Virus record (IMG/VR): IMGVR_UViG_2563366800_000007
Source of the DNA: a virus
Taxonomy: Duplodnaviria > Heunggongvirae > Uroviricota > Caudoviricetes
Direction: 5' to 3' (one strand)
DNA: 42,997 bases
Within the stretch, counting starts at the first letter, position 1, and the number at the start of each line of letters is the position of its first letter. The translations under genes and the position numbers were made by a program. The notes beneath the pieces were generated by a model that had not been told where the DNA came from, did no database searches, and was given only the letters and a program-made list of their open reading frames with translations. This document shows, piece after piece, positions 1 through 42,997 of this stretch.

Positions 1-1194
1 ATGATCACCGACACAAAGCTCAGGAAGGCGCTCGGCAAGAAAAGAGATGATATCGAGATTATTTCTGATTCGCACGGGCTCAACGCCAGAATCAGCCAGG
101 CCGGAAAAATATCATTTTTCTATCGGTATCGCTGGGCCGGTAAAGCGGTAAAACTCAATGTTGGTGATTATCCTGCAATGAGTATCACCCAGGCAAGAGA
201 GCGTCGCCAACAATTCAGAAACTGGTTAACTGAGGGACTGGATCCGCGAGAGCAGGTGAAGCTGGATAAGCAGACCCGACAGGAAGCGATGTCCGTTGCC
301 GAAGCGTTCAATTACTGGATTGAAAGGCACTGTATCGCTAACGGGCTAGTTAAAGTCGATTACTATCGCCAGGTGTTTGAGAAACATATCGCCGAACCGA
401 TGAAGAATGTCAAAGTCGATAACACAGCGAAAATGCACTGGATCAACGTCTTCGATTCTATAGAAAGCAGGGTGATGGCTCATTACATGCTTTCGCTGTG
501 CAAACGGGCGTTTAGGTTCTGCGTTAACAGAAGTGTGATCGCCTCAAACCCACTCGAGGGATTACTGCCATCTGATGTCGGGCAAAAGCCTAAAAAGAGA
601 ACTCGCAGGATGGACGATGACGATCTGCGCAAAATCTATCAGTGGTTGAAAAGCCATATGTCGATAGAGTCCGTTTTCCTGGTGAAATTTATTATGCTTA
701 CCGGATGCCGTACGGCTGAGATTCGACTTAGTGAGAGATCATGGTTTCGATTGGATGATAATGAGTGGGTCGTGCCTGCGGGCAGTTATAAAACTCGGGT
801 ACATATTAGAAGGGGACTCTCAGACGCCGCCGTTAACCTGGTCAGAAATCACCTCAAGAAAATAAACACCAATCACCTGGTGACTTCACAACGTAAAATT
901 GATGGCGGGATCAAAGATTCGCCCGTTCATTCACCTGTGGCATCCAATTACGCCCGTTCTATTTGGAATGGAACAGGTATGGCAGAGTGGTCGCTTCATG
1001 ATATGAGGCGGACGATAGCCACAAATCTCTCTGAGTTAGGTTGCCCGCCGCACGTAATTGAAAAGCTGCTCGGGCATCAGATGGTGGGGGTTATGGCGCA
1101 TTACAACCTTCATGACTATATCGATGATCAGAAACACTGGCTCCGCGTTTGGCAGAGCCATCTTGAAGAGATCATCGGAGAGCCCTTCAGTTAA
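1..1194 (+). CDS. int: Tyrosine-type site-specific integrase (P4-like phage integrase)
   Basis: 397-aa ORF starting at the window edge; C-terminal catalytic region shows integrase-type motifs ([18 protein letters not shown]...HY); an AlpA/Xis-like gene overlaps its stop on the opposite strand. Confidence 0.85.
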
Positions 1195-1433
1195 TTTATC
1201 TTCTTTTTATCCTCCCACTCTTTGATTGACTCAGAGCGCCAGCGGTTAGGGTTGCCGGGCCAGTCAGGGGGTGGGAACGGGCATACGAAGCCCCGAGGCA
1301 TTGTGTCTGCACTTTGCCATGACCAAAGGGTTTTGCGTGAAATTTTGTAGCGACTGGTCAGGTCTGACGTTACCAAAATATCATCCATAGCTCTCTCCAG
1401 TTGCCCGTTCGGGCCATTCAAAATCTTTTTCAA
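1191..1433 (-). CDS. AlpA/Xis-family small DNA-binding protein (putative excisionase or regulator)
   Basis: 80-aa ORF; the core SRKTLWSW...PRGFVCPFP...[11 protein letters not shown] resembles the AlpA-family winged helix (pattern ...TIYDW...W.E.EI.EW); adjacent to int. Confidence 0.65.
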
Positions 1434-1672
1434 CCAACCTGCCCGGGTAGGGAGCGGAGACGGCGCATGCCGGTCATCGCTGTGGCCACGTAGCTCGCCT
1501 TTCGGTTCACCACCTCCACCCAGACTTTCACGCCTTCAACCTTCACCGTATAAGTCTCTTTCATCTTGCTTCGCCCATAGTCGCCATATGTTTGCAAGTG
1601 AGCTGCCAGCGCGATGTCGCATGCTTGGCGAGCTAAAGGTGATTGCTTACTTCCTCGATTGATCAGTCGCAT
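1430..1672 (-). CDS. Hypothetical small phage protein
   Basis: 80-aa ORF with AGGAGA Shine-Dalgarno about 6 nt upstream of the ATG; immediately downstream of recT; no recognisable motifs. Confidence 0.4.
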   Translation of the reverse strand: MRLINRGSKQSPLARQACDIALAAHLQTYGDYGRSKMKETYTVKVEGVKVWVEVVNRKASYVATAMTGMRRLRSLPGQVG

Positions 1673-1710
1673 ATAATCTCCTTGAGGGAGGGTTACCCCT
1701 CCCGGTTTCG

Positions 1711-2829
1711 TCAGGCCACGTATTCCGGTTTCATATCCGCCAGGGTGATGCTGAATTGATCGTGCAGTTCATCGCCTAAGTGACGCTTTGAAGATGCAAG
1801 CATGCGCTCGGCTTCAGCGAACCGTTCGGCTGCATGCGGCTCGTCGGGCTGGGGCAGGGATTTAATAGCCTCCTCAACCTTGTTGCGTGCATCCACTAGG
1901 TAATAACGCTTTACGGCTTTGTTTTTCAGCTCGGTGAATAGTGCGGATCCCAGCGTAGCTTTCGCCGTTTCAATGTCGGCACGCAGCGATTTGGCGCTAT
2001 CCACGTCCTGAGCAGATTCGATGCGTTCGCGGAAATCATCGGCAAGAGAGTCGACATTTACCGACGATTCCTGTGCGCTTTGCGTGGTTGTGACGGTGTC
2101 ACCTGAGATATCAGCCAGGCTAACGCGTTGCGGCGTTGGGTTGATCTCTTTTTCTGTGCGCTGTTCAATCTCATCAGGGGTGTACACACCAAGAACAACT
2201 GCAGGGCAATACAGGCGCGCCCAGTATTTGAGTGCCAGATAAGCGATCTGCTGTTTCGGGTTTGATACCCAAAGTGGAGAATTACGTGTGATTACGCTGG
2301 AGAGGAAAACAGGCTCTCCCCAGGTGATATCACTTTCACCGCGAATAACGGCACCTACCCGTACCGACAGTCCTTGTTCATCAGCACTTTCCCAACCGCG
2401 TACCATTTCTTTCTTGTCGTACGTCCCGCCACCTTTCGCAGGCTTTTTAACGGTTATCTCGCGGCTGCTGGCACATTTCGACCAGTCGCCCTCGTACTCA
2501 TAGTGAAAGCGGCCAACGATGGCGTTTGAGCTGGAGATCACCGCATTAACCAGTTGCGCTTCGTATCCCAGGACACCGTTAACCAGGTGCGTCTTTTGCG
2601 CCACGGCGTAAGGGTTCATACCCCACTGCATCGCCTGCATGATGATGGCCATGCAGTCTGCCGGATTGCCGCGGAGGTGCTCAGGCACCGTTACGGCTGC
2701 CTGTGCCATCAACCCGGCGACAGACTGAAGCTGGGTTAAAGCCTGCACGTTGAAAATGGCATTGCTGGCTGAGATCGTGTTTGGAGTCTGCTGTTCAGCG
2801 GTTACGATATTCGTGTTTTCCATCATCAT
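1711..2829 (-). CDS. recT: RecT/Red-beta family single-strand annealing recombinase
   Basis: 372-aa ORF; segments GMNPYAVAQ...GVLGYEAQ and NSPLWVSNPKQQIAYLALKYWARLY resemble conserved RecT/Bet blocks; sits just downstream of the RecE-like gene, the usual pairing. Confidence 0.75.
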   Translation of the reverse strand: MMMENTNIVTAEQQTPNTISASNAIFNVQALTQLQSVAGLMAQAAVTVPEHLRGNPADCMAIIMQAMQWGMNPYAVAQKTHLVNGVLGYEAQLVNAVISSSNAIVGRFHYEYEGDWSKCASSREITVKKPAKGGGTYDKKEMVRGWESADEQGLSVRVGAVIRGESDITWGEPVFLSSVITRNSPLWVSNPKQQIAYLALKYWARLYCPAVVLGVYTPDEIEQRTEKEINPTPQRVSLADISGDTVTTTQSAQESSVNVDSLADDFRERIESAQDVDSAKSLRADIETAKATLGSALFTELKNKAVKRYYLVDARNKVEEAIKSLPQPDEPHAAERFAEAERMLASSKRHLGDELHDQFSITLADMKPEYVA

Positions 2830-2834
2830 TCCCC

Positions 2835-5800
2835 TTATGCCTGAGTACGCAGCGCTTCAAGGCGGCGCAGGTCGAAGTCGTTCAGTTCGTCGGTGTAGTC
2901 AGCAGTGATTGGCGCTGGCCATTCACCTGTGTCGAATCCGGTTGCGATATTGCGCATCGCTTTGCGGTACTCGAGCATACCCAGCTCCAGTAGTTCAGCG
3001 GATGCCTCGATGATGGCGATCCAGTGGTAGTTCTCGTCTTTGTTGACGAAAATCCAGAAGAACTGATCCAGCGCTGCGGTTTCGCAGTACATAGCCGCGC
3101 TCAGGTGATAATCACGTTCAATAATTTCCCGGTGTAGCCTGGCGCGCAGGCTTTCCTGCTTAACATTCCACATGCTGATGGTTTTCAGGTCTGCACCTAT
3201 ACGCACGCCATCCAGGTCGATCTCAAGGTCAGGGCGCACACGAACTTCCAAGCCCGTCTCCTCGTCAAAACCAAAGTAGCTCACCTCAACGGCTCGGCTA
3301 GGGTGGGTCAGCAGCATGCCGGCGGTCGGGTGTGCCAGAAGCGCTTTTTGAATATTCAGCGCGGTGCTCAGCTGCTGGCGGGTGACCAGCACTTTTCCTT
3401 CCGGGTTATCGCGCCAGGCATCCAGCAGTTCGTCGGCAAATACGGCATCTGGTTTGACTGCCTTCACGGCCTGGATCATGTCTGCTTTGGTACCGGACAC
3501 TTTCAGTGGTGCCGGTTTCTGTGCTTCCTGAGCCACAAGGTCAGGGTTGATGATTGCCAACTGCTCCAGCAGCGCGTCACGGCTGCCGCTGGTTTTAACC
3601 GGCGGCGGCAGGGTGGCGTTGTACTCTTTAATGCATGCCTTCATTGCCGTCGCCGTCTGCTTCTGGTCACCATCAATACGCTGGAAGTCAGCTGGCAGCG
3701 CCATATAGTTCTGTGCCGTTTCTTCCAGGTTAGCGCCAAGCGGAACCTGCGGCGGCAGGGTGGCGTTGTACTCTTCCAGTAACACCTTGATGTCGTCGGC
3801 AGATAGCAGCGCCGGCAGGCTGGCATTGTGCTCATCGATAAAGGCGCGCAGGGTCGCGGCCGTTGTGAATGCGCCTTCAGGGATCACCGGTTCAACGCTG
3901 AATTCTGCGTCCAGTAGTTCAGGCTGCAACGCCAGCGCATGCACCAAGTTGCCCATGTCCAGCACCGCTGAGCGCTCTTTGACGATGGTTTTCTCTACGT
4001 GGCGCGCATTGAAGTACATCAGCGAAACGCGCGCATCTTTCACCTGGGTTGAGCTGATGCCGTTGGCGGCGTGGTAAACCTCGTTTGGCAGCCCTTCATA
4101 GCGGCCTGGCTCGAAATAAGCGGGATAAACAACAGCTGGTTCGTCAGATTGCGCTTCTGGCTCGGTTTGTGCTGCAACTGGTTCGGTTTGGCTTACAGAA
4201 TCGCTATTTTTGGCGACAGAATCCGTATTCTGGTTTACATCGTCCTTCTGGCTGGTATCTGACTCTTCACCAGACTCCAGACTGCTTTCGCCTGGCTGTA
4301 CTTCATCACCAACATTTTTTTCATCACTGACAGTTTCTTCCATCTGCACATTGCTGGTGGTTTCCTCATTAAGTGGTGAACGGTTATCTGTTTGTGTTTG
4401 TTGATCGCCCATCAGGCCATCAATGGAGAATACGCCGTTGCCCATGTTGGCGATTTGTGGCTGTTTAGCAGCTGTTTTCTGCTCTGCAGCGACCTGCTCA
4501 TTAACCTCATTTTCCCAGCTGACGTCCGGCGCATGACCAGCATCAGCCAGCGTTTCTTCTGAGGGGTTTGAGTGGTCATTTTCGGTTAGATTGGCGTTGA
4601 TATATGCCCGCAACCGCCCAGGAAAGTTAACCAATTCTGATGATGTGCCGCGGATGAGTGCAAAGATGGCGGCGCGTGAATAGTCCAGGATGCCAGCGGT
4701 TTTGCGCAGCGCCTCAGACCATTCGCTGAACGGACTTTCTTTCTTGCTGACAATCTCTTTAGCGCGACGGTAGACCCCACCAGGTATGTCGTAGATATTG
4801 AAATCCATTGGCAAGGTGGCCAGCGCAATTTCAACATCCAAAGTGTCCAGTGTGTGGACATAGTCGGTATTACGATCGGTCTTATTTCCACCGCCAGCAT
4901 TGGTTTTGACGTCAGTACGTTGAATCTGCGCAACGCGGTTACCTTTCTGCCATTCCTTGACCAGCAGGCCACGGTCGATGTAATTAGTGTTGAACCACAC
5001 AGTCAGGAACTGGATAACTGTTGCCAGCTCCGGTTTTTTACCGTCGACAGGGAAGACTTTCTTAACAGCATTCACGACTTTATGAATATCGTGCTCAATG
5101 GCTTTTTTGAATGCTTCCACATTCTCAGCAGCCAGCAGCAGGTTCTGGATGTACGTGTCATCAGTGTCCATCTCAAGGCGGACAATCTCGTTTTTCTGCC
5201 CAGCGTCGATGTGATAGAGATATTCACCATCACCGATGAACTGAGCCAGTACGCGCTGACGGAATGGCAGGGTGGCTACGACGATCAGGTTCGGCTGATC
5301 TGGCTGCTGAGATTGTTCTTCGGTACCGACTTCATCACCAACGCTGGTGGTTTCAGTTTTGAGCAGAGGAAACCTGCCACTGCGCCAGTCTTCAACCAGT
5401 TGATTGCGATCACCTGATTCTGCGTTCACCCAGTCAGACATGAAAGCAGCGATCACTTCAGGTCCATGCTCTTCACCCTGTTCGAAGATGTCTTTAATCG
5501 CCTGAATCATTTTCCACTCAGCATTAAGACTGAGTTCGCCAACTTCAGGAACATCATTTTTAACCTGCAGCAAGTTCTGGAGATAGGTATTGCTTTCGTC
5601 CAGTGACATTTCGCTGGCAGCCAGCTGCTGCTCTTTAGTGACGTGAGTCTGGTACTTATCGCTCATCAGATGGAAGGCAAAACGGACTGCTGGAGTGCGG
5701 TTTTCTAACGATACATTCTCGTCAGAAGTCGCTACTTCATCTGTATTTTTTACATCGGCAGGGATAGTGGTGACAACGTCGCCAGCGGCCTTTGGCAGCC

Positions 5801-6170
5801 AGGTGCGCCCGTCGTCCTGCAGTTCGTAACGATCACACCAGGTGAAATCAACTTCACCTTCTTCCGGCAGGTCGTCATATATCGGGAAATCGGTGCGGAT
5901 TGGTTTGGCATAATCTTTACCGCGGCCAGTTTCTTCAATTCCGGCTTCTTCCAGTGCCACATCGAGTTGGAGATTGGCGCGCGCTACACTTTTCGCAGTG
6001 AACCAAATCACGGCATCTTTCTTGCCAGACTTCTGACTGGCTTTTATCAGATGGAAAAATTCCATGTGAGATCCTCTTTTTTGAGTGTTAGAATCCCCGG
6101 GCCAGAGATAGCGCCCATTGGATGTTTTTTGGTTTGGTATAAATTCCGGTGTAACTTTGGTCGGTGGCAC
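2835..6170 (-). CDS. recE: RecE-like exodeoxyribonuclease VIII (long N-terminal region plus C-terminal PD-(D/E)xK nuclease domain)
   Basis: 1111-aa ORF; C-terminal RPDLEIDLDGVRIGADLKT fits a PD-(D/E)xK active site; partner of RecT; internal repeated EYNATLPP motif. Confidence 0.7.
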   Translation of the reverse strand: MPPTKVTPEFIPNQKTSNGRYLWPGDSNTQKRGSHMEFFHLIKASQKSGKKDAVIWFTAKSVARANLQLDVALEEAGIEETGRGKDYAKPIRTDFPIYDDLPEEGEVDFTWCDRYELQDDGRTWLPKAAGDVVTTIPADVKNTDEVATSDENVSLENRTPAVRFAFHLMSDKYQTHVTKEQQLAASEMSLDESNTYLQNLLQVKNDVPEVGELSLNAEWKMIQAIKDIFEQGEEHGPEVIAAFMSDWVNAESGDRNQLVEDWRSGRFPLLKTETTSVGDEVGTEEQSQQPDQPNLIVVATLPFRQRVLAQFIGDGEYLYHIDAGQKNEIVRLEMDTDDTYIQNLLLAAENVEAFKKAIEHDIHKVVNAVKKVFPVDGKKPELATVIQFLTVWFNTNYIDRGLLVKEWQKGNRVAQIQRTDVKTNAGGGNKTDRNTDYVHTLDTLDVEIALATLPMDFNIYDIPGGVYRRAKEIVSKKESPFSEWSEALRKTAGILDYSRAAIFALIRGTSSELVNFPGRLRAYINANLTENDHSNPSEETLADAGHAPDVSWENEVNEQVAAEQKTAAKQPQIANMGNGVFSIDGLMGDQQTQTDNRSPLNEETTSNVQMEETVSDEKNVGDEVQPGESSLESGEESDTSQKDDVNQNTDSVAKNSDSVSQTEPVAAQTEPEAQSDEPAVVYPAYFEPGRYEGLPNEVYHAANGISSTQVKDARVSLMYFNARHVEKTIVKERSAVLDMGNLVHALALQPELLDAEFSVEPVIPEGAFTTAATLRAFIDEHNASLPALLSADDIKVLLEEYNATLPPQVPLGANLEETAQNYMALPADFQRIDGDQKQTATAMKACIKEYNATLPPPVKTSGSRDALLEQLAIINPDLVAQEAQKPAPLKVSGTKADMIQAVKAVKPDAVFADELLDAWRDNPEGKVLVTRQQLSTALNIQKALLAHPTAGMLLTHPSRAVEVSYFGFDEETGLEVRVRPDLEIDLDGVRIGADLKTISMWNVKQESLRARLHREIIERDYHLSAAMYCETAALDQFFWIFVNKDENYHWIAIIEASAELLELGMLEYRKAMRNIATGFDTGEWPAPITADYTDELNDFDLRRLEALRTQA

Positions 6171-6203
6171 CGGACGTGAATCCCGCCTTGCGCGGGGTTT
6201 TCG

Positions 6204-6365
6204 TTATGCTTCGTGGGCCATCTGGTCGAACGAAGCGCAACGTACTGAACAGTAATCACGTTGCTCGCGTTTCAACTGCGTGCCGTGGATAAAGAGCAGT
6301 TCGTTTTTAACTTCCTTCCCTTGCTTGATCGGCTTGCGGCAGTACGCGCATTTTTTCTCCTGCAT
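6204..6365 (-). CDS. Small Cys4 zinc-ribbon protein (YdaE-like by position)
   Basis: 53-aa ORF below the 60-aa track cutoff, translated by hand: MQEKKCAYCRKPIKQGKEVKNELLFIHGTQLKREQRDYCSVRCASFDQMAHEA; two Cys pairs (CxxC ... CxxxC); lies between the KilR-like ORF and recE as in Rac-type prophages. Confidence 0.45.
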   Translation of the reverse strand: MQEKKCAYCRKPIKQGKEVKNELLFIHGTQLKREQRDYCSVRCASFDQMAHEA

Positions 6366-6376
6366 AACTCACTCCG

Positions 6377-6583
6377 TTAATGGCTAAGGCCATGTCCTAA
6401 ACCGTTTAGATAAACCTCAACCAGCAAATCTTTGGTGTAGGTACGTTCGATGCCACGGTGAAGATACAGGCGACCGCGTGCGTTAGCAGATGCGGTCCAG
6501 GTTGAGTCTTTGTGTTTTACAAGCATCCCCGGCTGAACTGCGCCGCGGTTTACTGTCTGTGTACCGTAGTGCTGATGAACCAT
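6377..6583 (-). CDS. KilR-like small protein (assigned by synteny); a longer 116-aa reading to 6727 is possible
   Basis: Internal ATG at 6583 is preceded by GGAGAA about 7 nt upstream and gives a 68-aa product (MVHQHYG...EVYLNGLGHGLSH); function inferred only from position relative to recET in Rac-like prophages. Confidence 0.35.
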   Translation of the reverse strand: MVHQHYGTQTVNRGAVQPGMLVKHKDSTWTASANARGRLYLHRGIERTYTKDLLVEVYLNGLGHGLSH

Positions 6584-6938
6584 GATGTTCTCCACTATTG
6601 CTGAGTGAACTTCGCTGGTGGTGCCGTGACGCTGATCTTCACAGTTGAGCGTTTTAACTCTGCAATTCACCACCGCGAAGCTCACTTCTGTGTTTGCCCT
6701 TGTCGCCAGGCTGGCGGAACGTTTCAAACCTACTGCGCGTTAATATCACCACCTCATTCCGGTTTTCGTATGCCCCGGACGGCTACTTCGTGGGCTCCAT
6801 GCCTGGGTGGTTCGTGGTGCGTCTTGGTGAGTTAGATTAAATCACTGGTTTATATATATGTCAACTTAAGGTTAGTGTTAATTGTAAATCTGAGGTTTAT
6901 GTGGCTGGGTTTTGTGACACGTCTGCAGAATCGCAGGC

Positions 6939-6967
6939 AAAAAAAATCCCGACGCTAAGGTCGAGAT
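6939..6967 (-). terminator. Rho-independent terminator candidate (minus strand)
   Basis: Imperfect 8-bp stem (atcccgac / gtcgagat on the plus strand) with a 6-nt loop, followed on the minus strand by a run of 8 U. Confidence 0.45.
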
Positions 6968-7017
6968 CGGGGACTTCGTGGCTGGGTGTTGGCGGCTGAG
7001 ATGGTGGGTGAGGGTGT

Positions 7018-7041
7018 AAAAAACCCGGCGCTGTGGCCGGG
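7018..7041 (-). terminator. Rho-independent terminator downstream of the HicAB-SecB-like operon
   Basis: GC stem cccggc / gccggg with a 6-nt loop, followed on the minus strand by a 6-U run; lies 8 bp past the stop of the 7049..7474 gene. Confidence 0.55.
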
Positions 7042-7048
7042 TTGGAGA

Positions 7049-7474
7049 TTATTTTCTAGATGATGTTGGGGACCAAGGTAACGTTATAGTATCTAACACT
7101 GTGTTTTTGAACATATTTTCAAAAACTGTTTTTGTACATACATATACATAATTTTCAAAAAACCAAGCATTTTCATTATAAAAATCCTCAGTTACTTCTT
7201 CATCGAGGTCACACTCAAATGTTAGTGTCAAGGTAGCCTCTGCCTTGAACAATACATCCTCACCATCATCAAAATCTTTTTTATCGCGAGGGAAACCAGT
7301 TATCGATGGCTTAACTTCAATAAAGAGCCAATTTCCATCTTCATCTTTTTGAGGAACAACGTGATGCTCAGAAAATTTTAAGCTATATTTTCCGCCTTCA
7401 GAATTATCACTGTCGTCGATAAAAAGGGAAGAACCCTCGAGATCAAATCCCTTAAAGCGAATTTTATCAAGCAT
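7049..7474 (-). CDS. Acidic SecB-like chaperone candidate (third gene of the hicAB operon)
   Basis: 141-aa acidic product (MLDKIRFKGFDLEG...); its ATG overlaps the HicB stop (TGATG), implying translational coupling; N-terminal IRFKGFDLE and C-terminal FENYVYVCTKTVF...ITLP segments loosely match SecB (IQRIYTKDISFE, LFPYARECI...LNLAP); AT-rich by eye. The track ORF begins 36 nt upstream at 7510. Confidence 0.5.
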   Translation of the reverse strand: MLDKIRFKGFDLEGSSLFIDDSDNSEGGKYSLKFSEHHVVPQKDEDGNWLFIEVKPSITGFPRDKKDFDDGEDVLFKAEATLTLTFECDLDEEVTEDFYNENAWFFENYVYVCTKTVFENMFKNTVLDTITLPWSPTSSRK

Positions 7475-7932
7475 CAATGTGGCACTCCGTTGTCTACTGA
7501 AACTTCCCAATAGGTCTCTTCTGTACGTCTACGGGATGAGAAGAAAGTAACTTCTCTAACATCCCTCGGTTTTTCAAAGTGGTAGTGAACCTCTTTTTTC
7601 CCATTAACTGACTCACTGACAGCCTGTTTTACATAATCGTTTAAAGTCATATTCTTAGCTTTAGCAGCTAAATATGCTTTTTTATGCAGGGATTCACCTA
7701 TCCGGATGTTAAACGAACCACTCATTGTCTTATCTGGAGATTTTCCTATCTCTTCACAAGTGGAGAGGTAATCGTCCACGGCCTCCTCAAAGGCTGCACG
7801 GAGTTCTGCAACCGTTGCACCCTCATAAGTGACGAGATCATTTATACATTCGAGTTTTCCATGCATCACCCCATCTTCAAATGAAATGCTGGAGCTACCA
7901 TAGTAACCTTTGTATTTCATCAAGTTATTCAT
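7474..7932 (-). CDS. hicB: HicB-family antitoxin (RNase H-like fold plus ribbon-helix-helix) with an about 45-aa aromatic-rich C-terminal extension
   Basis: MKYKGYYGS...HGKL...TYEGATVAELRAAFEEAVDDYL is a typical HicB N-domain; SGSFNIRIGESLHKKAYLAAKAKNMTLNDYVKQAV looks like an RHH DNA-binding motif; an extra tail ...KKEVHYHFEKPRDVREVTFFSSRRRTEETYWEVSVDNGVPH follows. Start 7932 or 7920 (track ORF starts at 7947). Confidence 0.8.
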   Translation of the reverse strand: MNNLMKYKGYYGSSSISFEDGVMHGKLECINDLVTYEGATVAELRAAFEEAVDDYLSTCEEIGKSPDKTMSGSFNIRIGESLHKKAYLAAKAKNMTLNDYVKQAVSESVNGKKEVHYHFEKPRDVREVTFFSSRRRTEETYWEVSVDNGVPH

Positions 7933-8179
7933 GATCATCAATCTCATCTAACAGCTGTTTAACTTCTTCCAAGACGTACCTTTTGAGGGTGTTTTCAGGA
8001 TGAGGCTCATGAAAAATGACCAATCTATCAACACGTTGGTTGTAAAATTTACGGCCAGAACCTCGTTTAGCATTCAAAAGCTTGAAGCCATACTGGTTCA
8101 TGAGAGTAACGAACTCATCCCAAGTAAAATTTTTGGGTAAGCCGTCTAACTTTGACTTTAGCTTTTCCTTTCTTCCCAC
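7925..8179 (-). CDS. hicA: HicA-family toxin (putative mRNA interferase)
   Basis: 84-aa ORF (GTG start) MGRKEKLKSKLDGLPKNFTWDEFVTLMNQYGF...RGSGRKF...IFHEPHP matches the HicA pattern (KxFTWDE...GSH/GSxR...H); 3-prime end overlaps the hicB start. Confidence 0.8.
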   Translation of the reverse strand: MGRKEKLKSKLDGLPKNFTWDEFVTLMNQYGFKLLNAKRGSGRKFYNQRVDRLVIFHEPHPENTLKRYVLEEVKQLLDEIDDHE

Positions 8180-8205
8180 GAAGGATACATCCTCTGTTAA
8201 AGGTA

Positions 8206-8227
8206 GTGCAACTGAAATCTAGTTGCA
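8206..8227. promoter_or_regulatory. Palindromic operator candidate upstream of hicA (GTGCAACT-n7-AGTTGCA)
   Basis: 7 to 8-bp inverted repeat with a 7-bp spacer, 27 to 50 bp upstream of the hicA start codon; RHH antitoxins typically bind such palindromes. Confidence 0.4.
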
Positions 8228-8339
8228 AGCTATGCTATCTATAGACAAAATGTTTCATTGTTATATCAGAAGATACCCGATCTGTTTCACCTTCAACTAC
8301 TATAATTTGTTATAAGCTATCAACCGGTGGAACTGCGAA

Positions 8340-8438
8340 TTAGCCGCTGGGTGTTGCGTATCCATCGATGATAAACCATGCCATAAACCCCATAGCTACG
8401 ATGAACACCAAGATCGGAAACACTATACCAATTCTCAT
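8340..8438 (-). CDS. 32-aa hydrophobic peptide (candidate small membrane protein)
   Basis: Hand-translated ORF MRIGIVFPILVFIVAMGFMAWFIIDGYATPSG with AGGGA about 7 nt upstream of the ATG; a single predicted transmembrane helix; lies between repressor 1 and the hicA promoter. Confidence 0.3.
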   Translation of the reverse strand: MRIGIVFPILVFIVAMGFMAWFIIDGYATPSG

Positions 8439-8483
8439 GATTTTATCCCTGTCTACCCATGCTTCCTGGGCACCAGCGGCTCG

Positions 8484-8876
8484 TTACTCGGCATCGCCCT
8501 TAATCCGCCGCCCCATATATTTGGCGTACAGATCGTCGAGTTCCTTCAGGCGCAGTGATACCGCCTTAAGAACTCCACCCTGATTCTCTTCGGGGAGTTG
8601 ACGGAAAAGGCGTAAAAGCTCTTGCTCATTACTTTTTAATCCATCATTGGGCCCTATATCCTGCCCCAAAACCCAGGCTAAATTCACACCAAGCGCATCA
8701 GCTAGCTTAAGTGCGGAGTTTTTCCCAATAGTTCCCCTTACAAACCAGTTGTTAACCGACTGGGATGTTACGCCACAAATTCTGGCCAGATCTGCTTTTG
8801 AGAGATGTTTACTATTCGTGATCTCATTGAGTCGTCTGACCTGTGGGTTATCTGATTCGTGTGTATTTTTTCTCAT
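8484..8876 (-). CDS. CI-like HTH repressor, paralog 1
   Basis: HTH segment LSKADLARICGVTSQSVNNWF followed by a coiled C-terminal region (LKELDDLYAKYM); leftward orientation opposite the Cro-like ydaS, typical of an immunity repressor. ATG at 8876 chosen (track ORF begins with GTG at 8891). Confidence 0.7.
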   Translation of the reverse strand: MRKNTHESDNPQVRRLNEITNSKHLSKADLARICGVTSQSVNNWFVRGTIGKNSALKLADALGVNLAWVLGQDIGPNDGLKSNEQELLRLFRQLPEENQGGVLKAVSLRLKELDDLYAKYMGRRIKGDAE

Positions 8877-8895
8877 GTACAAGAGTATCACTTAG

Positions 8896-9279
8896 CTAAT
8901 CAGCATCGCCCCTGATTCTGCGATTCATGTACTTGGCATATAGTTCATCGAGTTCCTTCAGACGCAGGGAGAAGATCCTTATCATATTCTGCTGTTCTTC
9001 TTCCGGTAACTGTCTGTAGAGCTCCAGAATACGTTGTTCATCAGGCTTAAGACCATCCTTCTCTCCAACATCCTCACCGAGTAGCCAGGCGACAGAAATA
9101 CCAACAGCGTCGGCTATGGCCAGTGCCGATTTCTTACTAATCACGCCTTTTTTGAACCAGCCGTTTACGGCCTGAGGGGTGACTCCAGCTATTCTTGCCA
9201 TGTCTGCTTTGGTAACGCCGCGATCAGTGATCTCAGTAAGGCGCTCCACCAGAACGAGGTTGGGTTCTTCTTTTCTCAT
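8896..9279 (-). CDS. CI-like HTH repressor, paralog 2
   Basis: Internal ATG at 9279 gives a 127-aa product (MRKEEPNLVLVERLTEITDRGVTKADMARIAGVTPQAVNGWF...LKELDELYAKYM) roughly half identical by eye to paralog 1; the track ORF extends upstream through the divergent promoter region and is probably not translated. Confidence 0.7.
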   Translation of the reverse strand: MRKEEPNLVLVERLTEITDRGVTKADMARIAGVTPQAVNGWFKKGVISKKSALAIADAVGISVAWLLGEDVGEKDGLKPDEQRILELYRQLPEEEQQNMIRIFSLRLKELDELYAKYMNRRIRGDAD

Positions 9280-9381
9280 ATGGTCATTGTAAATATTTGG
9301 TTTATGCACGCAATAAATCCAAAGTTTGCATGAAGTATAAATCTGTGGTTTACTTCTGCTATCAATAAGCAGGAGAAGCAC
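9280..9381. promoter_or_regulatory. Divergent immunity promoter/operator region between the repressors and ydaS
   Basis: 102-bp AT-rich spacer with repeated TTTAT / ATAAA half-sites (for example TTTATGCACGCAATAAA); candidate rightward promoter TTGCAT-n17-TTTACT ahead of the AGGAGAAG ribosome-binding site of ydaS. Confidence 0.5.
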
Positions 9382-9600
9382 ATGTCCGCACTCGATAAAG
9401 CAATTAAAGCCGCTGGCTCTGCCAGAAAGCTCAGCATCGCGCTTGGTGTGACGAGTATGTCTGTAAGTCATTGGAAGAATCGTGACCAAGGGATCGTCCC
9501 GCCAAGCTATATCTTCCCGATTTTCAAAATGACAGGCGTAACCCCCCACGAGCTGCGCCCTGATCTCTATCCAAATCCCACTGACGGATTACCAAAGTAG
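9382..9600 (+). CDS. ydaS: YdaS-family Cro-like regulator
   Basis: 72 aa; MSALDKAIKAAGSARKLSIALGVTSMSVSHW... is the characteristic YdaS N-terminus and HTH; first rightward gene from the immunity region. Confidence 0.75.
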   Translation: MSALDKAIKAAGSARKLSIALGVTSMSVSHWKNRDQGIVPPSYIFPIFKMTGVTPHELRPDLYPNPTDGLPK

Positions 9601-9611
9601 GAGCACTGACA

Positions 9612-10169
9612 ATGCAAACACTTTCTTTTCAACAGAATAACAGAGCGCCATCAGAGCACCTGAAATTCCAGTATCAACACAGTGAGGCTGAAGGCCAGCC
9701 GGTCGATCACCGGGCTATCTGTTCTGCCGTCCGCGCCTGGGCGGCGGCAGAGGGCCGCGTGGCGGTCGCTCTGGCGATTAAAGAGGCTGCCGAACAGGCC
9801 GAGCTTGACAGCATTGACATGACCGGCAGCGCCGATGTGTGGAACGTGAAGCTGTTTCGCTGGCTGGACAACCACGAGAAATCACCGGCCTACCGGGCGA
9901 ACGTCGAGCAGCTGGCGCCGGTAATAATTTCGGTTCTGCCGCTGGCGTACCGGGATCGCGTGATTAAGCACGACTGCTTTGCGGTTCGTGTCGCCAGGTC
10001 GGTGAAAGAAGACGCTGAGGCGATACAGGCTGTCGTCCTCAAAGCCCCCAGACACGAACGGATGAAGGAAATCAGCGAGAGCATCGTAGCCAAGCTCTAC
10101 CTGGACGGACCTGATTCTGTGGCGCCCATTATGGCGATGGTTACAACGATGCTGGGTGGTGCGCTATGA
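9612..10169 (+). CDS. ydaT: YdaT-family protein (CII-like regulator)
   Basis: 185-aa ORF immediately downstream of ydaS, as in Rac-type prophages; assignment by synteny and general similarity. Confidence 0.6.
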   Translation: MQTLSFQQNNRAPSEHLKFQYQHSEAEGQPVDHRAICSAVRAWAAAEGRVAVALAIKEAAEQAELDSIDMTGSADVWNVKLFRWLDNHEKSPAYRANVEQLAPVIISVLPLAYRDRVIKHDCFAVRVARSVKEDAEAIQAVVLKAPRHERMKEISESIVAKLYLDGPDSVAPIMAMVTTMLGGAL

Positions 10170-10253
10170 CGGGCTCAGAAATGGCGAAAGCCGCGGTGCT
10201 CGAACACCAACGGCTTTCAGGTGCAAAAACTGTGCGTAATTGCGGAGAACAGT

Positions 10254-11162
10254 ATGTCAAATACCGCTGAAATAATCAATTTCCCAAATAAAACCGAACA
10301 ACCGGGAGGTCGTATGGCCGACCTGTCGAACGGGTATACCAAGGTCGCTAACGAGATCCAACAGCTTAAGCCTCGCCTGAGACTGTCAGGCCGGGAATGG
10401 CAATGTTTTGAGGCGGTGATCTGGCTTACCTACGGCTGGAACAAGAAACAGGACCGCGTGACAAATACGGTTATTGCCGAGCTTACGGGCCTGAGCGATA
10501 CGCATGTATCGGACGCGCTTAAGTCTCTCGCAGAACGCAAAATCATCTTTTCACAGAAGCAGGGCATGATGAAAATCGTCGGTGTAAACACTGACCTTTC
10601 AGCATGGATTTTAGACAAACCGGAAACGGGAAGAAAATTCCCGAAAACGGGAAAATCCTTCCCGAAATCAGGAATAACCTTCCCGAAAACGGTAGACACC
10701 CAATACAAGAACAAGAACAGTATTAAAAGATCTTCGTCCGAGAATTCTGACGAATCCTCTGACGCACGTCTGAAGAAATTTTTATCAACTCATCCTGAAG
10801 CTGCGGTCTACACACCATCCGGTGCGAAGTGGGGCTCTGCTGAAGACCTCGAGACAGCTAAGTGGATTTCCTCCAGGGTGAAGCTGATTAACCCAACCTG
10901 CAAAGCCCCGGACATGACCTCCTGGTCTAACACTGTTCGCCTGATGCGCCAGATAGACAACCGGTCGCACCAGGACATCTGCGCGCTGTATGACTGGGCT
11001 AGCAAACACCACTTCTGGCAGACCAACATCCTGAGTCCCGAAAGCCTGCGTAAGCAGTGGGACAAGCTGACAATGCAGCGTAACGCCGGAGGTGAGCAGC
11101 GCGCTGTCAAGCCAGATCTGGACTTCAACAACACTGACTGGGCCTATGGGGTGATCCGATGA
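10254..11162 (+). CDS. Replication initiator, lambda O-like replisome organiser
   Basis: N-terminal LSGREWQCFEAVIWLTYGWNKKQDRVTNTVIAELTGLSDTHVSDALKSLAERKII is typical of the phage replisome-organiser domain; contains in-gene iterons; followed by a P-like gene. Start at 10254 (GGAGAA upstream). Confidence 0.8.
   Translation: MSNTAEIINFPNKTEQPGGRMADLSNGYTKVANEIQQLKPRLRLSGREWQCFEAVIWLTYGWNKKQDRVTNTVIAELTGLSDTHVSDALKSLAERKIIFSQKQGMMKIVGVNTDLSAWILDKPETGRKFPKTGKSFPKSGITFPKTVDTQYKNKNSIKRSSSENSDESSDARLKKFLSTHPEAAVYTPSGAKWGSAEDLETAKWISSRVKLINPTCKAPDMTSWSNTVRLMRQIDNRSHQDICALYDWASKHHFWQTNILSPESLRKQWDKLTMQRNAGGEQRAVKPDLDFNNTDWAYGVIR
10617..10700 (+). repeat. Origin iterons: four direct repeats of about 21 bp (core CCCGAAAACGG) inside the O-like gene
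   Basis: Read directly: ccggaaacgggaa / cccgaaaacgggaa / cccgaaatcaggaa / cccgaaaacggta at 21-bp spacing, encoding the repeated FPKTGKS / FPKSGIT peptide; an AT-rich stretch follows, as at lambda ori. Confidence 0.6.
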
Positions 11163-11848
11163 AATCTCTTGCAGAGCAGATGCGTAACCACGACCGCGAG
11201 CAGATGAGCCGCATGGCCCATAACCTGCCAGAGCAGTACCAGGAGTGCGCGCCGGTCGAGCAGGTGGCGCAGGTATTCAACAAGCTGTTCAACGAGCTGC
11301 GCGCCGCGTTCCCGGCCAGCATGGCGAACTTCCGCACCCAGGAAGACCTGAACGAATTCCGCCGTCAGTGGCTGCTGGCGTTTCAGGAGAACGGGATCCA
11401 CACCATGGCTCAGGTCGATGCCGGCATGCGCATTGCCCGCCGCCAGGAGCGCCCATTCCTGCCGTCGCCGGGCCAGTTCGTCGCCTGGTGCAAGCAGAGC
11501 GGCGGCGCGCTGGGCGTCAACGTTGACCAGGTGATCGCCGAATACTGGGACTGGCGTAACCGCTCGTTCGAATTCATCTCCAGCGAGCAATTTCCATGGT
11601 CGCAGCCGGTCATGTACCACATTTGCGTAGAATTGCGCCACCGCAGCACCGAGCGCCAGTTAACGCATGGTGAACTGGCACGCGAGGCAGGCGATCTGCT
11701 GGACATGTGGGAAAGGCGCGTCACCGAGGGTAAGCCAGTGCCGCCGGTACGCCGGGCTATTGCCGCACCAGCTGCCGAGCAAGGGCCGACGCCGATCCAG
11801 CTGCTGCTGGCCAAGTACAACCGCAACAAGTCGAACGGGATGGTGTGA
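11159..11848 (+). CDS. Replication protein P-like (DnaB helicase loader)
   Basis: 229-aa product matches lambda P over its length by recall (AEQM.N.DREQM.R.A.N.PEQY...VQQVAQ..N..F..L...FPAS.AN...RRQW.LAF.ENGI.TM.QV.AGMR.ARRQ.RPFLPSPGQFVAWC). Confidence 0.85.
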   Translation: MKSLAEQMRNHDREQMSRMAHNLPEQYQECAPVEQVAQVFNKLFNELRAAFPASMANFRTQEDLNEFRRQWLLAFQENGIHTMAQVDAGMRIARRQERPFLPSPGQFVAWCKQSGGALGVNVDQVIAEYWDWRNRSFEFISSEQFPWSQPVMYHICVELRHRSTERQLTHGELAREAGDLLDMWERRVTEGKPVPPVRRAIAAPAAEQGPTPIQLLLAKYNRNKSNGMV

Positions 11849-11849
11849 C

Positions 11850-12090
11850 ATGAACATAACAATCCGTGAGCAGGTGCTGGCAGCCCTGCGCAACAACCCA
11901 GGGTTGAACAACGCCAAACTGGCAGGGCTTCCCGGAGTGGTACATCATCGATCAGGACTATCGGGGGCAGAAGTACGCGAAGGACAAGCAGGTTGCGCGT
12001 TGTGGCAACGCAGTTCCGCCGCCATTCGCCGAGGCACTGGTGAGGGCTAATTTACCGGAGCTTTGTCAGCAGAAAGAGATCGCAGCTTAA
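11850..12090 (+). pseudogene. Remnant of a C5-cytosine DNA methyltransferase (3-prime end only, no in-frame start)
   Basis: One frame encodes ...EWYIIDQDYRGQKYAKDKQVARCGNAVPPPFAEALVRANLPELCQQKEIAA, the C-terminal block of C5-methyltransferases, preceded by a stop; an overlapping 67-aa ORF in another frame has no recognisable similarity. Confidence 0.5.
12031..12090 (+). repeat. Direct repeat copy 1 (methylase 3-prime end), partner at 12619..12678
   Basis: 60-bp segment gaggcactggtgagggctaatttaccggagctttgtcagcagaaagagatcgcagcttaa, about 85% identical to the downstream copy. Confidence 0.6.
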
Positions 12091-12151
12091 TGTCCGAGTT
12101 TCAGAACATGGTGTAACAAATCCTGCTACTTCAATGACGTAGATTCAAACC

Positions 12152-12160
12152 TGATATAAT
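12152..12160 (+). promoter_or_regulatory. Extended -10 promoter candidate (TGaTATAAT) for the 12190..12426 gene
   Basis: TGnTATAAT motif about 30 bp upstream of the start codon; a leader hairpin (aggctc ... gagcct) would pair with part of the GAGGAG Shine-Dalgarno. Confidence 0.4.
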
Positions 12161-12189
12161 TAGGCTCTTCACAACACGAGGAGCCTAAA

Positions 12190-12426
12190 ATGCACCATTA
12201 CATGATCCCTATCAACGGAATTGTTCACCTGATCAAGACTGACTCTCTAATCCCTGAAGGGACTGAGTATAGCTTTGAAGGAGAAAGTCTAATCTGCGCT
12301 CATGCCACTTTTAAATCTGGGACGTATGGCTTCCTGATACCAAAGGGAAATCAGTTGAATAGAGAGCATGCGTTCTGGCATGTAAGTGGAATTCACCCTA
12401 ATCCCCTGGGAATGGATAAATCGTAA
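12190..12426 (+). CDS. Hypothetical 78-aa protein (orphan moron gene)
   Basis: Strong GAGGAG Shine-Dalgarno 7 nt upstream of the ATG; AT-rich; no recognisable motifs (MHHYMIPINGIVHLIKTDSLIPEGTEYSFEGESLICAHATFKSGTYGFLIPKGNQLNREHAFWHVSGIHPNPLGMDKS). Confidence 0.5.
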   Translation: MHHYMIPINGIVHLIKTDSLIPEGTEYSFEGESLICAHATFKSGTYGFLIPKGNQLNREHAFWHVSGIHPNPLGMDKS

Positions 12427-12434
12427 TCCATAAT

Positions 12435-12471
12435 ATGCATGCCATCGTCCTGAACATACGGTGGCATGCAT
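12435..12471. other. 13-bp near-perfect inverted repeat (ATGCATGCCAtCG - n11 - CGgTGGCATGCAT)
   Basis: Read directly, 9 bp downstream of the stop of the 78-aa gene; 12 of 13 arm positions pair; no U-run follows. Confidence 0.5.
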
Positions 12472-12618
12472 CCGGCACTACAACAGAAACGTTAAAGTGC
12501 AAACAATACAATTCGAGCAATATTCAACCTGTCACAGATGGCGAATACCACCGCCATTTCGTGCATTCTGTGGTTTCTATTACCCATTGCGTTAATGCTG
12601 TCCAATCATCAGCTCGCT

Positions 12619-12678
12619 GAGGCGCTGGTTAGGGCTAACCTACAGGAGCTTTGTCAGCAGAAACAAATAGCGGCGTAA
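12619..12678 (+). repeat. Direct repeat copy 2 (degraded methylase 3-prime end with a frameshift)
   Basis: gaggcgctggttagggctaacctacaggagctttgtcagcagaaacaaatagcggcgtaa; encodes ...LAEALVRANLQELCQQKQIAA out of frame with the upstream ...HCVNAV segment. Confidence 0.55.
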
Positions 12679-12785
12679 TAAAACATCGCTAATTCAACCC
12701 GCTACGGCGAGTTTTCTTTTTTTACTACTGACAGAAAATTAACAATTTGTGCTCTTAAAGCGTTGATCATTTCCGCGCATAGGTA

Positions 12786-12805
12786 TACTGTATAAAAACA
12801 CAGTA
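12786..12805. promoter_or_regulatory. LexA box (SOS operator) upstream of dinI
   Basis: TACTGTATAAAAACACAGTA fits the CTGT-n8-ACAG consensus; 19 bp upstream of the dinI start. Confidence 0.75.
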
Positions 12806-12823
12806 AATGCAATGGGGGCCATT

Positions 12824-13057
12824 ATGAAAGTTGAATTAACCATTGATCGCATGAAAGAACTTCCTAAAGGCGCAGTACCAGCACTGGAGAAAGAACTGCT
12901 TAAGCGCCTGAATGATCACTATGACAATTGCAGGCTCACAATCCGCCGTGCCGGGGCCGATGGGTTAAGTGTTTTTGGTGGTGACAAGGACGATAAAAAG
13001 AAAATTGAATCAATCCTCCAGGATACCTGGGAAAGCGCTGACGACTGGTTTTATTAG
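12824..13057 (+). CDS. dinI: DinI-family DNA-damage-inducible protein
   Basis: MKVELTIDRMKELPKGAVPALEKELLKRLN...ESILQDTWESADDWF matches the DinI pattern (…ISEILQETWESADDWF); LexA box upstream. Start 12824 (track ORF begins at 12812). Confidence 0.8.
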   Translation: MKVELTIDRMKELPKGAVPALEKELLKRLNDHYDNCRLTIRRAGADGLSVFGGDKDDKKKIESILQDTWESADDWFY

Positions 13058-13174
13058 AATTGCGCTTAAGGCTGGCGCGCATTTTTCAGAATACCGCAAT
13101 TTGCGTAACCCTCTGATGCTGCTGCCGACAATCTTTAATCGCGTCTGTTAGTCGCTCGAAGGGAGAACATAAAT

Positions 13175-13423
13175 GTGAGTGATTCAGCTTTGCAAACGTC
13201 AGAAGACAACTGGTATGACATTGTAAGAAGGTCTGACGGCTGCGTGGTGTTTAGCTTTCCTTCATCGGGCAGGCATCTAATTTATCGCGTCAATGGCATG
13301 GTTTCTATGCGGCCTTTGCTGGATGATGAAGAGGTCTTTACTCCTAATGGTTTTATGCAGTTTATTCACCGTCTCGGCTACCGGGTAACCCCACCTTCTG
13401 ATAATATGAAATCAACGGTCTGA
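13175..13423 (+). CDS. Hypothetical small protein
   Basis: 82-aa ORF with GTG start, GGGAG about 9 nt upstream; no recognisable motifs. Confidence 0.4.
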   Translation: MSDSALQTSEDNWYDIVRRSDGCVVFSFPSSGRHLIYRVNGMVSMRPLLDDEEVFTPNGFMQFIHRLGYRVTPPSDNMKSTV

Positions 13424-13457
13424 ACAACCGTAACCTACTGCGCCACGGAGAGAAACC

Positions 13458-14057
13458 ATGGCGCACGAACTACAACTCATCAAGCATTCCTCAGGAATCC
13501 TGATCCCCGCTACGCCGGAGACCAGTGATTTACTGCAATCAAAAATCAAACTCGGCTCCGTACTGGTGGCTGAGTTCCGGCAGGTACGCAACCCGGCCTT
13601 TCACCGTCGTTTCTTCGCGTTACTCAATCTCGGTTTCGAATACTGGGAACCCACCGGCGGGGCAATCTCCTCCAACGAACGCAAGCTGGTAACCGGCTAT
13701 GCCAAGTTCCTTGCCTCATTCGCGGGAAGTGAAGCAGCACTCCTGGATGCTGCTGAGCAATATCTGGACCGCATCGCCGATAAGCGTACTGGTAGCATCT
13801 GCGCCTGTAAGTCATTCGATGCATATCGTGCATGGGTCACTATTGAGTCCGGCCATTACGACGCCATTCAGCTGCCTGACGGCACCCTCCGCAAACATCC
13901 CCGCAGTATCTCATTCGCAAATATGGATGAAACTGAGTTCCAGCAGCTGTACAAAGCCGCGCTCGATGTTCTGTGGCGATGGATACTCTCCCGATCATTT
14001 CGCAGTTGTGAAGAGGCAGAAAACGCCGCCGCCCAGCTGATGAGCTTTGCGGGGTGA
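13458..14057 (+). CDS. Conserved lambdoid nin-region protein (DUF1367-like)
   Basis: 199-aa product (MAHELQLIKHSSGILIPATPETSDLLQSKIKLGSVL...FANMDETEFQQLYKAALDVLWRWIL) resembles proteins found between replication and Q genes in enterobacterial prophages; assignment from recall. Confidence 0.6.
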   Translation: MAHELQLIKHSSGILIPATPETSDLLQSKIKLGSVLVAEFRQVRNPAFHRRFFALLNLGFEYWEPTGGAISSNERKLVTGYAKFLASFAGSEAALLDAAEQYLDRIADKRTGSICACKSFDAYRAWVTIESGHYDAIQLPDGTLRKHPRSISFANMDETEFQQLYKAALDVLWRWILSRSFRSCEEAENAAAQLMSFAG

Positions 14058-14263
14058 TGGCGATGAAATTTTCCTGGTTCCACCATCACGAATGCACCAC
14101 CGAACAGGCCGACGAGCTGGTGGAGAAATACCGGGCGCGCGGTGTAAAGACAGAGCGCAGCCTGAATCGCGACAACATCACCTGGACCGTCAGCGCGCAA
14201 TTGCCGGAAGGCGATAACGCGCCTCGCCCGAGCCGGGTATGGCAAAGCAAGGCGTGGGGGTGA
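14054..14263 (+). CDS. Hypothetical small nin-region protein
   Basis: 69-aa ORF whose ATG overlaps the upstream stop (ATGA); no recognisable motifs. Confidence 0.4.
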   Translation: MMAMKFSWFHHHECTTEQADELVEKYRARGVKTERSLNRDNITWTVSAQLPEGDNAPRPSRVWQSKAWG

Positions 14264-14265
14264 GC

Positions 14266-14556
14266 ATGGCAAATTTACGCAAAGAGGCTCGTGGTCGTGA
14301 TTGTCAGGTTCGAATTCCCGGCGTCTGCAACGGTAACCCGGAAACGTCTGTACTGGCGCACATTCGCCTGGCCGGGTTATGTGGCACCGGAATCAAACCG
14401 CCTGATCTGATTGCCACCATTGCATGCTCTGCCTGTCACGACGAGATCGACCGCCGTACACATTTTGTCGATGCTGAGTATGCTAAAGAATGCGCGCTGG
14501 AAGGTATGGCGAGAACGCAGGTTATCTGGCTGAAAGAGGGGGTAATCAAGGCGTGA
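14266..14556 (+). CDS. YbcO-like (DUF1364) Cys-rich putative nuclease
   Basis: [35 protein letters not shown]...CSACHDEID with conserved Cys and His; GGGGGTGA ribosome-binding site; directly upstream of rusA as in DLP12-type prophages. Start 14266 (track ORF begins at 14239). Confidence 0.6.
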
Positions 14557-14915
14557 ATACTTACAACATCACATTGCCCTGGCCGCCGAGCAATAACCGC
14601 TACTACCGCCATAATCGCGGGCGCACGCACATCAGCGCAGAAGGGCAGGCATACCGCGATAACGTCGCCCGAATCATTAAAAACGCAATGCTGGATATCG
14701 GTCTGGCTATGCCTGTGAAAATCCGCATTGAGTGCCACATGCCGGATCGCCGTCGCCGTGACCTGGATAATCTGCAAAAGGCCGCTTTTGACGCACTCAC
14801 CAAAGCAGGTTTCTGGCTGGACGATGCTCAGGTCGTTGATTATCGCGTTGTGAAGATGCCCGTTACCAAAGGTGGAAAGCTGGAACTGACAATCACCGGG
14901 CTGGAGGCCGTATGA
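14553..14915 (+). CDS. rusA: RusA Holliday-junction resolvase
   Basis: From the GTG at 14553 the product [100 protein letters not shown] is near-identical to E. coli RusA as recalled; GTGA overlap with the upstream stop. Confidence 0.9.
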
Positions 14916-15049
14916 CATTTGAATCCTGTTTTTCCGATCACCTCCGCGTTCGCTGGCAGCGGCTTCGCTTATACCACTTTCCCGGCTCTGTGCTAACGGA
15001 CTACCGGATACTGAAGAACTACATCAAAACCATAGGCGGTGCAGTATGA
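14912..15049 (+). CDS. YlcG-like 45-aa protein
   Basis: Hand-translated [45 protein letters not shown]; ATGA overlap with the rusA stop and with the next start; same position as ylcG between rusA and Q in DLP12. Confidence 0.5.
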
Positions 15050-15735
15050 ATACTCAATTTCTCGAATACGTGCGCCAGCAGTTGATGGTGGCCACCGCCG
15101 ATTTAAGTGGTGCGACGAAAGGGCAGTTGATGGCGTGGCTTGAAAACGCGCAGTTCGATACGGGAACGTTTAAACGTAAAAAGCCTCGAGTGCTGGATGA
15201 AGTGACCGGGGAAATGATTACGCTGGATAACCCGCCAATACCGGGCAAGCAGTCGCATGCCAAGGGTTCGCATATTCCCCTGGTGCAGCCGGTTGAATAC
15301 TCCAGCGCATCGTGGCGCCGCGCACTGATGTCACTCGAAGAACACCAGAAAGCGTGGCTGCTATGGAACTATAGCGAGAACGTGCGCTGGTGCTATCAGG
15401 TGGAAATCACTCAATGGGCGTGGGCAGAGTTCCGGGAGCAGCTCGGCGCGAAGAAGGTGGCCGGCAAAACGATGGAGCGCCTGAAGAAGCTTGTCTGGCT
15501 CGCGGCTCAGGACGTGAAAGCAGAGCTGGCAGGGCGTGAGATGTACGAATATCAGGCGCTGGCGTCGCTGGTTGGCGTAACGCCAAAAAACTGGTCAGAG
15601 ACCTTTACTGACCGCTGGGTTGAGATGCGCAGCATCTTCCTGCGACTGGATAGCGGGGCTTTATTGCAGGTTACGCGATCACGTTCACAACAAAAGGCGA
15701 CAAATTTAGACTCAAGTCTTGCAAAACTGGATTGA
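15046..15735 (+). CDS. Putative late antiterminator (Q-like), assigned mainly by position
   Basis: 229-aa ORF at the end of the nin operon, followed by a terminator, a strong promoter and a second terminator-like hairpin (the PR-prime/tR-prime layout); sequence family not confirmed. Confidence 0.5.
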   Translation: MNTQFLEYVRQQLMVATADLSGATKGQLMAWLENAQFDTGTFKRKKPRVLDEVTGEMITLDNPPIPGKQSHAKGSHIPLVQPVEYSSASWRRALMSLEEHQKAWLLWNYSENVRWCYQVEITQWAWAEFREQLGAKKVAGKTMERLKKLVWLAAQDVKAELAGREMYEYQALASLVGVTPKNWSETFTDRWVEMRSIFLRLDSGALLQVTRSRSQQKATNLDSSLAKLD

Positions 15736-15800
15736 AACGCATATATTTCATGTAAATCTGATATCGTCGCCATAGCTTCGTAGGTCGACAAAGAATTAAG

Positions 15801-15824
15801 AACCCGCCATCGAGCGGGTTTTTT
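15801..15824 (+). terminator. Rho-independent terminator after the Q-like gene
   Basis: Stem cccgc / gcggg with a 6-nt loop, followed by TTTTTT. Confidence 0.6.
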
Positions 15825-15924
15825 GTCGAAACTTTGTTTTTATATTTGGATTGTTACGTGCATCAAAAAAGATGATGAATAATCCAAAAAAGCCGTTTTT
15901 ATGAGCTTTTAATCCCTTTTTTAC

Positions 15925-15954
15925 TTGTCAAATCTGTAATTGACTCGCTATAGT
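15925..15954 (+). promoter_or_regulatory. Candidate late promoter (PR-prime-like): TTGTCA - 18 bp - TATAGT
   Basis: Near-consensus -35 and -10 hexamers read directly; positioned downstream of the Q-like gene and upstream of the late and lysis genes. Confidence 0.45.
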
Positions 15955-15985
15955 CTGTTTAGTTCTTTATCAAAAAGACTCTTTT

Positions 15986-16012
15986 AAAGCCTCGTTTTGA
16001 GGCTTTTCGTGT
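15986..16012 (+). terminator. tR-prime-like hairpin (aaagcctc / gaggcttt) with a U-rich tail
   Basis: 8-bp stem and short loop about 30 nt downstream of the putative late promoter; the tail UUCGUGUAUUU is only moderately U-rich. Confidence 0.4.
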
Positions 16013-16032
16013 ATTTAAAGACCGTAAATCAC

Positions 16033-16073
16033 TACATCTTGTGTTTGTTGTTTTGTTTTTGAGCTAGATGTAG
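16033..16073 (+). promoter_or_regulatory. Leader stem-loop (8-bp arms CTACATCT / AGATGTAG, U/G-rich 25-nt loop) just upstream of the first late ORF
   Basis: Read directly; ends 8 nt before the GAGGGA ribosome-binding site of the 16094 ORF. Confidence 0.35.
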
Positions 16074-16093
16074 CTATAACGAGGGACAAAATC

Positions 16094-16294
16094 ATGGGCG
16101 CTGCAGAATTTTACGAAAAAGTAGGTATTAAATCAGAGGAACTCCATAAAGGTGAATCTGTACAACACTATGCTATGCGCGTTCTTGCTCAGCAAGACGA
16201 CCAGGCTATACGTAGTGGTGTTCTATACTCCTACAGCACTGTAAGTTCAGTTGAAGCTGTAGAGCAACAATCTCATCAACTGTACTCATATTGA
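16094..16294 (+). CDS. Hypothetical 66-aa protein (first gene of the late-leader moron)
   Basis: GAGGGA Shine-Dalgarno 8 nt upstream of the ATG; AT-rich; no recognisable motifs. Confidence 0.45.
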   Translation: MGAAEFYEKVGIKSEELHKGESVQHYAMRVLAQQDDQAIRSGVLYSYSTVSSVEAVEQQSHQLYSY

Positions 16295-16306
16295 TAAAAG
16301 AAGAAC

Positions 16307-17206
16307 ATGCCAAATTGGATAGACGTGTTGGGCGAGATGGGTACTATTGCTCAACGTACACCAGCGGATGAGGTTCGCCACAAGTACTTACGAGAGTTGT
16401 CGAAGCATACAGGCCGAAACGTAATTTCATATTACTCAGGCTTCCTCCAGAAGGGGGGGCCTGGGTTGCAGCATTTAATACAAATGTCAGATGACGATAA
16501 AAATGGTCTTATGTCAGCCATTAACGGCTTAGACACGTCATTAGGGCTGGATATCTTGCTTCATACCCCAGGGGGAGATATTGCAGCATTGGAATCTATT
16601 GGTCATTATCTTCGTTCAAAATTTGGGACCAATATCCGGGCAATTGTTCCTATGATCTCAATGAGTTGTGGGACCATGTTGGCTTGCTGTGCCGAACAGA
16701 TTGTATTGGGCAAACAGTCAAATTTGGGGCCAATTGATCCGCAGCTTGGTGGTTTATCATCTCATGCGATCATAGAAGAGTATGAGCGAGCTAAGAAAGA
16801 GATTTCTGAAAATGCTGCAGCGATCCAATGGTGGCAATTTACTCTTCAAAAGCTAAACCCGACTCTCATTGGTGAATGTGAAAAGGCTATTGTTTGGGCT
16901 AATGAAATAGTACAAAAATGGCTGTGTACTGGTATGTTTGCAGGTCATGCTAACGCTCAAGATAAGGCTAAGCGAATTTGTGATGAGCTAAACAATCATC
17001 ATACAACCTATGCGCATGCTAGACATATTCATCTGGATAAAGCGCAAAGCATTGGTTTGAACATTATGGAGCTGGAGAGCGACCAAACTCTGCAGGATCT
17101 TGTGCTGACTATACATCATTGCTACATGCATTCATTTGGTACGAGTCCTGCTGCGAAAATTATTGAAAATCATAATGGCAGCACGATGATGTGGAATATT
17201 CGCTAA
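16307..17206 (+). CDS. ClpP/crotonase-fold serine peptidase (SDH / S49-like family)
   Basis: 299 aa; LLHTPGGDIAALES resembles the ClpP/SppA oxyanion-hole motif and IVPMISMSCGTMLACCAEQIVLG the nucleophile-serine block; AT-rich; starts 12 bp after the small ORF and ends at a strong terminator. Confidence 0.7.
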   Translation: MPNWIDVLGEMGTIAQRTPADEVRHKYLRELSKHTGRNVISYYSGFLQKGGPGLQHLIQMSDDDKNGLMSAINGLDTSLGLDILLHTPGGDIAALESIGHYLRSKFGTNIRAIVPMISMSCGTMLACCAEQIVLGKQSNLGPIDPQLGGLSSHAIIEEYERAKKEISENAAAIQWWQFTLQKLNPTLIGECEKAIVWANEIVQKWLCTGMFAGHANAQDKAKRICDELNNHHTTYAHARHIHLDKAQSIGLNIMELESDQTLQDLVLTIHHCYMHSFGTSPAAKIIENHNGSTMMWNIR

Positions 17207-17228
17207 ACGATATATCCTCGAATCACAT

Positions 17229-17255
17229 AAGGCCACCTTCGGGTGGCCTTTTTTA
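17229..17255 (+). terminator. Strong rho-independent terminator
   Basis: Perfect 7-bp GC-rich stem ggccacc / ggtggcc with a ttcg loop, followed by TTTTTT. Confidence 0.75.
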
Positions 17256-17300
17256 TTCCCCTCATTCCTGAGAGGACTCACAGCAATAAGAGGGGGCTTA

Positions 17301-17696
17301 ATGTCCGATCCTGTTTCTGGCACTACGGTCGCGGCTGGTGGCCTGATGGGAGCCAGCGTATTTGGTCTTGCAACCGGTATTGATTATGGCGTGGTATTTG
17401 GCGCATTCGCTGGTGCAGTATTTTATGTAGCGACAGCGGCAAATATCACACGAGTACGATTGATTGCTTACTTCATGACGTCATTCATTGTTGGCGTTCT
17501 TGCCGCTGGACTGGTGGGTTCAAAGCTGTCACAGGCTACCGGGTATAGTGACAGACCATTAGACGCACTTGGTGCTGTTGTAGTGGCGGCGATGACAATC
17601 AAAGTGCTCACATTTTTCAACAGTCAGGATTTGGGAAGCCTGTTCAGTATTCTTTCGCGATTCCGTGGAGGAGGGGCCAGCAATGGTAACAAGTGA
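17301..17696 (+). CDS. Holin-like membrane protein
   Basis: 131 aa with several hydrophobic helices (GLMGASVFGLATGIDYGVVFGAFAGAVFYVA..., FIVGVLAAGLVG...); first gene of the lysis cassette with an AGAGGGGG ribosome-binding site. Confidence 0.6.
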   Translation: MSDPVSGTTVAAGGLMGASVFGLATGIDYGVVFGAFAGAVFYVATAANITRVRLIAYFMTSFIVGVLAAGLVGSKLSQATGYSDRPLDALGAVVVAAMTIKVLTFFNSQDLGSLFSILSRFRGGGASNGNK

Positions 17697-17964
17697 TCCG
17701 TCAGCGATGGTGAATGCAGGTATTTGTGCGGTCATCGTCCTTGTCCTGATGTTCTACCAGCGTGAAGGGGCAAGACATCGCCCCGCTATATCATTGCTGG
17801 CGTACTTCGTTGTGCTGGTTTATGCCAGCGTTCCATTCCGATATCTGTTCGGCCTCTACCAGGAGTCACACTGGATGGTGGTCATCGTAAACCTTCTTAT
17901 TTGCGCTGCCGTGTTATGGGCTCGTGGGAATGTGGCGCGTCTCGTTGATACGCTGAGGCATTAA
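17683..17964 (+). CDS. Second holin-like or antiholin membrane protein
   Basis: 93-aa product from the ATG at 17683 (GGAGGAGG upstream) with two or three hydrophobic helices; overlaps the preceding stop. Track ORF begins at 17665. Confidence 0.5.
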   Translation: MVTSDPSAMVNAGICAVIVLVLMFYQREGARHRPAISLLAYFVVLVYASVPFRYLFGLYQESHWMVVIVNLLICAAVLWARGNVARLVDTLRH

Positions 17965-18581
17965 TGAACCAATCACAATTTCAACAGGCGGCTGGTGTAA
18001 GCGCCGGGTTAGCTACGCGCTGGTTTCCGCACATTGACGCGGCAATGAAAGAGTTCGGCATTGTTAAGCCTGAAGACCAGGCAATGTTTATTGCTCAGTC
18101 AGGACATGAATCAGCGGGATTCTCTGCGCTGGTGGAGAGCTTCAACTACACCCCAGCCGCTCTGCTGACCACATTTGGACGCCGCATTACGAACTATCAG
18201 GCATATATGCTTGGGCGTGACAAAGAAAAAGGGCACGTAGCCAATCAGCCAGCCATTGCAAATCTGGTGTACAGCAATCGCCTCGGTAACAAAGCATCAG
18301 GCGATGGGTGGAAATATCGTGGCCGTGGGCTGATTCAGATTACCGGTCTTGATAATTACCGCCGCTGCGGAACGGGATTAAAACTGGATTTAGTCAGTAA
18401 TCCTGAGTTGCTGGAAAAGGATATCAACGCGGCACGTTCAGCTGCATGGTTCTACGCCACCAGCGGATGCCTGAGCTATTCCGGCGATCTGGTTCGCATC
18501 ACCCAGATCATCAATGGTGGACAGAACGGCATTAACGACCGTCGTGCACGCTACGCCAAAGCAAAAGCCGCACTGGTATGA
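17964..18581 (+). CDS. Endolysin, glycoside hydrolase family 19 (chitinase-like)
   Basis: FIAQSGHESAGF ... YRGRGLIQITGLDNY blocks are typical of GH19 phage endolysins; ATGA overlap with the upstream gene. Confidence 0.8.
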   Translation: MNQSQFQQAAGVSAGLATRWFPHIDAAMKEFGIVKPEDQAMFIAQSGHESAGFSALVESFNYTPAALLTTFGRRITNYQAYMLGRDKEKGHVANQPAIANLVYSNRLGNKASGDGWKYRGRGLIQITGLDNYRRCGTGLKLDLVSNPELLEKDINAARSAAWFYATSGCLSYSGDLVRITQIINGGQNGINDRRARYAKAKAALV

Positions 18582-18588
18582 GGTCGCT

Positions 18589-18864
18589 ATGGGACTTGAA
18601 ATGATTATCGGCCTGGCTGTTGCTGTGCTGGCTGCAATTGCAGGTGCTTTTGGTCTGGGTAAATCGCGCGGTACTAACATCGCTGAGACAAAAGCGGACC
18701 AGCAACGCACTGAAGAACGTGCAACAGCTACTGAAGCTGTTGCTGAACGCCGGGTAGAAACAACGAAAGAGGCCAGCAATGTACAGCAGAGTGTTAACCA
18801 TATGCTTGGCGACGATGTTGATCGTGAGCTGCGCAACAACTGGACCCGCCCCGGTAGTCGTTGA
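18589..18864 (+). CDS. i-spanin (Rz-like)
   Basis: N-terminal transmembrane helix (MGLEMIIGLAVAVLAAIAGAFGL) followed by a charged periplasmic region; directly after the endolysin. Start 18589 (track ORF begins at 18514). Confidence 0.65.
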   Translation: MGLEMIIGLAVAVLAAIAGAFGLGKSRGTNIAETKADQQRTEERATATEAVAERRVETTKEASNVQQSVNHMLGDDVDRELRNNWTRPGSR

Positions 18865-19030
18865 TACCGCCTGTGATTGGGTAAAGCCCATCTATCTTAC
18901 TGACCACGATATTGCCGTTATGGATAAGCAGACGAAGCGCGACATCCTAGTGCATAACAAAGCATGGAAGGTGAACTGTAATCCCAAAAAGGTAAAGACG
19001 AGCACTCTAAAATTTGTGGACAAGCCATGA
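18779..19030 (+). CDS. o-spanin (Rz1-like) lipoprotein, overlapping the i-spanin gene in another frame
   Basis: Signal peptide with a lipobox-like LIVSC followed by a Pro-rich stretch; the gene starts inside the i-spanin gene, the classic nested arrangement. Confidence 0.65.
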   Translation: MYSRVLTICLATMLIVSCATTGPAPVVVDTACDWVKPIYLTDHDIAVMDKQTKRDILVHNKAWKVNCNPKKVKTSTLKFVDKP

Positions 19031-19092
19031 AGTACCCGTTATCCTTTCTATAGGATTCCAAAGGAATACCATAGGAAACCAAAGGTAACATT

Positions 19093-19344
19093 ATGGCAAA
19101 AACATATTTCCCCATCGAAGACTCTGTAGAGTTAGTGACAGCATCTAAACCACACCCAAGTAACACGCATTACAAAGTTTCTCGTGGAACTGAAATCTGG
19201 GATGGTGAAAATGTTGAGGTAATCAAAGTTCAGATGGTTTACAACGGCGAAGTGGCCGGAAGAAGAAGCCCTTCATATCCCGTTGGGACTGATGATTATC
19301 AACGTGTCCATTTAGCTATAGAAAAAATCATCAGGTCAAGATAA
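19093..19344 (+). CDS. Hypothetical 83-aa protein (monocistronic moron)
   Basis: ORF followed 8 bp later by a rho-independent terminator; no recognisable motifs. Confidence 0.4.
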   Translation: MAKTYFPIEDSVELVTASKPHPSNTHYKVSRGTEIWDGENVEVIKVQMVYNGEVAGRRSPSYPVGTDDYQRVHLAIEKIIRSR

Positions 19345-19351
19345 AAGCAAA

Positions 19352-19374
19352 AGGTCGCTTAGGCGGCCTTTTTT
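19352..19374 (+). terminator. Rho-independent terminator
   Basis: Stem aggtcgc / gcggcct (one G-U pair) with a ttag loop, followed by TTTTT. Confidence 0.6.
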
Positions 19375-19582
19375 CATCGATAATACATTCACTGGGTTAT
19401 ATCCAATCCCGTGGTTGAGAGGCATGCTGTATTGCTACTCGACTAACTGCATTACAGAAAGCATTCACTGAGTGCCTGCGATAATGCAAATTGACGGACT
19501 CGTCAGAAATCCTTTACAAAACATGATGTTGAATTAAATTGTTGCGTGGGTTAGCTTGAGGTTAGTTCACACAGGAGGTCAT

Positions 19583-19825
19583 ATGTCACAATCAGCGCTT
19601 GCTACTGAATTAGAACTCACTGACGATGAGTTGGATTCCATACCTCTATCACCTGAAGACCTTGAGGAGAATACAGGGCATTCAGGCGATATGGTATATG
19701 AGTACTATTTCTATGTTCCCGATACTACCCCTGAAGATATTCTTAGCAAGAAAGGATGGGAAATAGGTGAGTGTGTTTACTTATCTATTAATGTTTTTGA
19801 TGACCCGGATTCGGAGCAAGAATAG
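19583..19825 (+). CDS. Strongly acidic 80-aa protein (monocistronic moron)
   Basis: AGGAGG Shine-Dalgarno 5 nt upstream of the ATG; about 22 Asp/Glu against 2 Lys by hand count; bracketed by terminators. Track ORF begins at 19556. Confidence 0.45.
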   Translation: MSQSALATELELTDDELDSIPLSPEDLEENTGHSGDMVYEYYFYVPDTTPEDILSKKGWEIGECVYLSINVFDDPDSEQE

Positions 19826-19842
19826 AACGATAAGCATAATGC

Positions 19843-19864
19843 ACCGCCTCCGGGCGGTTTTTTT
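19843..19864 (+). terminator. Rho-independent terminator
   Basis: Stem accgcc / ggcggt with a tccg loop, followed by TTTTTTT. Confidence 0.7.
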
Positions 19865-19886
19865 ATGTCAGTACACTGGAGCGTTT

Positions 19887-20525
19887 ATGGCAACACTCAA
19901 AGACCTTTCTCAGCAATTAAAGAAGGTACAAAAGCAGGTGCCATATGCTACAGCACTAGCTATGACAAAAGTTGTTCGTCAAATAGAAACGGCACAGAAA
20001 ACAGCGTTCGAACGACATCTGGAGAGCCCGACACCGTTTACCGTTAAATCAGTTGGTTCGGTGGCGGCAAGGAAGAACAACCTGACTGCAAAGGTTTTTG
20101 TCCGCGATACCGCGGCTGGTTATCTGGAACCATTCGAGTTAGGTGGAGAGCATAAGCTCAATAGCCAAGCGCTATTGAACCCCAAGAACGTCAAGCTAAA
20201 CAAATACGGCAACATGCCGCGTAATAAGCTCTCACAGCTTAAAGCAAAGGAAAATGTATTCGTAGGTGAGGTTGATGGCGTTAACGCTGTCTGGCAGCGT
20301 AAGAAGCCGATGAAAGCTAAGAAGCGACGGGCCAAACGTTCCGCTAACGGGACGCGAAGACCGAAACGCAAACAGCGTTCTCCAAAGCTTTTGATCCGGT
20401 TTGGTGATGCGCTACCTGTGACTCCAGTGCTGGGGTATATGGATAGGGCCCGTACCATGGCGAACGCACTGCTACCGTCTGCTTTAAATCAGGCGATAGC
20501 AGAAGCCATCAGGACGGCAAAATAA
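19887..20525 (+). CDS. Hypothetical 212-aa protein with a Lys/Arg-rich segment
   Basis: Internal ATG at 19887 with GGAG upstream; contains KKPMKAKKRRAKRSANGTRRPKRKQRSPK, suggesting nucleic-acid binding; no family recognised. Track ORF begins at 19767. Confidence 0.45.
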   Translation: MATLKDLSQQLKKVQKQVPYATALAMTKVVRQIETAQKTAFERHLESPTPFTVKSVGSVAARKNNLTAKVFVRDTAAGYLEPFELGGEHKLNSQALLNPKNVKLNKYGNMPRNKLSQLKAKENVFVGEVDGVNAVWQRKKPMKAKKRRAKRSANGTRRPKRKQRSPKLLIRFGDALPVTPVLGYMDRARTMANALLPSALNQAIAEAIRTAK

Positions 20526-20535
20526 AAGCAGTAAC

Positions 20536-21039
20536 TTATAAGTTAATTTCGCAAGCTTTTATGAAGCTGTTTACTGCAGTTGTCGATCCAGAAACATTGG
20601 CTGACATGGAATGCTGGTTTCCGCCATCCTTTGTTTGCACACCAACTAACACTTTGGATTTCGCCCCCTGAAGCTGCTTAAGCACTGTTTTTAGTTGGTC
20701 CGCGTCATCCGATTGAATCTGGAGGCTCTGAACATTACGTCTTGAAAGGGTAGCATCGAGCTTCACTGCGGTATTCCCGTCGACCTTCATTATCAGGTCC
20801 ATTGGTACCTCTGATAGTGATTCGGTGCTTTTATCCATTTCAACGTATGCCGCCGATAGCTTTTCTTTAGTGCAGTCAAACACAATGGCGCCATTGTCGG
20901 ATGAAACCTCGCCAAGCATCATTGCTTTCTTACCACCAGAGAAAAGGTCATCTTCAGTATTAGTTACCCACTGGGCATGAGCAATTGGTGATGCCAGCAC
21001 TGCGGCTACGAAAGTTATTTTGATTATATTGTTACCCAT
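20536..21039 (-). CDS. Secreted or periplasmic protein of unknown function
   Basis: ATG at 21039 preceded by AAGGAGAA; N-terminal signal peptide MGNNIIKITFVAAVLASPIAHA then QW; two Cys in the mature part; transcribed opposite to the late genes, next to cos. Confidence 0.5.
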   Translation of the reverse strand: MGNNIIKITFVAAVLASPIAHAQWVTNTEDDLFSGGKKAMMLGEVSSDNGAIVFDCTKEKLSAAYVEMDKSTESLSEVPMDLIMKVDGNTAVKLDATLSRRNVQSLQIQSDDADQLKTVLKQLQGAKSKVLVGVQTKDGGNQHSMSANVSGSTTAVNSFIKACEINL

Positions 21040-21130
21040 TACATTCTCCTTGTATTGAATAGGAATAATCATAGTCGGAGCGAATGGTCGAAGCCAATAA
21101 AAAAATGGGTCCTTCCTGAGACTTTTGTAA

Positions 21131-21160
21131 GGTACGGGCATTGCGCGCCGCGGTGTTTTC
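21131..21160. other. cosN-like GC-rich segment (candidate cohesive-end site)
   Basis: tacgggcattgcgcgccgcggtgttttcc resembles the lambda cos region (tacggggcggcgacctcgcgggttttcgc) in layout; about 170 bp upstream of the terminase small-subunit gene. Confidence 0.4.
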
Positions 21161-21183
21161 CTAGCTACAACTTTCAGATTTGT

Positions 21184-21330
21184 GTCCCATGTCCCACCTC
21201 TGGCGATCATTACGGACACCTCGCCAGCTCTGGCTATTCCAGTTTATTCCAGTGGGACATTCTGGTGGGACATGGCAAAAATGTCCCAGGCGAATGTCCC
21301 ACCCCAGAAAATGTCCCAGGTGATGTCCCA
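21184..21330. repeat. Eight copies of GTCCCA / TGGGAC (candidate terminase small-subunit binding sites, cosB-like)
   Basis: Hexamers at about 21184, 21191, 21283, 21296, 21313, 21325 (forward) and 21253, 21266 (reverse), mostly as ATGTCCCA with 12 to 17-bp spacing, ending at the terS start codon. Confidence 0.5.
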
Positions 21331-21899
21331 TGACCACGATGAACCAGAGTCAGTACGCACAACATTCAGGTGTGGATCGCAAAACAATTGGTCGGTGGAT
21401 TAAAGCCGGGCGCTTCATTGTGATGGACGGAGACCTGATTGACGTAGAGGCCAGCGATGCGGCATTGAAGAAAAACCGCGATGGCAAAGACCCGCGCGCC
21501 TCGAACGCGAAGAAAAAGAAAACTCCCGTCGTTAGCGATAACGATGATGACGGTGATGAAATCAATAAAACTGTCCGCCAGATAATGCTCACTGAAGGGG
21601 CAGATCTTTCGAGAGAGGAAGCGGGACGTATCCGCGAGAATTACATGGCCCTGCAGGCAAAGCTGCAGTATGAAAAAGACAGCGGCCAGCTTATTGAGCT
21701 GACAGCAGCCGAGGAGGTTTTATTCAACGCCTTTCGCCAACAGCGTGATGCCTGGCTTAACTGGCCGTCCAGGGTGGCGCCGCTAATGGCTGCTGATCTG
21801 GATGTACCGGCGGACAGGATGACAGAGGTGCTGATTGAACATGTCCACAAACACATCTCAGTCCTCGGAGAGCCAGAGTTTAACCCGGCAGAAGATTGA
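21330..21899 (+). CDS. Terminase small subunit (lambda Nu1-like)
   Basis: N-terminal HTH (QYAQHSGVDRKTIGRWIKAG) as in Nu1; immediately upstream of and overlapping the large-subunit gene; preceded by the repeat array. Confidence 0.75.
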   Translation: MTTMNQSQYAQHSGVDRKTIGRWIKAGRFIVMDGDLIDVEASDAALKKNRDGKDPRASNAKKKKTPVVSDNDDDGDEINKTVRQIMLTEGADLSREEAGRIRENYMALQAKLQYEKDSGQLIELTAAEEVLFNAFRQQRDAWLNWPSRVAPLMAADLDVPADRMTEVLIEHVHKHISVLGEPEFNPAED

Positions 21900-23964
21900 G
21901 CGTCTTGAATTAAGCGTCCGCAAAGGCTGGACACCCCCGCCGCGTATCAGTGTGCCGCAGTGGGCAGATGACTATCGTAAGCTGGCAAAAGAGGCTGGGA
22001 GCACTTCGGGAAACTGGGAAACATCGACGGTAGAAATTGCCCGCGGACCGATGCTTGCCGCGACGGAGTCCGGGGTTCATATCATCACTGTAATGTGCTG
22101 TACCCAGTTGATGAAGACAGCACTGCTGGAAAACCTTTTTGGCTATTTTGCCCACCTCGATCCTTGTCCGATACTGCTGCTGCAGCCGAAAGAAGAAGCC
22201 GCTGAACAGTTTTCGAAAGAGCGTATTAGCCCGCTGGTAAGGGTGACGCCGGTACTGCGTAAAATCATCGGTGATTCGAAACAGAAAAGCTCGAAAGAAA
22301 CCATTCTTTACAAGGCGTTCACTGGCGGATTTCTGGCGCTGGCGGGTGCTGGTAGCCCTGATAACCTTGCGCGTCGTCCGATTCGTGTCCTGCTGGCGGA
22401 TGAAGTGGACAAGTACCCGATAACCCGCGAAGGCGATCCAATTGCGCTGGCCGAAGAGCGTACAGCGACATTTGGCCTGACCTGGCTGTCTGTACGCGCC
22501 TGTTCGCCGACGGTGGAGGATGAGAGCCGCATTGCTGACAGCTACGCCGACTCCGATCAGCGCCGGGCATCTGTGGTTTGCCCGCACTGTGGCCACCGCC
22601 AGTTCCCCGACTTTTTCAAACACGTTCAGTGGCCGAAAGAGGGAGATAAACACCTGACTAAATCGGCGATGCTCTATTGCGAATGCTGTGGTAGTGGCTG
22701 GTCCGAAGGACAGCGCCTCAGAGCTCTGCAAACTATTCGATGGCATCAGACGCGCCCATTTGAGTGCTGCGGGGAGCGGCACTCACCGCTGATGGATTAT
22801 GACCTTGCCTGGCGGGCGGCAGACGAGGGCAGCGTTGAAAAGGTCTGGCAATGGTCAGAGTCGGAACGGCATGCGGTCTATCGCGCAATCTGCCCCTCCT
22901 GTGGAAAGGAGGCAGTCGATAACCACCACGCGGGGTACCAGGCATCCAAGCTTTTCAGCCCCTGGCAAAAAGATAAGCCGTCGGATATTGCGAAAAAATA
23001 TATCGATGCGAAGGGCGATCCGGATAAGGAACAGGCGTGGTGGAATACCCAGATGGGGCTTCCGCACCGACCTAATCATGGGAAACAGCTCCCTGTTGAT
23101 GTTCTGCTGGCGCGCCGGGAAATATTTCCGGCCGTCGTTCCGGACGGGGTGGCATTGTTAACAGCTGGAGTTGATACCCAGGACGATCGCTTCGAAATTA
23201 CGATCACCGGCTGGGGGAGAGATGAAGAATCGTGGTCGGTCGCGCATGACGTTATTTATGGTGACCTTGAGACGGAAGAACCCTGGAAGCGACTGGATGC
23301 ATACCTGAAACAGATCTGGCGACGTGGTGACGGGCGCGGCCTGAATATCATGGCAACGTGCATGGACTCCGGTGGCCACCATACGCAGAAGGTATACGAA
23401 TTCGCCAAAGAGCGTCTTGGCCGTCGTGTCTGGGCAATTAAGGGGGAGTCTGCACAGGGAGGTAAACGCAATCCTGTCTGGCCGACCAAACGACCATCAT
23501 CGAAAAGCAAAGCCAGTTTCCGCCCTGTCATTCTGGGGGTTAACTCAGCGAAAGACGTGATACGCGGTCGCCTGCATCTTGAGCCACCCAAACCTGGCGC
23601 CGCCGCTGCGGGTTATATGCATTTTCCTGACGATCGCGATCTCGGGTACTTCAATCAGCTGCTGGCGGAGCGACTGGTTTACAAAGTCATTTCCGGGCAG
23701 CGGTACAGTATCTGGGAAGCAATACCAGGACGAGCTAACGAAGCGCTTGACTGCCTCGTTTACAGCTATGCCGCGCTGTGCGGTCTCAAACATATGGGGT
23801 TAAAACTCAACGTCCGGGCCGCCAACCTCGAAGCCGATCCGGATAAGTTCCTGCCAGCGCCAGTTGGACAGGAAGAAAAAATCAATTACGAGCTGCCGGG
23901 TGCGGTTATTGAAGAACCAGCGCCGGTCAAACGTAAGCGAATATCGCAACTCCTGCCGAAATAA
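21835..23964 (+). CDS. Terminase large subunit (lambda gpA family)
   Basis: 709 aa; Cys-rich region CPHCGHRQF...CECCGSGW, ATPase and nuclease blocks and a C-terminal ANEALDCLVYSYAAL motif parallel lambda gpA; start overlaps the 3-prime end of terS. Confidence 0.9.
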   Translation: MNMSTNTSQSSESQSLTRQKIERLELSVRKGWTPPPRISVPQWADDYRKLAKEAGSTSGNWETSTVEIARGPMLAATESGVHIITVMCCTQLMKTALLENLFGYFAHLDPCPILLLQPKEEAAEQFSKERISPLVRVTPVLRKIIGDSKQKSSKETILYKAFTGGFLALAGAGSPDNLARRPIRVLLADEVDKYPITREGDPIALAEERTATFGLTWLSVRACSPTVEDESRIADSYADSDQRRASVVCPHCGHRQFPDFFKHVQWPKEGDKHLTKSAMLYCECCGSGWSEGQRLRALQTIRWHQTRPFECCGERHSPLMDYDLAWRAADEGSVEKVWQWSESERHAVYRAICPSCGKEAVDNHHAGYQASKLFSPWQKDKPSDIAKKYIDAKGDPDKEQAWWNTQMGLPHRPNHGKQLPVDVLLARREIFPAVVPDGVALLTAGVDTQDDRFEITITGWGRDEESWSVAHDVIYGDLETEEPWKRLDAYLKQIWRRGDGRGLNIMATCMDSGGHHTQKVYEFAKERLGRRVWAIKGESAQGGKRNPVWPTKRPSSKSKASFRPVILGVNSAKDVIRGRLHLEPPKPGAAAAGYMHFPDDRDLGYFNQLLAERLVYKVISGQRYSIWEAIPGRANEALDCLVYSYAALCGLKHMGLKLNVRAANLEADPDKFLPAPVGQEEKINYELPGAVIEEPAPVKRKRISQLLPK

Positions 23965-23972
23965 GGAAAATC

Positions 23973-24236
23973 ATGTTCAACCGGAACACCAGCCTGCTTG
24001 CCGGCGCAATGACTGACGATCAGCTCAGGGATGCGCTTGCGAAAGCTCAGCAGGCGTACATTGATTTAGCAACCGGGAGCCACGGTGTTTCGTTTTCCTA
24101 TACGCAGGGAGACGGGACGCGATCAGTGTCCTATCAGCAAAGCACCCTGGCTGATCTGCTGGCCCTGATTCAACTTCTGCAGGCGCAACTGGGGATTATC
24201 TCTCGTCCCCGGAAACCAGCGAGGTTTAGATTCTGA
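23973..24236 (+). CDS. Head-tail joining protein (lambda gpW-like)
   Basis: 87 aa; pattern ...AYIDLATGSHGVSFSY...SVSYQQSTLADL...RPRKPARFRF parallels lambda W; sits between terminase and portal. Confidence 0.6.
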   Translation: MFNRNTSLLAGAMTDDQLRDALAKAQQAYIDLATGSHGVSFSYTQGDGTRSVSYQQSTLADLLALIQLLQAQLGIISRPRKPARFRF

Positions 24237-25873
24237 TGAATAAAGTACAGATACTGGGCTCTGATGGGCAGCCGTTGCGACAGCAGCGTCCCTCTATGCT
24301 GGTGGGGGGGAGCCGCGTACCTTATGACGCAGCTGACTCTTTCAGCGATCAACTGGCGAACTGGCAACCCGCGCTGTGGTCCCCGGACAATGAAATTAAC
24401 ATTTACCGGGATCGCATCGTGTCCCGCGCACGCGATCTGGTCCGTAATGACGGCTGGGCAAACGGTGCGGTCACACGTCTGCTGGATAATGCGGTTGGTG
24501 CCAACTTCCGCCCCATCATGAAACCCGATTACCGTGTTCTCAGAATGATCACCGGAAACAAGGCGTTTGATGCGTCCTGGGCGGAAGAGTACGGAAAAGC
24601 ACTGGACGGGCACTGGCGGACCTGGAGTAACGATCCTGGCCGGTATTGTGATGTTGAACGAAAACTCACCGTGTCGCAGATGTTACGCCTGGGATTTCGT
24701 CACAAGCTTATTGACGGGGATGCTCTGGCCATTCTCCAGTACAGAACTGACAGGCTTGGTCCCGGAAGAGGGCGTTACGCCACCACGGTACAGATTGTCG
24801 ATCCTGACCGCCTCAGTAATCCTCAGCAGAATTTCGATATGCCAAATGTCCGTGGTGGCGTTGAAATTGATGCGGACGGTGCGCCGGTTGCTTACCACAT
24901 CAGGGAGGCCCATATCGGTGACTGGTGGAGCGGGGCTAAAACCATGACGTGGCAGCGTATCCCGCGTGAAACTGACTGGGGCCGCCCGCATGTGGTTCAC
25001 GATTTTGATCATGAGCGTGGCGCGCAGCACCGTGGTAACGGCATCCTGACTCCGGTTATTCAGCGTCTGAAAATGCTGGTGAAGTATGACCAGAGTGAGC
25101 TTGAGGCAGCAATTCTTAATGCCATATTTGCCGCTTACATTGAGTCACCCTATGACCCTGCGATGGTTCAGTCTGCCCTGGGCGAGACCTATGACGAGTC
25201 GGAGTTAGGCACTTATCAGGACGGGCGTGTTGAGTTCCATAACGATCGGCGTCTGACACTTCAGAATGGTGCCCGAATGCCCATTCTTTATCCTGGTGAG
25301 AAAATCACGACGGTTAACGCGGCGCGGCCCTACAGCAATTTTGAAGTCTTCGAATCTGCTGTTCTCCGTAATTTTTCTTCAGGAACAGGGTTGTCCCCAC
25401 AGCAGGTCACCCAGGACTGGTCTGACGTTAACTACAGTTCTGCACGCTCCTCGTTGCTGGAGGCATGGAAAACACTGACTCGCCGCCGGGACGATTTTTC
25501 TACCGGCTTCGCTCAGCCCATTCTCACCGCCTTTGTTGAAGAAGTTCACGACAATGAGGATTTACCCCTGCCCGCAGGCGCACCTGATTTTGTTGACGCC
25601 AGAGCCGCGTATTCTCGCGCGCGCTGGATGGGGCCAGGGCGCGGCTGGGTGGATCCGGTTGCAGAGAAAAAAGGCGCCATTCTTGGTCTGGATGCCGGAC
25701 TTTCCACCCTCGAGATTGAGGTGGGTGAAAACGTCGGTGAAGACTGGGAAGAAGTGCTTGATCAGCGCCAGAGAGAAATTGAGTCATGTCTTAAACGCGG
25801 ATTACCGCTTCCGAGCTGGGCACAGGCTGACCAGTTTGCGAGCCAGACCATTACCGATCCGGAGGAAAAGTGA
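24236..25873 (+). CDS. Portal protein (lambda gpB family)
   Basis: 545-aa ORF between the gpW-like and prohead-protease genes; ATGA overlap with the upstream gene; assignment by size, order and general similarity. Confidence 0.8.
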   Translation: MNKVQILGSDGQPLRQQRPSMLVGGSRVPYDAADSFSDQLANWQPALWSPDNEINIYRDRIVSRARDLVRNDGWANGAVTRLLDNAVGANFRPIMKPDYRVLRMITGNKAFDASWAEEYGKALDGHWRTWSNDPGRYCDVERKLTVSQMLRLGFRHKLIDGDALAILQYRTDRLGPGRGRYATTVQIVDPDRLSNPQQNFDMPNVRGGVEIDADGAPVAYHIREAHIGDWWSGAKTMTWQRIPRETDWGRPHVVHDFDHERGAQHRGNGILTPVIQRLKMLVKYDQSELEAAILNAIFAAYIESPYDPAMVQSALGETYDESELGTYQDGRVEFHNDRRLTLQNGARMPILYPGEKITTVNAARPYSNFEVFESAVLRNFSSGTGLSPQQVTQDWSDVNYSSARSSLLEAWKTLTRRRDDFSTGFAQPILTAFVEEVHDNEDLPLPAGAPDFVDARAAYSRARWMGPGRGWVDPVAEKKGAILGLDAGLSTLEIEVGENVGEDWEEVLDQRQREIESCLKRGLPLPSWAQADQFASQTITDPEEK

Positions 25874-26736
25874 ATCTACCCCATCTGGCCCAGCGATTAT
25901 TTAACACCCCGCTGGCGCTGCACCCGAGTAAAGCCGAAGTCATCATGGCATCCGTAATGGACCGATTTGGTATCAGTAAAATCGAATCTTCTCTTGCCAT
26001 GGAGGATGACTGGTACGGATATGACGATAACCGGGGACGTGAATCCCGTAGTGATCCGGGTTATGACAATGTGCTGGGTGTCGCCGTCATCCCGATATGC
26101 GGAACGCTGGTGCAAAAACTGGGCAGTCTGCGTCCGTACAGTGGAATGACAGGGTATGACGGCATTCGTCAGGCGTTTCTTACTGCGATGGAAGATCCCG
26201 ACATTTCGGGCATTTGCCTGGATATCGACTCACCCGGCGGCGAGGTCGCTGGATGCTTCGATCTGGTTGATGTCATTTACGGCTCCCGGGGGAAAAAGCC
26301 TATCCATGCCATTCTGACGGAAAGCGCTTATTCCGCTGCGTATGCCATTGCCAGTGCAGCGGACCGGATTTCTGTTCCGCGCACCGGCGGAGTGGGTTCT
26401 GTGGGTGTGATCACCATGCACCTTGACTGGACGCAGCGGATTAAAGATGACGGTCTTAAAGTTACGATCATCACCTATGGATCCCGCAAGGCTGAAGGTT
26501 CGCCGCTGAGAGAGTTGTCAGATGAAGCTCTGGCCGCCATCCAGCAGGACATTAACACCATGGGCGAATTGTTTGTGAACACTGTTGCCAGAAACCGGGG
26601 GATTAGCGCAAAGGTTATAAAAAGTACCCAGGCCGCCTGTTTTATGGCTGCTGATGGCGTTGAAATTGGACTGGCTGATGAGGTGTGTCCTCCTGACGCT
26701 GCGTTCAAAAACTTACTTGAAAAAACAGGAGCCTGA
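25870..26736 (+). CDS. Prohead maturation protease (S49 / ClpP-fold, lambda gpC-like)
   Basis: Blocks ICLDIDSPGGEVAG and ILTESAYSAAYAIASAADRI are characteristic of S49 head proteases; GTG start overlaps the portal stop. Confidence 0.8.
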   Translation: MNLPHLAQRLFNTPLALHPSKAEVIMASVMDRFGISKIESSLAMEDDWYGYDDNRGRESRSDPGYDNVLGVAVIPICGTLVQKLGSLRPYSGMTGYDGIRQAFLTAMEDPDISGICLDIDSPGGEVAGCFDLVDVIYGSRGKKPIHAILTESAYSAAYAIASAADRISVPRTGGVGSVGVITMHLDWTQRIKDDGLKVTIITYGSRKAEGSPLRELSDEALAAIQQDINTMGELFVNTVARNRGISAKVIKSTQAACFMAADGVEIGLADEVCPPDAAFKNLLEKTGA

Positions 26737-26737
26737 A

Positions 26738-27328
26738 ATGGCAAAGAAAAAGACGTTTAGTTTTGCTCACCTCATTGGTCTTGGCCCTTCCGCTTCTGAG
26801 GAAGAAGAGGATAAAAAAGCCAAAAAAGCGAAAGCCCGTCGCGCGGAAGAGGACGAGCGCGAAGATGATGCCGATGATGATGAGCGCGACGACGACGCGG
26901 AAGAAGACGAACGCGACGATGATGCTGAAGATGACGGCGATGATCCGGATGCGTCAGAAGATGATGATTCTGAAGACGACGGCGACGACGATCGCAAAGA
27001 GAGTAAGGCGGTAAAAAATGCACGCGCTGCTGAGCGTAAACGCTGCGCCCGTATTTTCGGCAGTAAGCATGCAGCTGCGAATCCTTCACTGGCCGCGTCA
27101 CTGGCTTTCAATACCGGGATGAGTTCTGCGGCAGCAATTAATGTCCTAGCCTCTTCGGCTCCGGCCGCAGCCGCATCTCAGCCATCCCGTAAACGCTCTC
27201 TCGATCAGCGTATGCAGGAAAGCCACCAGGTCCGGCTTAATCCGGATAGCGGACAGAAAGAGACCGGAAAGTCTGCGCTGGTAAGTAAAATGACCGGCCT
27301 CTACAACTCCACAAGAGGAGAGAAATAA
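26738..27328 (+). CDS. Scaffold-like acidic protein (Nu3 position) with low-complexity Asp/Glu repeats
   Basis: 196-aa product from the ATG at 26738 (AGGAG upstream); about 26795..26995 encodes EDDERDDDAEEDERDDDAEDDGDD-type repeats from tandem DNA repeats; Ala-rich C-terminus. Track ORF begins at 26654. Confidence 0.45.
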   Translation: MAKKKTFSFAHLIGLGPSASEEEEDKKAKKAKARRAEEDEREDDADDDERDDDAEEDERDDDAEDDGDDPDASEDDDSEDDGDDDRKESKAVKNARAAERKRCARIFGSKHAAANPSLAASLAFNTGMSSAAAINVLASSAPAAAASQPSRKRSLDQRMQESHQVRLNPDSGQKETGKSALVSKMTGLYNSTRGEK

Positions 27329-27732
27329 TGGATCAGTTTGGTCAGAATGCGTTTGCGCCTGGCATGAAGAGCGCGCTGTTTGTTCCGGATCAGCTTGTCG
27401 CTGGCACGCTCCAGCTGGTGACTGACACCGGGATCATTACGGGCGGTGCCTTTAAGCGTGGTACTGTCCTGGGCCTGGTGGCTGCCAGCGGGAAATACAC
27501 GCAATGTGTGAAAACGGCTGAAGATGGCAGTCAGTTACCCGTTGCTATTCTGGTTGATGATGTTGATGCATCGTCTTCCGATCAGAACGGCGGCCTGTAT
27601 CTGATGGGGGAATTCAACCAGCACCGAATTATTTTTGATAACTCCTGGACGACCGCTGACCTGAAAAAAGCGCTCCGACCGCTGGCTATCTTCCTGAAAG
27701 ACAGTGACCAGGCACCTGTAACCACCTCCTGA
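27328..27732 (+). CDS. Head decoration protein (lambda gpD-like)
   Basis: 134 aa located between the scaffold-like and major-capsid genes; segment PVAILVDDVDASSSDQNGGLYLMGEFN resembles decoration-protein families. Confidence 0.55.
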   Translation: MDQFGQNAFAPGMKSALFVPDQLVAGTLQLVTDTGIITGGAFKRGTVLGLVAASGKYTQCVKTAEDGSQLPVAILVDDVDASSSDQNGGLYLMGEFNQHRIIFDNSWTTADLKKALRPLAIFLKDSDQAPVTTS

Positions 27733-27829
27733 TTTCCCCCACGGCTCTCCTGACGAATGCTTTAACCGGCAGGGGCTGGCTCGTTTAAATTTTTTGCCAG
27801 CTGCGGCTGGCACTATCAAGAGACTGAAT

Positions 27830-28879
27830 ATGGAAAATATTTTTGATACCAGCGTGCTGGTGCAGGTTGTTCCTAACCTGAAAACCAGTCAGAACTGGCT
27901 GCTCGATCGCTTCTTCCCGAATGTCGTGACTTACGAGACTGAAGAAGTGGCGATTGATGTTGATGTCGGCCTGCGTCGTATGGCGCCGTTCGTCTCCCCG
28001 CTGGTGGAAGGTAAGCTGGTCGAATCCCGTAAATACCAGACCAATACCTTCAAACCGGCATACATCAAAGATAAGCGCGCTCCGGACCTGCGCAAACCTA
28101 TCCGCCGCCAGATTGGTGAGCGTATTGGCGGGGAATATACCGCTGCCGAGCGCGAAATGCTGAACCTTCAGTTTGAAATGACTGACCAGATTGACATGAT
28201 CAACCGTCGTCTGGAATGGATGGCGGCGAGTGCGCTGGTGTCTGGGACCGTAACCGTCGCCGGGGAGGGCTATGAAACTAAGGTGGTGGATTTCGGGCGT
28301 GCTTCGGATCTGACCATCACTCTTAGCGGCTCGGATAAATGGCCACTGACCGTTGCAGCTGGCGCTACCAATACCCAGCCATCAGATGACATTGAAATCT
28401 GGCAGACTACTTTCCTGAAAGAGTCCGGCTCTGTCGCCACGGATCTGGTCTTTACGAATAAGTCATGGCGTGCATTCCGACTGGATACCACCATCAAGGA
28501 TAACGCCATTACATTCCCGGCGCTGAGCCCGTTTGGTAACCAGATTAACGCCGGCCCACAGGTAATGAAGGGCGCAATTTATAAAGGGCGCTGGGGTAAC
28601 TTTGACCTCTGGTTATATAACGACTGGTTTATTGACCCGCTGGACAACGTCGAGAAGCCTATGATCCCCGATGGCGCTGTCATTATGAGTGGTGCCGATC
28701 TGATGGGTACCCGCGCCTTTGGCGTTATCCTGGACCCGGCTTTCAACTACGGTCCGCTGGCTTATGCGCCAAAATCCTGGGTGAAAGAAGATCCAGCCCA
28801 GCGTCTTATCCTGATGCAATCCTCCCCGCTGGTTATTCCGAGCCGGGTAAATGCATCCCTCTGCGCAACGGTGGTCTGA
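27830..28879 (+). CDS. Major capsid protein (lambda gpE-like)
   Basis: About 350 aa; N-terminal FVSPLVEGKLVESRKYQTNTFKPAYIKDKR parallels lambda E (YVSPIVSGEVIRSRGG...FTPGYVKPKH); follows the decoration gene. Track ORF begins at 27794. Confidence 0.8.
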   Translation: MENIFDTSVLVQVVPNLKTSQNWLLDRFFPNVVTYETEEVAIDVDVGLRRMAPFVSPLVEGKLVESRKYQTNTFKPAYIKDKRAPDLRKPIRRQIGERIGGEYTAAEREMLNLQFEMTDQIDMINRRLEWMAASALVSGTVTVAGEGYETKVVDFGRASDLTITLSGSDKWPLTVAAGATNTQPSDDIEIWQTTFLKESGSVATDLVFTNKSWRAFRLDTTIKDNAITFPALSPFGNQINAGPQVMKGAIYKGRWGNFDLWLYNDWFIDPLDNVEKPMIPDGAVIMSGADLMGTRAFGVILDPAFNYGPLAYAPKSWVKEDPAQRLILMQSSPLVIPSRVNASLCATVV

Positions 28880-28880
28880 T

Positions 28881-29261
28881 ATGGCAAAACAACCTAATAC
28901 CGGGCTGGCTGATGATCTGAATGCAGAAGGATCTGCCAAAGACGGCCTGAGCGTTGACAACCTGAATGCTGGCGATAACACCCAGGAAAAACAGCCTTTG
29001 AGCAAAACAGATGATGCCGAATTGTCTGTTGATGACGATGGTGGTGACGAAAAATCCGGAGACACTGAATCGCAGGAGTATGTGGTGTTGAAAGGGAATT
29101 GCATTCGTCATGACGGGGAGATGTACCGCGAAAATATGCGCATCCCTGTAACCGGCAAAGATGCTGAGCGTCTTCTGCAGTCCGGCGTTATTGCTGATGT
29201 TGATGTGCTTCGTAAGCGAGTTCTTGCTTCTCAGCCATCAGTTTCAGTTACGACAGGGTAA
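28881..29261 (+). CDS. Hypothetical acidic protein (gpFI position)
   Basis: 126-aa product between the capsid and FII-like genes; role in packaging inferred from position only. Track ORF begins at 28851. Confidence 0.35.
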   Translation: MAKQPNTGLADDLNAEGSAKDGLSVDNLNAGDNTQEKQPLSKTDDAELSVDDDGGDEKSGDTESQEYVVLKGNCIRHDGEMYRENMRIPVTGKDAERLLQSGVIADVDVLRKRVLASQPSVSVTTG

Positions 29262-29265
29262 TGAC

Positions 29266-29625
29266 ATGGGCGTGGACTGGGATTCTCATCTTCTGAGTCC
29301 GCTGCATGATGTCTTTGGCGATGAGCACGAGTACCGTCCACGTAACGGTACTCCTTTTACAATTAACGGGATTTTTGACCGTGGTTATGCGCAGGTTGCT
29401 GAAAACCTTGATGGCGATTCAGAAATTAACACCTCCAGCCCGATGTTGGGTGTGCGCGATGCTGAATTTCGCAAGCTGGGTAAATCGCAACCTGCTGTAT
29501 CTGACCGGGTATTTATAAAGACGGTCGGTGGTCACATCATCAATCAGTTATTTGTTGTGTCAAACGTCGAACCCGACAGTCATGGCGGATCTCGTCTTGT
29601 CCTCAATGTGGTAAAACCGCGATGA
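29266..29625 (+). CDS. Head-tail joining protein (lambda gpFII-like)
   Basis: Blocks GIFDRG, TSSPMLGVRDAEF and VEPDSHGGSRLVL align with lambda FII (GVFDDP, GSSPSLFVRTDEV, VSPDDGGSCHLWL). Track ORF begins at 29161. Confidence 0.7.
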   Translation: MGVDWDSHLLSPLHDVFGDEHEYRPRNGTPFTINGIFDRGYAQVAENLDGDSEINTSSPMLGVRDAEFRKLGKSQPAVSDRVFIKTVGGHIINQLFVVSNVEPDSHGGSRLVLNVVKPR

Positions 29626-30167
29626 ATTCAGCAGCGATACGGCAAATGGTTGTCACTGCACTAACCGGGACAACCAGCGCGGGCGACCGCGTATTCTCTC
29701 CACGCGACTGGTCAACTTCACCAGATATGTATCCTGTGTTGTTGGTTCAGACGCCTTTTGAACAGAAAAAATCACAGGGGCGTAATACCCCTGCTTTTAC
29801 CACCCTCACCACTGTCAGGATCACTGGGCGCGTTCAGGAGTATGACGGCGATACAGTGGATGATGGAGCCATGCGGGCAGAGCTGGCGCTTGAAAGCCTT
29901 CGCGAGCAGGTGGAGCGCGCGGTGATCAACAGCTACGAACTGACGCGGAATATTCAGAAATACGCGGAAGTTCGTTCAACCATCAATGTTGATTCAGAAG
30001 GAGAGGCCCATATGGGGCAGCTTCTTTTCGAGATCGACATAGAGCATTACCAGGGGCCGGAAGATTTTTATCCTGTCCAGTCGGTTCCCCTTGAGGGCAT
30101 GGATATTGCGGTCGATATGCCAGACGGCACAGTTAAACCGGGTATCAGCCTCAATCTTCAGGAGTAA
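29622..30167 (+). CDS. Putative neck or tail-completion protein
   Basis: 181-aa ORF between the FII-like gene and the tail sheath gene; function from position only. Confidence 0.35.
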   Translation: MNSAAIRQMVVTALTGTTSAGDRVFSPRDWSTSPDMYPVLLVQTPFEQKKSQGRNTPAFTTLTTVRITGRVQEYDGDTVDDGAMRAELALESLREQVERAVINSYELTRNIQKYAEVRSTINVDSEGEAHMGQLLFEIDIEHYQGPEDFYPVQSVPLEGMDIAVDMPDGTVKPGISLNLQE

Positions 30168-30170
30168 TCC

Positions 30171-30368
30171 ATGTTTGTTAAGCCGAACAACGGGCTCAGC
30201 GTTCGCTGCCCCGTCAAGGGCATCCCATTGCCTAAAGAGGGTGCTGAAGTACCTGACAATATTTTCTGGCGTCGCCGTCTGAGCGATGGGGACGTGATCC
30301 TCTCTAAAAAGGATGAGGGCGCGCCAGAGAAACAATCATTACCTAAAAAAGCGGGAGAAAATGAATGA
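30171..30368 (+). CDS. Small conserved protein preceding the tail sheath gene
   Basis: 65-aa ORF overlapping the sheath gene start; small proteins occupy this position in Mu-like tail modules. Confidence 0.35.
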   Translation: MFVKPNNGLSVRCPVKGIPLPKEGAEVPDNIFWRRRLSDGDVILSKKDEGAPEKQSLPKKAGENE

Positions 30369-31867
30369 CCGTACCTTTCGCTCGTGTTCCCGATAACCTG
30401 CGGGTAGGGCTTTTCTTCGTTGAGTTTGATAACTCAATGGCGAATAACGCCACTGCCACGCAGCGCACCCTGCTTATCGGTGGGATGCTCAGTACCGGCT
30501 CAACCCCCCCTGGTATTCCGCAGCGAGTTTCCTCTTCGGATACCGTCGGTGAGCTGACAGGAAAAGGGGGAATTCTGCAGGCCATGATGGCGGCGTATCA
30601 GAAAAATGATACCGCAGCCGAAGTCTGGATCCTGCCGCTGGAGGAAGACTCCGATTCCATGGTGGCTGCAACCGGCACCATTAAAGTGAGCAGCGCACCG
30701 ACGGCAACCGGAGTGATCTCCCTTTATATTGCTGGTGAGCGCATTCAGTTGACCGTTGTAGCAACAGATACGGTGACAGCGATCGCCACCTCTCTGGCCG
30801 CGGCGATTAACGCAAAAACCACGCTACCTGTAACCGCAAGTGCGACTACGGATACCGTAACCCTGACCGCGAAGAATCTTGGTGCTACGGGTAATGGGAT
30901 CGACATTCGCCTGAACTTCCTCGGCTTACCTGGAGGCGAGTCCACACCTGCAGGCCTGGAACTGACGATTACTGCTATGTCTAACGGAGTCGGGGCTCCG
31001 GATATTACCGGCGAGCTGGCAAACCTGCAGGATCGGACATTCGATTTCATCATCAACCCTTACGACGATACAACCTCGTTGAATGTGATGAAGGAGTTCC
31101 TGTCAGACACTGGCGGTCGCTGGGCATGGGACAAGCAGCTTTATGGCCATTCCTTTGGTACCACCACCGGGACTTACGCCCAGCTCGGTACCAAAGGTGA
31201 GCTGCGCAATAACCAGCATGAGACCCTGCTGGGCGTAAATAAATCGCCGTCCCCTTCCTGGGCATGGTCTGCAGCTTACACCGGCGCAGCTGCGGTGAGT
31301 CTGCGTAATGACCCCGGCCGCCCGCTACAGTCGCTCGCTGTTCAGGGGGTGCTTGCGCCAGAACTGCAGGATCGCTTTGAGCTGACCGAGCGTAACAATC
31401 TGCTGTACAGCGGCATTTCGACATTTACGGTCGATGACGATGGCACGGTGCGCATTGAAAACCTGATCACCACCTACCAGAAAAACAGCTATGGCGATGC
31501 AGATGACAGTTATCTGGAAGTGGAGACGCTGTTCAGCCTGATGTTTGTGACCCGCTACCTGCGCACAGCGGTGACCAGCAAGTTTGGCCGTATGAAGCTT
31601 GCTGCGGATGGAACCCGATTTGCACCTGGCGCGGCGATCGTCACGCCAAACATTATCAAGGCCGATCAGATTGCCGAGTACCAGACTCTGGTATGGAACG
31701 GTTATGCGCAGGATGCGGAGGCATTCGCAAAAAATATCATCGTCGAGCAGAACGCCAAAAATCCGAACCGCGTCGATGTGCTGTGGCCGGGAACCCTCAT
31801 GAACCAGTTGCGCATTTTCGCGCTGCTCAATCAGTTCCGCACTCGGGCTGAATCAACAGGAGCTTAA
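30365..31867 (+). CDS. Contractile tail sheath protein (Mu gpL-like)
   Basis: 500 aa; N-terminus ARVPDNLRVGLFFVEFDNS...RTLLIGG fits the sheath N-terminal pattern; followed by tube, chaperone and tape-measure genes. Confidence 0.75.
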   Translation: MTVPFARVPDNLRVGLFFVEFDNSMANNATATQRTLLIGGMLSTGSTPPGIPQRVSSSDTVGELTGKGGILQAMMAAYQKNDTAAEVWILPLEEDSDSMVAATGTIKVSSAPTATGVISLYIAGERIQLTVVATDTVTAIATSLAAAINAKTTLPVTASATTDTVTLTAKNLGATGNGIDIRLNFLGLPGGESTPAGLELTITAMSNGVGAPDITGELANLQDRTFDFIINPYDDTTSLNVMKEFLSDTGGRWAWDKQLYGHSFGTTTGTYAQLGTKGELRNNQHETLLGVNKSPSPSWAWSAAYTGAAAVSLRNDPGRPLQSLAVQGVLAPELQDRFELTERNNLLYSGISTFTVDDDGTVRIENLITTYQKNSYGDADDSYLEVETLFSLMFVTRYLRTAVTSKFGRMKLAADGTRFAPGAAIVTPNIIKADQIAEYQTLVWNGYAQDAEAFAKNIIVEQNAKNPNRVDVLWPGTLMNQLRIFALLNQFRTRAESTGA

Positions 31868-31870
31868 ACG

Positions 31871-32242
31871 ATGGCAGGTGATACTACTAACCGCCTGGCG
31901 GGAACCGCCTATGTCACTGTTAACGGTGTGACGGTAATGGTGGAGGGCTCGTTTAAATACCAGGCTGCCACCGTAAACCGTACCACCCTGACAGGGATGG
32001 ATGGTGTGCACGGATATAAGGAAAAACCTGTGGCGCCATACATTTCTGCCCGACTGCGTGACAGTGGCGGAACGAATGTGCAGGGCTTTAACCAGCAGAC
32101 GAACGTCAACGTGATCGCCGAGCTGGCTAACGGGAAAACTATCATTGGCCGTTCACTCTGGACGGTCAACGTCCAGGAAGTGGAAAGCGAAGATGCAGTA
32201 TTTGATGTTCGCTGGGAAGGCCGCGACGTAACGGAGAACTAA
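31871..32242 (+). CDS. Tail tube protein (Mu gpM-like)
   Basis: 123-aa ORF directly after the sheath gene; size and position typical of tube proteins. Confidence 0.65.
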   Translation: MAGDTTNRLAGTAYVTVNGVTVMVEGSFKYQAATVNRTTLTGMDGVHGYKEKPVAPYISARLRDSGGTNVQGFNQQTNVNVIAELANGKTIIGRSLWTVNVQEVESEDAVFDVRWEGRDVTEN

Positions 32243-32243
32243 G

Positions 32244-32522
32244 ATGGCTGAGATTGAACGCGTTAAAACCATTCCATTAACCGTAGCGCTGGATGATGCT
32301 GCGGAGAAGACCACTTATACGCAGCTGGAGCTGAAAGCACCCACGCTAAGCCAGGCTGAGCAGTTTTACGAGAAACAGGCTGCGTCAACGTCGCTCGCGG
32401 CGATGCGCCTGCTTATTGCGCTGGTTTCCGGTACGCGTGAAAGCGTACTGCAGCCGATGGATTTTCTCGACTTCCGTAAGTGTGAGGAGTATCTGCTCAG
32501 TTTTTTGACCTGGAAGCCCTGA
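32244..32522 (+). CDS. Tail assembly chaperone (short product)
   Basis: 92-aa ORF directly upstream of the tape-measure gene; contains a slippery heptamer near its 3-prime end. Confidence 0.6.
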   Translation: MAEIERVKTIPLTVALDDAAEKTTYTQLELKAPTLSQAEQFYEKQAASTSLAAMRLLIALVSGTRESVLQPMDFLDFRKCEEYLLSFLTWKP

Positions 32523-32671
32523 CAACCTGGCAGGAAATGGCCGCTGACGTCACCTTCTATTTCCGCTGGTCTGAGGACAGGGCGTGGGGAATGACCCGCG
32601 CCCGGCTGAAATGGTGGGTGGCGCAGGCATCCCGGATAAACAAGCTTAGGAAACCTGAAGACGATGAGTAA
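32244..32671 (+). CDS. Tail assembly chaperone, predicted -1 frameshift extended product
   Basis: Slippery T TTT TTG at 32501..32507 in the zero frame; the -1 frame reads through to a TAA at 32669..32671 (FFDLEALTTWQEMAADVTFYFRWSEDRAWGMTRARLKWWVAQASRINKLRKPEDDE), overlapping the tape-measure start. Confidence 0.5.
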
Positions 32672-34592
32672 TTCTTTTGATTTTGAGCTGGTGGCCAGCG
32701 ACCAGGTTAGCGAGGCTATAGACCGCATTAATGAGGCTGTCCGTGACCTGGAGCCGAAGCTAGATAAAACTAAAGAAGGGCTCAAGTTAGGCGGTCAGGA
32801 AACAGCCGACGGACTGAGCGGTTTTATTTCTCGCCTCGAGAATATGTCGAAGAGCGCGCGGGATAACGTGCAGTTTATTGGCGACATGGTTCCCCCTCTG
32901 AAAATGGTGGGGGAGCTCACGGGGAAGATGGGGGCGCTGGGGTTAGCCGGTGCTGCCGGCTACGGACTGAAACAGGTCGCTTATGGATTTCGGGAGGCAT
33001 CCCGTCAGGCCTATAATCTTGATGTCTCGGCAAAAAATGCGGGAATGCGCGTTGACGATTTTACCCGACTTTCCGGGGCAATGCGTATTCTTGGGGCAGA
33101 CAGCGAGAGCGCTAATGCATCAATAGAAGGTATTTTCAAAGCATTCAATGAGGCTGCCAGTGGTAAAAACGAGGGGGTTATGGCAGCGATGGCGCAAATT
33201 GGTGCTCAAATCCAAAAAAACAGCGATGGTTCAGTAAATACCCTTAAAACACTGGAGTCTATCGCAAAAATTTTTCCAACCTTGCGACCTGAACAGCAGA
33301 AGTCCGCCGCTGATGCACTTGGGCTGACGCCCGAATTGCTGGCGCTAATGCGTGACGGTGAGCGCATGAAAAAGCTGCTGGCGAAATCGGATGAATTTGG
33401 TCTGACTGTGGATCCGGCACTAAATCAGCAATTGAGTGAAGTGAACGGCACTATGAATGAGCTCAGCGCATCCTGGGATGGTCTGTGGCAACGTTCAAAA
33501 AACAAGGCACTTAAGACCATTCTTTCGGATGGTTCAGTCAAAGACGGCCTTGAAGGTGTTACCGATCTGTTCACTAATGGTGATTTTACTGGGCTGTCTC
33601 ATGCTCTCGGTTTTATCAACAGCAATGATGCTGAGAAACTACGGCGCATTCAGAACGATAAGGAACTTTATAACAGCTTACCCCGCAGTGAACGTGGGCA
33701 GGTTGACGCGGGTTTCATGACTGATGCTGTAAGAAAGCGGTACGATGCGAATTACCGCGCGACCGATTCTGCGATTCAATTGCAGAATGACTTATCCGCT
33801 ATCAGCCAGCCACAATCCAACGTTGCACGCGGCAATGTTCCTTACGGGGAAACAAGGAATAACGCAATTGGCTTCAGAAATAATAATCCCGGTAATTTGA
33901 GAGTTGCAGCAAACGCAACGGGTAAAAATGGCGGATTTTCTACCTTTGCGAATGATGCCGACGGAAGAACTGCAATGGCGAGACAGCTGATGTTGTATGG
34001 TGACAGGGGGAATAATACTCTGGATGGGATTATTCATACCTATGCTCCGCAATCAGAGAATAATACTCGTGCATATATTGACTCCGTCTCAAAAGCCACT
34101 GGATATGGAGCCAAAGAGCAAGTAAATCTGCACGATCCGGAAACATTAAAAACGATAATGGCAGCCATGATTAAACATGAGAATGGCGCACAACCTTATA
34201 CTGAGGAACAACTGCTAAACGCCATCCAGACCGCCATTACTGATGATCGGTGGTCAGGGAAGAGAAATCCGGATGTGCTGGCCCAGCAGCGGTATGACAT
34301 TATCTCAGGTTCGCAAACTGGAAATCGTGACTCCAGCACTCTTAGTAACCCGAGTGATGAAACTGATATTCTCTCAGGCTCGCAGAACAGAAATCGGGAA
34401 TCCATCATTCTGAGTGATACGGGTAAGAAAAGTGATGAAAGTGTACTCGGCGACAATCTGGCTAAGTCTCTTAAAGAGGCAATGTCAGAACAACCACTTA
34501 AGCTCGAAATCACAATGGTTAATGATAAGGGTGAGCGAAAAACCTATAATGCGGAAAATAATGGCAGAATAACAACGGCCATGAATTACTGA
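32664..34592 (+). CDS. Tail tape measure protein
   Basis: 642 aa with an alpha-helical, Ala/Gly-rich N-terminal two thirds; downstream of the frameshift chaperone; the C-terminal third looks like a separate conserved domain (GFRNNNPGNLRV...). Confidence 0.75.
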   Translation: MSNSFDFELVASDQVSEAIDRINEAVRDLEPKLDKTKEGLKLGGQETADGLSGFISRLENMSKSARDNVQFIGDMVPPLKMVGELTGKMGALGLAGAAGYGLKQVAYGFREASRQAYNLDVSAKNAGMRVDDFTRLSGAMRILGADSESANASIEGIFKAFNEAASGKNEGVMAAMAQIGAQIQKNSDGSVNTLKTLESIAKIFPTLRPEQQKSAADALGLTPELLALMRDGERMKKLLAKSDEFGLTVDPALNQQLSEVNGTMNELSASWDGLWQRSKNKALKTILSDGSVKDGLEGVTDLFTNGDFTGLSHALGFINSNDAEKLRRIQNDKELYNSLPRSERGQVDAGFMTDAVRKRYDANYRATDSAIQLQNDLSAISQPQSNVARGNVPYGETRNNAIGFRNNNPGNLRVAANATGKNGGFSTFANDADGRTAMARQLMLYGDRGNNTLDGIIHTYAPQSENNTRAYIDSVSKATGYGAKEQVNLHDPETLKTIMAAMIKHENGAQPYTEEQLLNAIQTAITDDRWSGKRNPDVLAQQRYDIISGSQTGNRDSSTLSNPSDETDILSGSQNRNRESIILSDTGKKSDESVLGDNLAKSLKEAMSEQPLKLEITMVNDKGERKTYNAENNGRITTAMNY

Positions 34593-34895
34593 TCACTGTC
34601 GTCATTTCGTTAAGGAAGAAGTTATGAATGAAAAAGTTTTTGGAGCAAAAGCCATTTAGACTCCAAAGGTTTTTGCGCTTGTTTACCTGGTAATTGGCAT
34701 TTTCCTCGTTTTTTCTGTTGTCTCAATGAATTTCACGGCGATTACGATATCGGTGGTAAGTGCATTGCTTTTACGTGTGCTTTATGAGTTCCTAATGAAC
34801 TCATTCAAGGCGACTGAGCATCTTTACAGGATCGCCGAATCTCTTGACCGTAATGGATCCAGCGATAAATAGATAAGTCATTTCAGTGCATATGT

Positions 34896-34921
34896 AAACC
34901 GCCGACATGGCGGTTTTTTTA
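34896..34921 (+). terminator. Rho-independent terminator
   Basis: Stem accgcc / ggcggt with a gacat loop, followed by TTTTTTT; just upstream of the DNA-circularisation gene. Confidence 0.65.
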
Positions 34922-34935
34922 TTTCCGGAGGCGTG

Positions 34936-36339
34936 ATGCCGTCAATTATCCAGGACGCAATAACTTCTCTTTTGGGGGGAGATACCAGCGATGACTGGCA
35001 GGGGCAGTTACGGCCCAGCTCATTCAGAGGTGTGCCATTTGCAATTGTTGCTGAGGAAGGGAGCCACGGCCGACGCCAGGCGGTACATGAATATCCCTAC
35101 CGTGATACAGCCTGGATAGAGGATATCGGGCGGGCAACACGGCGATTTGTTATTCGCGGTTTCTTGATCCAGAACAGCCAGGTTTACGGCGGCGGCGATG
35201 CTATCACGCAGCGCCAGTCACTGATTGAAGCCTGTGAACAAAAAGGTAGCGGTACGCTTGTCCATCCGACACTGGGCGAATTAACGGTTTCCATCCCTGA
35301 GAATGGTTTGCGTATTTCCGGTTCGATGGAGAACGGGCGAGTATTTGAATTTACCCTGATGGCAATTGAATCAGGGCTTAAAGTGTTTGCTGTCACGGGC
35401 AGTACCGTTGCAGGCGCCACGGTGAAAACCAACTATCTGAAACTGGTCAGCACTGCTGTGCTGAGCACGATTGCCAGAGTTAAGAGTGAAATCCGCGGTG
35501 TCACGCAGGCTATAAACACCATCAGAGGCACGGTCACGTTCTGGACTAACATGGTTGACAGCACCATCAGTCAGGTCACGAATCTCAGCAATGTCCTGAA
35601 CTCCACGTTCGGGAATACCCGGTACGGACGTTACAGTAAAGGCTCTGTGGGCGGTAGTTCCTCTGCTGTTGCTGGCAAATCGTCAGTTGCTGATGTGGAT
35701 GATGAGAGAGCACTGGCTGACAAGGTAACAGCCCAGTCGGTAATGGACCGGAAAAATGTTACCGACAGGTCGAGCCAGCTTAGCAGCTCCAACACACCTG
35801 ATGAGTTTGTCCAGGGCGTCGCCGACGTGGTAAACGCAATTCTTAACAGCGCCGGCAGCGTTAATGACCGAATCACAGCGCTGGAAAAACTGGCTAATTC
35901 AATCAGCACGGAGTACCAGCAGTCCGACAGCAGCAAAGCGATTTCGGCGACCATGAACACGCTGATTGTTGTGCTATGTACTGGTGCCATGACCAGTGCC
36001 GCTGCGGACTCCAGACCAGCCAGTACAGACGAGGCAGAAGAGTTAACTCAACGAGTTTCTGTGCAACTTGATACGGCGCTGGTTCTGGCTGGAGACCGCG
36101 CAGACGATGATATGTATAACGCGCTTCTCGCCGTCAGATCGGCATTCCTTTCTACGATGAGTGAGCGTGCTTCTGGTCTGAGCGAGCTTCTGCAGGTTAC
36201 TACCGCTCAGCCGCTTCCGGCGCTGACGCTGGCAAACCGATTATACCAGGATGCCACCCGTGCAGATGAACTGGTACAGGAAGCGCGCGTACCGCATCCG
36301 GCGTTTATGCCGACAACCATGAAGGTACTGAGGCAATGA
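34936..36339 (+). CDS. DNA circularisation protein (Mu gpN-like)
   Basis: N-terminal SFRGVPFAIV...GRRQAVHEYPYRD...EDIGRATRRF parallels Mu N (SFRGVPFHVV...GRRYQLHEYPGRD...EDLGRKARRF). Track ORF begins with GTG at 34933. Confidence 0.75.
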   Translation: MPSIIQDAITSLLGGDTSDDWQGQLRPSSFRGVPFAIVAEEGSHGRRQAVHEYPYRDTAWIEDIGRATRRFVIRGFLIQNSQVYGGGDAITQRQSLIEACEQKGSGTLVHPTLGELTVSIPENGLRISGSMENGRVFEFTLMAIESGLKVFAVTGSTVAGATVKTNYLKLVSTAVLSTIARVKSEIRGVTQAINTIRGTVTFWTNMVDSTISQVTNLSNVLNSTFGNTRYGRYSKGSVGGSSSAVAGKSSVADVDDERALADKVTAQSVMDRKNVTDRSSQLSSSNTPDEFVQGVADVVNAILNSAGSVNDRITALEKLANSISTEYQQSDSSKAISATMNTLIVVLCTGAMTSAAADSRPASTDEAEELTQRVSVQLDTALVLAGDRADDDMYNALLAVRSAFLSTMSERASGLSELLQVTTAQPLPALTLANRLYQDATRADELVQEARVPHPAFMPTTMKVLRQ

Positions 36340-37421
36340 ATGCAGACAGCGATCTGGATGTTGTTTCTTTGACGGTCGACGGCAAAATCATCGAGGGGTG
36401 GGATTCTGTCCGGGTAACGCGGGGTATTGAGCGTTTTCCCTCTGATTTCGATCTTGGGCTAATGGATTACTTCCCTGGCAACGAAGATCGTCAACTCGTT
36501 GAAGAGGGAATGTCTTGTGAAGTTCGTATCGGAGATGATCTGACACTGACGGGATATGTTGATGACTGGGAACCCGCACTATCGCGCTCCCGCCATGAGG
36601 TCCGCGCCACGGGCAGGAGCAAATGTCAGGACCTGGTGGATTGCTCAGCCGAGTGGCCTAACAACGTCATCAATGCCAGTAATGCGCTTGAAATTGCTTC
36701 TCGCCTGGCATCCTACTACGGCATCACCGTAACCACGGATGTTGATGAACTTGTGAAGGTACCCCAGTTCACTCTGAACTGGGGTGAGTCTCCGCAAGAA
36801 GTCATCGATCGGGTGGCCAGATGGTCTGCTCTGCTTTACTACGATCAGCCCGATGGAAACCTGTTACTGACCTGGGTGGGAACACGTCGTGCGGCAAGTG
36901 GGATAGCCGAAGGGGTAAATGTCGAGCAGGCATACTACCGCAAATCGATGGCTGACAGGTTTTCAGATTATGTCGGTGTATCAATGAGCGTTTCTCCAAT
37001 TGCAGGGTATTCGCCTGATACGGCCTATGACGCTGTGACTCTGGCAACGGCGAGAGATCCGGAGGCCGCCCGCATGCGGTACCGAAAACATATATCGATT
37101 GTGGAAAGTACCCTGATGGCTACTCAACAGGCACAAAGTGCGATCGACTGGGAAATGAACCGGCGGTACGGACGTTCAAAACAGCTCTCGGTAACCATCG
37201 ATTCCTGGCGGGATAAAGACGGGAAACTGTGGGAACCAAACACATTGATCCCCGTTGATCTTCCCACCTTACGGTTGCCGAAGACTGAATTGCTACTGGC
37301 AGAAGTCACCTATATGCGCGATGACTACGGCACCCATGCACGCATGACGCTGATGCCGCCTGAAGCATTCTCCGTTCAGCCATATGCCTTCTACCAGAAC
37401 CTGGCGGGATTCAATACATGA
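36336..37421 (+). CDS. Baseplate hub or tail protein (Mu gpP / late control D-like)
   Basis: 361-aa ORF following the N-like gene, as in Mu; ATGA overlap with the upstream stop. Confidence 0.6.
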   Translation: MNADSDLDVVSLTVDGKIIEGWDSVRVTRGIERFPSDFDLGLMDYFPGNEDRQLVEEGMSCEVRIGDDLTLTGYVDDWEPALSRSRHEVRATGRSKCQDLVDCSAEWPNNVINASNALEIASRLASYYGITVTTDVDELVKVPQFTLNWGESPQEVIDRVARWSALLYYDQPDGNLLLTWVGTRRAASGIAEGVNVEQAYYRKSMADRFSDYVGVSMSVSPIAGYSPDTAYDAVTLATARDPEAARMRYRKHISIVESTLMATQQAQSAIDWEMNRRYGRSKQLSVTIDSWRDKDGKLWEPNTLIPVDLPTLRLPKTELLLAEVTYMRDDYGTHARMTLMPPEAFSVQPYAFYQNLAGFNT

Positions 37422-38002
37422 AGCAACTATTTAAACATGCAGCGACCAGGATCGCCGGCATGCTGGGGATTGGCCGGATCACGGCTATGAAAGATGGTGG
37501 GGTGGTGCAGTCTATCCAGTACCAGACTCCGCTGGAGGTGGCCAGCGCTCCGCGGATGGCAGAATTTGGCTTTTCATCCGGCCTGCCGTCAGGGACTGAC
37601 GTGGTTCTGGCTTTTATTGGCGGTGATCGTTCCAGCGCGGTGGTAATTGCGTCCAACCATCAGGGGTTCCGTCATACAGGCCTGAAAGCGGGCGAAACGG
37701 TCATGTATAACCAGTGGGGCCTTAATATTCTCCTGACGGAGAAGGGGATCTTCCTGGATGCAAAGGGCCAGAATGTTGAGGTCAATAACGCCACTAACGT
37801 GACCATCAATGCCAGCCAGGGGATCCTTGCAAATACCCCGATCCTGAGGTGCACGGGTGACATTGTTGATAACTGTGAAACCAATACCCGAACACTGAAA
37901 GAGCTGCGGGATGCACATAATGACCATGATCATGTGGTTAAAAATGCCCAGAGTGGCAATGACAATATCCGCAGCCAAAAAACAGAGGATCAGGTGACAT
38001 GA
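37418..38002 (+). CDS. Baseplate assembly protein V-like (spike)
   Basis: 194-aa ORF in the Mu-like order between the hub and gp46-like genes. Confidence 0.6.
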   Translation: MKQLFKHAATRIAGMLGIGRITAMKDGGVVQSIQYQTPLEVASAPRMAEFGFSSGLPSGTDVVLAFIGGDRSSAVVIASNHQGFRHTGLKAGETVMYNQWGLNILLTEKGIFLDAKGQNVEVNNATNVTINASQGILANTPILRCTGDIVDNCETNTRTLKELRDAHNDHDHVVKNAQSGNDNIRSQKTEDQVT

Positions 38003-38436
38003 GTGACATCGCTTCATTCTGGAATGTGGATGAGATGTTTGCTGACTGGCAGAAAGGGCTGGGTGAACTCACCACGGGGAACGATTTACAGACTGCAATA
38101 CTGGACAGCCTGTTTACCGACAGGCTGGCGCGCGCTGACGATGATTATGAGGATAGCGATCGCCGCGGCTGGTGGGGGGATTCCGGGGAGGAATCCCAAC
38201 TGGGATCCCGGCTGTGGCTGCTACGGCGGAAAAAACTGACCCCGGATGTAGCAAAAAAAGCGGAGGAATACTCGAGTGAAGCGCTCAACTGGTTAAAGGT
38301 TGATGGCGTTGTCAGCGAGGTTATTCCTGTTGCAAGGATCGTCCTGCCTGACCGGCTCAATCTCATTATCCGCTATCAGGCACCGGGGAAGGACTGGCAG
38401 GAATTCAGGTTTTACTGGATATGGGAGCAACGTTAA
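37999..38436 (+). CDS. Baseplate protein (Mu gp46-like)
   Basis: 145-aa ORF immediately before the baseplate J-like gene. Confidence 0.6.
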   Translation: MSDIASFWNVDEMFADWQKGLGELTTGNDLQTAILDSLFTDRLARADDDYEDSDRRGWWGDSGEESQLGSRLWLLRRKKLTPDVAKKAEEYSSEALNWLKVDGVVSEVIPVARIVLPDRLNLIIRYQAPGKDWQEFRFYWIWEQR

Positions 38437-38437
38437 T

Positions 38438-39580
38438 ATGCCGTTTAAACGACCGACGCTGAGCGAACTCCGCGACGGAAACCGGAAATTTATGCAGGCG
38501 GAGCTTGAGGATGTTGGTGCGCTCCTGCGCTTCGCGAACCTGAAGGTACTGGCTGACATGGATGCGGGGATGGGGCATCTGCATTACGCCTACCTTGACT
38601 ATATTGCCCTGCAGACAAACCCGTTTACCTCTACCGATGAGTATCTCGCCGGGTGGATGGCCCTTAAGCAGGTATTCAGAAAACCAGCTGCAGCGGCGAA
38701 GTCGCCTGCGGTACAGGCTAGTGGCAGTGTTGACTGTATTATCCCTGTTGGCTCGATCATTAACCGCGGGGACGGATACCAGTACCGGACGGATGCAGAT
38801 CTTAAAATTCAGGCAGATGGATTTGGTATCGTCGCGGTGACGGCCATACTGCCGGATATTACCAGTGATGTAACGGGTGGAGGCGCGCGCGGTAACGCTG
38901 ATGCCGGGACCATAATGACCCTGGACGCGAATATTGCTGGCGTGGATCCACAGGTAACGTTACTGTCCGCTGCGACCGGCGGAGCCGATATTGAAACGGA
39001 AGAGGATTTTCGCAGTCGTGGCTTGCTGGCATGGCAGAATCCGCCTCAGGGTGGAAGCGACGCCGATTATAAAAAATGGGCGCTTGAGGTTTCGGGCGTC
39101 ACCCGCGCGTGGGTAAAGCGGCGTCTGAACGGGGCCGGGACCGTTGGCGTGTATATCATGTGTGATCGGAATGACAATGGTGGGTTTCCGGTCGGTACCG
39201 ACGGAATATCCCAACTTGAGGACTGGGGGGCTGTTAAAGCCACCGGAGACCAGCTCGCTGTCGCCGACCACATCTATCCGCAGCAGACAGACACTGCCAT
39301 TGTTTTCGTATGTTCCCCGATCAAGAAAGTCATCAATATTGAAATCTCTGGGATCAAAAATGCCGACAGCACCACAGTTCAGGGGATAAAAGACGCGCTG
39401 ACGGCGCTGTTTTTTGATGAAGCTAACCCTGATGGTTCCGGGAAAGTTTACCTCTCTGATATTAACGGGAGTATCGGCGGTGTTAGCGGCACGACGGGCT
39501 ATATTCTTAACTCTCCGACGGCCAATATCACCTTTGCTGTTGGCGAAATTCCGGTGCTTGGCGGGGTGAATTTTGTATGA
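38438..39580 (+). CDS. Baseplate J-like protein (Mu gp47-like)
   Basis: 380-aa product from the ATG at 38438; order and size as in Mu-like baseplates. Track ORF begins at 38300. Confidence 0.7.
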   Translation: MPFKRPTLSELRDGNRKFMQAELEDVGALLRFANLKVLADMDAGMGHLHYAYLDYIALQTNPFTSTDEYLAGWMALKQVFRKPAAAAKSPAVQASGSVDCIIPVGSIINRGDGYQYRTDADLKIQADGFGIVAVTAILPDITSDVTGGGARGNADAGTIMTLDANIAGVDPQVTLLSAATGGADIETEEDFRSRGLLAWQNPPQGGSDADYKKWALEVSGVTRAWVKRRLNGAGTVGVYIMCDRNDNGGFPVGTDGISQLEDWGAVKATGDQLAVADHIYPQQTDTAIVFVCSPIKKVINIEISGIKNADSTTVQGIKDALTALFFDEANPDGSGKVYLSDINGSIGGVSGTTGYILNSPTANITFAVGEIPVLGGVNFV

Positions 39581-40170
39581 GCCTCTTTTCAAAAAATGAT
39601 TATGCCGGTGCGCTTGGTGCGCTGCTACCGACGGGCAGGGCGTGGCCCCGGTCGCAAAGAACGGTACAGGCTGCGGTATTACGGGCACTGGGCAGCGCGT
39701 TTCAGCGTTCTGACAACGATGCGCAAAGCCTGATTACTGGTGCTTTTCCCCCTACAGCGACGGTAATGTTGTCAGAATGGGAAAGCTCTCTGGGGTTACC
39801 AGATGATTGTGCGATTGGTGAATCCGGTGGCGTCAGCGATCGCCAGCGCGCCGTGGTGGCAAAGTTAATCAGCACCGGCGGCCTGAACCGCGATTATTAC
39901 ATCCGGGTGGCTGCAGCTCTTGGTTATACCATCACTATCACACAGTTCCGGCCCGCTATGAGTGGCATGTCAGTATGCGGTGATGCGCTTAACGGTGACG
40001 AGTGGCCATTTACCTGGCGGATAAATGCGCCACAAACAACGATCAAGTATTCGCTTGCTGGCGCGTCCTACTGCGGAGATCCGCTCGCATCGTGGGGCAA
40101 TAAACAACTGGAGTGTTCAATCAACAAAATTGCCCCATCCCATCTGAACATCATTTTCAATTATTCATAA
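39577..40170 (+). CDS. Tail protein (Mu gp48-like)
   Basis: 197-aa ORF between the baseplate J-like and tail-fibre genes. Confidence 0.55.
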   Translation: MSLFSKNDYAGALGALLPTGRAWPRSQRTVQAAVLRALGSAFQRSDNDAQSLITGAFPPTATVMLSEWESSLGLPDDCAIGESGGVSDRQRAVVAKLISTGGLNRDYYIRVAAALGYTITITQFRPAMSGMSVCGDALNGDEWPFTWRINAPQTTIKYSLAGASYCGDPLASWGNKQLECSINKIAPSHLNIIFNYS

Positions 40171-40221
40171 CTGATATTTCCCCCTCTGATTTTATCGCTT
40201 AACACTAAGTGAGGATTAACT

Positions 40222-40863
40222 ATGCTCCGAATCGGGCAAGTCGAAGCCACTGCAACGCAGGATGGCAAATATACTGATGGAAGTGTTGCTGGTGGTATTG
40301 CCGCAACGAGGCTGCGGGCAGCAGCGTTTAATGCCATGCAGGAAGAGTTAGCGCATATCGTAGAGTCAGCAGGATTGGCGCTCGACATTAACGATATGAC
40401 TCAGGTTTTAAAAGCCATTCAAAAACTCACACTGAGCCGTGCAAACCCATTTGCCGATATCAAATCAGATGGTGCAGCGGCGATTTCTACGGCTCTCACA
40501 AACCTTGGTTTGGGAGAAGCGGCGAAAAGGGATGTGGGCACAGGAGATAATCAGATACCGGATATGGGAGCATTCGCTTCTGGTTCGGGATGGTTCAGGC
40601 TACCAGGTGGATATATTGTTCAGTTTGGCACTTTTGCAGGAAACACGACCCGCTTTATCAGTGGACACTTCCCTATACCATTCCCTAATCAGCCGATGGT
40701 TTCAGTCAGTGTTATGTCTGATGCCGTTCAGTCAGACCCGTCGATTCCTGCCCCGCAGGTTTTGTCTGTAAATTTTGAACATATCAGTAATTCAGCGTGG
40801 CGTGTGGCAACCAGTGATATCTCACAGCAATACAGATTCAGTTATATTTCGATAGGACGGTAG
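40222..40863 (+). CDS. Tail fibre protein (constant N-terminal part plus variable C-terminal part in the current orientation)
   Basis: 213 aa; a gix-like crossover site lies inside the gene at codons 92 to 100 (LTNLGLGEA); followed by a tail-fibre assembly gene. Confidence 0.7.
   Translation: MLRIGQVEATATQDGKYTDGSVAGGIAATRLRAAAFNAMQEELAHIVESAGLALDINDMTQVLKAIQKLTLSRANPFADIKSDGAAAISTALTNLGLGEAAKRDVGTGDNQIPDMGAFASGSGWFRLPGGYIVQFGTFAGNTTRFISGHFPIPFPNQPMVSVSVMSDAVQSDPSIPAPQVLSVNFEHISNSAWRVATSDISQQYRFSYISIGR
40494..40519. other. gix/hix-like recombination site inside the tail fibre gene
   Basis: TCTCACAAACC TT GGTTTGGGAGAAG, an imperfect dyad around a central TT; 14 bp identical to the inverted partner. 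Confidence 0.6.
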
Positions 40864-40865
40864 AA

Positions 40866-41306
40866 ATGCAGAAATATATTTTCAGTGCCGATAAAAATGC
40901 GTTTTTCCCTGTGGAGCTTAAAATCGCTTATCAGGAATCCGGCGAATGGCCCGATGATGGAATCGAAATTGACGACACTGTTGCTGCCGAATTTATGAAG
41001 GAAGCACCAGAAGGAAAATACAGAGGTGTCATCGACGGAATGCCTGCATGGATTGATATTCCACCGCCAACTCATGAGGAACAAATTGCCGCAGCCGAAC
41101 TGAAAAAGCAGCAATTGATTAATCAGGTCAACGAATACATAAACAGTAAGCAATGGCCTGGTAAAGCGGCGATTGGTCGCCTGAAAGGTGAGGAACTGGT
41201 GCAATATAATTTGTGGCTGGATTATCTGGACGCACTGGAACTGGTCGATACTTCCGGTGCGCCAGATATTGAATGGCCTACGCCTCCGGCAGTTCAGGCC
41301 AGATGA
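40866..41306 (+). CDS. Tail fibre assembly protein (for the current fibre variant)
   Basis: 146-aa ORF immediately after the fibre gene; the C-terminal LVDTSGAPDIEWPTPP mirrors the C-terminus of the opposite-strand paralog (DTSTAPDVIWPELP). Confidence 0.7.
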   Translation: MQKYIFSADKNAFFPVELKIAYQESGEWPDDGIEIDDTVAAEFMKEAPEGKYRGVIDGMPAWIDIPPPTHEEQIAAAELKKQQLINQVNEYINSKQWPGKAAIGRLKGEELVQYNLWLDYLDALELVDTSGAPDIEWPTPPAVQAR

Positions 41307-41880
41307 CATCAGGCGCGGTGCTGGTATCTGTTGCCTCCACCGCGTCAATGTAATCCAGCACAGCGTTAAGTCGGGTGGTTTCTGCCTGCGTCAGCTTCCG
41401 CCCGGCCCGTAATTTCATCTGAATCAGACTGATGGAAGCCATTGCAGCATCAATCAGCGACTGGCGCTTTGCTTCTGCCGCGTCTAGTGCGGCGCTATGC
41501 TGTGCCTCGGTATCCGTCACCCATTTCTCACCATCCCATTTATCGAATGGCGTTAACGGGGCGATAGTGGTTGTATTTTCAGGGTAATCACCCAGAGCTG
41601 TGATTTCTTTCGATTCTCCTGTTTCGGTGCTATAGATGATTTCACCGCGATGGTCTGGTACATATTCCCATGAGTTAAAATCTGCAGAACGGCAGATTGT
41701 ATAACCAGCTTTATGTGTAACTGGTGCATCTAAACAAGAACATGCCGGGATACCGACGCCAACCGCAAGATATTCAGTTGATGTGGAAATATATTCCCGC
41801 GTTTCGCCATCATAGTTATGTACGATGATTTCCCCATCATTTAAAGCGTAACCGTCTTTTCCCAAAATAGCCTGTTCCAT
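41278..41880 (-). CDS. Alternative tail fibre assembly protein (inverted orientation)
   Basis: 200-aa minus-strand ORF converging on the plus-strand assembly gene; shared C-terminal motif. Confidence 0.7.
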   Translation of the reverse strand: MEQAILGKDGYALNDGEIIVHNYDGETREYISTSTEYLAVGVGIPACSCLDAPVTHKAGYTICRSADFNSWEYVPDHRGEIIYSTETGESKEITALGDYPENTTTIAPLTPFDKWDGEKWVTDTEAQHSAALDAAEAKRQSLIDAAMASISLIQMKLRAGRKLTQAETTRLNAVLDYIDAVEATDTSTAPDVIWPELPEA

Positions 41881-42396
41881 TTATGCAGCCCTCACAATGT
41901 AGTTAAATGCAATGTTTCGCGGGCTACCATCACCGGCGCCGGAACTGACATGATTTGTTCTATCCATTCGTTTACTGTCATTTGTTGTTCCACTCCCATC
42001 CTTCCACGAATACAATAACCCGCCATCGCCAATGCTCAACTGCACCGCAAATACGGATGAAACGGATGAATAAACATCACTAGCCATGAGTGGGTTCCCG
42101 GTCCATCCATGCATTTCATGGTTATGTTCAAGGATAGATGCCGCCTGACTTGAAAGTAGCAGTCTCGCGGAATCAACACCTCGCCCATCATCCCACCCGC
42201 GAATAAACTCACCGCGCAAATCCGGTAATTTTAACTTTGGGTAAGCCTTTGCCAGTTTTGGGTACTCTTCGGCAGAAAAAGGTGCACCGTTGCATTTCAG
42301 CCAGCCTGTTGGTGGTGTGGCTGAAGGCCACGGAACAGGCACACCAACGGGTAACGCTGAGCCTTCTCCCAAACCAACCTTTTTTATAACCATCAA
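41881..42396 (-). CDS. Alternative tail-fibre C-terminal variable segment (expressed after inversion)
   Basis: Minus-strand ORF whose codons 7 to 11 (VGLGE) share the 14-bp crossover sequence with the plus-strand fibre gene, in frame; collar-type C-terminal domain (PLGEGSALPVG ... LPDLRGEFIRGW ... NIAFNYIVRA). Confidence 0.65.
   Translation of the reverse strand: MMVIKKVGLGEGSALPVGVPVPWPSATPPTGWLKCNGAPFSAEEYPKLAKAYPKLKLPDLRGEFIRGWDDGRGVDSARLLLSSQAASILEHNHEMHGWTGNPLMASDVYSSVSSVFAVQLSIGDGGLLYSWKDGSGTTNDSKRMDRTNHVSSGAGDGSPRNIAFNYIVRAA
42364..42389. other. gix/hix-like recombination site next to the invertase gene
   Basis: TTCTCCCAAACCAACCTTTTTTATAA; matches the recalled hix consensus (TTCTTGAAAACCAAGGTTTTTGATAA) at about 20 of 26 positions and is inverted relative to the first site. 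Confidence 0.6.
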
Positions 42397-42448
42397 AAAT
42401 CTGGTGATGCTTCGCCGTTTCTCCTGTTTTCATAACAGGAGAAATCCC

Positions 42449-42997
42449 ATGATTTACGGTTATGCCCGAGTATCAACAAACCACCAGGACACTGAATTGC
42501 AACTAACGGCGCTCAAGTCAGCGGGTTGTGAGAAAATTTTTGAAGAGCATGCCAGCGGGAGGAAATCGAATCGGCCGGTTCTAAAACGGCTCATCGCCAC
42601 TATGCAGCCGGGGGATGAACTGGTGGTCTGGAAGCTGGACAGGATAGGCCGCAACGTTCTGCATGCGCTGTTGATGTTCCAGCAGTTACAGGAAAAGGGT
42701 ATCAACTTCCGCAGTATTACCGATGGCGTGGATCTCAAAACAGCCAGCGGCCGCTATAACTTTCGTAACATCCTTTCCGCAGCACAATATGAATCTGATC
42801 TTAATAGCGAACGTACCTTAGCAGGGCTGGCCGTAGCCAGGGCAAAAGGGCGAGTTGGTGGTCGCAGGCCTAAGTTCACGGATGAGCAATGGCGGGAAAT
42901 GGGGGAGCGGATGGCAACCGGTGAATCACGACAAAGCGTATCAAAAACGTATGGAGTAGGGCTCTCAACTCTGTATAAAAAGTTTCCAGCTAGCTGA
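42449..42997 (+). CDS. Serine DNA invertase (Gin/Hin/Pin family)
   Basis: MIYGYARVSTNHQDTELQ...VVWKLDRIGR and a C-terminal HTH (GESRQSVSKTYGVGLSTLYK) are diagnostic; AGGAGA ribosome-binding site. Track ORF begins at 42290. Confidence 0.9.
   Translation: MIYGYARVSTNHQDTELQLTALKSAGCEKIFEEHASGRKSNRPVLKRLIATMQPGDELVVWKLDRIGRNVLHALLMFQQLQEKGINFRSITDGVDLKTASGRYNFRNILSAAQYESDLNSERTLAGLAVARAKGRVGGRRPKFTDEQWREMGERMATGESRQSVSKTYGVGLSTLYKKFPAS

Follow-up and report, generated by a model that had tools for sequence, protein, structure and literature searches.

Among the toxin-antitoxin-chaperone (TAC) systems described to date, one that is built on a HicAB pair, Mmet-TAC of Methylomonas methanica MC09, has been documented and tested, and the dependence of this system on its chaperone was demonstrated experimentally (Bordes 2016, PMC5105189). 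A preliminary description of the DNA considered here had held that TAC systems are documented mainly for modules of the HigBA and MqsRA types, a statement that is overtaken by this 2016 test of a HicAB-type representative. In the HigBAC system, the chaperone HigC senses the lambda protein gpV, which competes with the chaperone-addiction (ChAD) element, such that the chaperone acts as a phage sensor (Mets 2024, bioRxiv 10.1101/2024.02.24.581848). According to the same preprint, HigBAC, CmdTAC and MqsRAC are the TAC systems tested so far, and all three are anti-phage. A two-gene HicAB2 module from a P. putida prophage functions as a toxin-antitoxin pair that yields no defence or stability phenotype (PMC12894663).

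The window examined in the current study is the whole 42,997-nucleotide stretch of viral DNA (Caudoviricetes; IMG/VR record IMGVR_UViG_2563366800_000007). It carries a three-gene cassette, hicA-hicB-hicC, that we interpret, with a probability of roughly 80%, as a HicAB-type TAC borne as a mobile moron by an E. coli prophage, at a variable site immediately downstream of the repressor genes. The toxin-antitoxin pair is of type II and shares its operon with a third gene whose product is SecB-like at the level of fold, and the antitoxin ends in a disordered tail. By analogy with the systems described above, addiction of HicB to its chaperone through this tail is a candidate role, as is phage defence for the cassette as a whole.

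The three open reading frames (ORFs) are coupled and all lie on the minus strand, as judged from the ORF listing and its translations. The first gene, hicA (positions 7,925 to 8,179), begins with a GTG codon located 10 nt downstream of the Shine-Dalgarno sequence AGAGGA, and encodes an 84-amino-acid basic (pI 8.9) toxin of the HicA family. It overlaps by 8 nt (ATGAATAA) with hicB (7,474 to 7,932), which encodes an antitoxin of 152 amino acids, and the hicB stop codon in turn has one base in common with the hicC start codon (TGATG). The third gene, hicC (7,049 to 7,474), specifies a 141-amino-acid acidic (pI 4.36) protein with a predicted SecB fold, and is the candidate dedicated chaperone. We prefer the hicB start at position 7,932 (MNNLMKYKGY...), which agrees with the N-termini of homologues and yields the 8-nt overlap, over the upstream ATG at 7,947 given by the ORF listing and the start at 7,920 used in RefSeq (148-amino-acid product). 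The GC content of the cassette is 36-42%, compared with approximately 49-50% in the flanks. The overlaps, the TGATG junction and this base composition all agree with the original depiction of three tightly coupled, AT-rich genes.

Upstream of hicA is an inverted repeat (8,207 to 8,227) of the form TGCAACT-N7-AGTTGCA, which reads TGCAACT-AGATTTC-AGTTGCA from position 8,227 to 8,207 and is located about 48 nt 5ʹ of the hicA start. Considered alone, the 7+7 repeat is only weakly non-random, and a general repeat search passed over its 7-nt arms at the length threshold used. Both its sequence and its position near -48 are conserved in nearly all related loci across the clade, including two-gene HicAB members, and its flanks are not. 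The operator-like palindrome that had been proposed is thus real, and it is a putative operator through which HicB may autoregulate the operon. No minus-strand sigma-70 consensus promoter passed our scan; a weak candidate promoter, TTGCAA-17-TACCTT, overlaps the palindrome, and because the consensus scan did not call it, this promoter is one that we infer. At the other end of the operon, two tandem minus-strand terminators had been suggested, and these differ in strength. Terminator 1 (7,018 to 7,041; CCCGGC-CACAGC-GCCGGG-TTTTTT) is strong, with a stem at 7,041-7,024 followed by six T residues (-14.6 kcal/mol, z = -4.63) that was equalled by none of 200 shuffled sequences, and it corresponds to the lambda-type immunity terminator annotated as ‘Timm’ at the homologous place in phage mEp234 (EF120460.1). 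The second, terminator-like hairpin (6,937 to 6,968; minus strand) was picked up by the consensus scan and pairs 6,968-6,945 ahead of a T8 run, but is thermodynamically weak, folding no better than shuffles (z = -1.25), and it lies outside the module held in common with mEp234.

The toxin is recognized by Pfam HicA_toxin (PF07927; E = 1.2e-7; 32.1 bits versus a gathering cut-off of 27) and by PHROG 8887 ‘toxin’ (E = 2.7e-34), and HicA structures in the PDB (6g26_E, 4c26_A and 5yrz_B) are among the top, weak, matches of a profile for its clade. At the canonical G-S-H site, however, the protein reads R-G-S-G-R-K-F, as was noticed at the outset with the caveat that the catalytic histidine would have to be assigned by alignment, and there is no histidine within residues 1-56. 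Clade alignments reveal that the canonical beta2 catalytic histidine is absent from this HicA and from its whole clade, where the residue after GS is G, R or K, and never H, in nearly all relatives, two-gene systems included. Invariant instead are H57 and H60, which form part of the motif F-H-E-P-H-P. Given that those HicAs that have been studied are inactive without the beta2 histidine (review, PMC7180214), the toxin might be catalytically dead and the cassette a decaying or repurposed remnant, but we judge this to be improbable. The substitution extends throughout the clade and therefore is not a recent lesion, H57 and H60 are retained throughout, and even where HicC identity falls to 20-29% the relatives keep antitoxin, chaperone and operator as well as the overlaps between genes. 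Such conservation leads to the expectation that there is a toxin to control. Since the entire system is conserved across the clade, the remnant reading was rejected.

The antitoxin appears complete, as originally proposed, having both an N-terminal partial RNase H-like domain and a C-terminal DNA-binding domain according to Pfam and to an AF2 model. Its match to Pfam HicB (PF05534) is strong (E = 1.5e-18; 66.9 bits versus a cut-off of 21). Residue numbers for the model are those of the 148-amino-acid RefSeq product that starts at 7,920, and four must be added to obtain the numbering of the 152-amino-acid product. In this numbering, the core spans residues 1-106 and consists of an N-terminal beta-beta-beta-alpha domain and a ribbon-helix-helix domain, with strands in the region 6-34 and helices at 37-58, 76-88 and 93-106. 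The best Foldseek matches are HicB from B. pseudomallei (6g26, probability 1.00) and HicB from E. coli (6hpb), although domain placement, together with the tail, brings the global TM value to these structures down to a low 0.35.

Beyond this core, HicB carries a C-terminal extension of 42 amino acids (7,477 to 7,602, minus strand; GKKEVHYHFEKPRDVREVTFFSSRRRTEETYWEVSVDNGVPH), slightly shorter than the roughly 45 residues given initially, that constitutes a candidate ChAD element. The extension is rich in aromatic residues and histidine (21% F, W, Y and H versus 11% in the core) and is predicted to be coil or disordered, with block-mean pLDDT values of 73 for residues 101-110, 54 for residues 111-120, and less than 50 from residue 121 onward. 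HicB tails linked to HicC conserve the pattern K-E-x-H-[YF]-H-[FIL], contain a W that is almost invariant and end in a conserved H. Alignment separates HicB relatives into tailed proteins of about 148-170 amino acids and tail-less proteins of 108-123 amino acids from which the extension is missing, and one tail-less Pseudomonas representative resides in a plain two-gene hicAB arrangement. We also encountered a near-identical HicB of 114 amino acids (P0082) that resembles a natural tail deletion; its contig ends 56 nt further on, and the example is uninformative.

The HicC protein is predicted to adopt the SecB chaperone fold, with a mycobacterial TAC chaperone as its nearest relative in structure. 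Its likeness to SecB, which had been surmised from segments of the protein, therefore holds at the level of fold and does not extend to sequence, where HicC is not recognizable as a SecB homologue. At E ≤ 1, Pfam, in which SecB is PF02556, matches neither HicC nor any of 54 sequences of its family, and NCBIfam and PADLOC likewise have no match to HicC. Searches of the PDB found nothing either by phmmer with HicC or by a profile of the 54 sequences. When the HicC family was aligned by hhalign to E. coli SecB, the probability was 0.2%, and a weak transitive link to SecB through another HicB-linked family reached 44-50%. Because there is no significant sequence similarity between HicC and SecB, the fold match rests on one AF2 model, which was built from just 10 sequences. 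Relative to Rv1957, the TAC chaperone of M. tuberculosis (PDB 5MTW), and to housekeeping SecB (1QYN, 1FX3 and 5JTL), HicC exhibits 9-14% identity, and its model has no confident C-terminal second helix, with residues 123-141 forming coil.

The HicC family is small, with 60 representatives (E ≤ 1e-3) among 1.8 billion proteins. Five distant homologues (20-29% identity to the HicC of the window) are all encoded directly 3ʹ of a HicA gene and the gene for a HicB of 152-166 amino acids, and a related-locus search with a close alignment returned one genome locus. Two giant proteins that matched the HicC profile (P0023 and P0047) are eukaryotic Ig-repeat proteins, and therefore were set aside as spurious repeat matches. 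Another weak match (P0066) is an orphan that adjoins an IS200-type transposase.

The link between the HicB tail and the third gene is most evident when tailed and tail-less antitoxins are compared. A coupled downstream ORF of at least 100 amino acids accompanies 37 of 39 tailed HicBs and none of six tail-less HicBs, a sample of 45 distinct viral HicBs whose counts ignore shared phylogeny. This pattern bears on the idea that the third protein is an independent SecB-fold accessory, such as a second antitoxin, a HicA regulator, or a factor directed at phage or host proteins, with the tail serving as a degron or an oligomerization element. That HicC is linked to SecB at the fold level only would suit such an accessory, and the tail ends in a conserved histidine rather than in the ClpX-type aliphatic dipeptide described for HigA1 of M. 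tuberculosis. However, tail and coupled gene come and go together across the clade, and the best structural match of the HicC model is specifically a TAC chaperone in its ChAD-bound state. The acidity of HicC (pI 4.4) and the lack of any family match give no sign of a DNA-binding domain, and on the same grounds a DNA-binding third component was rejected. We therefore regard an independent accessory as unlikely, and retain the interpretation of HicC as the chaperone of a TAC.

A further elaboration of the TAC reading can be offered, albeit tentatively. In seven coupled ORFs from outside the HicC family, each downstream of a tailed HicB, Pfam detects no SecB match. HicC might represent a sequence-orphan branch of the SecB fold that functions as a swappable phage sensor, with one HicA, HicB and operator chassis having been joined at least five times to mutually unrecognizable coupled proteins with matching tails (HicC, the L069, L078 and L092 types, L094 and L071), and with the catalytic histidine of HicA relocated to H57/H60 (H-x-P-H-P). 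If this were true, the prophage immunity slot would harbour a natural system for sensor exchange.

The genomic setting places the cassette between repressor genes and leftward early genes, at a site whose content varies among related prophages. In the window, the order is repressors, hicABC, Kil, YdaE and RecET, whereas in the lambdoid phage mEp234 it is cI, hicABC, Timm, oL/pL and N, which corresponds to the rexAB slot of lambda-type phages. Sister prophages hold other cargo in the same slot. The early assertion that the genes occupy a superinfection-exclusion position, in the gap between Kil and the repressors, is well borne out by these arrangements. The mobile module (7,020 to 8,523) includes Timm, hicC, hicB, hicA, the operator-like repeat and an ORF for a 32-amino-acid YoaK-like protein (8,340-8,438), and is 99.7% identical to mEp234 by blastn. 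Using megablast, positions 7,020-8,500 exhibit 99.9% DNA identity to mEp234, HK106 and mEp506, in which the same cassette takes the place of rexAB (EF120460.1, NC_019715.1, PV340539.1 and PV340542.1).

These records also qualify the suggestion that routine annotation would miss the cassette. The mEp234 record of 2007 (EF120460.1) lists hicA and hicB together with Timm and a protein labelled hypothetical, whereas two records of 2025 (PV340539.1 and PV340542.1) name a HicA toxin, a HicB antitoxin and a ‘HicC chaperone’. The suggestion does hold for Pfam, NCBIfam and PADLOC, all of which miss HicC. Our literature search found no paper on HicC or on this cassette.

A genuine TAC need not be devoted to defence, and it is possible, though in our view doubtful, that this one instead stabilizes the prophage or module by post-segregational addiction, or is a selfish moron hitch-hiking at a site prone to recombination. 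The intact 1.5-kb module occurs on unrelated backbones, namely a Rac-like prophage with RecET, Kil and YdaS-YdaT in the window and a phage with lambda-type immunity (cI) and N in mEp234, as might be expected of such an element. It is also rare, since six of 5,426 complete E. coli genomes have a match that spans 80% or more of the query, and no PADLOC defence model matches it. The HicAB2 module of P. putida, which lacks a defence phenotype, is a further point for this alternative, but it lacks a stabilization phenotype as well (PMC12894663). Moreover, the same slot holds rexAB in lambda and a validated defence TAC, HigBAC, in another lambdoid prophage, and the preprint cited above describes HigBAC, CmdTAC and MqsRAC, the TACs tested so far, as acting against phages.

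The operation of the cassette can be sketched by extension from what is established for other TACs (Bordes 2016; Mets 2024). HicB dimers would bind TGCAACT-N7-AGTTGCA through their ribbon-helix-helix domain to repress the operon, and HicB would sequester the HicA RNase. The tail is expected to render HicB prone to aggregation or degradation unless a HicC oligomer holds it by way of its aromatic residues. Upon superinfection, HicC might be drawn off the tail by a protein of the phage that resembles the tail in its aromatic pattern; alternatively, a general loss of new HicB and HicC synthesis could remove HicC from it. Without HicC, HicB would fail, and the freed HicA would degrade RNA and abort the infection. 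In lysogens, the genes are probably also expressed by read-through from the repressor transcript, in the manner of lambda rexAB, with transcription predicted to stop at the Timm-like terminator.

The cassette is a sound candidate for a defence system but it is not new, given that its TAC type is known and that the exact cassette is labelled in a 2025 phage record. The established TAC concept is left unchanged, and GenBank already labels an identical cassette accordingly. Should it function as proposed, a HicA-armed TAC would join the prophage-borne defence systems found at the rexAB position of lambda, and TAC chaperones with a SecB fold would reach well past the limits of detection by sequence models. 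Since HicC escapes Pfam, NCBIfam and PADLOC alike, surveys of defence systems probably count too few TACs. The presence of the cassette in the classic, tractable lambdoid phages mEp234, HK106 and mEp506 makes addiction, trigger and the HicA active site directly testable, and the conserved operator-like repeat offers a ready handle on regulation.

Among characterized systems, Mmet-TAC resembles the cassette in gene content, since it likewise combines HicA (Metme_2813), a ChAD-extended HicB (Metme_2812) and a SecB-like chaperone (SecB-TA) within one operon. The window cassette differs from Mmet-TAC, as judged from the published description of the latter, in that it is phage-borne and located in an immunity region. 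In addition, the Mmet-TAC paper treats TAC chaperones as homologous to SecB, whereas HicC carries no detectable SecB signal in its sequence. The HigBAC system of E. coli NT1F31 resembles the cassette in location, being encoded by a prophage, downstream of cI, at the variable locus where lambda has rexAB, and also in design, with a SecB-TA chaperone and a disordered ChAD that presents spaced aromatic anchors. It differs in using a HigB/HigA pair, of which the toxin is a ribosome-dependent RNase, and in the length of its ChAD, which comprises 96 amino acids compared with the 42 of HicB.

The minus-strand hicA-hicB-hicC cassette is predicted to encode a toxin-antitoxin-chaperone (TAC) system, a reading supported in silico to which we assign a probability of roughly 0.8. 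The hicA gene (7925-8179; 84 aa) has a GTG start with AGAGGA upstream, and its product exceeds the gathering score of Pfam HicA_toxin (E = 1.2e-7). The hicB gene, whose product matches Pfam HicB (E = 1.5e-18), most plausibly spans 7474-7932 (152 aa, beginning MNNLMKYKGY) because the N-termini of homologues agree, and with this start it overlaps hicA by 8 nt (ATGAATAA). The ATG of hicC (7049-7474; 141 aa) shares one base with the hicB stop codon (TGATG). The preliminary description of three tightly packed, coupled and AT-rich genes is thus accurate, with a GC content of 36-42% against ~49-50% in the flanks. A Rac-like prophage adjoining kch in E. coli AR_0118 (NZ_CP020048.1) is 100% identical to the window.

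The proposed resemblance of the third protein to SecB holds at the level of fold but not of sequence. HicC is acidic (pI 4.36), has no match in Pfam, NCBIfam or PADLOC, and falls within a PHROGs family of unknown function. Homologues are scarce: a collection of 5.8 billion sequences yields 12, and another of 1.8 billion gives 60 representatives at E <= 1e-3, some of them spurious Ig-repeat proteins. Alignment of 54 family members with E. coli SecB by hhalign gave a probability of 0.2%, and hence no significant sequence-level link. An AlphaFold2 model built on 10 sequences (pLDDT 79, pTM 0.73) places a long helix after four long antiparallel strands, and its top 18 Foldseek matches are exclusively Rv1957 or SecB chains (probability 1.00, TM ~0.65). 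HicC is therefore modelled as a SecB fold whose likeness sequence models would miss. A weak family member on metagenome contigs (P0066; L012, L013) stands alone without hicAB, its neighbours being genes for a DnaB helicase and a Y1 transposase of the IS200 type; it may be an orphan chaperone or else a chance match.

HicB relatives form two length classes, one of ~148-170 aa that aligns over the entire query and one of 108-123 aa that ends directly after the second RHH helix. The AlphaFold2 model of HicB (numbered on the 148-aa RefSeq product), whose closest PDB matches are HicB structures, is confident to residue 106, spanning an N-terminal beta-beta-beta-alpha domain and the RHH helices; beyond this point it is coil, with pLDDT <50 from residue 121. 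The aromatic-rich extension, first put at about 45 aa, is a 42-residue tail with 21% F/W/Y/H (11% in the core) and no counterpart in the shorter relatives. HicC-linked tails retain a K-E-x-H-[YF]-H-[FIL] motif, a near-invariant Trp ~10 residues before the end and a terminal His, and are otherwise variable. Chaperone-addiction extensions (ChADs) are described as variable and disordered, with aromatic anchors at intervals (PMC5105189; bioRxiv 10.1101/2024.02.24.581848), and by this analogy the HicB tail would behave like a chaperone-addiction element.

The HicB tail and the third gene co-occur. Five distant HicC homologues (20-29% identity) are all encoded immediately after HicA and a HicB of 152-166 aa, in many cases within a prophage immunity region. 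In an abundant Enterobacter cluster of 152-aa HicBs (P0110), adjoining a cI-like repressor, hicB overlaps by 4 nt a downstream ORF of 141 aa that has no Pfam match; by contrast, the hicAB encoding a 113-aa Pseudomonas HicB consists of two genes only. Among 80 IMG/VR loci, which yielded 45 distinct HicBs with sufficient downstream DNA, a coupled ORF of at least 100 aa follows 37 of 39 tailed HicBs (29 of the HicC family, eight of other families) and none of the six tail-less ones (Fisher p = 3e-6, uncorrected for phylogeny). Two tailed HicBs depart from the pattern: at L061 hicB is succeeded by a transposase-like ORF and hicA was not found, and L072 has no coupled ORF downstream.

Coupled ORFs outside the HicC family (L069, L071, L073, L074, L078-L099, L089, L092, L094, L097) start at the hicB stop, mostly through an ATGA overlap, and lack Pfam matches. 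At least five mutually unrecognisable families of 126-181 aa follow tailed HicBs of this same clade, a pattern suggesting that chaperone and tail have been exchanged repeatedly on a single HicAB chassis. The family at L069, L073, L074 and L089 carries a SecB-like LYPYLR...FPW helix and gives marginal hhalign matches to E. coli SecB (probability 50%, E = 1.7e-4) and to the HicC family (44%, E = 2.3e-4).

It had been cautioned that HicA reads G-S-G in place of the usual G-S-H. Its first histidine is residue 57, so the canonical beta2 catalytic histidine, needed in the HicAs studied (PMC7180214), is absent. Nearly all HicAs of the clade, with a chaperone or none, carry G, R or K after GS and never H, and an H-x-P-H-P motif (H57, H60) is invariant in all of them. 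The absence is a clade-wide feature rather than a lesion. A dead toxin was set aside, since conservation extends to the antitoxin, the chaperone, the operator and the coupling of the genes, and we favour a putative relocated catalytic residue.

The palindrome TGCAACT-N7-AGTTGCA (8227-8207) is unremarkable by itself. Nearly every locus of this HicAB clade carries the consensus tGCAACTa-N5-tAGTTGCa ~48 nt 5' of hicA, including two-gene members and loci where upstream DNA is otherwise unrelated. The distance is fixed (~-48) even among very divergent hicAB (L003-L099), including Gram-negative prophages and gut metagenome phages. Such a phylogenetic footprint argues that the palindrome is very likely a HicB operator, as first proposed, to which HicB would bind. 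The consensus could also be used to search for further members of this HicB clade. A weak candidate promoter (TTGCAA-17-TACCTT) overlaps the palindrome and was not called by a consensus promoter scan; transcription may also enter from the same-strand repressor genes upstream. Of two tandem minus-strand terminators previously noted, the first (7041-7018) is strong (-14.6 kcal/mol, z -4.6) and homologous to the 'Timm' terminator annotated in mEp234, whereas the second (6968-6945) fits the consensus yet is weak.

Lambdoid phage mEp234 shares segment 7020-8523 at 99.7% identity, and HK106 and mEp506 also have it. In mEp234 it lies between cI and Timm/oL/pL/N, the place of rexAB in lambda. In the window, a pair of tandem HTH repressors and a YoaK-like mini-ORF border the slot on one side, and a Kil homologue (PHROG 294, E = 2.8e-35), YdaE and RecET border it on the other. 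Sister prophages that share these flanks hold different, uncharacterised cargo, and the location is thus a variable cargo slot, in keeping with its initial placement between repressors and Kil/RecET. Among 5426 complete E. coli genomes, most of the cassette is present in just 6.

The paralogous CI-like repressor genes (8484-8891 and 8896-about 9279, minus strand; helix-turn-helix proteins in RefSeq) share a C-terminal motif, ...LRLKELD[DE]LYAKYM.RRI.GDA[ED], and lack a peptidase S24 domain; one sister prophage has two such genes and another has one. The YoaK-like ORF (8340-8438, minus; 32 aa, hydrophobic), annotated as a YoaK-family small membrane protein between repressor and hicA, lies within the shared module and is unannotated in the mEp234 record. 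Between Kil and repressor, the sister Rac-like prophages L101 (3843-4789) and L102 (3961-5364) carry genes for a 211-aa coiled-coil-like protein and another of 101 aa in one case, and for a 467-aa protein in the other; these have no PADLOC or credible Pfam match and may be exclusion or defence genes.

TACs are an established class built on HigBA and MqsRA modules and, more rarely, on HicAB. The earlier emphasis on the first two is therefore fair, but a Methylomonas HicAB TAC was validated already in 2016 (PMC5105189). Prophage TACs are reported to give defence against phages, and in HigBAC the chaperone is reported to act as the sensor of lambda gpV, which competes with the ChAD (bioRxiv 10.1101/2024.02.24.581848). 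Defence by HicABC is not to be assumed, because the two-gene HicAB2 of a P. putida prophage is toxic and neutralisable yet gave no sign of a defence or stability role (PMC12894663); we consider the chances that the cassette defends against phages evenly balanced. Our literature search found no paper on HicC. The 2007 GenBank record of mEp234 lists hicA, hicB and a hypothetical gene in place of rexAB, and the expectation that routine annotation would miss the system fits the blank Pfam, NCBIfam and PADLOC searches with HicC, but two 2025 records (PV340539.1 and PV340542.1) already label the third gene 'HicC chaperone'. HigBAC occupies the same lambdoid slot as hicABC, which would be distinguished by a sequence-orphan chaperone with a predicted SecB fold and by a putatively non-canonical HicA active site.

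Follow-up and report, generated by a model that had tools for sequence, protein, structure and literature searches.

A predicted orphan repressor gene behind the resident repressor of a Rac/Gifsy-like prophage immunity region

Introduction

Textbook accounts of classical immunity allot each phage a single repressor, which protects a lysogen only against homoimmune phages. The locus described here raised the question of why a lambdoid immunity region would carry two related repressor genes, one directly behind the other, and what the second of them does. Both genes lie in a viral sequence of 42,997 nucleotides (IMG/VR record IMGVR_UViG_2563366800_000007), the whole of which is referred to below as the window. 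A first-pass annotation, made from the sequence alone, described them as tandem, paralogous, CI-like repressors and proposed that a duplicated pair could give dual or hetero-immunity, or that one copy could act as a regulator of the other.

Results

The gene pair and its surroundings

The proximal gene, B (8896..9279, minus strand), encoded a protein of 127 aa consisting of a helix-turn-helix (HTH) domain and a C-terminal helical hairpin, and the distal gene, A (8484..8876, minus strand), encoded 130 aa from its ATG and belonged to the A-family, which is probably GfoR-like. Both lengths agreed with those first annotated. The genes were clearly paralogous, as had been claimed, with 75/130 identities (58%) and 77% positives by BLASTP (E 3e-54, far above chance) and a C-terminal block, SLRLKELD(D/E)LYAKYM, common to both proteins. 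A 19-nt spacer (8877..8895, minus strand) extended from the B stop codon to the A ATG, and an in-frame GTG was present 5 codons upstream of that ATG, 4 nt past the B stop. The spacer contained no operator and no clear Shine-Dalgarno sequence, and a scan for consensus promoters identified none for A, either within the spacer or ahead of it, so that expression of A is putative. An Rfam search of positions 5500-14000 returned no RNA family. On the other side of B, a divergent control region (9280-9381) with three operator-like 15-mers was followed, as first reported, by the cro-like ydaS (9382..9600, plus strand; Pfam YdaS_toxin, E 1.4e-13; weak P22_Cro match), the first gene of the rightward operon. 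The next gene was ydaT (9612..10169, plus strand; Pfam YdaT_toxin, E 1.5e-17), to which the role of a functional equivalent of CII has been assigned (PMC9986795).

Positions 8300-9700 of the window (1,401 bases searched) were 99.9% identical to a prophage of E. coli AR_0118 that adjoins kch, the phi80/mEp237 attachment site; in RefSeq, the AR_0118 homologues of A and B are labelled as helix-turn-helix domain-containing proteins. The window is a Rac/Gifsy-like lambdoid prophage, and the gene content of the prophage comprised an integrase, recET, kil/ydaE, the immunity region, ydaS/ydaT, O/P, a nin-like region, Q, and lysis and head genes.

The class of repressor

In Pfam, A and B matched HTH families only, and the S24 peptidase domain was absent from both. 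HTH_3 was matched at 28.7 (A) and 28.5 (B) bits against a cut-off of 23, while Phage_CI_repr (PF07022; gathering cut-off 22 bits) was matched above the cut-off by A (26.3 bits) and just below it by B (20.1 bits). The NCBIfam DicA subfamily gave full-length matches with E-values of 5e-7 (A) and 9.6e-7 (B), at 29 bits against a cut-off of 101. The AlphaFold model of A (pLDDT 83) was all-helical, with a five-helix HTH of the 434 type joined by a linker to a C-terminal helical hairpin (residues 82-126). A PDB sequence search and Foldseek returned generic HTH matches only, including the SinR, P22 c2 and 434 N-domains, none with E <= 0.001; among these were weak sequence matches to the 434 repressor and a weak Foldseek match to SinR (1b0n). 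Ubiquitin matches in the PDB sequence search were discarded as low-complexity noise.

These features did not fit the autocleaving class of lambda CI and LexA, as there was no S24 domain, the proteins were 127 and 130 aa long, and the C-terminus was an all-helical hairpin. The term CI-like was therefore appropriate to the role of the pair and not to its type, since the S24 autocleavage domain is lacking in both proteins. The Gifsy repressors GfoR, GfhR and GtgR are likewise short and without a cleavage domain, and DicA and RacR have been named as their relatives (PMC3121763). By length and domain content, A and B appear to be short, non-cleavable repressors of the Gifsy/DicA class. The GenBank entry of phage mEp237 likens its proximal gene to a regulator of 14028S and its distal gene to a prophage protein of D23580, and the links of A to GfoR and of B2 (see below) to GfhR rest on these notes. 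Divergence from a cro-like gene across operators of its own, as in the Gifsy system, was observed for B but not for A, which had neither operators nor a cro partner. By analogy with the Gifsy system, membership of this class would imply induction mediated by an antirepressor.

Operators of the resident repressor

The B-type operator, TAAAT-N5-GTTTA (on the other strand, TAAACC-N4-ATTTA), had four copies in the window, where 0.07 were expected, and lay at OR and OL only. OR (9290..9352) held three B-type operators, two exact (9290-9304 and 9338-9352) and one degenerate (9314-9328), which correspond to repeat families D3 and D4. OL/PL (6838..6899), 2.4 kb to the left of the B/ydaS intergenic region, held two (6838-6852 and 6885-6899), flanking a TTGACA -35 element that reads leftward into kil, ydaE and recET. 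Between 6560 and 9400, no other repeated palindrome was found. Divergent promoters probably lie within OR, their hexamers having been read by eye; the -10 element assigned to B (TACAAT) ends 6 nt before the ATG, and the mRNA may be leaderless like that of lambda cI.

Across ~130 loci, operator sequence co-varied with the recognition helix. Repressors of type A' (S/A-QSVNNW) were accompanied by TAAAC-N5-GTTTA, type B (PQAVNGW) by TAAACC-N4-ATTTA, type B2 (KQAVSSW; probably the GfhR type) by TAAAGC-N4-WTTTA, and type B3 (PQSVNGW) by TAAGC-N5-RCTTA. Sites of the TAAACC-N4-ATTTA type were present at all loci with the PQAVNGW helix, and in ET881 and six further species-representative genomes the only repressor had an N-domain 99-100% identical to that of B, alongside the same operator region. 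B, whose gene is divergent from ydaS across the operators, would be the prophage's own lysogeny and switch repressor.

A-type operators accompany sole repressors and are absent from tandems

Approximately 220 loci were surveyed from complete E. coli genomes, GenBank phages, GTDB species representatives, IMG/VR, metagenomes and a large protein collection. At ~170 prophage loci, an A'-type gene was the sole repressor, a figure that is biased relative to the number of tandems, as the survey was seeded with A-like sequences. This A-type immunity group was common in Klebsiella, Citrobacter, Enterobacter and Salmonella, and was present in 11 complete E. coli genomes. The A' proteins were ~73% identical to A overall and 79-81% identical in the N-domain, and the recognition helix, SQSVNNWFVRG, showed no difference between A and the sole A' repressors. 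Among 92 loci with a sole A' repressor that were analysed in detail, each carried a pair of TAAAC-N5-GTTTA sites, at distances of 20 and 70 nt upstream of the repressor gene, and a further pair was present at OL in 85 of them.

In contrast, the 22 tandem loci (185 kb) contained no TAAAC-N5-GTTTA site, nor did the whole window or the complete 44-kb genome of mEp237, while each tandem locus examined carried the operators of its own proximal repressor. The same was true where the distal gene was itself an A' allele: at two tandem loci (1368KP and L088), the distal protein was 2 residues removed from a WEM25-type sole repressor, and still no A-type site was present. Because A-type operators are absent from tandems while they always accompany sole A' repressors, A is best described as an orphan repressor, that is, a conserved and selected protein, predicted to bind DNA, for which no cognate site is apparent in its own phage. 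From the identity of the helix, A would be expected to recognise TAAAC-N5-GTTTA. The B-type operator differs from that pattern at 1 of its 10 specified positions, and at one mismatch the pattern occurred in the window at the B-type sites and at one site within the B coding sequence (9153-9167) only, so A may bind B's operators to some extent.

Distribution, age and selection

In addition to the window and AR_0118, tandems were found in three further complete E. coli genomes (four of 5426 in all), in the viable phages mEp237 (gp39/gp38) and Salmonella SEN34 (43/42), on two more IMG/VR contigs and two metagenome contigs, and on ~63 contigs from E. coli and Salmonella that hold proteins P0001, P0004 and P0006. 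In all of them, the A-family gene was distal and the B-family gene proximal. The 19-nt spacer was identical in 20 of 22 tandem loci; one Salmonella locus (L127) had three changes, and SEN34 had a different spacer of 27 nt. The proximal copies in tandems had nearly the same C-terminal domain, and this domain, the spacer and the first part of the distal gene moved together.

The N-domain type of the window's distal gene (A1, with GVTSQSVNNW) was found in the distal position only, in ~70 contigs and loci, and was 81% identical to the nearest type known as a sole repressor. No phage with A1 as its sole repressor was found in complete E. coli genomes, GTDB species representatives, IMG/VR, JGI/ENA metagenomes or a collection of 15 billion proteins. 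Because A1 was never found as sole repressor, either its cognate phage is unsampled or A1 is specialised. The combinations of distal and proximal types seen were A1+B, A1+B2, A1+B3, A'+B and A'+B2, five of the six possible. This shuffling of types argues that the two repressors act independently, and together with the lack of an operator between the genes or before A, it spoke against the proposal that one copy regulates the other.

Distal copies were intact in 22 of 22 tandems, so inactivation of one copy, which would have undermined the proposed role of the pair, was not observed. The dN/dS ratio among distal copies was 0.016-0.24 overall and 0.03-0.08 in the DNA-binding N-domain, similar to that of sole repressors (0.03), and dS between distal copies reached ~1.5. 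With intact reading frames and low dN/dS, a pseudogene or relic was rejected. A recent tandem duplication was rejected as well, as A and B group with different specificity clades; because synonymous sites between them are saturated, the tandem represents two clades brought together long ago rather than the duplicated pair first suggested.

The immunity operon and its cargo

Between A and OL, the leftward region held four further genes (7049..8438, minus strand), which were named from the RefSeq annotation of the identical AR_0118 locus and from Pfam domains marked at related loci: a gene for a small yoaK-like membrane protein (8340-8438), hicA (7925-8179), hicB (7474-7920) and an ORF of 141 aa (7049-7474). 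Two terminator-like hairpins with T-runs followed (6945..7040, minus strand), one found by scan (6968..6945) and one read from the sequence (~7018-7040), and these would terminate leftward transcription of the immunity operon shortly before OL. The order was thus OR, B, A, yoaK, hicA, hicB, the 141-aa ORF, terminators and OL, with all genes co-oriented, which placed A in the slot that rexAB-like cargo occupies, between repressor and OL and inside a terminator-bounded transcript. This slot is a known site of defence cargo in Gifsy prophages, where it holds remAIN and GiPD474 (PMC12724215). The cargo downstream of A varied among tandem loci, consisting of hicAB, two unknown ORFs or an ORF of 313 aa; PADLOC returned nothing meaningful for A or the cargo genes.

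A candidate SOS-controlled antirepressor

The only LexA (SOS) box in the window, a perfect match (CTGTATAAAAACACAG; 12788..12803, plus strand), lay upstream of an annotated dinI homologue (12824..13057, plus strand; Pfam DinI, E 3.8e-26), which would be the first gene of a putative SOS-controlled operon, and an identical box precedes the dinI homologue of mEp237. Between dinI and the next gene was an ORF of 82 aa with a GTG start and a good ribosome-binding site (13175..13423, plus strand), in a position equivalent to that of gftA and gfoA in Gifsy prophages. The Gifsy antirepressors are small, LexA-controlled proteins encoded beside a dinI homologue, with a GUG start, that strip repressors from DNA, and gftA also begins with GTG and has the same placement after dinI (PMC3121763). 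The 82-aa ORF matched no Pfam or NCBIfam family, and homologues of it were present in 7 of 7 phages whose repressor was at least 48% identical to A. Its position and this co-occurrence point to a putative antirepressor.

Discussion

We suggest that the immunity operon carries A, an orphan repressor, as cargo, and that A gives the lysogen immunity to a second group of phages. We assign this reading a probability of about 0.5, a figure set by the fact that A's specificity, its expression and its action in trans are all inferred. According to this proposal, B would bind TAAACC-N4-ATTTA at OR (9290-9352) and OL (6838-6899) and shut off the ydaS/ydaT/O/P and kil/recET operons, while A, most likely co-transcribed with B, would have another immunity specificity, with TAAAC-N5-GTTTA as its predicted site. 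Because it has no operator or promoter region of its own, A would play no part in the prophage's own switch, and would act in trans on incoming A-type phages, so that the lysogen would be immune to two groups. A would in effect be defence cargo in the slot of lambda rexAB, beside hicAB. Upon DNA damage, LexA cleavage would derepress the dinI-antirepressor operon (12788-13423), and the 82-aa product would be expected to strip both repressors from DNA; that a single antirepressor could lift both immunities is suggested by analogy with GfoR and GfhR, which are heteroimmune and yet share antirepressors, as GfoA and GfhA each inactivate both in Salmonella (PMC3121763). Among the ideas first put forward for the pair, hetero-immunity was the one best supported by the operator analysis, with B-type operators at OR and OL, and A-type operators absent here while present beside sole A-family repressors.

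The resemblance of the two proteins suggested a different role, in which A is a partner or modulator of B and tunes the set-point of the prophage's own switch through heterodimers, mixed oligomers or weak binding to B's operators. The C-terminal halves of distal and proximal copies were 64-76% identical, and with such similar hairpins A-B heterodimers are possible; an HTH followed by a helical hairpin is also the arrangement of SinR, whose hairpin mediates protein-protein contacts (the weak Foldseek match noted above), and the half-site TAAAC is common to B-type and A-type operators. The C-terminal domain that proximal tandem copies share would suit a dedicated partnership as well, but is explained by its linkage to the junction. 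Moreover, the same distal type occurred with three proximal types, each having different operators (TAAAC/TAAAT, TAAAG and TAAGC), and single-repressor prophages such as ET881 manage with B alone, at the same operators, which leaves modulation of B a rather unlikely role for A. The sharing of antirepressors between GfoR and GfhR could also be read as a sign that A serves as a decoy or buffer that binds the SOS-induced antirepressor or those of co-resident prophages, raising the prophage's own induction threshold or coupling it to other prophages; in the window, a single candidate antirepressor faces two proteins that it could target. A pure decoy, however, would not need the purifying selection seen on the DNA-binding domain of A or its fully conserved recognition helix, and we consider this explanation improbable.

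The restriction of the A1 N-domain to the distal position would fit a specialised role in which A represses some other target, such as a host promoter or the cargo genes yoaK and hicAB, through sites unlike the A' operator, and a shift in specificity is conceivable, as A1 is 81% identical to the closest type known as a sole repressor. Yet the cargo downstream differed between tandem loci and so is not a conserved target, and 6560-9400 contained no repeated palindrome besides the B-type operators, so that repression of another target seems improbable. It could be argued instead that recombination between heteroimmune phages left the tandem behind as a neutral by-product, with A a functionless leftover, since lambdoid immunity regions are highly mosaic (PMC9836094) and the arrangement is rare among complete E. 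coli genomes. The selection data already made this unlikely: the distal copies are all intact, old and under purifying selection, and the tandem has been retained in the viable phages mEp237 and SEN34, such that a neutral origin without function seems very improbable indeed.

Returning to the cargo reading, a more far-reaching form of it can be offered tentatively. A1 may represent a dedicated lineage of orphan repressors that has long been kept as mobile hetero-immunity cargo and that moves from prophage to prophage as a conserved junction block composed of the C-terminus of the resident repressor, the spacer and the orphan repressor. In a stronger version of this speculation, A-B heterodimers would have a hybrid operator specificity, or would add a new layer of control over the choice between lysis and lysogeny.

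Several elements of the locus are known already, namely repressors of the Gifsy/DicA class, a LexA-controlled antirepressor, ydaS as cro, ydaT as the CII equivalent, and immunity-operon cargo. As in the GfoR/GfhR/GtgR system, HTH repressors of ~130 aa without a cleavage domain are encoded here divergently from a cro-like gene, heteroimmune specificities are built on a common scaffold, and an SOS box, dinI and a small GTG-start ORF are located elsewhere in a prophage with a RecET, kil and O/P backbone. Gifsy prophages, as described in PMC3121763, apparently have one repressor per immunity region, with parA after gfoR or gfhR and then defence cargo, whereas the first cargo position in the window is taken by a second repressor of another predicted specificity, without operators. 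Co-oriented genes between repressor and OL, with a terminator before OL, are also the arrangement of lambda cI-rexA-rexB and of the remAIN and GiPD474 cargo of Gifsy-1/-3, which is expressed in the lysogen to exclude other phages (PMC12724215). Unlike cargo of the rexAB type, the excluder proposed here would be a repressor that acts by operator occupancy and not by abortive infection.

The role of B as lysogeny repressor, its 434-type HTH N-domain, and the tripartite OR with OL are features shared with lambda CI, P22 C2 and 434 cI. Those proteins undergo RecA-stimulated autocleavage, whereas A and B lack an S24 peptidase and the Ala-Gly site region and have a 50-residue helical hairpin instead. 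DicA (Qin) and RacR (Rac), repressors of cryptic prophages that act as orphan immunity factors, resemble A as short HTH repressors of the same broad family, but they are located at their own operators beside their own cro-like genes, and A has neither. In the papers on Gifsy, SEN34 and mEp phages and in general literature searches, we came across no lambdoid or Gifsy phage described as having tandem repressors, nor any paper on the element that appears to be new here, a second, operator-less repressor of another specificity behind the resident one. The genes themselves are annotated simply as HTH proteins.

If the proposed role is correct, repressors themselves would be traded as defence cargo, and a lysogen's immunity would be broadened by mimicry of another phage's repressor. 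Cross-immunity would then be asymmetric, in that a tandem lysogen would be immune to A-type phages while A-type lysogens would not be immune to the tandem phage, and the typing of immunity groups would be complicated. The prediction of prophage induction and of cross-talk in polylysogens would also be affected, as one SOS-induced antirepressor may lift both immunities. Both mEp237 and SEN34 are viable with the same arrangement, which makes the idea directly testable.

Organization of the tandem repressor genes

The C-terminal halves of the proximal repressors were nearly identical among all tandem loci, in which a B-family gene is followed by a distal A-family gene. The last nine residues of these proximal proteins (NRRIRGDAD) were closer to the A-family tail (GRRIKGDAE) than to the tail of single B-type repressors (KGRIRSQGD). 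These features suggest that the tandem junction is the product of recombination within the 3′ ends and later spread as a block.

No clear Shine-Dalgarno sequence preceded the distal gene in the window (8877-8895), in the Salmonella tandem locus L127, or in the tandem locus L007. In E. coli, a GTG in frame with the distal gene was located 4 nt past the stop of B, the proximal gene, and a TTG/ATG was found in frame ahead of the distal gene in the Salmonella locus. The 27-nt spacer of SEN34 contained a perfect TATAAT.

The B reading frame was open well 5′ of its start, forming a 217-aa ORF from a GTG at 9549 (window 9280-9549, minus strand) that overlaps ydaS on the opposite strand. A 137-aa form starting at a GTG at about 9309 has been annotated in other genomes, and genes of the B2 type, another proximal specificity, have an in-frame upstream ATG yielding 155 aa. 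These extended frames recall GfhR* of Gifsy-3, an N-terminally extended form that appears on induction (PMC3121763).

Immunity operon and SOS-associated module

Two successive terminator-like hairpins (window 6945-7040) marked the end of the immunity transcript directly before the left operator and leftward promoter, OL/PL (window 6838-6899), where two B-type operators surrounded a TTGACA −35 element. Further genes of the immunity operon (cargo, window 7049-8438) were hicA and hicB, which form a toxin-antitoxin pair, together with a yoaK-like 32-aa membrane ORF and an uncharacterised 141-aa ORF; a PADLOC search of this cargo gave no match. Cargo content varied among related prophages, with a 1404-nt ORF in the single-repressor B prophage ET881, two uncharacterised ORFs in the tandem locus 1368KP, and an ORF of 313 aa in L127; one Salmonella locus had HipA_2/DUF3037 instead. 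In prophages with an A'-type gene as sole repressor (L005, L008, and 90 others), the distance from repressor to OL ranged from 0.6 to 3.3 kb, and thus the size of the cargo slot is highly variable among otherwise alike immunity regions.

A dinI homologue was preceded by a perfect LexA box, TACTGTATAAAAACACAGTA, and followed by a GTG-start 82-aa ORF of no known family, the three together spanning window 12788-13423. In layout, this set of LexA box, dinI, and GTG-start ORF matches the antirepressor operon of Gifsy, and phage mEp237 carried the module as well (L136 37150-37785).

Follow-up and report, generated by a model that had tools for sequence, protein, structure and literature searches.

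The window, that is, the whole stretch of 42,997 nucleotides that was analysed, is a mEp237-like lambdoid prophage of E. coli. Positions 11600-13450 matched a prophage of E. coli PCP06171 at 100% identity and, save for one gap, Enterobacteria phage mEp237 (NC_019704) at 99.5%. The gene order in this part was YdaT-like, O-like and P-like genes, the methylase-tail region discussed below, dinI, an 82-aa gene, ninB/DUF1367, ybcO and rusA, and the region is a variable accessory slot that lies between the replication genes and ninB, or the nin region. The P-like gene marks the left edge of this variable region. The DinI family (PF06183) was recognized at 91.6 bits against a cutoff of 24.2, with profile positions 1-63 of 63 matched, and the site upstream of dinI fits the LexA consensus, CTG-N10-CAG. 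Rfam gave no RNA family within 11500-13500, a literature search on mEp237 returned nothing about the methylase-tail region, and a scan of GTDB genomes by peptide patterns yielded no confirmed relative. Relatives were collected by exact-sequence look-ups and by an IMG/VR scan with the 78-aa protein encoded in the region, which gave 29 viral loci and several assemblies, and methylase ORFs in them were located by tblastn with the intact 712-aa enzyme of locus L011. The features of the region are as follows.

11159..11848, plus strand: replication protein P-like gene (ORF; identical E. coli prophages and mEp237 annotate it as 'replication protein P').
11850..11930, plus strand: codons 1-27 of the ren-like winged-helix gene that is gp44 in mEp237 (100% identical to positions 1751-1831 of L001).
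11922..11930, no strand: junction of a 718-bp deletion with 9-bp microhomology, GCAGGGCTT (prefix and suffix alignment to mEp237).
11923..12090, plus strand: methylase pseudogene 1, the last 55 codons and stop, with motif GNAVPPPF (tblastn).
12026..12091, plus strand: repeat copy 1, the tail of methylase pseudogene 1 (repeat search).
12113..12160, plus strand: putative moron promoter block (alignment of nine loci including a variant of 41% identity; promoter annotated in mEp237).
12152..12160, plus strand: extended -10 element, TGATATAAT (sequence reading; promoter annotation of mEp237).
12161..12189, plus strand: 5' leader with an 11-bp hairpin containing the GAGGAG ribosome-binding site (RNA fold).
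12190..12426, plus strand: 78-aa putative moron gene, mEp237 gp47, phrog_30079 (ORF).
12435..12471, plus strand: hairpin with a 14-bp stem just 3' of the 78-aa stop (inverted repeat with 14-nt arms; RNA fold).
12538..12613, plus strand: old and heavily decayed section of methylase pseudogene 2, covering roughly codons -46 to -21, ...DGEYHRHFVHSVVSITHCVNAVQSS (in-register identity).
12614..12679, plus strand: repeat copy 2, the last 20 codons and stop of a second methylase allele (repeat search and tblastn).
12698..12726, plus strand: terminator-like hairpin and T-run 3' of copy 2 (sequence reading).
12786..12805, plus strand: LexA box, TACTGTATAAAAACACAGTA (upstream of dinI).
12824..13057, plus strand: dinI-family gene (Pfam DinI, E = 3.8e-26; annotation in relatives).

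A preliminary description of this locus, made from the letters and ORFs of the window, had noted two segments of ~60 bp with ~85% identity. The pair is real and was measured as a direct repeat of 66 nt with 83% identity, the copies being 588 nt apart (E about 1e-13 in BLASTN between the two tails). We found that both copies are methylase 3' ends, as had been proposed, since tblastn aligned each of them to the C-terminus and stop of an intact enzyme. With the 715-aa methylase of Klebsiella phage 5 LV-2017 as reference, positions 11923-12087 matched residues 661-715 (50/55 identical, 91%; E = 2e-33) and copy 2 matched residues 696-715 (15/20 identical, 75%; E = 9e-06), both alignments reaching a stop codon. 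With the intact enzyme of L011, pseudogene 1 shared 96% identity over residues 658-712; the GNAVPPPF motif precedes copy 1 and no in-frame start codon was found for this pseudogene, which agrees with what had been described. Besides, the longer methylase remnant of mEp237 matched PF00145 at 3.9e-07. These alignments indicate that both tails are 3'-terminal remnants of a gene for a large phage C5-cytosine methyltransferase (PF00145). What is left of methylase in the window amounts to the last 55 codons on the copy 1 side and about 46 decayed codons on the copy 2 side, and the set of motifs that characterizes a functional C5-methyltransferase (motif I, PC of motif IV, ENV of motif VI and GNAV of motif X) was not found complete. 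The two tails also differ in their affinities: copy 1 reads PPPF...QQKEIAA, as in L011 and L026, and copy 2 has Leu before AEAL and ends in QQKQIAA, as in a stub of KL53 described below.

The corresponding genes of mEp237 are gp44-gp48, in which gp46 is annotated as a methylase C-terminus, gp47 is the 78-aa gene with its promoter and gp48 is DinI. Unlike mEp237, the window lacks 718 bp of this segment, comprising the 65-aa gp45 together with the greater part of both the ren-like gp44 and gp46. When the window was aligned to mEp237 from the left and from the right, the two alignments overlapped by exactly 9 bases with a length difference of 718 nt, and in mEp237 GCAGGGCTT is found at each end of the stretch that the window is missing; this is a classical microhomology deletion. 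Both mEp237 and E. coli CUWW10 have the undeleted form, and the full-length ren-like gene matches HTH_24 and phrog_142 'Ren-like'. In mEp237, gp46 consists of the last ~122 methylase codons, being annotated as 'similar to C-terminus...' and treated as a pseudogene in PGAP. Because gp46 was already truncated at its 5' end in mEp237, the methylase was destroyed in two steps, neither of which involved the cassette between the tails. The earlier view that the methylase had died through deletion was thus borne out, with a 5' truncation common to mEp237 and the 718-bp microhomology deletion as the lesions. The ATG at 11850 is not that of the methylase; it starts the ren-like gene, which the deletion fused out of frame to the methylase remnant. 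PGAP calls the chimeric ORF at 11850-12050 a 66-aa hypothetical protein, and this ORF is an artefact of the deletion fusion.

The second remnant had been taken to be only 60 bp long and frameshifted. It extends over about 140 nt, with upstream similarity that is in register and weak but significant; a frameshift does exist, as a 1-nt insertion at about 12612 in the window, upstream of copy 2, and the tail itself is intact. In L027, L028 and L011, which are without the extra base, the methylase frame is continuous with the tail and runs back for at least 32-48 codons (DGEYHRHFVHSVVSITHCVNAVQSSLAEAL... against DQDYRGKKYAKDKQVARCGNAVPPPFAEAL...). When compared with eight functional alleles in a fixed register without gaps, the upstream 78 nt of the stub were 40-45% identical (shuffle p 5e-5 to 1.5e-3), and it is this test, together with a C.NAV motif, that points to homology of the upstream stub with methylase. 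The last 60 nt were 63-82% identical to the same eight alleles (75-82% for seven of them). The contrast in identity between the tail and the upstream stub gave Fisher p values between 8e-7 and 0.011 according to the allele, and among the functional alleles themselves it was the upstream part that was better conserved (85% vs 77%). Such a sharp contrast means that the two parts of the stub have different histories.

Comparison of cassettes with different cargo gave a similar picture. Where dinI follows the cassette, the tail was 89-100% identical to that of the window; where other cargo follows, it was 80-82% identical. For the upstream stub, most haplotypes of either cargo group showed 87-90% identity to the window. 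L027 and L028, with an upstream stub 99-100% identical to that of the window, were nearly identical to it throughout. Homology between cassettes with different cargo ended at the stop codon of the tail. Recombination between phages had been one of the possibilities raised initially, and it is the best explanation for the second tail, as tail identity goes with the downstream cargo. The second tail is unannotated in mEp237 and in RefSeq E. coli genomes.

The stub lies in a stretch that might instead have been kept for a new role, either coding for a small membrane peptide or serving the moron or dinI as a regulatory or transcript-end element. An ATG-initiated ORF with a hydrophobic stretch occupies 12538-12678 (46 aa, MANTTAISCILWFLLPIALML...), having been put in the frame of the tail by the 1-nt insertion, and 6 of 7 substitutions between the window and L011 were synonymous in this frame by a hand count. 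The tail is also better conserved than the upstream stub, with a terminator behind it. However, L033 no longer has the ATG, a deletion has removed the 5' part in L007 and L030 is frameshifted; an indel alters the C-terminus between haplotypes; no Shine-Dalgarno sequence precedes the ATG; and NCBIfam and Rfam gave no match. The conservation of the tail is explained by exchange with functional methylase alleles, although selection on the tail could be responsible instead. On balance a retained role is quite unlikely. We also rejected the more specific possibility that 12538-12678 is a conserved gene resembling type I toxins, given the start loss, deletion and frameshifts in relatives and the lack of a family. 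A longer ORF of 80 aa (12435-12678) is open in L027 and L028 but is interrupted by stops in L011 and L007.

The second tail is also found in prophages that have no cassette. There, a tail 89-99% identical to copy 2 precedes dinI, and the methylase stub to which it belongs has been cut at various points:

KL53, before dinI: stub of 32 codons, VARCGNAVPPALAEAL...QQKQIAA, no cassette.
ECCWS199, before dinI: stub of 25 codons, no cassette.
SEN34, before dinI: stub of about 19 codons, no cassette.
ES7, before dinI: stub of about 16 codons, no cassette.

In Klebsiella phage 5 LV-2017 the methylase is intact and a dinI homologue lies directly behind it, again with no cassette. Since dinI is preceded by variously cut methylase stubs in the absence of the cassette, copy 2 is the left end of the LexA-controlled dinI module, and it is probably a relic of an ancestral adjacency of methylase and dinI. 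A terminator-like hairpin lies 3' of copy 2. In mEp237 and most aligned DinI-bearing haplotypes this has the perfect stem CCCGC-TACG-GCGGG, a few haplotypes having other single changes; in the window a G-to-A change at 12710 is predicted to weaken it, and neither the scan nor the RNA fold picked up the version at 12698-12726 in the window. Another possible origin of the repeats is that slippage in a single phage duplicated the tail in tandem, the copies then diverging and the moron entering between them afterwards. The repeats are indeed direct, in the same orientation and derived from one gene end, but each tail corresponds to the allele of a different methylase lineage (KL53-like vs L011/L026-like), copy 2 travels with dinI in cassette-free phages and the moron is found behind methylase in loci with no duplication, all of which makes a slippage origin very improbable.

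Between the tails lies the 78-aa gene. Both the orphan ORF (12190-12426) and the extended -10 element (TGATATAAT at 12152-12160) that had been reported for it are present. The ORF was intact in all 9 of the distinct haplotypes examined, and the gene was 94-100% conserved vs 81-91% for its flanks; substitutions were too few for dN/dS to be informative. Homologues with ~40% identity keep 18 invariant residues. An AF2 model of the protein had a pLDDT of 83, and its fold had no match in the PDB or viral-model (BFVD) libraries. No match was detected in Pfam, NCBIfam or PADLOC, and an exhaustive phmmer search of 1.8 billion representatives returned only small homologues; the other phmmer matches, to repeat proteins, were rejected as spurious, their E-values being inflated by multiple stretches.

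The 48 nt at 12113-12160, within which the perfect extended -10 sits, were almost invariant across nine loci, whereas divergence is seen on both sides, in the methylase tail and in the coding sequence; the P0005 variant, which lies in another context, also has this block in front of it. This near-invariance, together with the promoter annotated in mEp237, argues for the earlier suggestion of a cargo gene driven by its own promoter. A strict two-hexamer promoter scan flagged neither TGATATAAT nor any other promoter. In the H6-type variant, a shorter stem of different sequence appears from the alignment to be kept over the ribosome-binding site. The 13-bp palindrome of the preliminary description was also recovered, with its dimensions revised to an inverted repeat with 14-nt arms at 12435-12471. 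As RNA, this hairpin folded at -21.8 kcal/mol (z = -4.1) and had no U-tract; it is partly conserved among cassette haplotypes and is possibly a 3' stabiliser or a weak terminator. The H6 and L048 versions of the moron carry canonical terminators, and the first canonical terminator in the window lies past copy 2 and is weakened.

The preliminary description further supposed that the rearrangement had left a new small gene. This is contradicted by the distribution of homologues. For example, in E. coli H6-type loci (L006 and L037-L040) a 41%-identical homologue lies behind an intact methylase, with its own terminator and with no second tail, and in L047, a metagenome prophage, a 40%-identical homologue follows a 657-aa methylase, likewise with no second tail. 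L048 has a 39%-identical homologue in an unrelated context near xis/int, and the same promoter and leader stand in front of it (...GATGACGTAGATTTAAACTTGATATAAT...CACAACACGAGGAGCC..ATG). The gene is absent from M172-1-, KL53- and ECCWS199-type prophages and from Klebsiella phage 5. Thus, it is variably present and occurs in more than one context, behind methylase in many loci and near int/xis in L048. Morons are autonomous promoter-gene-terminator units added to phage genomes; a paper on them is 'The moron comes of age' (PMC3594210). Like morons, the 78-aa gene has a conserved predicted promoter, a strong ribosome-binding site, a hairpin 3' of the gene and several phage contexts, and judging from these sequence features it is a moron, an independent transcription unit with a putative promoter of its own. 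It would survive in the window because of this putative promoter and the ribosome-binding site.

Unlike typical morons, three divergent variants of the 78-aa type share one position, immediately 3' of the stop of a large C5 methylase. This shared position hints at either a preferred site or a functional link, and it points to a small protein family habitually found behind large phage C5 methylases. It is rather unlikely, in our estimation, that this 75-78-aa family (phrog_30079 and its ~40% relatives) and the large orphan phage C5 methylase are functional partners. Such a partner may, for example, inhibit methylation-dependent type IV (McrBC/Mrr-like) restriction provoked by the methylase, or may regulate the methylase. 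If this were true, the partner gene would have been kept on its own promoter even once the methylase was lost.

The cassette has itself been lost from some prophages. E. coli M172-1 has the same P gene, 718-bp junction and 55-codon remnant as the window and no cassette; its single tail is a hybrid that follows copy 1 up to ...CGCCGAGGC and copy 2 beyond. In GPEC60-12-649 the cassette has gone in the same way, and the switch falls about 40 nt further to the right, within GGAGCTTTGTCAGCAGAAA. Of 5,426 complete E. coli genomes, 31 were of the window type, 1 was of the mEp237 type and 4 had lost the cassette. Since the four cassette-less genomes share the 718-bp junction, the loss was secondary, and the hybrid tails suggest that it happened at least twice, or once with subsequent gene conversion. 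Exchange with another phage, rather than intramolecular deletion, could in principle have produced these four genomes.

The differing crossover points fit homologous rather than site-specific recombination, and they weigh against the idea that the cassette is a small site-specific mobile element which targets the methylase 3' end and brings a replacement tail. The geometry does resemble an attL/attR duplication of a gene 3' end with diverged copies, and the moron with the same promoter is found in at least two unrelated contexts. However, no recombinase ORF is present in or beside the 588 bp, the only ORF within it encodes the 78-aa protein, which has no recombinase-like fold, and the crossovers that removed the cassette have no fixed core. 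Besides, H6-type loci have methylase and moron without a second tail, and the second tail is found on dinI, with varied truncation points, in cassette-free prophages. We therefore consider such an element very unlikely. Integrating elements, such as e14 and phage 21 at icd, duplicate the 3' end of the target gene. The present locus is like these in that foreign DNA lies between two diverged copies of a gene 3' end in direct orientation, with the gene made complete by the upstream one; it is unlike them in having no integrase and no fixed crossover site, and in that the downstream copy belongs to the dinI module and not to the original target. Integron-attC and integrase-type readings were rejected as no recombinase or attC-like features were found, and so was a diversity-generating retroelement, as the region has no ORF of reverse transcriptase size and the 11 differences between the copies span all base types.

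The preliminary description blamed the loss of the methylase in part on insertion of the cassette, and it counted intact methylases in related prophages as evidence against its own reading. Complete methylase ORFs (627-716 aa) were found in L011/L012/L034, L027, L028 and L026/L041, in all of which the 78-aa gene and a second tail lie within about 100 nt of the methylase; in L026/L041 the cassette is 100% identical to that of the window and is followed by dinI. Related prophages with an intact methylase therefore exist, in the unexpected form of loci where the cassette is present as well. That the 78-aa cassette was inserted into the methylase and inactivated it, the two tails being the result, is extremely unlikely: two methylase tails do bracket the cassette and the methylase here is non-functional, but an intact methylase ORF of 627-716 aa, with this cassette and second tail immediately behind it, is present in at least six loci, copy 1 is itself a whole tail that ends at the normal stop codon, and the inactivating lesions map elsewhere (the 5' truncation and the 718-bp deletion). 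Deletion with inter-phage recombination, the general class of explanation that had been offered, was right, and the role given to the cassette in it was wrong.

Taken as a whole, these comparisons make it highly probable that the region arose through four recombination events in a mEp237-like lambdoid accessory slot. The first would have been an unequal illegitimate crossover between two collinear phages, one carrying methylase and moron and the other methylase and dinI, with methylase, moron, second-methylase stub and dinI as the product; this founding event and the early order are a reconstruction. Later homologous exchanges in the GCTCGCTGAGGCGCTGGT/AEAL block may have replaced the downstream cargo and, along with it, brought in a fresh tail, which would have come from phages where that tail was part of a working gene, and the upstream part of the stub would meanwhile have decayed. 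In the second event, shown by comparison, the functional methylase was cut to its last ~122 codons in the mEp237 lineage. In the third, shown by the alignment to mEp237, the lineage of the window underwent the 718-bp deletion between 9-bp direct repeats that left 55 codons and no start. The fourth is seen in relatives, where the tails are still recombinogenic and crossing-over between them deletes the 588-bp cassette.

The junctions of lambdoid mosaics reportedly arise in two stages, first an illegitimate recombination and then homologous exchange at short sequences that are conserved at the edges of genes, a view associated with Hendrix and Casjens and with the studies of Juhala et al. (2000) and Clark et al. 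(2001). The present locus is like such junctions in several respects: homology breaks at gene ends (here at the stop codon of the second tail), different cargo is found behind the same short sequence, the stubs are of varied length and the locus is in the early-right accessory region, from the replication genes to ninB. Unlike the usual lambdoid linkers, the linker here is the last ~20 codons of a real methylase gene, a pseudogene stub, and also unlike the usual case there is direct evidence of secondary loss between the stubs. The region is thus textbook lambdoid mosaicism combined with moron biology, in unusual detail and with no new mechanism, and it offers a traceable case of the building and erosion of lambdoid accessory regions with steps caught in relatives. 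It also presents problems for annotation, in that the chimeric 66-aa ORF is called, the second methylase pseudogene goes unannotated and the conserved 78-aa gene is missed, PGAP not calling it in window-type prophages.

The sequence around the 78-aa moron, a candidate accessory gene lying between two methylase tails, contained several small elements in the window and in related prophage loci, as follows.

Window 11850-12050: 66-aa “hypothetical protein” WP_001299077.1 (RefSeq/PGAP)
Window 12113-12160: near-invariant 48-nt block 5' of the moron
Window 12161-12189 (about 3070-3098 in L006, the E. coli H6-type locus): 11-bp ribosome-binding site hairpin of the 78-aa gene
Window 12538-12678: 46-aa ORF that encodes a hydrophobic helix and continues in frame into the methylase tail
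Window 12698-12726: terminator 3' of the second tail, with a G-to-A stem change (A at 12710)
Window 12786-12805: perfect LexA-box-like palindrome, TACTGTATAAAAACACAGTA
Window 13175-13423: 82-aa gene between dinI and ninB (phrog_340)
L011 1509-1766, L026 1764-2021 and L047 1693-1953 (loci with an intact large C5 methylase): 85-86-aa ORF 5' of the methylase
L046 1858-1949 (E. coli ECCWS199), opposite strand: annotated tRNA-Ile gene

The 48-nt block was almost invariant among loci, with flanking coding sequences just 77-83% (nucleotide) or 41% (amino acid) identical, and was also found 5' of a 39%-identity homologue in another genomic context (L048). It includes CTAC-N9-GTAG, and may hold an operator in addition to the promoter. 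The hairpin that follows encloses the moron's ribosome-binding site, and transcription from the gene's own predicted promoter likely starts inside the left arm; therefore, transcripts reading through from upstream could be translationally silent for this gene, and promoter-proximal ones not. By reading of the sequence, the H6-type variant retained a shorter stem with different bases.

Downstream of the second tail, the terminator stem reads GCGAG in the window, whereas mEp237 and most relatives have GCGGG. The substitution is predicted to weaken the terminator, so that greater read-through from the moron into dinI could occur. The TACTGTATAAAAACACAGTA palindrome overlaps the putative dinI promoter, so the prophage dinI copy is probably SOS-regulated.

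With regard to annotation, WP_001299077.1 is a chimera of 27 ren-like codons followed by the methylase remnant read out of frame, and originated from the 718-bp deletion relative to mEp237. The conserved 78-aa gene was not called by PGAP in window-type prophages. Conservation of the 46-aa ORF does not extend to all haplotypes, and it is probably not a gene; its counterpart in L011-type loci has 30 aa and ends in RSLRRW.

A second conserved small neighbour of the methylase is the 85-86-aa ORF, which was always located 5' of the intact large C5 enzyme and overlapped the methylase start; no Pfam match was obtained for the copies in L011 and L047. The 82-aa phrog_340 gene, likewise without a Pfam match, accompanied dinI in E. 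coli, SEN34 and mEp237. In the related prophage of ECCWS199, tRNA-Ile occupied the same accessory slot, immediately upstream of the dinI module.

Follow-up and report, generated by a model that had tools for sequence, protein, structure and literature searches.

In the insertion sequences IS10 and IS50, transcription from the element's own promoter starts inside an inverted repeat, producing an mRNA that lacks the 5' arm of the repeat and is translated; transcripts reading through from outside carry both arms, fold and hide the translation start. This "fold-back inhibition" of outside transcription was reportedly worked out by Davis, Simons and Kleckner in 1985, by Krebs and Reznikoff in 1986 and by Schulz and Reznikoff in 1991. 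The leader of the IS200 tnpA gene contains a local stem-loop that sequesters the ribosome-binding site (RBS) and represses binding of the 30S subunit (PMC4513863). Among phages, an independently expressed gene inserted in a phage operon is called a "moron", a name that goes back to Hendrix and colleagues and whose definition is quoted in PMC2629481. At the other end of the transcript, the Rho-dependent 3' ends of E. coli include a class that carries protective stem-loops (Dar and Sorek 2018, PMC6061677).

The locus considered here combines features of these systems within a few hundred nucleotides of a window of 42,997 nucleotides (the whole stretch of DNA that was analysed). Phage mEp237 and E. 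coli prophages match this window at 99.8-100% identity, by which it is judged to be a lambdoid prophage near-identical to mEp237. Our reading, to which we give an even chance of being right, is that the region forms a self-contained accessory cassette (a "moron") uniting a promoter of its own with a short leader, a gene of 78 codons and a stem-loop at the 3' end, in which the RBS would be hidden in read-through RNA only and the transcript would have a Rho-type 3' end (Table 1).

Table 1. Features of the cassette and its borders, in positions of the window.
Feature	Position	Strand	Basis
Remnant 1: phage C5 cytosine methyltransferase, last 56 codons	11923..12090	+	blastx
Candidate sigma-70 promoter	12134..12160	+	-35-like hexamer, 15-nt spacer, extended -10 box
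Leader hairpin, 11 bp including one G.U, 7-nt loop ACAACAC	12160..12188	+	folding
Shine-Dalgarno sequence GAGGAG, 6 nt before ATG	12178..12183	+	sequence and fold
Coding sequence of the 78-aa protein (mEp237_047, PHROG 30079)	12190..12426	+	ATG start, TAA stop; ORF list and annotation
3' stem-loop, 14-bp stem including one G.U, 9-nt loop, no U-run	12435..12471	+	folding
Untranslated C-rich, G-poor spacer; candidate Rho-loading (rut) region	12472..12612	+	C/G ratio
Second, smaller hairpin (GCACU...AGUGC) directly past the palindrome	12475..12500	+	folding
Remnant 2: 3' end of a second methylase (last 22 codons), more diverged	12613..12678	+	86% over 22 aa

The cassette, its gene and its distribution

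The cassette is located in the early-right (nin) region of the lambdoid prophage and is co-directional with the operon: all genes around it lie on one strand, with O, P and ren upstream, and DinI, DUF1367, RusA and Q downstream, the gene annotated as DUF1367 being presumably ninB. GC content is 0.42-0.44 over 12100-12600 versus 0.57-0.67 over 11200-12100, and is low in the neighbours downstream of the cassette as well. Both borders carry methylase debris. In blastx, remnant 1 aligns at 93% identity with the full-length methylase of E. coli H6 (residues 608-663), and its fusion with the start of ren, at 11850, is out of frame; remnant 2 constitutes the right border. In H6 and in another locus (L038), the gene family directly follows an intact methylase, and in other E. 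coli genomes an intact methylase runs straight into the sequence corresponding to window positions 12614-12700, the cassette being absent. Two further loci (L039 and L037) carry the cassette in a different context, upstream of an integrase and of a DUF1233 protein that we take to be an excisionase, with a homology that begins exactly at the -35 hexamer. Of 5426 complete E. coli genomes, 35 carry the cassette, as does a single one of 50,697 phage records (mEp237 only); no match was obtained among GTDB species representatives with a protein pattern and a promoter pattern, nor any additional lineage in a metagenome scan. One metagenome match at 30% (L084) lies inside a 633-aa protein and had been pre-selected by the search pattern, and is regarded as spurious, and a literature search for mEp237 returned false matches only. 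Given where it is found and where it is missing, the cassette is both dispensable and portable.

The gene was described in the preliminary description as an orphan without recognisable family. Sequence and profile searches of Pfam, NCBIfam, PADLOC and PDB with the 78-aa protein indeed gave zero matches, and no significant match came from a fold and defence-system comparison. The AlphaFold2 model (pLDDT 72.8) predicts five beta-strands and a C-terminal helix followed by a low-confidence tail. A strict orphan it is not, since the protein matches PHROG 30079 (annotated as unknown function) and has diverged homologues of equal length, gap-free and 39-43% identical. When 1.84 billion representatives were searched exhaustively with HMMER, the only true matches were family members; four long repeat proteins, whose scores were the sum of chance matches, were discarded on inspection, and a likeness to WG/KWG beta-hairpin repeats was considered and dropped for want of support. 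The PGAP annotation of RefSeq genomes omits the ORF.

The family comprises about six lineages of 75-78 aa without indels, separated by a pS of 0.74-0.86 versus a pN of 0.33-0.42, i.e., with saturated synonymous sites, and the coding DNA of lineages sharing the promoter motif is only 51-54% identical. The ORF is unbroken at every locus read. This substitution pattern indicates that mEp237_047 is a real gene under long-term purifying selection between lineages. Within the mEp237 lineage, substitutions are very few, with a dN/dS of 0.3-1.1 that is near 1 in some close pairs, so that a present-day constraint on the gene is not demonstrated. A PNPL motif in the C-terminal tail is invariant, extended to HPNPL in most members, and we would guess that the product is a small binding protein that contacts a host or phage partner via this tail. 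The family is rare, so far encountered in E. coli and Citrobacter only; as a candidate for a new function in lysogenic conversion or against phages, it is a modest one.

Candidate promoter and leader hairpin

The candidate promoter consists of a perfect extended -10 box (TGnTATAAT), TGATATAAT, at 12152-12160, preceded at a short spacing by a weak -35-like hexamer, ATGACG at 12134-12139 (4/6 consensus), which is TTGACG in one locus (L028), a change toward the -35 consensus. A simple promoter scan requiring spacers of 16-18 nt did not call it; the depositors of mEp237 annotated a promoter at the same site. The sequence TGNTATAAT has only two occurrences in the 43 kb. The 27-nt promoter motif, ATGACGTAGATTYAAAYYTGATATAAT, is found in 40 of 42 loci, is 93-100% conserved across lineages despite the saturation of synonymous sites, and is restricted in IMG/VR to 30 contigs carrying the gene, in a one-to-one association. 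Promoter and leader together show 91% column-by-column identity across lineages. Motifs for LexA, CRP, FNR, IHF and MarA/SoxS were sought by eye in the conserved promoter spacer, none being convincing, and there is no purine at the positions 6-9 nt past the -10 box, the usual start distance.

The -10 box adjoins the 5' arm of the leader hairpin (12160-12170), of which the first base is also the last T of the box, and the 3' arm (12178-12188) holds the entire RBS. The hairpin has a centroid energy of -16.4 kcal/mol (z-score -3.1), a value reached by 2 of 200 shuffles. The pairing of aggctc with gagcct (12162-12167 / 12181-12186) that had been noticed earlier is therefore real and stable in RNA folding, and so is the occlusion of the RBS, except that it had been thought partial and folding shows GAGGAG to be fully paired. 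The predicted cost of opening the RBS is 13.2 kcal/mol in read-through RNA, and 2.2-3.6 kcal/mol if the RNA starts 6-9 nt past the -10 box; over 40 sites of the window with an RBS and a start codon, the mean cost is 4.5 (sd 2.9), and the 78-aa gene ranks second. The same shift is predicted in all lineages with the shared promoter (6.7-13.2 kcal/mol for read-through vs 1.3-3.6 kcal/mol for promoter-start RNA). When the whole 31-nt ribosome footprint is considered, read-through RNA requires 14.2 kcal/mol in total, which is ordinary for this phage (mean 11.7-13.2), and truncation lowers this cost by 10.6 kcal/mol, a fall matched by 0.8% of random positions; the exceptional values are confined to the RBS itself and to the effect of truncation. 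In the leader alignment GGAGC is invariant, and 92% of cells are paired over 8 variants, with 0 double changes as compensatory covariation. Rfam 15 covariance models, which include riboswitches, thermometers, leaders and small RNAs, gave 0 matches over 11500-13200, on both strands and with E up to 10.

What would such a geometry imply for expression? As the perfect -10 box abuts the 5' arm, the cassette's own transcript would start inside this arm, at about 12166-12169, a position placed solely by the usual distance of 6-9 nt past the -10 box, and the hairpin would probably exist in read-through RNA only and not in the gene's own mRNA. We infer from this start site a differential translation: own-promoter mRNA, devoid of the anti-RBS sequence, would be translatable, and early-operon read-through (from pR via O, P and ren) would carry both arms, the -16 kcal/mol hairpin then hiding the RBS. 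The protein would be made mainly off the cassette's own promoter and hardly from lytic read-through, and own-promoter expression would presumably mean expression in the lysogen. If the start-site geometry holds, this represents a very compact way to achieve own-promoter-only translation inside a heavily transcribed, co-directional lytic operon. Translational control, as suggested in the preliminary description, is thus a reasonable proposal, since five of the gene's six lineages have an anti-RBS element at the equivalent place; it would act as a promoter-dependent filter and not as the general throttle then envisaged.

A hairpin working in the gene's own mRNA, as a constitutive throttle, a thermometer or another switch, would require transcription to start upstream of 12160 or to come from pR only, with an expression that is low or opened by a signal. 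The stability and specificity of the leader hairpin and the failure of the scan to call the promoter would agree with such a device, of which IS200 provides a constitutive RBS-sequestering precedent (PMC4513863). However, with -16 kcal/mol and every RBS base paired, the gene would be nearly untranslatable, which clashes with long-term purifying selection, Rfam offers no match, and the stem is in our judgement too GC-rich and stable for a thermometer at 30-42 C. The conserved perfect TGnTATAAT that abuts the arm exactly in every lineage, and recurs in two unrelated neighbours, would moreover be an unexplained coincidence, and we regard this alternative as unlikely.

The filter layout favoured here recurs elsewhere. 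In L038, promoter and leader are unrelated, yet the start-codon region finds its complement in the -10/discriminator segment, in a pairing of -13.2 kcal/mol reached by 1.8% of shuffles. The two unrelated neighbours in which a perfect TATAAT abuts an RBS-sequestering hairpin are the theta-like gene of H6-type loci and a 60-aa ORF of L004. Elsewhere, -10-like hexamers upstream of such hairpins were found at 0 of 1299 positions, in a scan that covered 558 kb only. It is conceivable, although we hold it only tentatively, that promoter-embedded anti-RBS hairpins are a general design for accessory genes in lambdoid early operons, by which these genes would be translated from their own promoters in the lysogen only and be silent in anti-terminated lytic read-through, one neighbouring hairpin followed by a U-run serving also as a terminator; on the same tentative footing, the 78-aa protein would be a lysogen-specific factor harmful in lytic growth. 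Exclusion, defence or modulation of the host would be conceivable roles for such a factor. As at least three unrelated neighbouring genes show it, the layout could provide a sequence signature for lysogen-expressed genes.

The 3' stem-loop and downstream stretch

Past the gene, two arms of 14 nt each (12435-12448 and 12458-12471) pair through 13 Watson-Crick pairs and one G.U. The inverted repeat without U-run reported previously is confirmed, with small corrections: given as 13 bp lying 9 bp past the stop, it is a 14-bp stem including the G.U, and begins 8 nt past the stop codon. With -22.2 kcal/mol (z-score -3.3) and 0 of 200 shuffles folding as well, it is the best among spaced stem-loops of its size in the 43-kb window. 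It is followed by CCGGCACTACAAC, and was not called by a terminator scan; as for an intrinsic terminator, the stem is present and the U-tract absent, with CCGGCACUACAAC as the tail. Together with the second hairpin, the structure reaches -29.4 kcal/mol over 12427-12530 (z -5.4). In the downstream spacer, C outnumbers G by a factor of 1.54 overall, rising to as much as 1.75 within 78 nt (96th percentile of the whole stretch), and the spacer is seen only together with the gene. A 61-codon ORF starting in the palindrome spans 12435-12620; its frame is interrupted in relatives and it was rejected as non-coding. A test for an origin of the palindrome inside a fossil methylase gene gave a significant match at 12613-12678 only, and so did not support it.

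The 3' stem-loop is limited to the mEp237-type lineage, and the H6 and Citrobacter lineages harbor a canonical terminator, AAAACCGCTTCGGCGGTTTTT, at the equivalent place. Within the mEp237 type, a 9-bp core of the stem is kept in 7 of 8 variants, the exception (L004) having one G-G mismatch; one-sided changes are all G.U-compatible on the + strand, and the outer and innermost pairs erode in relatives. In L004, the 3' region gains no stability over its shuffles (z -0.3). This decay in relatives and the L004 fold are compatible with a relic. Covariation of the stem amounts to 1 double change, no better than shuffles. As neither the leader hairpin nor the 3' stem shows compensatory covariation, conservation of structure is inseparable here from conservation of sequence.

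By analogy with the E. coli class mentioned above, the palindrome is most readily read as a stem-loop that would protect a Rho-dependent 3' end. It would most likely mark and protect the 3' end of transcripts that Rho terminates downstream, and thereby replace the canonical terminator of the sister lineages. A non-canonical terminator, an RNA processing site and a protein-binding palindrome had been put forward before: the first, understood as a terminator or 3'-end element, fits best because sister lineages have a canonical terminator there and C-rich, G-poor sequence follows downstream, and the last fits worse because the arm mismatches are G.U in + strand RNA and A.C on the other strand.

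Could both inverted repeats nevertheless act at the DNA level, the leader one as an operator over the start site and the 3' one as a binding or recombination site? The half-sites GGCTC/GAGCC keep a centre-to-centre spacing of 17-18 bp in four lineages, the promoter spacer is conserved far beyond what sigma-70 plainly needs, hinting at a bound factor, and the 3' palindrome lies where a mosaic junction brings two methylase remnants together. The half-site spacing, however, is equally dictated by the -10 box and the start codon, and the leader 3' arm is the RBS, which by itself suffices to explain its conservation. The arm mismatches all place T opposite G, which pairs as G.U in + strand RNA and is a plain mismatch in DNA, the one-sided changes in the 3' stem follow the same + strand rule, and the cassette offers no candidate regulator, which makes a DNA-level role rather improbable.

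It is also improbable, in our view, that the structures have no present function, the cassette being a decaying passenger, the leader pairing a chance match of the RBS with a pyrimidine-rich discriminator and the palindrome a scar of the recombination between two methylase 3' ends. The lack of covariation in either hairpin, the dN/dS near 1 in some close pairs, the dead flanking methylase, the eroded palindrome of L004 and the rare distribution all agree with such a passenger. They have to be set against an ORF that stays unbroken at all loci read in six lineages whose synonymous change is saturated, the conservation of promoter and leader between these lineages, an architecture that recurs independently, and a 3' stem-loop equalled by none of its shuffles and best of its kind in the 43 kb. 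If the structures were inert, the locus would be an ordinary mosaic junction of the nin region.

Comparison with known systems

As phage regulation, the cassette is tidy but fairly ordinary. It resembles a moron in being present or absent at the same spot among closely related phages, in its GC content below that of the upstream operon and its shared direction with the operon, and, in two lineages (H6 and Citrobacter), in having its own canonical terminator; the candidate promoter, with a consensus -10 box and a weak -35 hexamer, may add to this likeness. It differs in that the lineage of the window lacks a factor-independent terminator and has a stem-loop without U-run instead, and in its leader hairpin over the RBS, overlapping the promoter, a feature that lies outside the moron definition and, to our knowledge, has not been described for morons.

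For this feature, the closer parallel is provided by IS10 and IS50. As in these elements, the translation start region is one partner of an inverted repeat whose other arm lies upstream, and the geometry fits, with a -10 box ending at 12160, a 5' arm at 12160-12170 and a start presumed within it. In contrast to them, the cassette carries a prophage accessory gene and not a transposase, bears no sequence relationship to them and has no evident antisense RNA partner, and its differential translation is a thermodynamic prediction (13.2 vs 2.2-3.6 kcal/mol). IS200 likewise combines an RBS-sequestering stem-loop with measures against incoming transcription, but its hairpin lies within its own mRNA and is constitutive, a separate terminator blocking the incoming transcripts. 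At the 3' end, the cassette shares with the class of Dar and Sorek a stable stem-loop just past the coding sequence, without U residues and with a C-rich, G-poor stretch downstream; its stem (14 bp, -22 kcal/mol) is unusually long, palindromic and confined to one lineage, and the 3' end would presumably depend on Rho.

The 78-aa gene and its surroundings

The cassette, comprising a candidate promoter, a leader hairpin, a 78-aa ORF and a 3' stem-loop, lies downstream of repressor and cII-like genes followed by O, P and ren, and upstream of a DinI-like gene, a DUF1367 gene (which we take to be ninB), RusA and Q, all on the same strand; this neighbourhood is that of a typical lambdoid early-right operon. 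In the record of phage mEp237, to which the prophage is almost identical, the ORF is mEp237_047, a 'hypothetical protein', with a promoter annotated by the depositors just upstream. The NCBI pipeline PGAP leaves the ORF uncalled in RefSeq genomes, and calls its homologue of the E. coli H6 type (WP_016247098.1).

Features of the cassette and its flanks in the window
Feature	Position	Strand	Remarks
C5 cytosine methyltransferase remnant	11923-12090		last 56 codons; immediately 5' of cassette; fused out of frame to ren start
-35 hexamer ATGACG	12134-12139	+	together with -10 box, the promoter site annotated in mEp237
Perfect extended -10 box TGATATAAT	12152-12160	+	pattern found only twice in 43 kb
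Leader hairpin	12160-12188	+	11 bp, loop ACAACAC; RNA folding of 12140-12230
ORF, 78 aa	12190-12426	+	TAA stop; GAGGAG ribosome-binding site at 12178-12183
3' stem-loop	12435-12448 / 12458-12471	+	14 bp including one G.U, 9-nt loop; starts 8 nt after TAA
Second small hairpin	12475-12500		follows 3' stem-loop; both together z -5.4
Second methylase 3' end	12613-12678		last 22 codons, more diverged copy; downstream of cassette

Homologues were recovered by word-indexed and by exhaustive HMMER searching, and with a profile: proteins of the mEp237 type (88-100% identical), those of an H6/Citrobacter werkmanii type (42-43%), one of 75 aa at locus L038 (40%) and one of 78 aa at loci L039 and L037 (39-40%). 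They align over their full length with no gap. In comparisons of different lineages synonymous change has reached saturation (pS 0.74-0.86, against pN 0.33-0.42), dN/dS is 0.25 for H6 versus Citrobacter and, on very few changes, 0.3-1.1 inside the mEp237 lineage, and the ORF is intact in every locus read. These comparisons indicate that the gene is real and that a small family exists, and the purifying selection that the protein has long been under speaks against a gene without translation. The family is rare, with the gene present in 35 of 5426 complete E. coli genomes, one of 50,697 phage records and 30 IMG/VR contigs, and no member found among GTDB species representatives. A 30%-identical stretch within a 633-aa helicase-like metagenome protein (L084, 1501-1716), carrying the GIYGFLVPK motif common to the family, probably matches by chance, since this pattern had served to pre-select the candidates.

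The protein, described initially as an orphan without recognisable family, is thus not an orphan in the strict sense; the second half of that description holds, since Pfam, NCBIfam, PADLOC and PDB sequences gave no match, the sole one being PHROG 30079, of unknown function. The structure prediction proposed at that stage (AlphaFold2, 8-sequence alignment, pLDDT 72.8) yields a fold of five beta-strands with a helix at the C-terminus. Model confidence is low over the final eight residues, yet these contain the invariant P70-N71-P72-L73 motif, and one may guess that PNPL in a flexible tail is a partner-binding peptide.

The remnants at both sides place the cassette between two methylase 3' ends, and other E. 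coli genomes lack the cassette and have the sequence after 12613 directly behind a methylase gene that is intact. GC content falls from 0.57-0.67 upstream to 0.42-0.44 across it. The elements described here might be inert relics of mosaic recombination, a reading that we consider unlikely. The methylase is undergoing loss, with the cassette remaining intact. The stretch 11850-12090 joins the ren start to the last 56 codons of a ~660-aa phage C5 methyltransferase in an out-of-frame fusion; the methylase piece is longer in mEp237 (405 nt), and the gene is intact in H6 and L038. In H6-type loci, reading by eye shows a small hairpin, GCAGGA-N9-TCCTGC (2506-2530 in L003, the H6 locus, and equivalents), in the interval from the methylase stop to the -35 hexamer; possibly it is a structure at the 3' end of the methylase mRNA. 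Locus L028 has a G.U variant, and the hairpin is largely gone in the window (about 12105-12130). Further downstream, a near-consensus LexA box (TACTGTATAAAAACACAGTA, 12786-12805) overlaps a TATACT -10-like hexamer just 5' of the DinI-like gene (12824-13057; Pfam DinI, E 4e-26), which suggests that this neighbouring accessory gene is under SOS control.

A candidate promoter abutting a leader hairpin

The 27-nt motif ATGACGTAGATTYAAAYYTGATATAAT (12134-12160) is present in 40 of 42 loci, the exceptions being L028, with TTGACG, nearer the -35 consensus, and L038, with a different promoter, TGGTATAAT. Spacer included, it shows 0-2 differences when lineages with 51-54% identity in coding DNA are compared. 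Its conservation exceeds the needs of a sigma-70 promoter, and a bound factor is possible. Promoter, leader and gene travel together, since a 26-nt version of the motif occurs in exactly 30 IMG/VR contigs, the same that encode the protein, and since in L039 and L037, where the cassette sits elsewhere and is followed by genes for a DUF1233 protein and an integrase, the -35 hexamer is the point from which these loci resemble the other lineages. The window has one further perfect extended -10 box, also TGGTATAAT, at 36240-36248 on the - strand.

Folding confirms the leader hairpin over the Shine-Dalgarno sequence that the preliminary description had noticed (centroid energy -16.4 kcal/mol, z -3.1, with 2 of 200 shuffles folding as well), and corrects it in one respect: all bases of GAGGAG are paired, not part of them. 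Across eight aligned leader variants 92% of cells are paired, and no compensatory double change occurs among them, so that the structure is conserved through sequence conservation; covariation is neutral here, neither supporting nor contradicting the hairpin.

The final T of the -10 box is also the first base of the 5' arm. Transcription usually starts 6-9 nt after such a box, and the cassette's own RNA would therefore begin at 12166-12169, without most of that arm. Opening the ribosome-binding site (ViennaRNA) is predicted to cost 13.2 kcal/mol in read-through RNA entering from the upstream operon, 120 nt of upstream sequence included (6.7-12.9 in other lineages sharing the promoter), and 2.2-3.6 kcal/mol in RNA starting 6-9 nt after the -10 box (1.3-3.6 in those lineages). 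The controls are mixed. Of 40 window sites with a ribosome-binding site, ATG and long ORF, for which the mean is 4.5 (sd 2.9), this gene has the second-highest cost; the cost for the whole 31-nt ribosome footprint in read-through RNA, 14.2 kcal/mol, is ordinary for this phage (means 11.7-13.2). The fall of 10.6 kcal/mol on truncation at the predicted start is unusual: just 0.8% of positions taken at random show a fall as large, and 5% of those that have a ribosome-binding site. That the hairpin filters out read-through transcripts is a possibility to which we give slightly less than even weight. It could instead be a constitutive throttle, or a switch, inside the gene's own mRNA; we hold this to be improbable.

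A perfect 11-bp hairpin at 42418-42444 (TTTCTCCTGTT / AACAGGAGAAA; fold z -4.4) has, at 14.0 kcal/mol, the window's highest opening cost, burying the ribosome-binding site of a serine recombinase gene (Pin/Gin-like invertase) that starts at 42450 and adjoins tail-fibre genes; a crossover-site-like sequence, TTCTCCCAAACCAACC, lies nearby at about 42364-42380.

Does the same geometry recur? In L038, whose promoter and leader are unrelated, the -10/discriminator segment is complementary to the start-codon region (-13.2 kcal/mol, reached by 1.8% of shuffles). A scan of 558 kb (the window plus fetched loci), with 589 distinct sites having a ribosome-binding site and start codon, gave 51 with a local hairpin over the former, and a perfect TATAAT abuts the hairpin in ten: eight variants of this family and two unrelated neighbouring genes, namely a DNA polymerase III theta-like gene (H6-type loci; L003 about 2885-2922, also L047) and a 60-aa ORF (locus L004, about 3436-3469). 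At 1299 other positions upstream of these hairpins, no -10-like hexamer is present. The hairpin of the 60-aa ORF has UUUUU after it, so that it also resembles an intrinsic terminator acting on transcripts that come in from outside. The L038 complementarity and the two neighbouring genes add independent weight to the promoter-hairpin geometry, and its recurrence in the neighbouring genes is the part most worth following.

The 3' stem-loop and downstream stretch

The 3' inverted repeat was confirmed as a stem-loop (-22.2 kcal/mol; none of 200 shuffles folds as well), the top spaced one of its size in the window, and it lacks a U-run, as initially described: the sequence that follows is CCGGCACUACAAC, and a terminator scan does not call it. 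The palindrome is confined to the mEp237-type lineage; at the equivalent position H6 and Citrobacter have a textbook terminator, AAAACCGCTTCGGCGGTTTTT, L038 another strong hairpin without U-run, and L039 and L037 only a weak one. Among eight variants, a 9-bp core is kept in seven, L004 having one G-G mismatch in it and folding no better than shuffles; outer and innermost pairs decay, and the covariation score equals that of shuffles. Four core pairs vary one-sidedly, always via G.U on the + strand. DNA-level operator or binding palindromes would be another explanation, very unlikely in our view: every arm mismatch is a G.U, favouring RNA.

The 141 nt after the palindrome are untranslated, and an ORF starting within it is broken in relatives. 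The C/G ratio of this stretch is 1.54, reaching 1.75 in a 78-nt window (96th percentile of the whole window). Rho-dependent 3' ends in E. coli have stable stem-loops without following U residues, with rut sites just downstream, and these stem-loops shield from PNPase and RNase II (Dar and Sorek, PMC6061677); the stem-loop and C-rich stretch of the cassette match this pattern. The stem-loop may, tentatively and with more doubt than confidence, be a 3'-end protector of Rho-terminated RNA. The longest spaced inverted repeat of the window lies elsewhere, at 21246-21303 (22-nt arms, 86% complementary, 7 nt apart, repeated GTGGGACAT units); to judge from where it lies, it may be a site for packaging or late regulation.

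Proposed function and known systems

A real, self-promoted accessory cassette is highly probable, and the whole package, with leader filter and 3' protector, is a reading that we regard as evenly balanced. The mechanism that we infer would involve a start site within the hairpin, differential translation of own and read-through RNA, Rho dependence and expression in the lysogen. This regulatory reading is plausible and in line with known principles. IS10 and IS50 have leader-based protection against outside promoters, to which the leader logic of the cassette would be analogous. Under the working definition given in PMC2629481, the cassette would count as a moron, differing in that it has no canonical terminator in this lineage. 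A limited literature search found no description of such a leader device in phage morons, and no priority is claimed. IS200 has a related hairpin over its own ribosome-binding site (PMC4513863), a likeness to the cassette, and differs in that its hairpin is constitutive.

Follow-up and report, generated by a model that had tools for sequence, protein, structure and literature searches.

Listed by DefenseFinder as an anti-phage system, FS_HP_SDH_sah combines a hypothetical protein (HP) with a protease termed SDH_sah. The protease label is an earlier identifier of the Pfam family PF01972 ('ClpP-like SDH-type serine proteinase'), and the system is reportedly among the validated immune systems encoded by phage-inducible chromosomal islands (PICIs), in work attributed to Fillol-Salom and colleagues in Cell in 2022. 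A search of the literature found no mechanistic paper on SDH-type proteases or on the HP plus SDH system. Protease-based abortive infection is represented by Lit/Gol-EF-Tu, in which Lit is a zinc metalloprotease that works without a small partner.

The stretch of DNA analysed here (the window, 42,997 nucleotides, IMG/VR record IMGVR_UViG_2563366800_000007) is a lambdoid prophage with integrase, RecT/exonuclease, Q, lysis genes, terminase, lambda-type portal, S49 prohead protease and capsid genes, and prophages identical to it are present in several complete E. coli genomes. An initial annotation, made from the letters of the window, had drawn attention to a small gene and a peptidase gene lying between a Q-like antiterminator and the lysis genes. 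Both reading frames are where it put them, separated by 12 nt, and Pfam matches bear out the antiterminator (PF06323) before the pair and the holins after it, as follows:

15046..15735, + strand: antiterminator Q gene, the module at the left boundary (Pfam PF06323, E 1e-101)
16094..16294, + strand: small partner protein of 66 aa, acidic (pI 5.1) and mostly disordered (PHROG 25714)
16307..17206, + strand: SDH-type ClpP-fold serine protease of 299 aa (Pfam PF01972; predicted nucleophile S120, oxyanion motif H86-T-P-G-G90)
17301..18581, + strand: lysis genes, two holins and a GH19 endolysin, at the right boundary (Pfam PF16931, PF05449, PF00182)
25870..26736, + strand: S49 prohead protease of the head module (Pfam Peptidase_S49, E 1.6e-27), directly 3' of the lambda-family portal gene

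The pair resembles FS_HP_SDH_sah in consisting of two genes, one for a hypothetical protein and one for a PF01972 protease, and in lying on a phage-related mobile element of Enterobacteria. The initial annotation could place it in no named defence system; that statement has to be withdrawn, as the architecture of the pair matches this DefenseFinder entry and its protease passes PF01972. Judged by Pfam family, by architecture and by the reported validation of that system, the window pair is a probable, rather than a demonstrated, member of the FS_HP_SDH_sah kind. No model in PADLOC-DB v2.0.0 matches either protein. What is added here is the pan-phylum pairing of the two genes, the homology of the partner across loci and the selection acting on it, a promoter of the cassette's own with a two-hairpin leader, and the recurrent contexts in which the cassette is carried as cargo.

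The assignment of the larger protein to the SDH-type proteases is clear: PF01972 matches residues 22-253 with 76.6 bits, well over its gathering score of 31.3, and the identical protein in RefSeq is named 'SDH family Clp fold serine proteinase'. Its PHROG, 11747, is of unknown function. The NCBIfam equivalog NF047768 (Clp_like_SDH) gives 91.3 bits, below its curated cut-off of 250 bits, and the protease belongs to a related subfamily and not to the equivalog itself. More than 7800 homologues came up in a word-indexed search. The motif blocks noted initially, LLHTPGGDIAALES and MISMSCGTM, are both present, and in an alignment of 105 homologues the residues H86-T-x-G-G90, M119-S120-x-G-T-M124, S138, D144-P145, H237, R239, H240, H270 and H271 are invariant, with P88, K136 and H231 conserved in at least 90% of them. 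S120 aligns with the nucleophile serine of ClpP and of PH1510.

The core domain is structurally similar to the ClpP/crotonase fold (fold matches include SppA 4kwb and PH1510), and is followed by a helical C-terminal domain of about 130 aa that is rich in invariant histidines. Together with the conserved serine and oxyanion motifs, these matches uphold the earlier description of a ClpP-fold serine peptidase. Sequence matches to proteins of the same fold are weak (NfeD1b_N, E 1e-4; PDB 3bpp, E 0.004): Pfam CLP_protease does not match the protein at E<=0.1, the profile match to ClpP structures covers residues 33-126 only, up to the serine, and the homologue alignment contains no conserved histidine about 25 residues past S120, where the ClpP order of the triad would place it. 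Neither cassette protein has a signal peptide or a transmembrane segment, and the protease is accordingly predicted to be soluble and cytoplasmic. A morphogenetic or lysis role can be rejected, as an S49 prohead protease is encoded separately in the prophage and the set of lysis genes is complete. In agreement with the initial annotation, which had held the cassette peptidase to be distinct from the morphogenetic one, Pfam Peptidase_S49 does not match the cassette protease, and the two proteases of the window have no significant sequence similarity beyond the fold. For a Ser-Lys dyad of the S49 type, the largely conserved K136 would be the candidate lysine.

How general the pairing is was examined in a scan of species-representative genomes, which yielded at least 570 loci with relatives of the protease. 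The best 80 were taken; these are 48-55% identical to the window protease (one enterobacterial locus reaches 75%), a range that describes the most similar members and not the whole family. Their sources include Proteobacteria, Firmicutes, Bacteroidota, Planctomycetota, Acidobacteriota, Chloroflexota, Patescibacteria and a methanogen, among others. By automatic criteria, a same-strand ORF of 45-125 aa abuts the protease gene at 81 of 83 loci, and on inspection at all 83, the motif-bearing ORF of the two apparent exceptions being concealed within an over-extended reading frame. The partner lies upstream of the protease, or downstream in one clostridial clade, and in many loci the stop codon of the first gene overlaps or abuts the next start. 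At one locus (L087) a frameshifted protease gene stands beside an intact small ORF.

Similarity among the small ORFs points in the same direction: in BLAST at E<1e-3 they gave 249 matches to other protease-adjacent ORFs and none to a background of 5031 small ORFs taken from the same loci. No other conserved neighbour was found around the pair at the loci examined. The branching of the protease tree follows partner type and gene order, to an extent reached in 0 of 2000 permutations, and therefore the pair evolves as a unit; at the thresholds used, no specificity-determining positions separated the proteases of the two partner types. Co-occurrence of the two genes, which the initial annotation had suggested checking in other prophages, is thus found at 83 of 83 loci among the best relatives, where the partner is obligate, detectably homologous across loci and co-diversifying with the protease.

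The partner itself is easily overlooked. Pfam and NCBIfam contain no model for it, its ORF is unannotated in several public records, and an AF2 model of the protein alone has low confidence (pLDDT 58), with two short helices in an otherwise disordered chain. Three motifs stand out in the window protein: EFYEKVGI, GVLYSYST and a C-terminal QLYSY. A jackhmmer search seeded with this protein alone converged on its own three-member clade, and homology to the other clades was seen only by profile-profile comparison. Aligned by hhalign, the enterobacterial clade of the window and the large YSxST clade match with a probability of 91.7% (E 8e-7), and the alignment pairs EFYEKxGI with xxFxxLxI and GVLYSYST with ISYSxST. 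The C-terminal QLYSY/QLYTY is shared among the enterobacterial partners; in a further clade the C-terminus reads A-[KQE]-L-E. With the small-protein profile, a word-indexed search retrieved 24 proteins only, and an exhaustive profile search of 1.84 billion proteins retrieved 141 representative clusters of partners, nearly all of 52-72 aa.

That the small ORF is a real and conserved gene is further suggested by its divergence from the copy in E. coli Nissle 1917. Synonymous differences are near saturation (pS 0.67), whereas pN reaches 0.17 in the small ORF and 0.04 in the protease; dN/dS of the small ORF is about 0.11. Both genes are under purifying selection, the partner evolving approximately five times faster.

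The layout of the pair recalls a type II toxin-antitoxin system, in which the protease would be the toxin and the small upstream protein a labile antitoxin, the two serving mainly to stabilise a prophage or island. The small protein comes first, is acidic and disordered, and in many loci is joined to the next gene by overlapping or abutting codons; the unit is autonomous and mobile, the frameshifted protease of L087 has kept its intact neighbour, and in Porphyromonas phages the cassette adjoins HicAB. The gene order is however reversed throughout the clostridial clade, and no DNA-binding domain was detected in the small protein. We consider addiction unlikely as the principal function, and since toxin-antitoxin activity and defence are not exclusive, it would be a sub-mechanism more than a true rival.

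The strict pairing with a small protein whose conserved internal Ser/Thr-rich motif is a possible cleavage site could also mean that the protease matures its partner into a signalling or bioactive peptide, and there are precedents among ClpP-fold proteases for cleaving an operon partner (PH1510 and stomatin) or their own C-termini (SppA, 4kwb). Against such processing, signal peptides and transmembrane segments are absent from both proteins and no conserved transporter, receptor or modifying enzyme is encoded nearby, so that we regard it as very unlikely.

The cassette occupies a slot in which related phages lack it or, in one case, carry other cargo. The 3' end of Q with the adjoining PR'/tR' region (query 15500..15824) recurs at about 90% identity in cassette-free Enterobacter and Klebsiella phages, and the holin side (17230 onward) is found in phage mEp390, again without the cassette; in mEp390 the slot holds different cargo, a reverse-strand gene. 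In phages lacking the cassette the left flank thus ends at approximately 15824 and the right flank begins at approximately 17230. Each flank was seen separately, and an exact empty site with the flanks joined was not found in phages. The cassette homology of the Nissle copy spans approximately 15880 to 17270. GC content falls to 0.33-0.46 over 15700-17200, compared with 0.52-0.59 upstream (13450-15700) and about 0.48-0.54 downstream, in line with the AT-richness first remarked on. From the separate cassette-free flanks, the mEp390 cargo and the dip in GC, we therefore conclude that the cassette is inserted cargo bounded at approximately 15825 and 17230. The original reading of moron-type cargo between Q and the lysis genes holds in these respects: the cassette has its own promoter and terminator, deviates in GC and is missing between flanks that exist (in separate phages) without it.

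Within E. coli the protease is present in 80 of 5426 complete genomes, and all copies examined are in prophages. Four diverged variants of the cassette occur in lambdoid prophages, three of which (one being that of Nissle 1917, about 80% identical in nucleotides) lie between Q and the lysis genes and the fourth between the lysis genes and terminase. In Mu-like phages of Aeromonas and Shewanella, the cassette follows the late-transcription activator (Mor or C) and precedes the lysis genes, the Aeromonas copy adjoining a TIR-domain gene. Elsewhere it adjoins a prophage integrase (Pseudomonas), closes an integrative element (Methylomonas), stands beside HicAB (Porphyromonas phages) or lies between tail genes and the immunity region (a Gordonia phage). 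The family met most often next to the pair is integrase (6 of 142 immediate neighbours), and a few genes for restriction-modification, HEPN and PLD proteins also occur there; neighbours are mostly housekeeping genes with only scattered defence genes among them, which counts against a defence role. Among sequenced phages 7 of 50,697 carry the cassette, and among plasmids 4 of 72,556.

By position the cassette is the counterpart of stx in Stx phages, where the synteny is established, and it is present both in the probiotic Nissle 1917 and in clinical isolates, as would be expected of virulence or host-fitness cargo analogous to Shiga toxin. The proteins are however cytoplasmic and without a secretion signal, and the family extends to environmental bacteria of most phyla and to an archaeon, which argues against a host-directed role and makes this reading extremely improbable.

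The predicted transcription signals around the cassette are located as follows:

15719..15747, + strand: PR'-like late promoter, TTGCAA-17-TATATT (promoter scan), overlapping the end of Q and immediately 5' of the isrJ-like RNA
15751..15823, + strand: short late-leader RNA ending in a tR'-like terminator (Rfam RF01393, isrJ)
15925..15954, + strand: sigma-70-like promoter of the cassette itself, TTGTCA-18-TATAGT (10/12, the best promoter match of the region)
15986..16006, + strand: leader hairpin 1, a terminator-like stem-loop about 25 nt past the predicted start site (terminator scan)
16032..16073, + strand: leader hairpin 2, CTACATCT ... AGATGTAG, just 5' of the ribosome-binding site (RNAalifold consensus)
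17229..17258, + strand: intrinsic terminator closing the cassette, a 9-bp stem and then a T-run (terminator scan, 17229..17250)

IsrJ and IsrK are short RNAs from Salmonella lambdoid prophages. The 73-nt RNA at 15751..15823 matches the isrJ model over its full length (positions 1-75 of 75), scoring 58.7 bits where the gathering score is 37 (E 9e-10), and it ends in a tR'-like GC hairpin (15801..15820) followed by a T-run (to 15826). Because the match is full length and above the gathering score, the reading of this stretch as a PR'/tR' late leader, already proposed from promoter-like and hairpin-like elements that the scans also recover, is well supported as a prediction.

Missed by the initial annotation were the promoter-like site at 15925..15954, the conserved leader behind it, and the presence of the 17229 hairpin in mEp390. 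An alignment of the leaders of six diverged enterobacterial cassettes, whose small proteins are often less than 50% identical, reveals that promoter, hairpin 1, hairpin 2 and ribosome-binding site are common to all. The -35 and the GCTATAGT -10 elements align among the six (the -10 being intact in 4/6 and the -35 near consensus in 5/6), and are best preserved in the window, Nissle, L083 and Mangrovibacter copies. The stem of hairpin 1 is preserved via compensatory changes among the six sequences, and hairpin 2, in which 16032..16039 pairs with 16066..16073, may be either an RNA stem or a palindromic operator. Over both hairpins, 6 of 17 pairs have changes on both sides in the RNAalifold consensus, which for six sequences is suggestive rather than conclusive of stems conserved by compensatory change. 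The good ribosome-binding site reported earlier is a GAGGG Shine-Dalgarno sequence (16081..16085), 8 nt 5' of the ATG of the small ORF and equally spaced in the six cassettes.

Two earlier claims about expression need amendment. The strong terminator at 17229 is there, with its 9-bp stem and T-run, but does not belong to the cassette alone: the same hairpin precedes the holin gene of the cassette-free mEp390, and is common to the cassette and the holin-side module. Expression under Q antitermination is similarly only part of the picture; the pair does lie in the Q late unit, but with a sigma-70-like promoter and leader of its own it is probably not only Q-dependent. In the lysogen we infer that expression is low and attenuated. 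After induction, the cassette would necessarily be co-transcribed with the late genes, because the terminator-resistant, Q-modified polymerase must cross it to reach the holins.

It is this last point that makes the pair a candidate helper of the lytic cycle, a protease made with the late genes under Q that would serve the phage, for instance through degradation of a competitor's protein or of a host protein active in defence or regulation. Lying past tR' and ahead of the holins, the cassette is part of the late transcription unit and must be transcribed by Q-modified polymerase; its place in Mu-like phages, behind the late activator and ahead of the lysis genes, is equivalent. On the other hand, it has its own promoter and terminator, is found outside late operons as well (beside integrase and in non-phage integrative elements), is carried by only 7 of the 50,697 phage records, and is dispensed with by related phages; we accordingly judge a helper role to be distinctly unlikely.

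The explanation that we favour overall, with reasonable though far from full confidence, is that the cassette is an autonomous mobile unit of an SDH protease and its obligate partner, carried as prophage cargo and of the FS_HP_SDH_sah kind, with the protease as effector. Its anti-phage role is suggested by family membership; what triggers the protease, what the partner does and what is cleaved are inferred in the following scheme. In a lysogen, low-level transcription would start at the cassette's own promoter and pass through the leader with its terminator-like hairpin; on induction, Q-modified RNA polymerase would read through the cassette toward the lysis genes and lead to co-expression with the late genes. 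The protease would be the effector and the partner its regulator, acting as an inhibitor or pseudo-substrate, or as a sensor, and disordered until bound; conjecturally, binding would involve the N-terminal helix and the Ser/Thr-rich YSxST segment. Infection by a competing phage would remove or alter the partner and so relieve control, and the freed protease would cleave a conserved cellular or phage target and block phage production, probably by abortive infection. Each kind of handling has a precedent in a protease of this fold: the active site of SppA accommodates the C-termini of SppA itself, and PH1510 cleaves the stomatin encoded in its operon.

A more specific form of this scheme, which we put forward as a doubtful but possible one, is that the partner is a fast-evolving pseudo-substrate, a 'fuse' or sensor that plugs the protease via YSxST, and that the released protease cuts a universally conserved cellular component. 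A universally conserved target would explain why the most similar proteases keep approximately 50% identity when those of E. coli prophages are compared with those of Firmicutes, Patescibacteria and an archaeon. If true, this would constitute an undescribed pan-prokaryotic mechanism of abortive infection based on a ClpP-fold protease, to which enterobacterial prophages would add a layer of control, a leader terminator overridden by antiterminating polymerases.

Should the assignment itself hold, a defence system listed by DefenseFinder is carried here by a prophage, and the analysis offers several handles on its mechanism: three conserved motifs in an obligate partner of about 60-70 aa, the candidate nucleophile S120, a His-rich C-terminal domain that has no solved relative, and a conserved regulatory leader. 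As the partner is often missed by annotation, automated defence-system calls will undercount the system. The presence of a diverged cassette in the probiotic Nissle 1917 would moreover give a phage-resistance phenotype practical relevance.

Set against the known systems, the window pair differs from FS_HP_SDH_sah, with which it was compared by family and architecture, in lying in the late leader of a lambdoid prophage and not on a PICI. From ClpP (MEROPS S14), its protease is set apart by 10-15% identity without a CLP_protease match, by the extra helical, invariant-His-rich C-terminal domain of about 130 aa, and by pairing with a tiny protein, with no evidence of an AAA+ partner. The SppA/S49 prohead proteases (for example lambda C) are likewise ClpP-fold serine peptidases found in phages, and SppA (4kwb, among the fold matches) binds its own C-termini in the active site; the cassette protease, however, is encoded outside the head module, has no scaffold or capsid partner and lacks significant sequence similarity to them. 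PH1510 (NfeD/STOPP), a weak sequence match, is also a ClpP-fold protease encoded beside the protein on which it acts (stomatin), but it is membrane-bound with a large membrane partner, whereas both window proteins are predicted to be soluble and the partner has 66 aa. Finally, Lit resembles the model proposed here in being a prophage-borne protease effector directed at a conserved cellular target; it is a zinc metalloprotease acting without a small partner, whereas the window cassette combines a predicted serine protease with one.

The leader of the two-gene cassette has been kept in six diverged enterobacterial cassettes, that of the window and those of five comparison loci, at the following positions:

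window 15923..16093, cassette leader
L002 8046..8216, cassette leader
L084 8520..8690, cassette leader
L083 8624..8796, cassette leader
L003 5622..5793, cassette leader
L085 9616..9785, cassette leader

Its conserved parts are a promoter, a hairpin resembling a terminator, and another stem of 8-10 bp (arms CTACATCT/AGATGTAG) that adjoins the ribosome-binding site, and compensatory changes are present among these six cassettes. No Rfam family corresponds to this leader, whose role may be that of an attenuator or of an operator.

In several public records the small partner ORF is unannotated, or a spurious ORF has been called on the opposite strand in its place, and such loci would escape automated two-gene system calls:

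L083 8797..8997 (NZ_CP025916), partner ORF missed or miscalled
L090 about 7730..7997, partner ORF missed or miscalled
L093 about 7780..7990, partner ORF missed or miscalled

One copy of the cassette, in a metagenome E. coli prophage (L087 9853..10735), retains a complete 69-aa partner ORF, but its protease is broken in two (51 aa and 244 aa); the partner can persist while the protease decays.

The helical C-terminal domain of the protease, which has no PDB match, carries a cluster of conserved histidines (residues 231-289; window 16997..17173). Among the protease homologues H237, H240, H270 and H271 are invariant, as is C191, and H231, H275 and H289 are conserved in at least 90%; the cluster may form a metal site, or may supply the catalytic histidine of a Ser-Asp-His triad.

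The Q-to-holin slot of phage mEp390 holds a different gene:

L088 1510..2328, minus strand, 272-aa hypothetical gene

The hairpin that closes the window cassette is also common to mEp390, and the slot is a hotspot for cargo whose terminator junction can be reused. The window has a second AT-rich stretch (18850..21300; GC about 0.41-0.43), lying between lysis genes and terminase; it may be further cargo and contains the following:

window 19093..19344, hypothetical ORF
window 19767..20525, hypothetical ORF without Pfam match
window 20536..21219, minus strand, hypothetical ORF

In an Aeromonas hydrophila Mu-like prophage (L092 5784..8900), a TIR_2-domain gene and a gene for a 127-aa protein of unknown function lie 5' of Mor on the opposite strand, and the small-ORF/SDH pair follows Mor, before the endolysin; the region is possibly a multi-system defence islet.

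The short late-leader transcript running from PR' to tR' is matched over its full length by Rfam RF01393, isrJ (58.7 bits versus a gathering score of 37), and more weakly by isrK:

window 15751..15823, plus strand, isrJ-like late-leader RNA

The comparison suggests that the Salmonella 'island sRNAs' IsrJ and IsrK are terminated late-leader RNAs of Q-type prophages.

Follow-up and report, generated by a model that had tools for sequence, protein, structure and literature searches.

Two probable moron cassettes stacked between the lysis and packaging genes of an Escherichia coli prophage

The junction between the lysis and packaging genes of this E. coli prophage is best described, on the evidence presented here, as carrying two self-contained accessory-gene cassettes (morons) that were acquired separately and stacked at one site. 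The window analysed is the whole 42,997-nt stretch of DNA and the two genes concerned, orfA and orfB, encode small proteins of 83 and 80 amino acids. In the overall explanation that we consider best, the two genes are moron cassettes, OrfA is an autoregulator and OrfB is an anti-defence decoy or inhibitor, a combination to which we assign an about even chance of holding as a whole. The junction between the lysis and packaging modules at which they would be stacked is recombination-prone. Temperate phages use moron slots to house cargo for defence and counter-defence.

Gene order and cassette boundaries

Both ORFs are present on the + strand and start with ATG, and in identical E. coli prophages RefSeq annotates the two as CDS (WP_016245908.1 and WP_016245909.1). 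The start codons of the homologues agree, with all orfA products opening with MAKT(Y/F)FP and all orfB products with MSQSAL, and pairs of orfB sequences gave pS values of 0.67-0.86 against pN values of 0.09-0.21. Together with the Shine-Dalgarno sequences (AAAGGT, 5 nt 5' of the start of orfA; AGGAGG at 19573-19578 for orfB) these observations bear out the proposal of the first-pass annotation that both ORFs are genes and, as judged by comparison of homologues, both are real genes under purifying selection. The early region of the prophage is of the Rac type, its terminase is a lambda-like GpA and its tail is contractile; it also encodes a Q antiterminator. Reading the gene order from the annotated neighbours also confirmed the earlier placement between lysis and packaging genes, with the one correction that two further genes separate orfB from terS. 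The features of the region are as follows.

15046-15735: Q antiterminator gene
17301-17964: holins, 5' of orfA
17964-18581: GH19 endolysin, 5' of orfA
18514-18864 and 18779-19030: Rz and Rz1, 5' of orfA
19017..19045, + strand: weak sigma-70-like promoter candidate of orfA (TGGACA-17-TATCCT, 9/12), overlapping the 3' end of Rz1
19048..19085, + strand: putative orfA operator array of four phased repeats (CTATAGG, CCAAAGG, CCATAGG, CCAAAGG)
19093..19344, + strand: orfA, 83 aa, pI 6.8, GC 41%; predicted three long beta-strands and a C-terminal helix, invariant RRSPS loop
19349..19374, + strand: orfA intrinsic terminator, stem 19349-19358/19363-19372 (10 bp), GCUUAG-type tetraloop region, U run
19379..19397, + strand: probable decayed second copy of the junction hairpin (..ATAATACATTCACTGGGT)
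19422..19448, + strand: relic of the 3' end of a 65-aa gene, from alignment
19449..19487, + strand: conserved junction hairpin of 39 nt, left boundary of the orfB cassette (GCATTACAG-AAAGCA-TTCACTGAG-TGCCTG-CGATAATGC)
19491..19506, no strand: palindrome, putative regulator site (TTGACGGACTCGTCAG, TTGACG-N4-CGTCAA type)
19529..19557, + strand: orfB promoter candidate read from the alignment, -35 TTGAAT (19529-19534), 17-nt spacer, -10 TAGCTT (19552-19557)
19583..19825, + strand: orfB, 80-aa acidic protein, GC 41%, PHROG 31861
19843..19865, + strand: orfB intrinsic terminator from consensus scan and folding, stem 19843-19858 (ACCGCC-UCCG-GGCGGU), then U7
19887-20525 (+ strand) and 20536-21039 (- strand): two further genes between orfB and terS
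21330-21899: terS, 3' of orfB
21835-23964: terL, 3' of orfB

Comparison with related prophages separates the two genes. One prophage (L151) is 99.9% identical from 18500 to 19489, orfA included, and diverges straight after the hairpin and therefore lacks orfB, and in KFu022 and Kluyvera homology spans 19449/19428-20600, so that orfB is present and orfA is not. In two others (L064 and L087) homology picks up again only at 19886 and the hairpin lies directly 5' of the homologue of the gene at 19887, with no orfB. Breakpoints among near-identical prophages thus fall at 19449, 19489 and 19886, and by comparison with L064, L087, L151, KFu022 and Kluyvera the cassettes are inserted between genes that are adjacent in relatives. 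This shows cassette 2 to be inserted between the conserved junction hairpin and the next late gene. In sister prophages the orfB slot is occupied by other moron-type cargo, namely a lipoprotein gene and a gene in reverse orientation whose 204-aa product contains an RNDLAH motif. Base composition is likewise unlike that of the neighbours, both genes standing at the same low GC against 51% for the window, with a trough over 18850-20050 in which GC drops from about 52% in the flanks to 41-43%.

Each gene has its own intrinsic terminator. That of orfA (inverted repeat I4) folds at -14.5 kcal/mol (z = -3.56, with 0/200 shuffles folding as well) and is homologous to the terminator of L043/L095/L098, and that of orfB folds at -16.5 kcal/mol (z = -2.88, with 4/200 shuffles as good). 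The first-pass annotation had placed a terminator within 10 to 20 bp of each gene; both terminators stand, and the distance is right for orfB (17 nt past the stop) and wrong for orfA (4 nt). A hairpin and U run occur at the same place in every orfB homologue locus with at least three different stem sequences, and most orfA homologues likewise have a terminator.

Upstream of orfB, homologue loci of different genera have a predicted promoter with a -35 of TTGACT or TTGACA and a -10 at 17 nt in four of five cases, and in the window a consensus scan returned an overlapping alternative (TTTACA-16-TAAATT at 19513-19540). The palindrome is centred approximately 70 bp 5' of the predicted transcription start and is conserved 5' of orfB in KFu022, Ewingella, L007 (as TGACGACGTCGTCA) and Erwinia L178 (as TTGACGATATCGTCAA), with no second good copy in the window. 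We rejected an FNR box as its identity because the spacing exceeds that of such a box by 2 bp. The predicted promoter and the palindrome are kept across Escherichia, Ewingella, Erwinia and metagenomic phages despite saturated synonymous sites in the gene. A promoter of its own is also predicted for orfA from the 9/12 site and from sites in 12 of 15 homologue loci, as discussed below. Cassette 1 (about 19017-19374) would thus consist of a weak promoter, four phased CYAWAGG repeats, orfA and a terminator, and cassette 2 (19490-19886) of the palindrome, a sigma-70-type promoter, orfB and a terminator.

The earlier claim that the two genes are independent transcription units within the late region is strengthened by presence and absence, the GC drop and the upstream signals of each, which add to the terminators. 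Lambda-type Q antitermination is established behaviour and would co-transcribe both genes. Since this prophage encodes Q, late transcripts should extend past both terminators, and the units, whose promoters are predicted, should therefore be independent only outside Q-driven transcription. We consider it very improbable that orfA and orfB are instead ordinary late-operon genes serving the phage's own cycle, for example as packaging or assembly helpers, with incidental terminators and promoter-like sites. Both do lie in the late operon in the same orientation where Q would co-transcribe them, and neither promoter-like nor terminator-like sites are enriched as classes in the region (8 terminator-like sites found vs 4.7 +/- 2.4 expected). 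However either gene is dispensable in near-identical prophages, homologues are found on plasmids and, in unrelated phages, at positions that do not correspond, the base composition does not match that of the flanks and the terminators keep their position but not their sequence.

At least 120 phage contigs and 143 E. coli genomes have the junction hairpin at this boundary between modules, and in enterobacterial prophages it lies directly after the stop codons of unrelated genes. Its consensus folds at -22.1 kcal/mol and the window copy, weakened by two stem mismatches, at -11.3 kcal/mol, with one stem position varying among G-C, C-G, T-A, A-T and G-T. The 65-aa gene whose relic precedes it here (blastn matches start at 19422-19429) also precedes the hairpin in Nissle 1917, 118UI and other prophages. 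The probable decayed second copy rests on an alignment over 57 columns of the orfA terminator and the 19379-19397 stretch with the L043 terminator and its intact hairpin; the match of the 12-nt core is by itself marginal, being reached in 10/500 shuffles. Two other identities for the hairpin were rejected. It lies 1.8 kb from terS here and is common to phages with GpA-type and P27/HNH-type terminases, which argues against a cos site, and its resemblance to an extended -10 promoter (TGnGATAAT) follows from the palindrome, with Nissle and L151 having a convergent gene and terminator immediately after it. No Rfam family was found within 18900-20000, for the hairpin or otherwise, and no literature was found for the hairpin sequence.

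The orfA unit and its upstream repeats

The conserved family to which OrfA belongs ranges from Enterobacteria to Bacilli, with 38 homologues (identity 50-87%, Firmicutes among them) in which H21, Y27, E34, W36, K45, Q47, R57, R58, S59, S61 and D68 are invariant. The structure model of OrfA is confident (pLDDT 92). Nothing was returned for OrfA from Pfam, NCBIfam, PADLOC or a PDB sequence search, there was no recognisable fold or Pfam domain of known DNA-binding autoregulators (RHH, HTH, AbrB) and no literature was found for the RRSPSYP motif. The homologues are lone genes with a different context in every genome.

The four repeats upstream of orfA start at 19048, 19058, 19069 and 19079 with a spacing of 10-11 bp (direct repeat D1) and form the sole cluster of at least three such sites within 60 bp in the 43-kb window, where shuffles gave 0.03 clusters. 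A CTATAG/CTAAAGG-type motif is 31-fold enriched 5' of 15 independent orfA homologues, with a strict match absent from two of the 15 loci, and an unbiased count of 6-mers 5' of the homologues ranks CTATAG first at 49-fold. The window's 9/12 promoter candidate is no better than chance for the region and not significant when taken alone; it shares its relative position with a candidate in a Buttiauxella-like homologue (L153), and promoter-like sites lie within 130 nt 5' of orfA homologues in 12 of 15 loci compared with 0.18 expected, leaving three without a hit. In the Gram-positive copies near-consensus promoters embed the repeats.

Repeats of this kind accompany the orfA homologues in genomes that are otherwise unrelated, as no partner gene does. 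Judging from this comparative pattern, the most likely identity of OrfA is that of a small protein binding DNA sequence-specifically, which would repress its own promoter via the repeats. It is considerably less probable that the repeats serve a host factor as binding sites or function within the mRNA leader, for instance as CsrA-type GGA sites, and that OrfA is a ligand sponge or a protein inhibitor with an anti-defence function. All four window repeats lie 3' of the candidate -10, which would place them in leader RNA with one over the Shine-Dalgarno sequence, while the many invariant polar and aromatic residues of OrfA would suit a ligand pocket and some neighbours are of restriction type (GmrSD_C and Mrr_cat in Halobacillus, and what we read by eye as a methylase/specificity pair in L159). 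However most Gram-positive copies have the repeats in the spacer of the promoter and, inverted, over the -35, so that they are not transcribed. CsrA sites were rejected as many repeats read AGGT and not the needed GGA, and many lie 5' of the -10. A single host factor common to Bacilli, Clostridia-type gut phages and Enterobacteria whose motif occurs only at orfA is unlikely, and the lack of any other gene co-travelling with orfA also speaks against this reading. With OrfA read as an autoregulator, the unit offers a new small protein family across phyla and its apparent cognate DNA motif as a ready-made pair.

OrfB and its candidate anti-defence role

The hand count of about 22 Asp/Glu against 2 Lys proved exact, with OrfB containing D10 and E12, K2 and R0 for a net charge of -20, a pI of about 4.05 and D+E at 27.5% of residues. 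The protein matches PHROG 31861, a family of unknown function, at E = 1.2e-25 with residues 4-79 on profile positions 5-80 of 83. The family has 60 cluster representatives in 1.8 billion proteins and its acidity is conserved family-wide, at a net charge of -6 to -21 in all but one stand-alone match of about 55-100 aa. Individual acidic positions vary and the best-conserved residues are aromatic or Gly/Pro (Y-x-Y-Y-F-x-V-P, W59, G62). OrfB had no match in Pfam (E <= 1), NCBIfam, PADLOC or PDB sequences, and a tblastn search of 50,697 phage genomes returned nothing, to which the low-complexity filter may contribute. The structure prediction that had been suggested as a check gave a model of medium confidence (pLDDT 76, from only 8 sequences) whose fold matched no PDB chain or BFVD model (best BFVD Foldseek E = 0.8). 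No literature was found for the accession numbers or the PHROG id.

The acidic domain is confined to gammaproteobacterial mobile elements and is also fused to defence-type proteins. In at least five different prophage types the orfB homologues always lie between lysis and terminase genes, and one P2-like prophage has a gene for the domain at its end. Among plasmids, 9 conjugative and 3 mobilizable ones carry the domain; its gene occurs in an array of small genes next to TopB and a TraI_2 relaxase, and as the only cargo gene of a 5-kb mobilizable ColKP3 plasmid. In pVPS91-type MOBH plasmids it is a Zn-ribbon/OrfB-domain gene. In Alteromonas sp. a30 an OrfB-like domain forms the C-terminal 75 aa of HerA (49% identity over residues 5-65, E = 2e-15), the single instance found of this fusion; the partner is recognised by PADLOC as HerA (E = 9e-196) and its upstream neighbour as SIR2 (E = 1.6e-111). 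The genome scan gave matches with a narrower alignment of the domain (A6), a broader one (A3) having no stretch conserved enough. Four further clusters have the domain fused N-terminally to HEPN-like proteins with an RHDIVHRNG (Rx4H) motif, where RiboL-PSP-HEPN matches are sub-threshold (20-24 bits vs the Pfam 28.4) and PADLOC does not recognise the proteins. The 204-aa gene that replaces orfB in L151 and Nissle was tried as a homologue of the fused HEPN-like domain and is not one (hhalign probability 0.2%).

OrfB is this conserved acidic domain, about 70 aa long, in stand-alone form. This context of fusion to defence enzymes and plasmid carriage points to a role in defence or counter-defence rather than to DNA mimicry specifically. 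Our tentative preference, held at somewhat less than even confidence, is for OrfB as a protein decoy or inhibitor whose targets are defence enzymes that handle nucleic acids; it would bind a basic nucleic-acid-handling surface or a regulatory interface of host defence enzymes and block them, and its own promoter would make its expression independent of the late operon. The fusions fit a sensor or regulatory role in defence as well as an inhibitor.

The first-pass annotation had compared OrfB to DNA mimics such as Ocr and ArdA, of which the acidity is upheld and family membership is not, 45 members of the family giving no Pfam match to the Ocr or ArdA families. An anti-restriction protein of this kind, whose carboxylates imitate the B-DNA backbone and occupy the DNA-binding groove of type I restriction-modification (and BREX-type) enzymes, is in our view unlikely. 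Its charge density, an acidity retained by the family while single acidic positions vary, and carriage on conjugative and mobilizable plasmids and phages as for ArdA and Ocr would all suit such a protein, and known DNA mimics have no single common fold and act broadly (bioRxiv 10.1101/2025.06.06.658234). Against this OrfB has no Pfam match to any family, anti-restriction ones included, and no structural match in PDB or BFVD, libraries that would be expected to include solved mimics. Its most conserved residues are not acidic, orfB lies in the late region and not at the first-entering genome end, and the fusion partners HerA, a DNA-handling ATPase, and HEPN-like proteins, typically RNases, suggest a broader or different target.

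The own predicted promoter and terminator are consistent with expression from a repressed prophage, and sister prophages carry other moron-type cargo in the same slot. With the domain being covalently part of defence proteins, OrfB might thus serve the lysogen in defence or superinfection exclusion, e.g. as a free sensor or adaptor domain or as a decoy trapping an incoming-phage protein. We regard this as doubtful since OrfB is an 80-aa accessory domain only, without the effector or ATPase domain of SIR2-HerA or HEPN defence proteins, without a conserved neighbouring partner gene in the homologue loci and with no PADLOC match; sole carriage on the 5-kb mobilizable plasmid and the relaxase-adjacent small-gene arrays suit establishment or anti-defence better.

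To return to the decoy or inhibitor reading, a more specific and rather speculative form of it would make the domain a portable inhibitor module, acting in cis as an autoinhibitory or sensing plug on the HerA of SIR2-HerA and on HEPN-like RNases and in trans as a phage or plasmid decoy that disarms them. Were this true, OrfB would represent a new anti-defence family, derived from or donated to defence systems, in a slot defined by the hairpin joint. OrfB is thus a testable anti-defence candidate and its compact promoter-to-terminator cassette a cheap one to screen. SIR2-HerA and HEPN-type systems are a concrete first target class because the domain is built into such enzymes and carried by plasmids. 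Among reported anti-SIR2-HerA phage proteins we found only ORF58 of phage PhiDruSM1, which is Gam-like and unrelated to OrfB.

Comparison with known systems

Juhala, Hendrix and colleagues reportedly defined the morons of lambdoid phages (the HK97/HK022 morons; lambda bor and lom). Like these, each cassette is a single gene between its own, here predicted, promoter and an intrinsic terminator, inserted in the late region between genes adjacent in relatives and with a composition unlike the flanks. Unlike them, two cassettes lie stacked at a single site that a conserved hairpin marks, their products come from families with no assigned function and the cassettes are known here from sequence alone.

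Omega of pSM19035, ParG and CopG are small plasmid and phage proteins that regulate their own promoters by binding short repeats arrayed there. OrfA resembles them in its size of approximately 80 aa and in having several 7-9-bp repeats, direct and inverted, in helical phasing over its own promoter, but its predicted fold (three 12-residue strands and a helix) would not be ribbon-helix-helix and it has no partner genes.

OrfB is like Ocr (T7 gp0.3) and ArdA in being small and very acidic and in occurring on phages and conjugative or mobilizable plasmids. It differs in showing no sequence, Pfam or fold similarity, in a conserved core that is aromatic and not acidic and in a gene that is not at the leading end of the phage genome, and we know of no fusion of Ocr or ArdA to defence enzymes such as that seen for the OrfB-like domain. 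Barstar and the colicin immunity proteins are small and acidic and inhibit a nuclease by plugging the face with which it binds nucleic acid. With about 80-90 aa and an acidic composition OrfB is comparable, and the analogy would explain an acidic domain acting in cis on a HEPN-like RNase and in trans when free; there is however no homology and no toxin partner adjoins orfB, so any likeness would be functional. As regards SIR2-HerA, an OrfB-like domain is found on one Alteromonas HerA and OrfB itself, having neither ATPase nor SIR2, is not a member of the system.

RNase III processing hairpins separate cistrons in T7 transcripts, and lambda sib is comparable. The junction hairpin is like these in being imperfect, of about 16-18 bp with small bulges, and in lying directly after stop codons between the modules of a long phage transcript. 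Unlike them it is known here only as sequence, and a recombination joint at the level of DNA would be an equally good reading. Hundreds of enterobacterial prophages contain the hairpin, which could explain cargo exchange or late-transcript processing there.

Gene order and the reality of the two small genes

Seven complete E. coli genomes hold prophages that are 100% identical to this region, and the gene order was taken from the RefSeq annotation of one identical prophage together with profile searches. In KFu022, a related prophage, the integrase adjoins the host kch gene.

Features of the prophage (window coordinates; strand where assigned)
Early region: integrase and recET-type early genes (RefSeq annotation and profiles)
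15046-15735: Q antiterminator (RefSeq annotation and profiles)
16307-17206: SDH-family Clp protease (Clp-fold serine protease) gene, between the Q gene and the holins
17229-17250: strong terminator 3' of the protease gene, -18.3 kcal/mol, z = -4.8
17301-17964: two holins
17964-18581: GH19 endolysin
18514-18864 and 18779-19030: Rz and Rz1
19017-19045: weak candidate orfA promoter, TGGACA-17-TATCCT
19093-19344 (+): orfA, 83 aa
19349-19372: orfA terminator, 10-bp stem and U run, z = -3.56
19449-19487: junction hairpin, 39 nt, window copy GCATTACAGAAAGCATTCACTGAGTGCCTGCGATAATGC
19491-19506: palindrome TTGACGGACTCGTCA (TGACGACGTCGTCA in the comparison locus L007, TTGACGATATCGTCAA in Erwinia)
19529-19534: predicted orfB -35, TTGAAT here, TTGACT or TTGACA in relatives
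19552-19557: predicted orfB -10, TAGCTT, after a 17-nt spacer
19573-19578: AGGAGG upstream of the orfB ATG
19583-19825 (+): orfB, 80 aa
19843-19858: orfB terminator, ACCGCC/GGCGGU stem and U7, z = -2.88
19887-20525: 212-aa gene, PHROG 1924 ('minor tail protein')
20536-21039 (-): 167-aa gene, PHROG 19473, unknown function
From 21330: terS
From 21835: terL, GpA-type
After terL: head and contractile-tail genes

Both small ORFs are present as the first-pass annotation gave them, and the extreme acidity that it had counted for OrfB is exact at 10 Asp, 12 Glu and 2 Lys with no Arg (net charge -20, pI ~4.05). On comparative grounds the two are genuine genes, since orfB pairs have pN values of 0.09-0.21 against pS of 0.67-0.86, where synonymous sites are saturated, and orfA has 38 homologues at 50-87% identity. 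The terminator proposed after each gene is also there, as a hairpin and U run 3' of orfA and of orfB. Terminator-like sites as a class show no enrichment in this 5-kb stretch (8 vs 4.7 ± 2.4), and the comparative evidence is the stronger argument: a hairpin and U run stands at the same spot in every orfB homologue locus examined, with at least three unrelated stem sequences, and most orfA homologues likewise have one, in genomes of 27-55% GC.

Placed between the Q gene and the holins, and for that reason, the SDH-family Clp protease gene is a further accessory insertion in the late-operon leader. The 167-aa gene, whose product has an apparent N-terminal signal peptide by eye and whose surrounding stretch is lower in GC, probably represents a third moron of this slot. 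The 212-aa gene stands upstream of terS, where a tail gene would be unexpected, the C-terminal third of its product is very basic (KKPMKAKKRRAKRSANGTRRPKRKQRSPK), and in the comparison locus L064 its homologue comes directly after the junction hairpin. Just upstream of terS, at ~21160-21330, GGGACAT/ATGTCCC-type motifs are repeated, seen only through recurring peptide strings in overlapping ORFs, and these may be candidate terminase-binding (cosB-type) repeats. RefSeq annotates in the identical prophage a tRNA-Ile on the minus strand of the early region (window ~11913-12004; L001 13014-13105), which at 92 nt is longer than is usual for a tRNA.

Independent cassettes and a conserved junction hairpin

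We compared window 18500-20600 with all fetched loci by blastn, which gave sharp breakpoints. An IMG/VR prophage (L151) is 99.9% identical up to 19489, and therefore carries orfA, and then diverges, with a reverse-oriented 204-aa gene taking the place of orfB. KFu022 and a Kluyvera contig match from 19449/19428 onward and so carry orfB; in KFu022 a lipoprotein gene lies at the place of orfA. In L064 and L087 homology is back only at 19886-19887, the L064 junction hairpin lying ~20 nt upstream of its homologue of the 212-aa gene. These breakpoints delimit the orfB cassette to 19490-19886, with orfA gained separately. GC content is 41-43% over 18850-20050 vs ~52% for the lysis genes and 51-61% for those of packaging. 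Breakpoints, GC drop and position-conserved terminators bear out and extend the original reading of independent morons, and as far as sequence can show orfA and orfB are independent cassettes. One qualification concerns transcription: RNA polymerase modified by lambda-type Q ignores intrinsic terminators, so lytic growth would put both genes in the late transcript too, and insulation by the terminators would be limited to the prophage state and the time before Q action.

The 204-aa gene fills the orfB slot at L151 6423-7037 (-) and L025 4076-4690 (-), and the sister prophages with it include one of E. coli Nissle 1917. Its product has an RNDLAH (Rx4H-like) motif and no Pfam match.

The junction hairpin (GCATTACAGCAGGCATTCACTGAGTGCCTGTGATAATGC) lies at 19449-19487 and also at L025 4001-4050 and in L026, L027 and L028-L147. 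Its consensus form occurs in 143 of 5,426 complete E. coli genomes, in most cases with no orfB (e.g. in a Nissle 1917 prophage, EC_J_9 and 118UI), and IMG/VR has at least 120 contigs that carry it. Its place in the E. coli prophages examined is between the lysis and packaging modules. More broadly, the stop codons of many unrelated genes are followed by the hairpin at a distance of 0-2 nt, and within 20-70 nt of it comes one of a diverse set of genes (terS, an HNH endonuclease gene or morons), with homology dropping off sharply on either side. The consensus folds into ~16-18 bp with two small bulges (-22.1 kcal/mol) and two mismatches interrupt the stem of the window copy (-11.3 kcal/mol). As most positions were fixed by the search pattern, covariation was visible at only a few; at one stem position the 42 distinct versions carry four different Watson-Crick pairs, with G-C (28), C-G (3), T-A and A-T, as well as G-T (5). 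There was no family match in Rfam, and a search of the literature found the sequence in no paper. We rejected a cos site, as the hairpin is common to phages with different terminase types and terS is 1.8 kb away here. The hairpin may serve in the late transcript as an RNase III-type site for processing or stabilisation, or it may be a recombination joint, and each of these roles would explain the build-up of cargo at the hairpin.

In L043, L095 and L098 a terminator with an intact hairpin is homologous to the orfA terminator together with the ~20 nt beyond it, which suggests that 19379-19397 is a probable decayed second hairpin copy right after the orfA terminator. Positions 19422-19448 appear to be what is left of the 3' end of a 65-aa gene, one that in other prophages stands before the hairpin. 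The decayed copy and the gene relic together suggest that cassettes were acquired serially at the hairpin.

OrfA, its upstream repeats and the signals upstream of orfB

OrfA has no match in Pfam, PHROG, NCBIfam or PADLOC. Its invariants (an RRSPS loop, H21, Y27, E34, W36, K45, Q47, M48, Y50 and D68) are kept in Enterobacteria, Halobacillus, Salinicoccus, Bacillus/Priestia plasmids and phages and abundant gut-metagenome elements, a degree of conservation out of the ordinary for a small accessory gene. The surroundings differ in each genome, and a recurring partner gene was sought among the homologue loci and none was found. Neighbours include, by eye in ORF translations, opposite-strand portal and terminase genes, lysis genes, terS, and ssb/RusA-type and thymidylate-synthase-type genes, and, by precomputed Pfam hits, Bro-N/ANT genes. 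A Halobacillus homologue (L013 6001-6753) adjoins GmrSD_C and Mrr_cat (precomputed Pfam hits), and at L159 6001-9283 another lies beside an apparent large methylase and a specificity-like gene (by eye); these restriction-type neighbours may be coincidence or a hint of a defence link.

Across the 110 nt upstream of 15 independent homologues we found arrays of CTATAG(G), CTAAAGG(TA) and CCAAAGG spaced 10-11 bp; often the -35 is overlaid by an inverted copy, and direct copies occupy the spacer and the DNA immediately 3' of the -10. The pattern C[CT][AT][AT]AGG occurs 33 times in these 1,650 nt, a 31-fold enrichment over the rest of these loci (0.07 per 110 nt), and an unbiased 6-mer count placed CTATAG first (49-fold, 10 of 15 loci). 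The 43-kb window has a single such cluster, made up of four copies at 19048, 19058, 19069 and 19079 (0.03 clusters in shuffles). Promoter-like sites were found upstream of orfA in 12 of the 15 loci vs 0.18 expected, several of them near consensus, e.g. TTGACA-17-TATAAT. As the motif tracks one small gene across unrelated genomes and phyla with no other co-inherited gene, the repeats are most simply read as OrfA's own putative binding site, and OrfA would therefore be an autoregulator that binds specific DNA sequences and represents a new family.

Upstream of orfB, five aligned loci from different genera have the order junction hairpin, palindrome, -35, 17-nt spacer, -10, AGGAGG and ATG. Conservation of these non-coding blocks, while synonymous sites in orfB are saturated, argues that they are functional. 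Escherichia, Ewingella, Erwinia and a metagenomic phage all keep the palindrome, which may be the site of a regulator, being centred ~70 bp upstream of the predicted transcription start, a typical position for an activator site. Its spacing is 2 bp longer than that of an FNR box.

The OrfB domain and its fusions to defence-type proteins

The sole database family for OrfB is PHROG 31861, of unknown function (E = 1.2e-25). Its close homologues are few (8 clusters) and stand between the lysis cassette and terminase genes wherever enough flank was recovered, in prophages of Ewingella, Erwinia and Superficieibacter and two metagenomic phages whose lysis and terminase types differ. A profile run against 1.84 billion representatives gave 60 matches, 22 of them at E <= 1e-10, with the conserved core NTGSSGEM-x-Y-x-YYF-x-VP...GW-x-G; stand-alone matches of ~55-100 aa are acidic in all but one case (net -6 to -21). 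In a scan of species-representative genomes the domain was found in Gammaproteobacteria only (Enterobacterales, Vibrionales, Alteromonadales). Proteins of 126-137 aa with a four-cysteine zinc ribbon at the N-terminus form a subfamily carried by 9 conjugative and 3 mobilizable plasmids, and in MOBH plasmids such as pVPS91 its gene lies in a same-strand small-gene array adjoining topoisomerase III and the TraI_2 relaxase. A 5-kb ColKP3/MOBP plasmid has an OrfB-type gene as its sole cargo, and in Aeromonas one closes a P2-like prophage. OrfB is an acidic domain of ~70 aa under purifying selection, which phages and plasmids carry in the form of a self-contained unit of expression.

Fusions also link this domain to at least two unrelated sorts of defence-type protein. 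In Alteromonas sp. a30 it forms the last ~75 residues of a 682-aa HerA (PADLOC HerA E = 9.4e-196 over residues 5-602; Pfam DUF87) with a SIR2 gene (E = 1.6e-111) immediately upstream, and the pair is a canonical SIR2-HerA system.

L179 3113-6219: SIR2-HerA operon with an extra C-terminal OrfB-like acidic domain on HerA (Alteromonas sp. a30)

A 95-aa ORF (L179 6223-6510) directly follows this operon. In four distinct clusters of 261-276-aa proteins the OrfB-like domain is N-terminal, and the C-terminal region has an RHDIVHRNG (Rx4H) motif and sub-threshold RiboL-PSP-HEPN matches; one such gene shares a variable chromosomal island with MazE-like, NUDIX/NrtR, NADAR and ADP-ribosylglycohydrolase genes. 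Other fusions include a helix-turn-helix-type N-terminus, by reading the sequence, and a weak, sub-threshold Glyoxalase_8 match. The 204-aa product of the orfB slot was considered as a relative of the HEPN-like domain and rejected (hhalign probability 0.2%).

Overall we tentatively, and with some reserve, read OrfB as an anti-defence protein, in which case the free protein would bind such enzymes or their relatives and interfere with them. The fusions fit equally well a sensing or regulatory role of the domain within defence, with the prophage copy acting to the benefit of the lysogen, a view that we consider doubtful. The specific version of the anti-defence reading to which the first-pass annotation pointed on composition, an Ocr- or ArdA-like DNA mimic, is a reasonable sub-hypothesis, albeit an unlikely one. 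The OrfB model is of medium confidence (pLDDT 76, built from 8 sequences) and predicts two short helices followed by a beta-beta-alpha-beta unit. Known DNA mimics have diverse structures and broad action (bioRxiv 10.1101/2025.06.06.658234), and the missing fold match of OrfB is therefore compatible with mimicry.

The value added here lies in three specific, testable leads, namely the presence of OrfB-type domains in SIR2-HerA and in HEPN-like proteins, the pairing of OrfA with operator-like repeats that are inherited together with it, and a junction hairpin that is conserved, within a class of feature that is already known, that of morons in the lambdoid late region with products of uncharacterised families.
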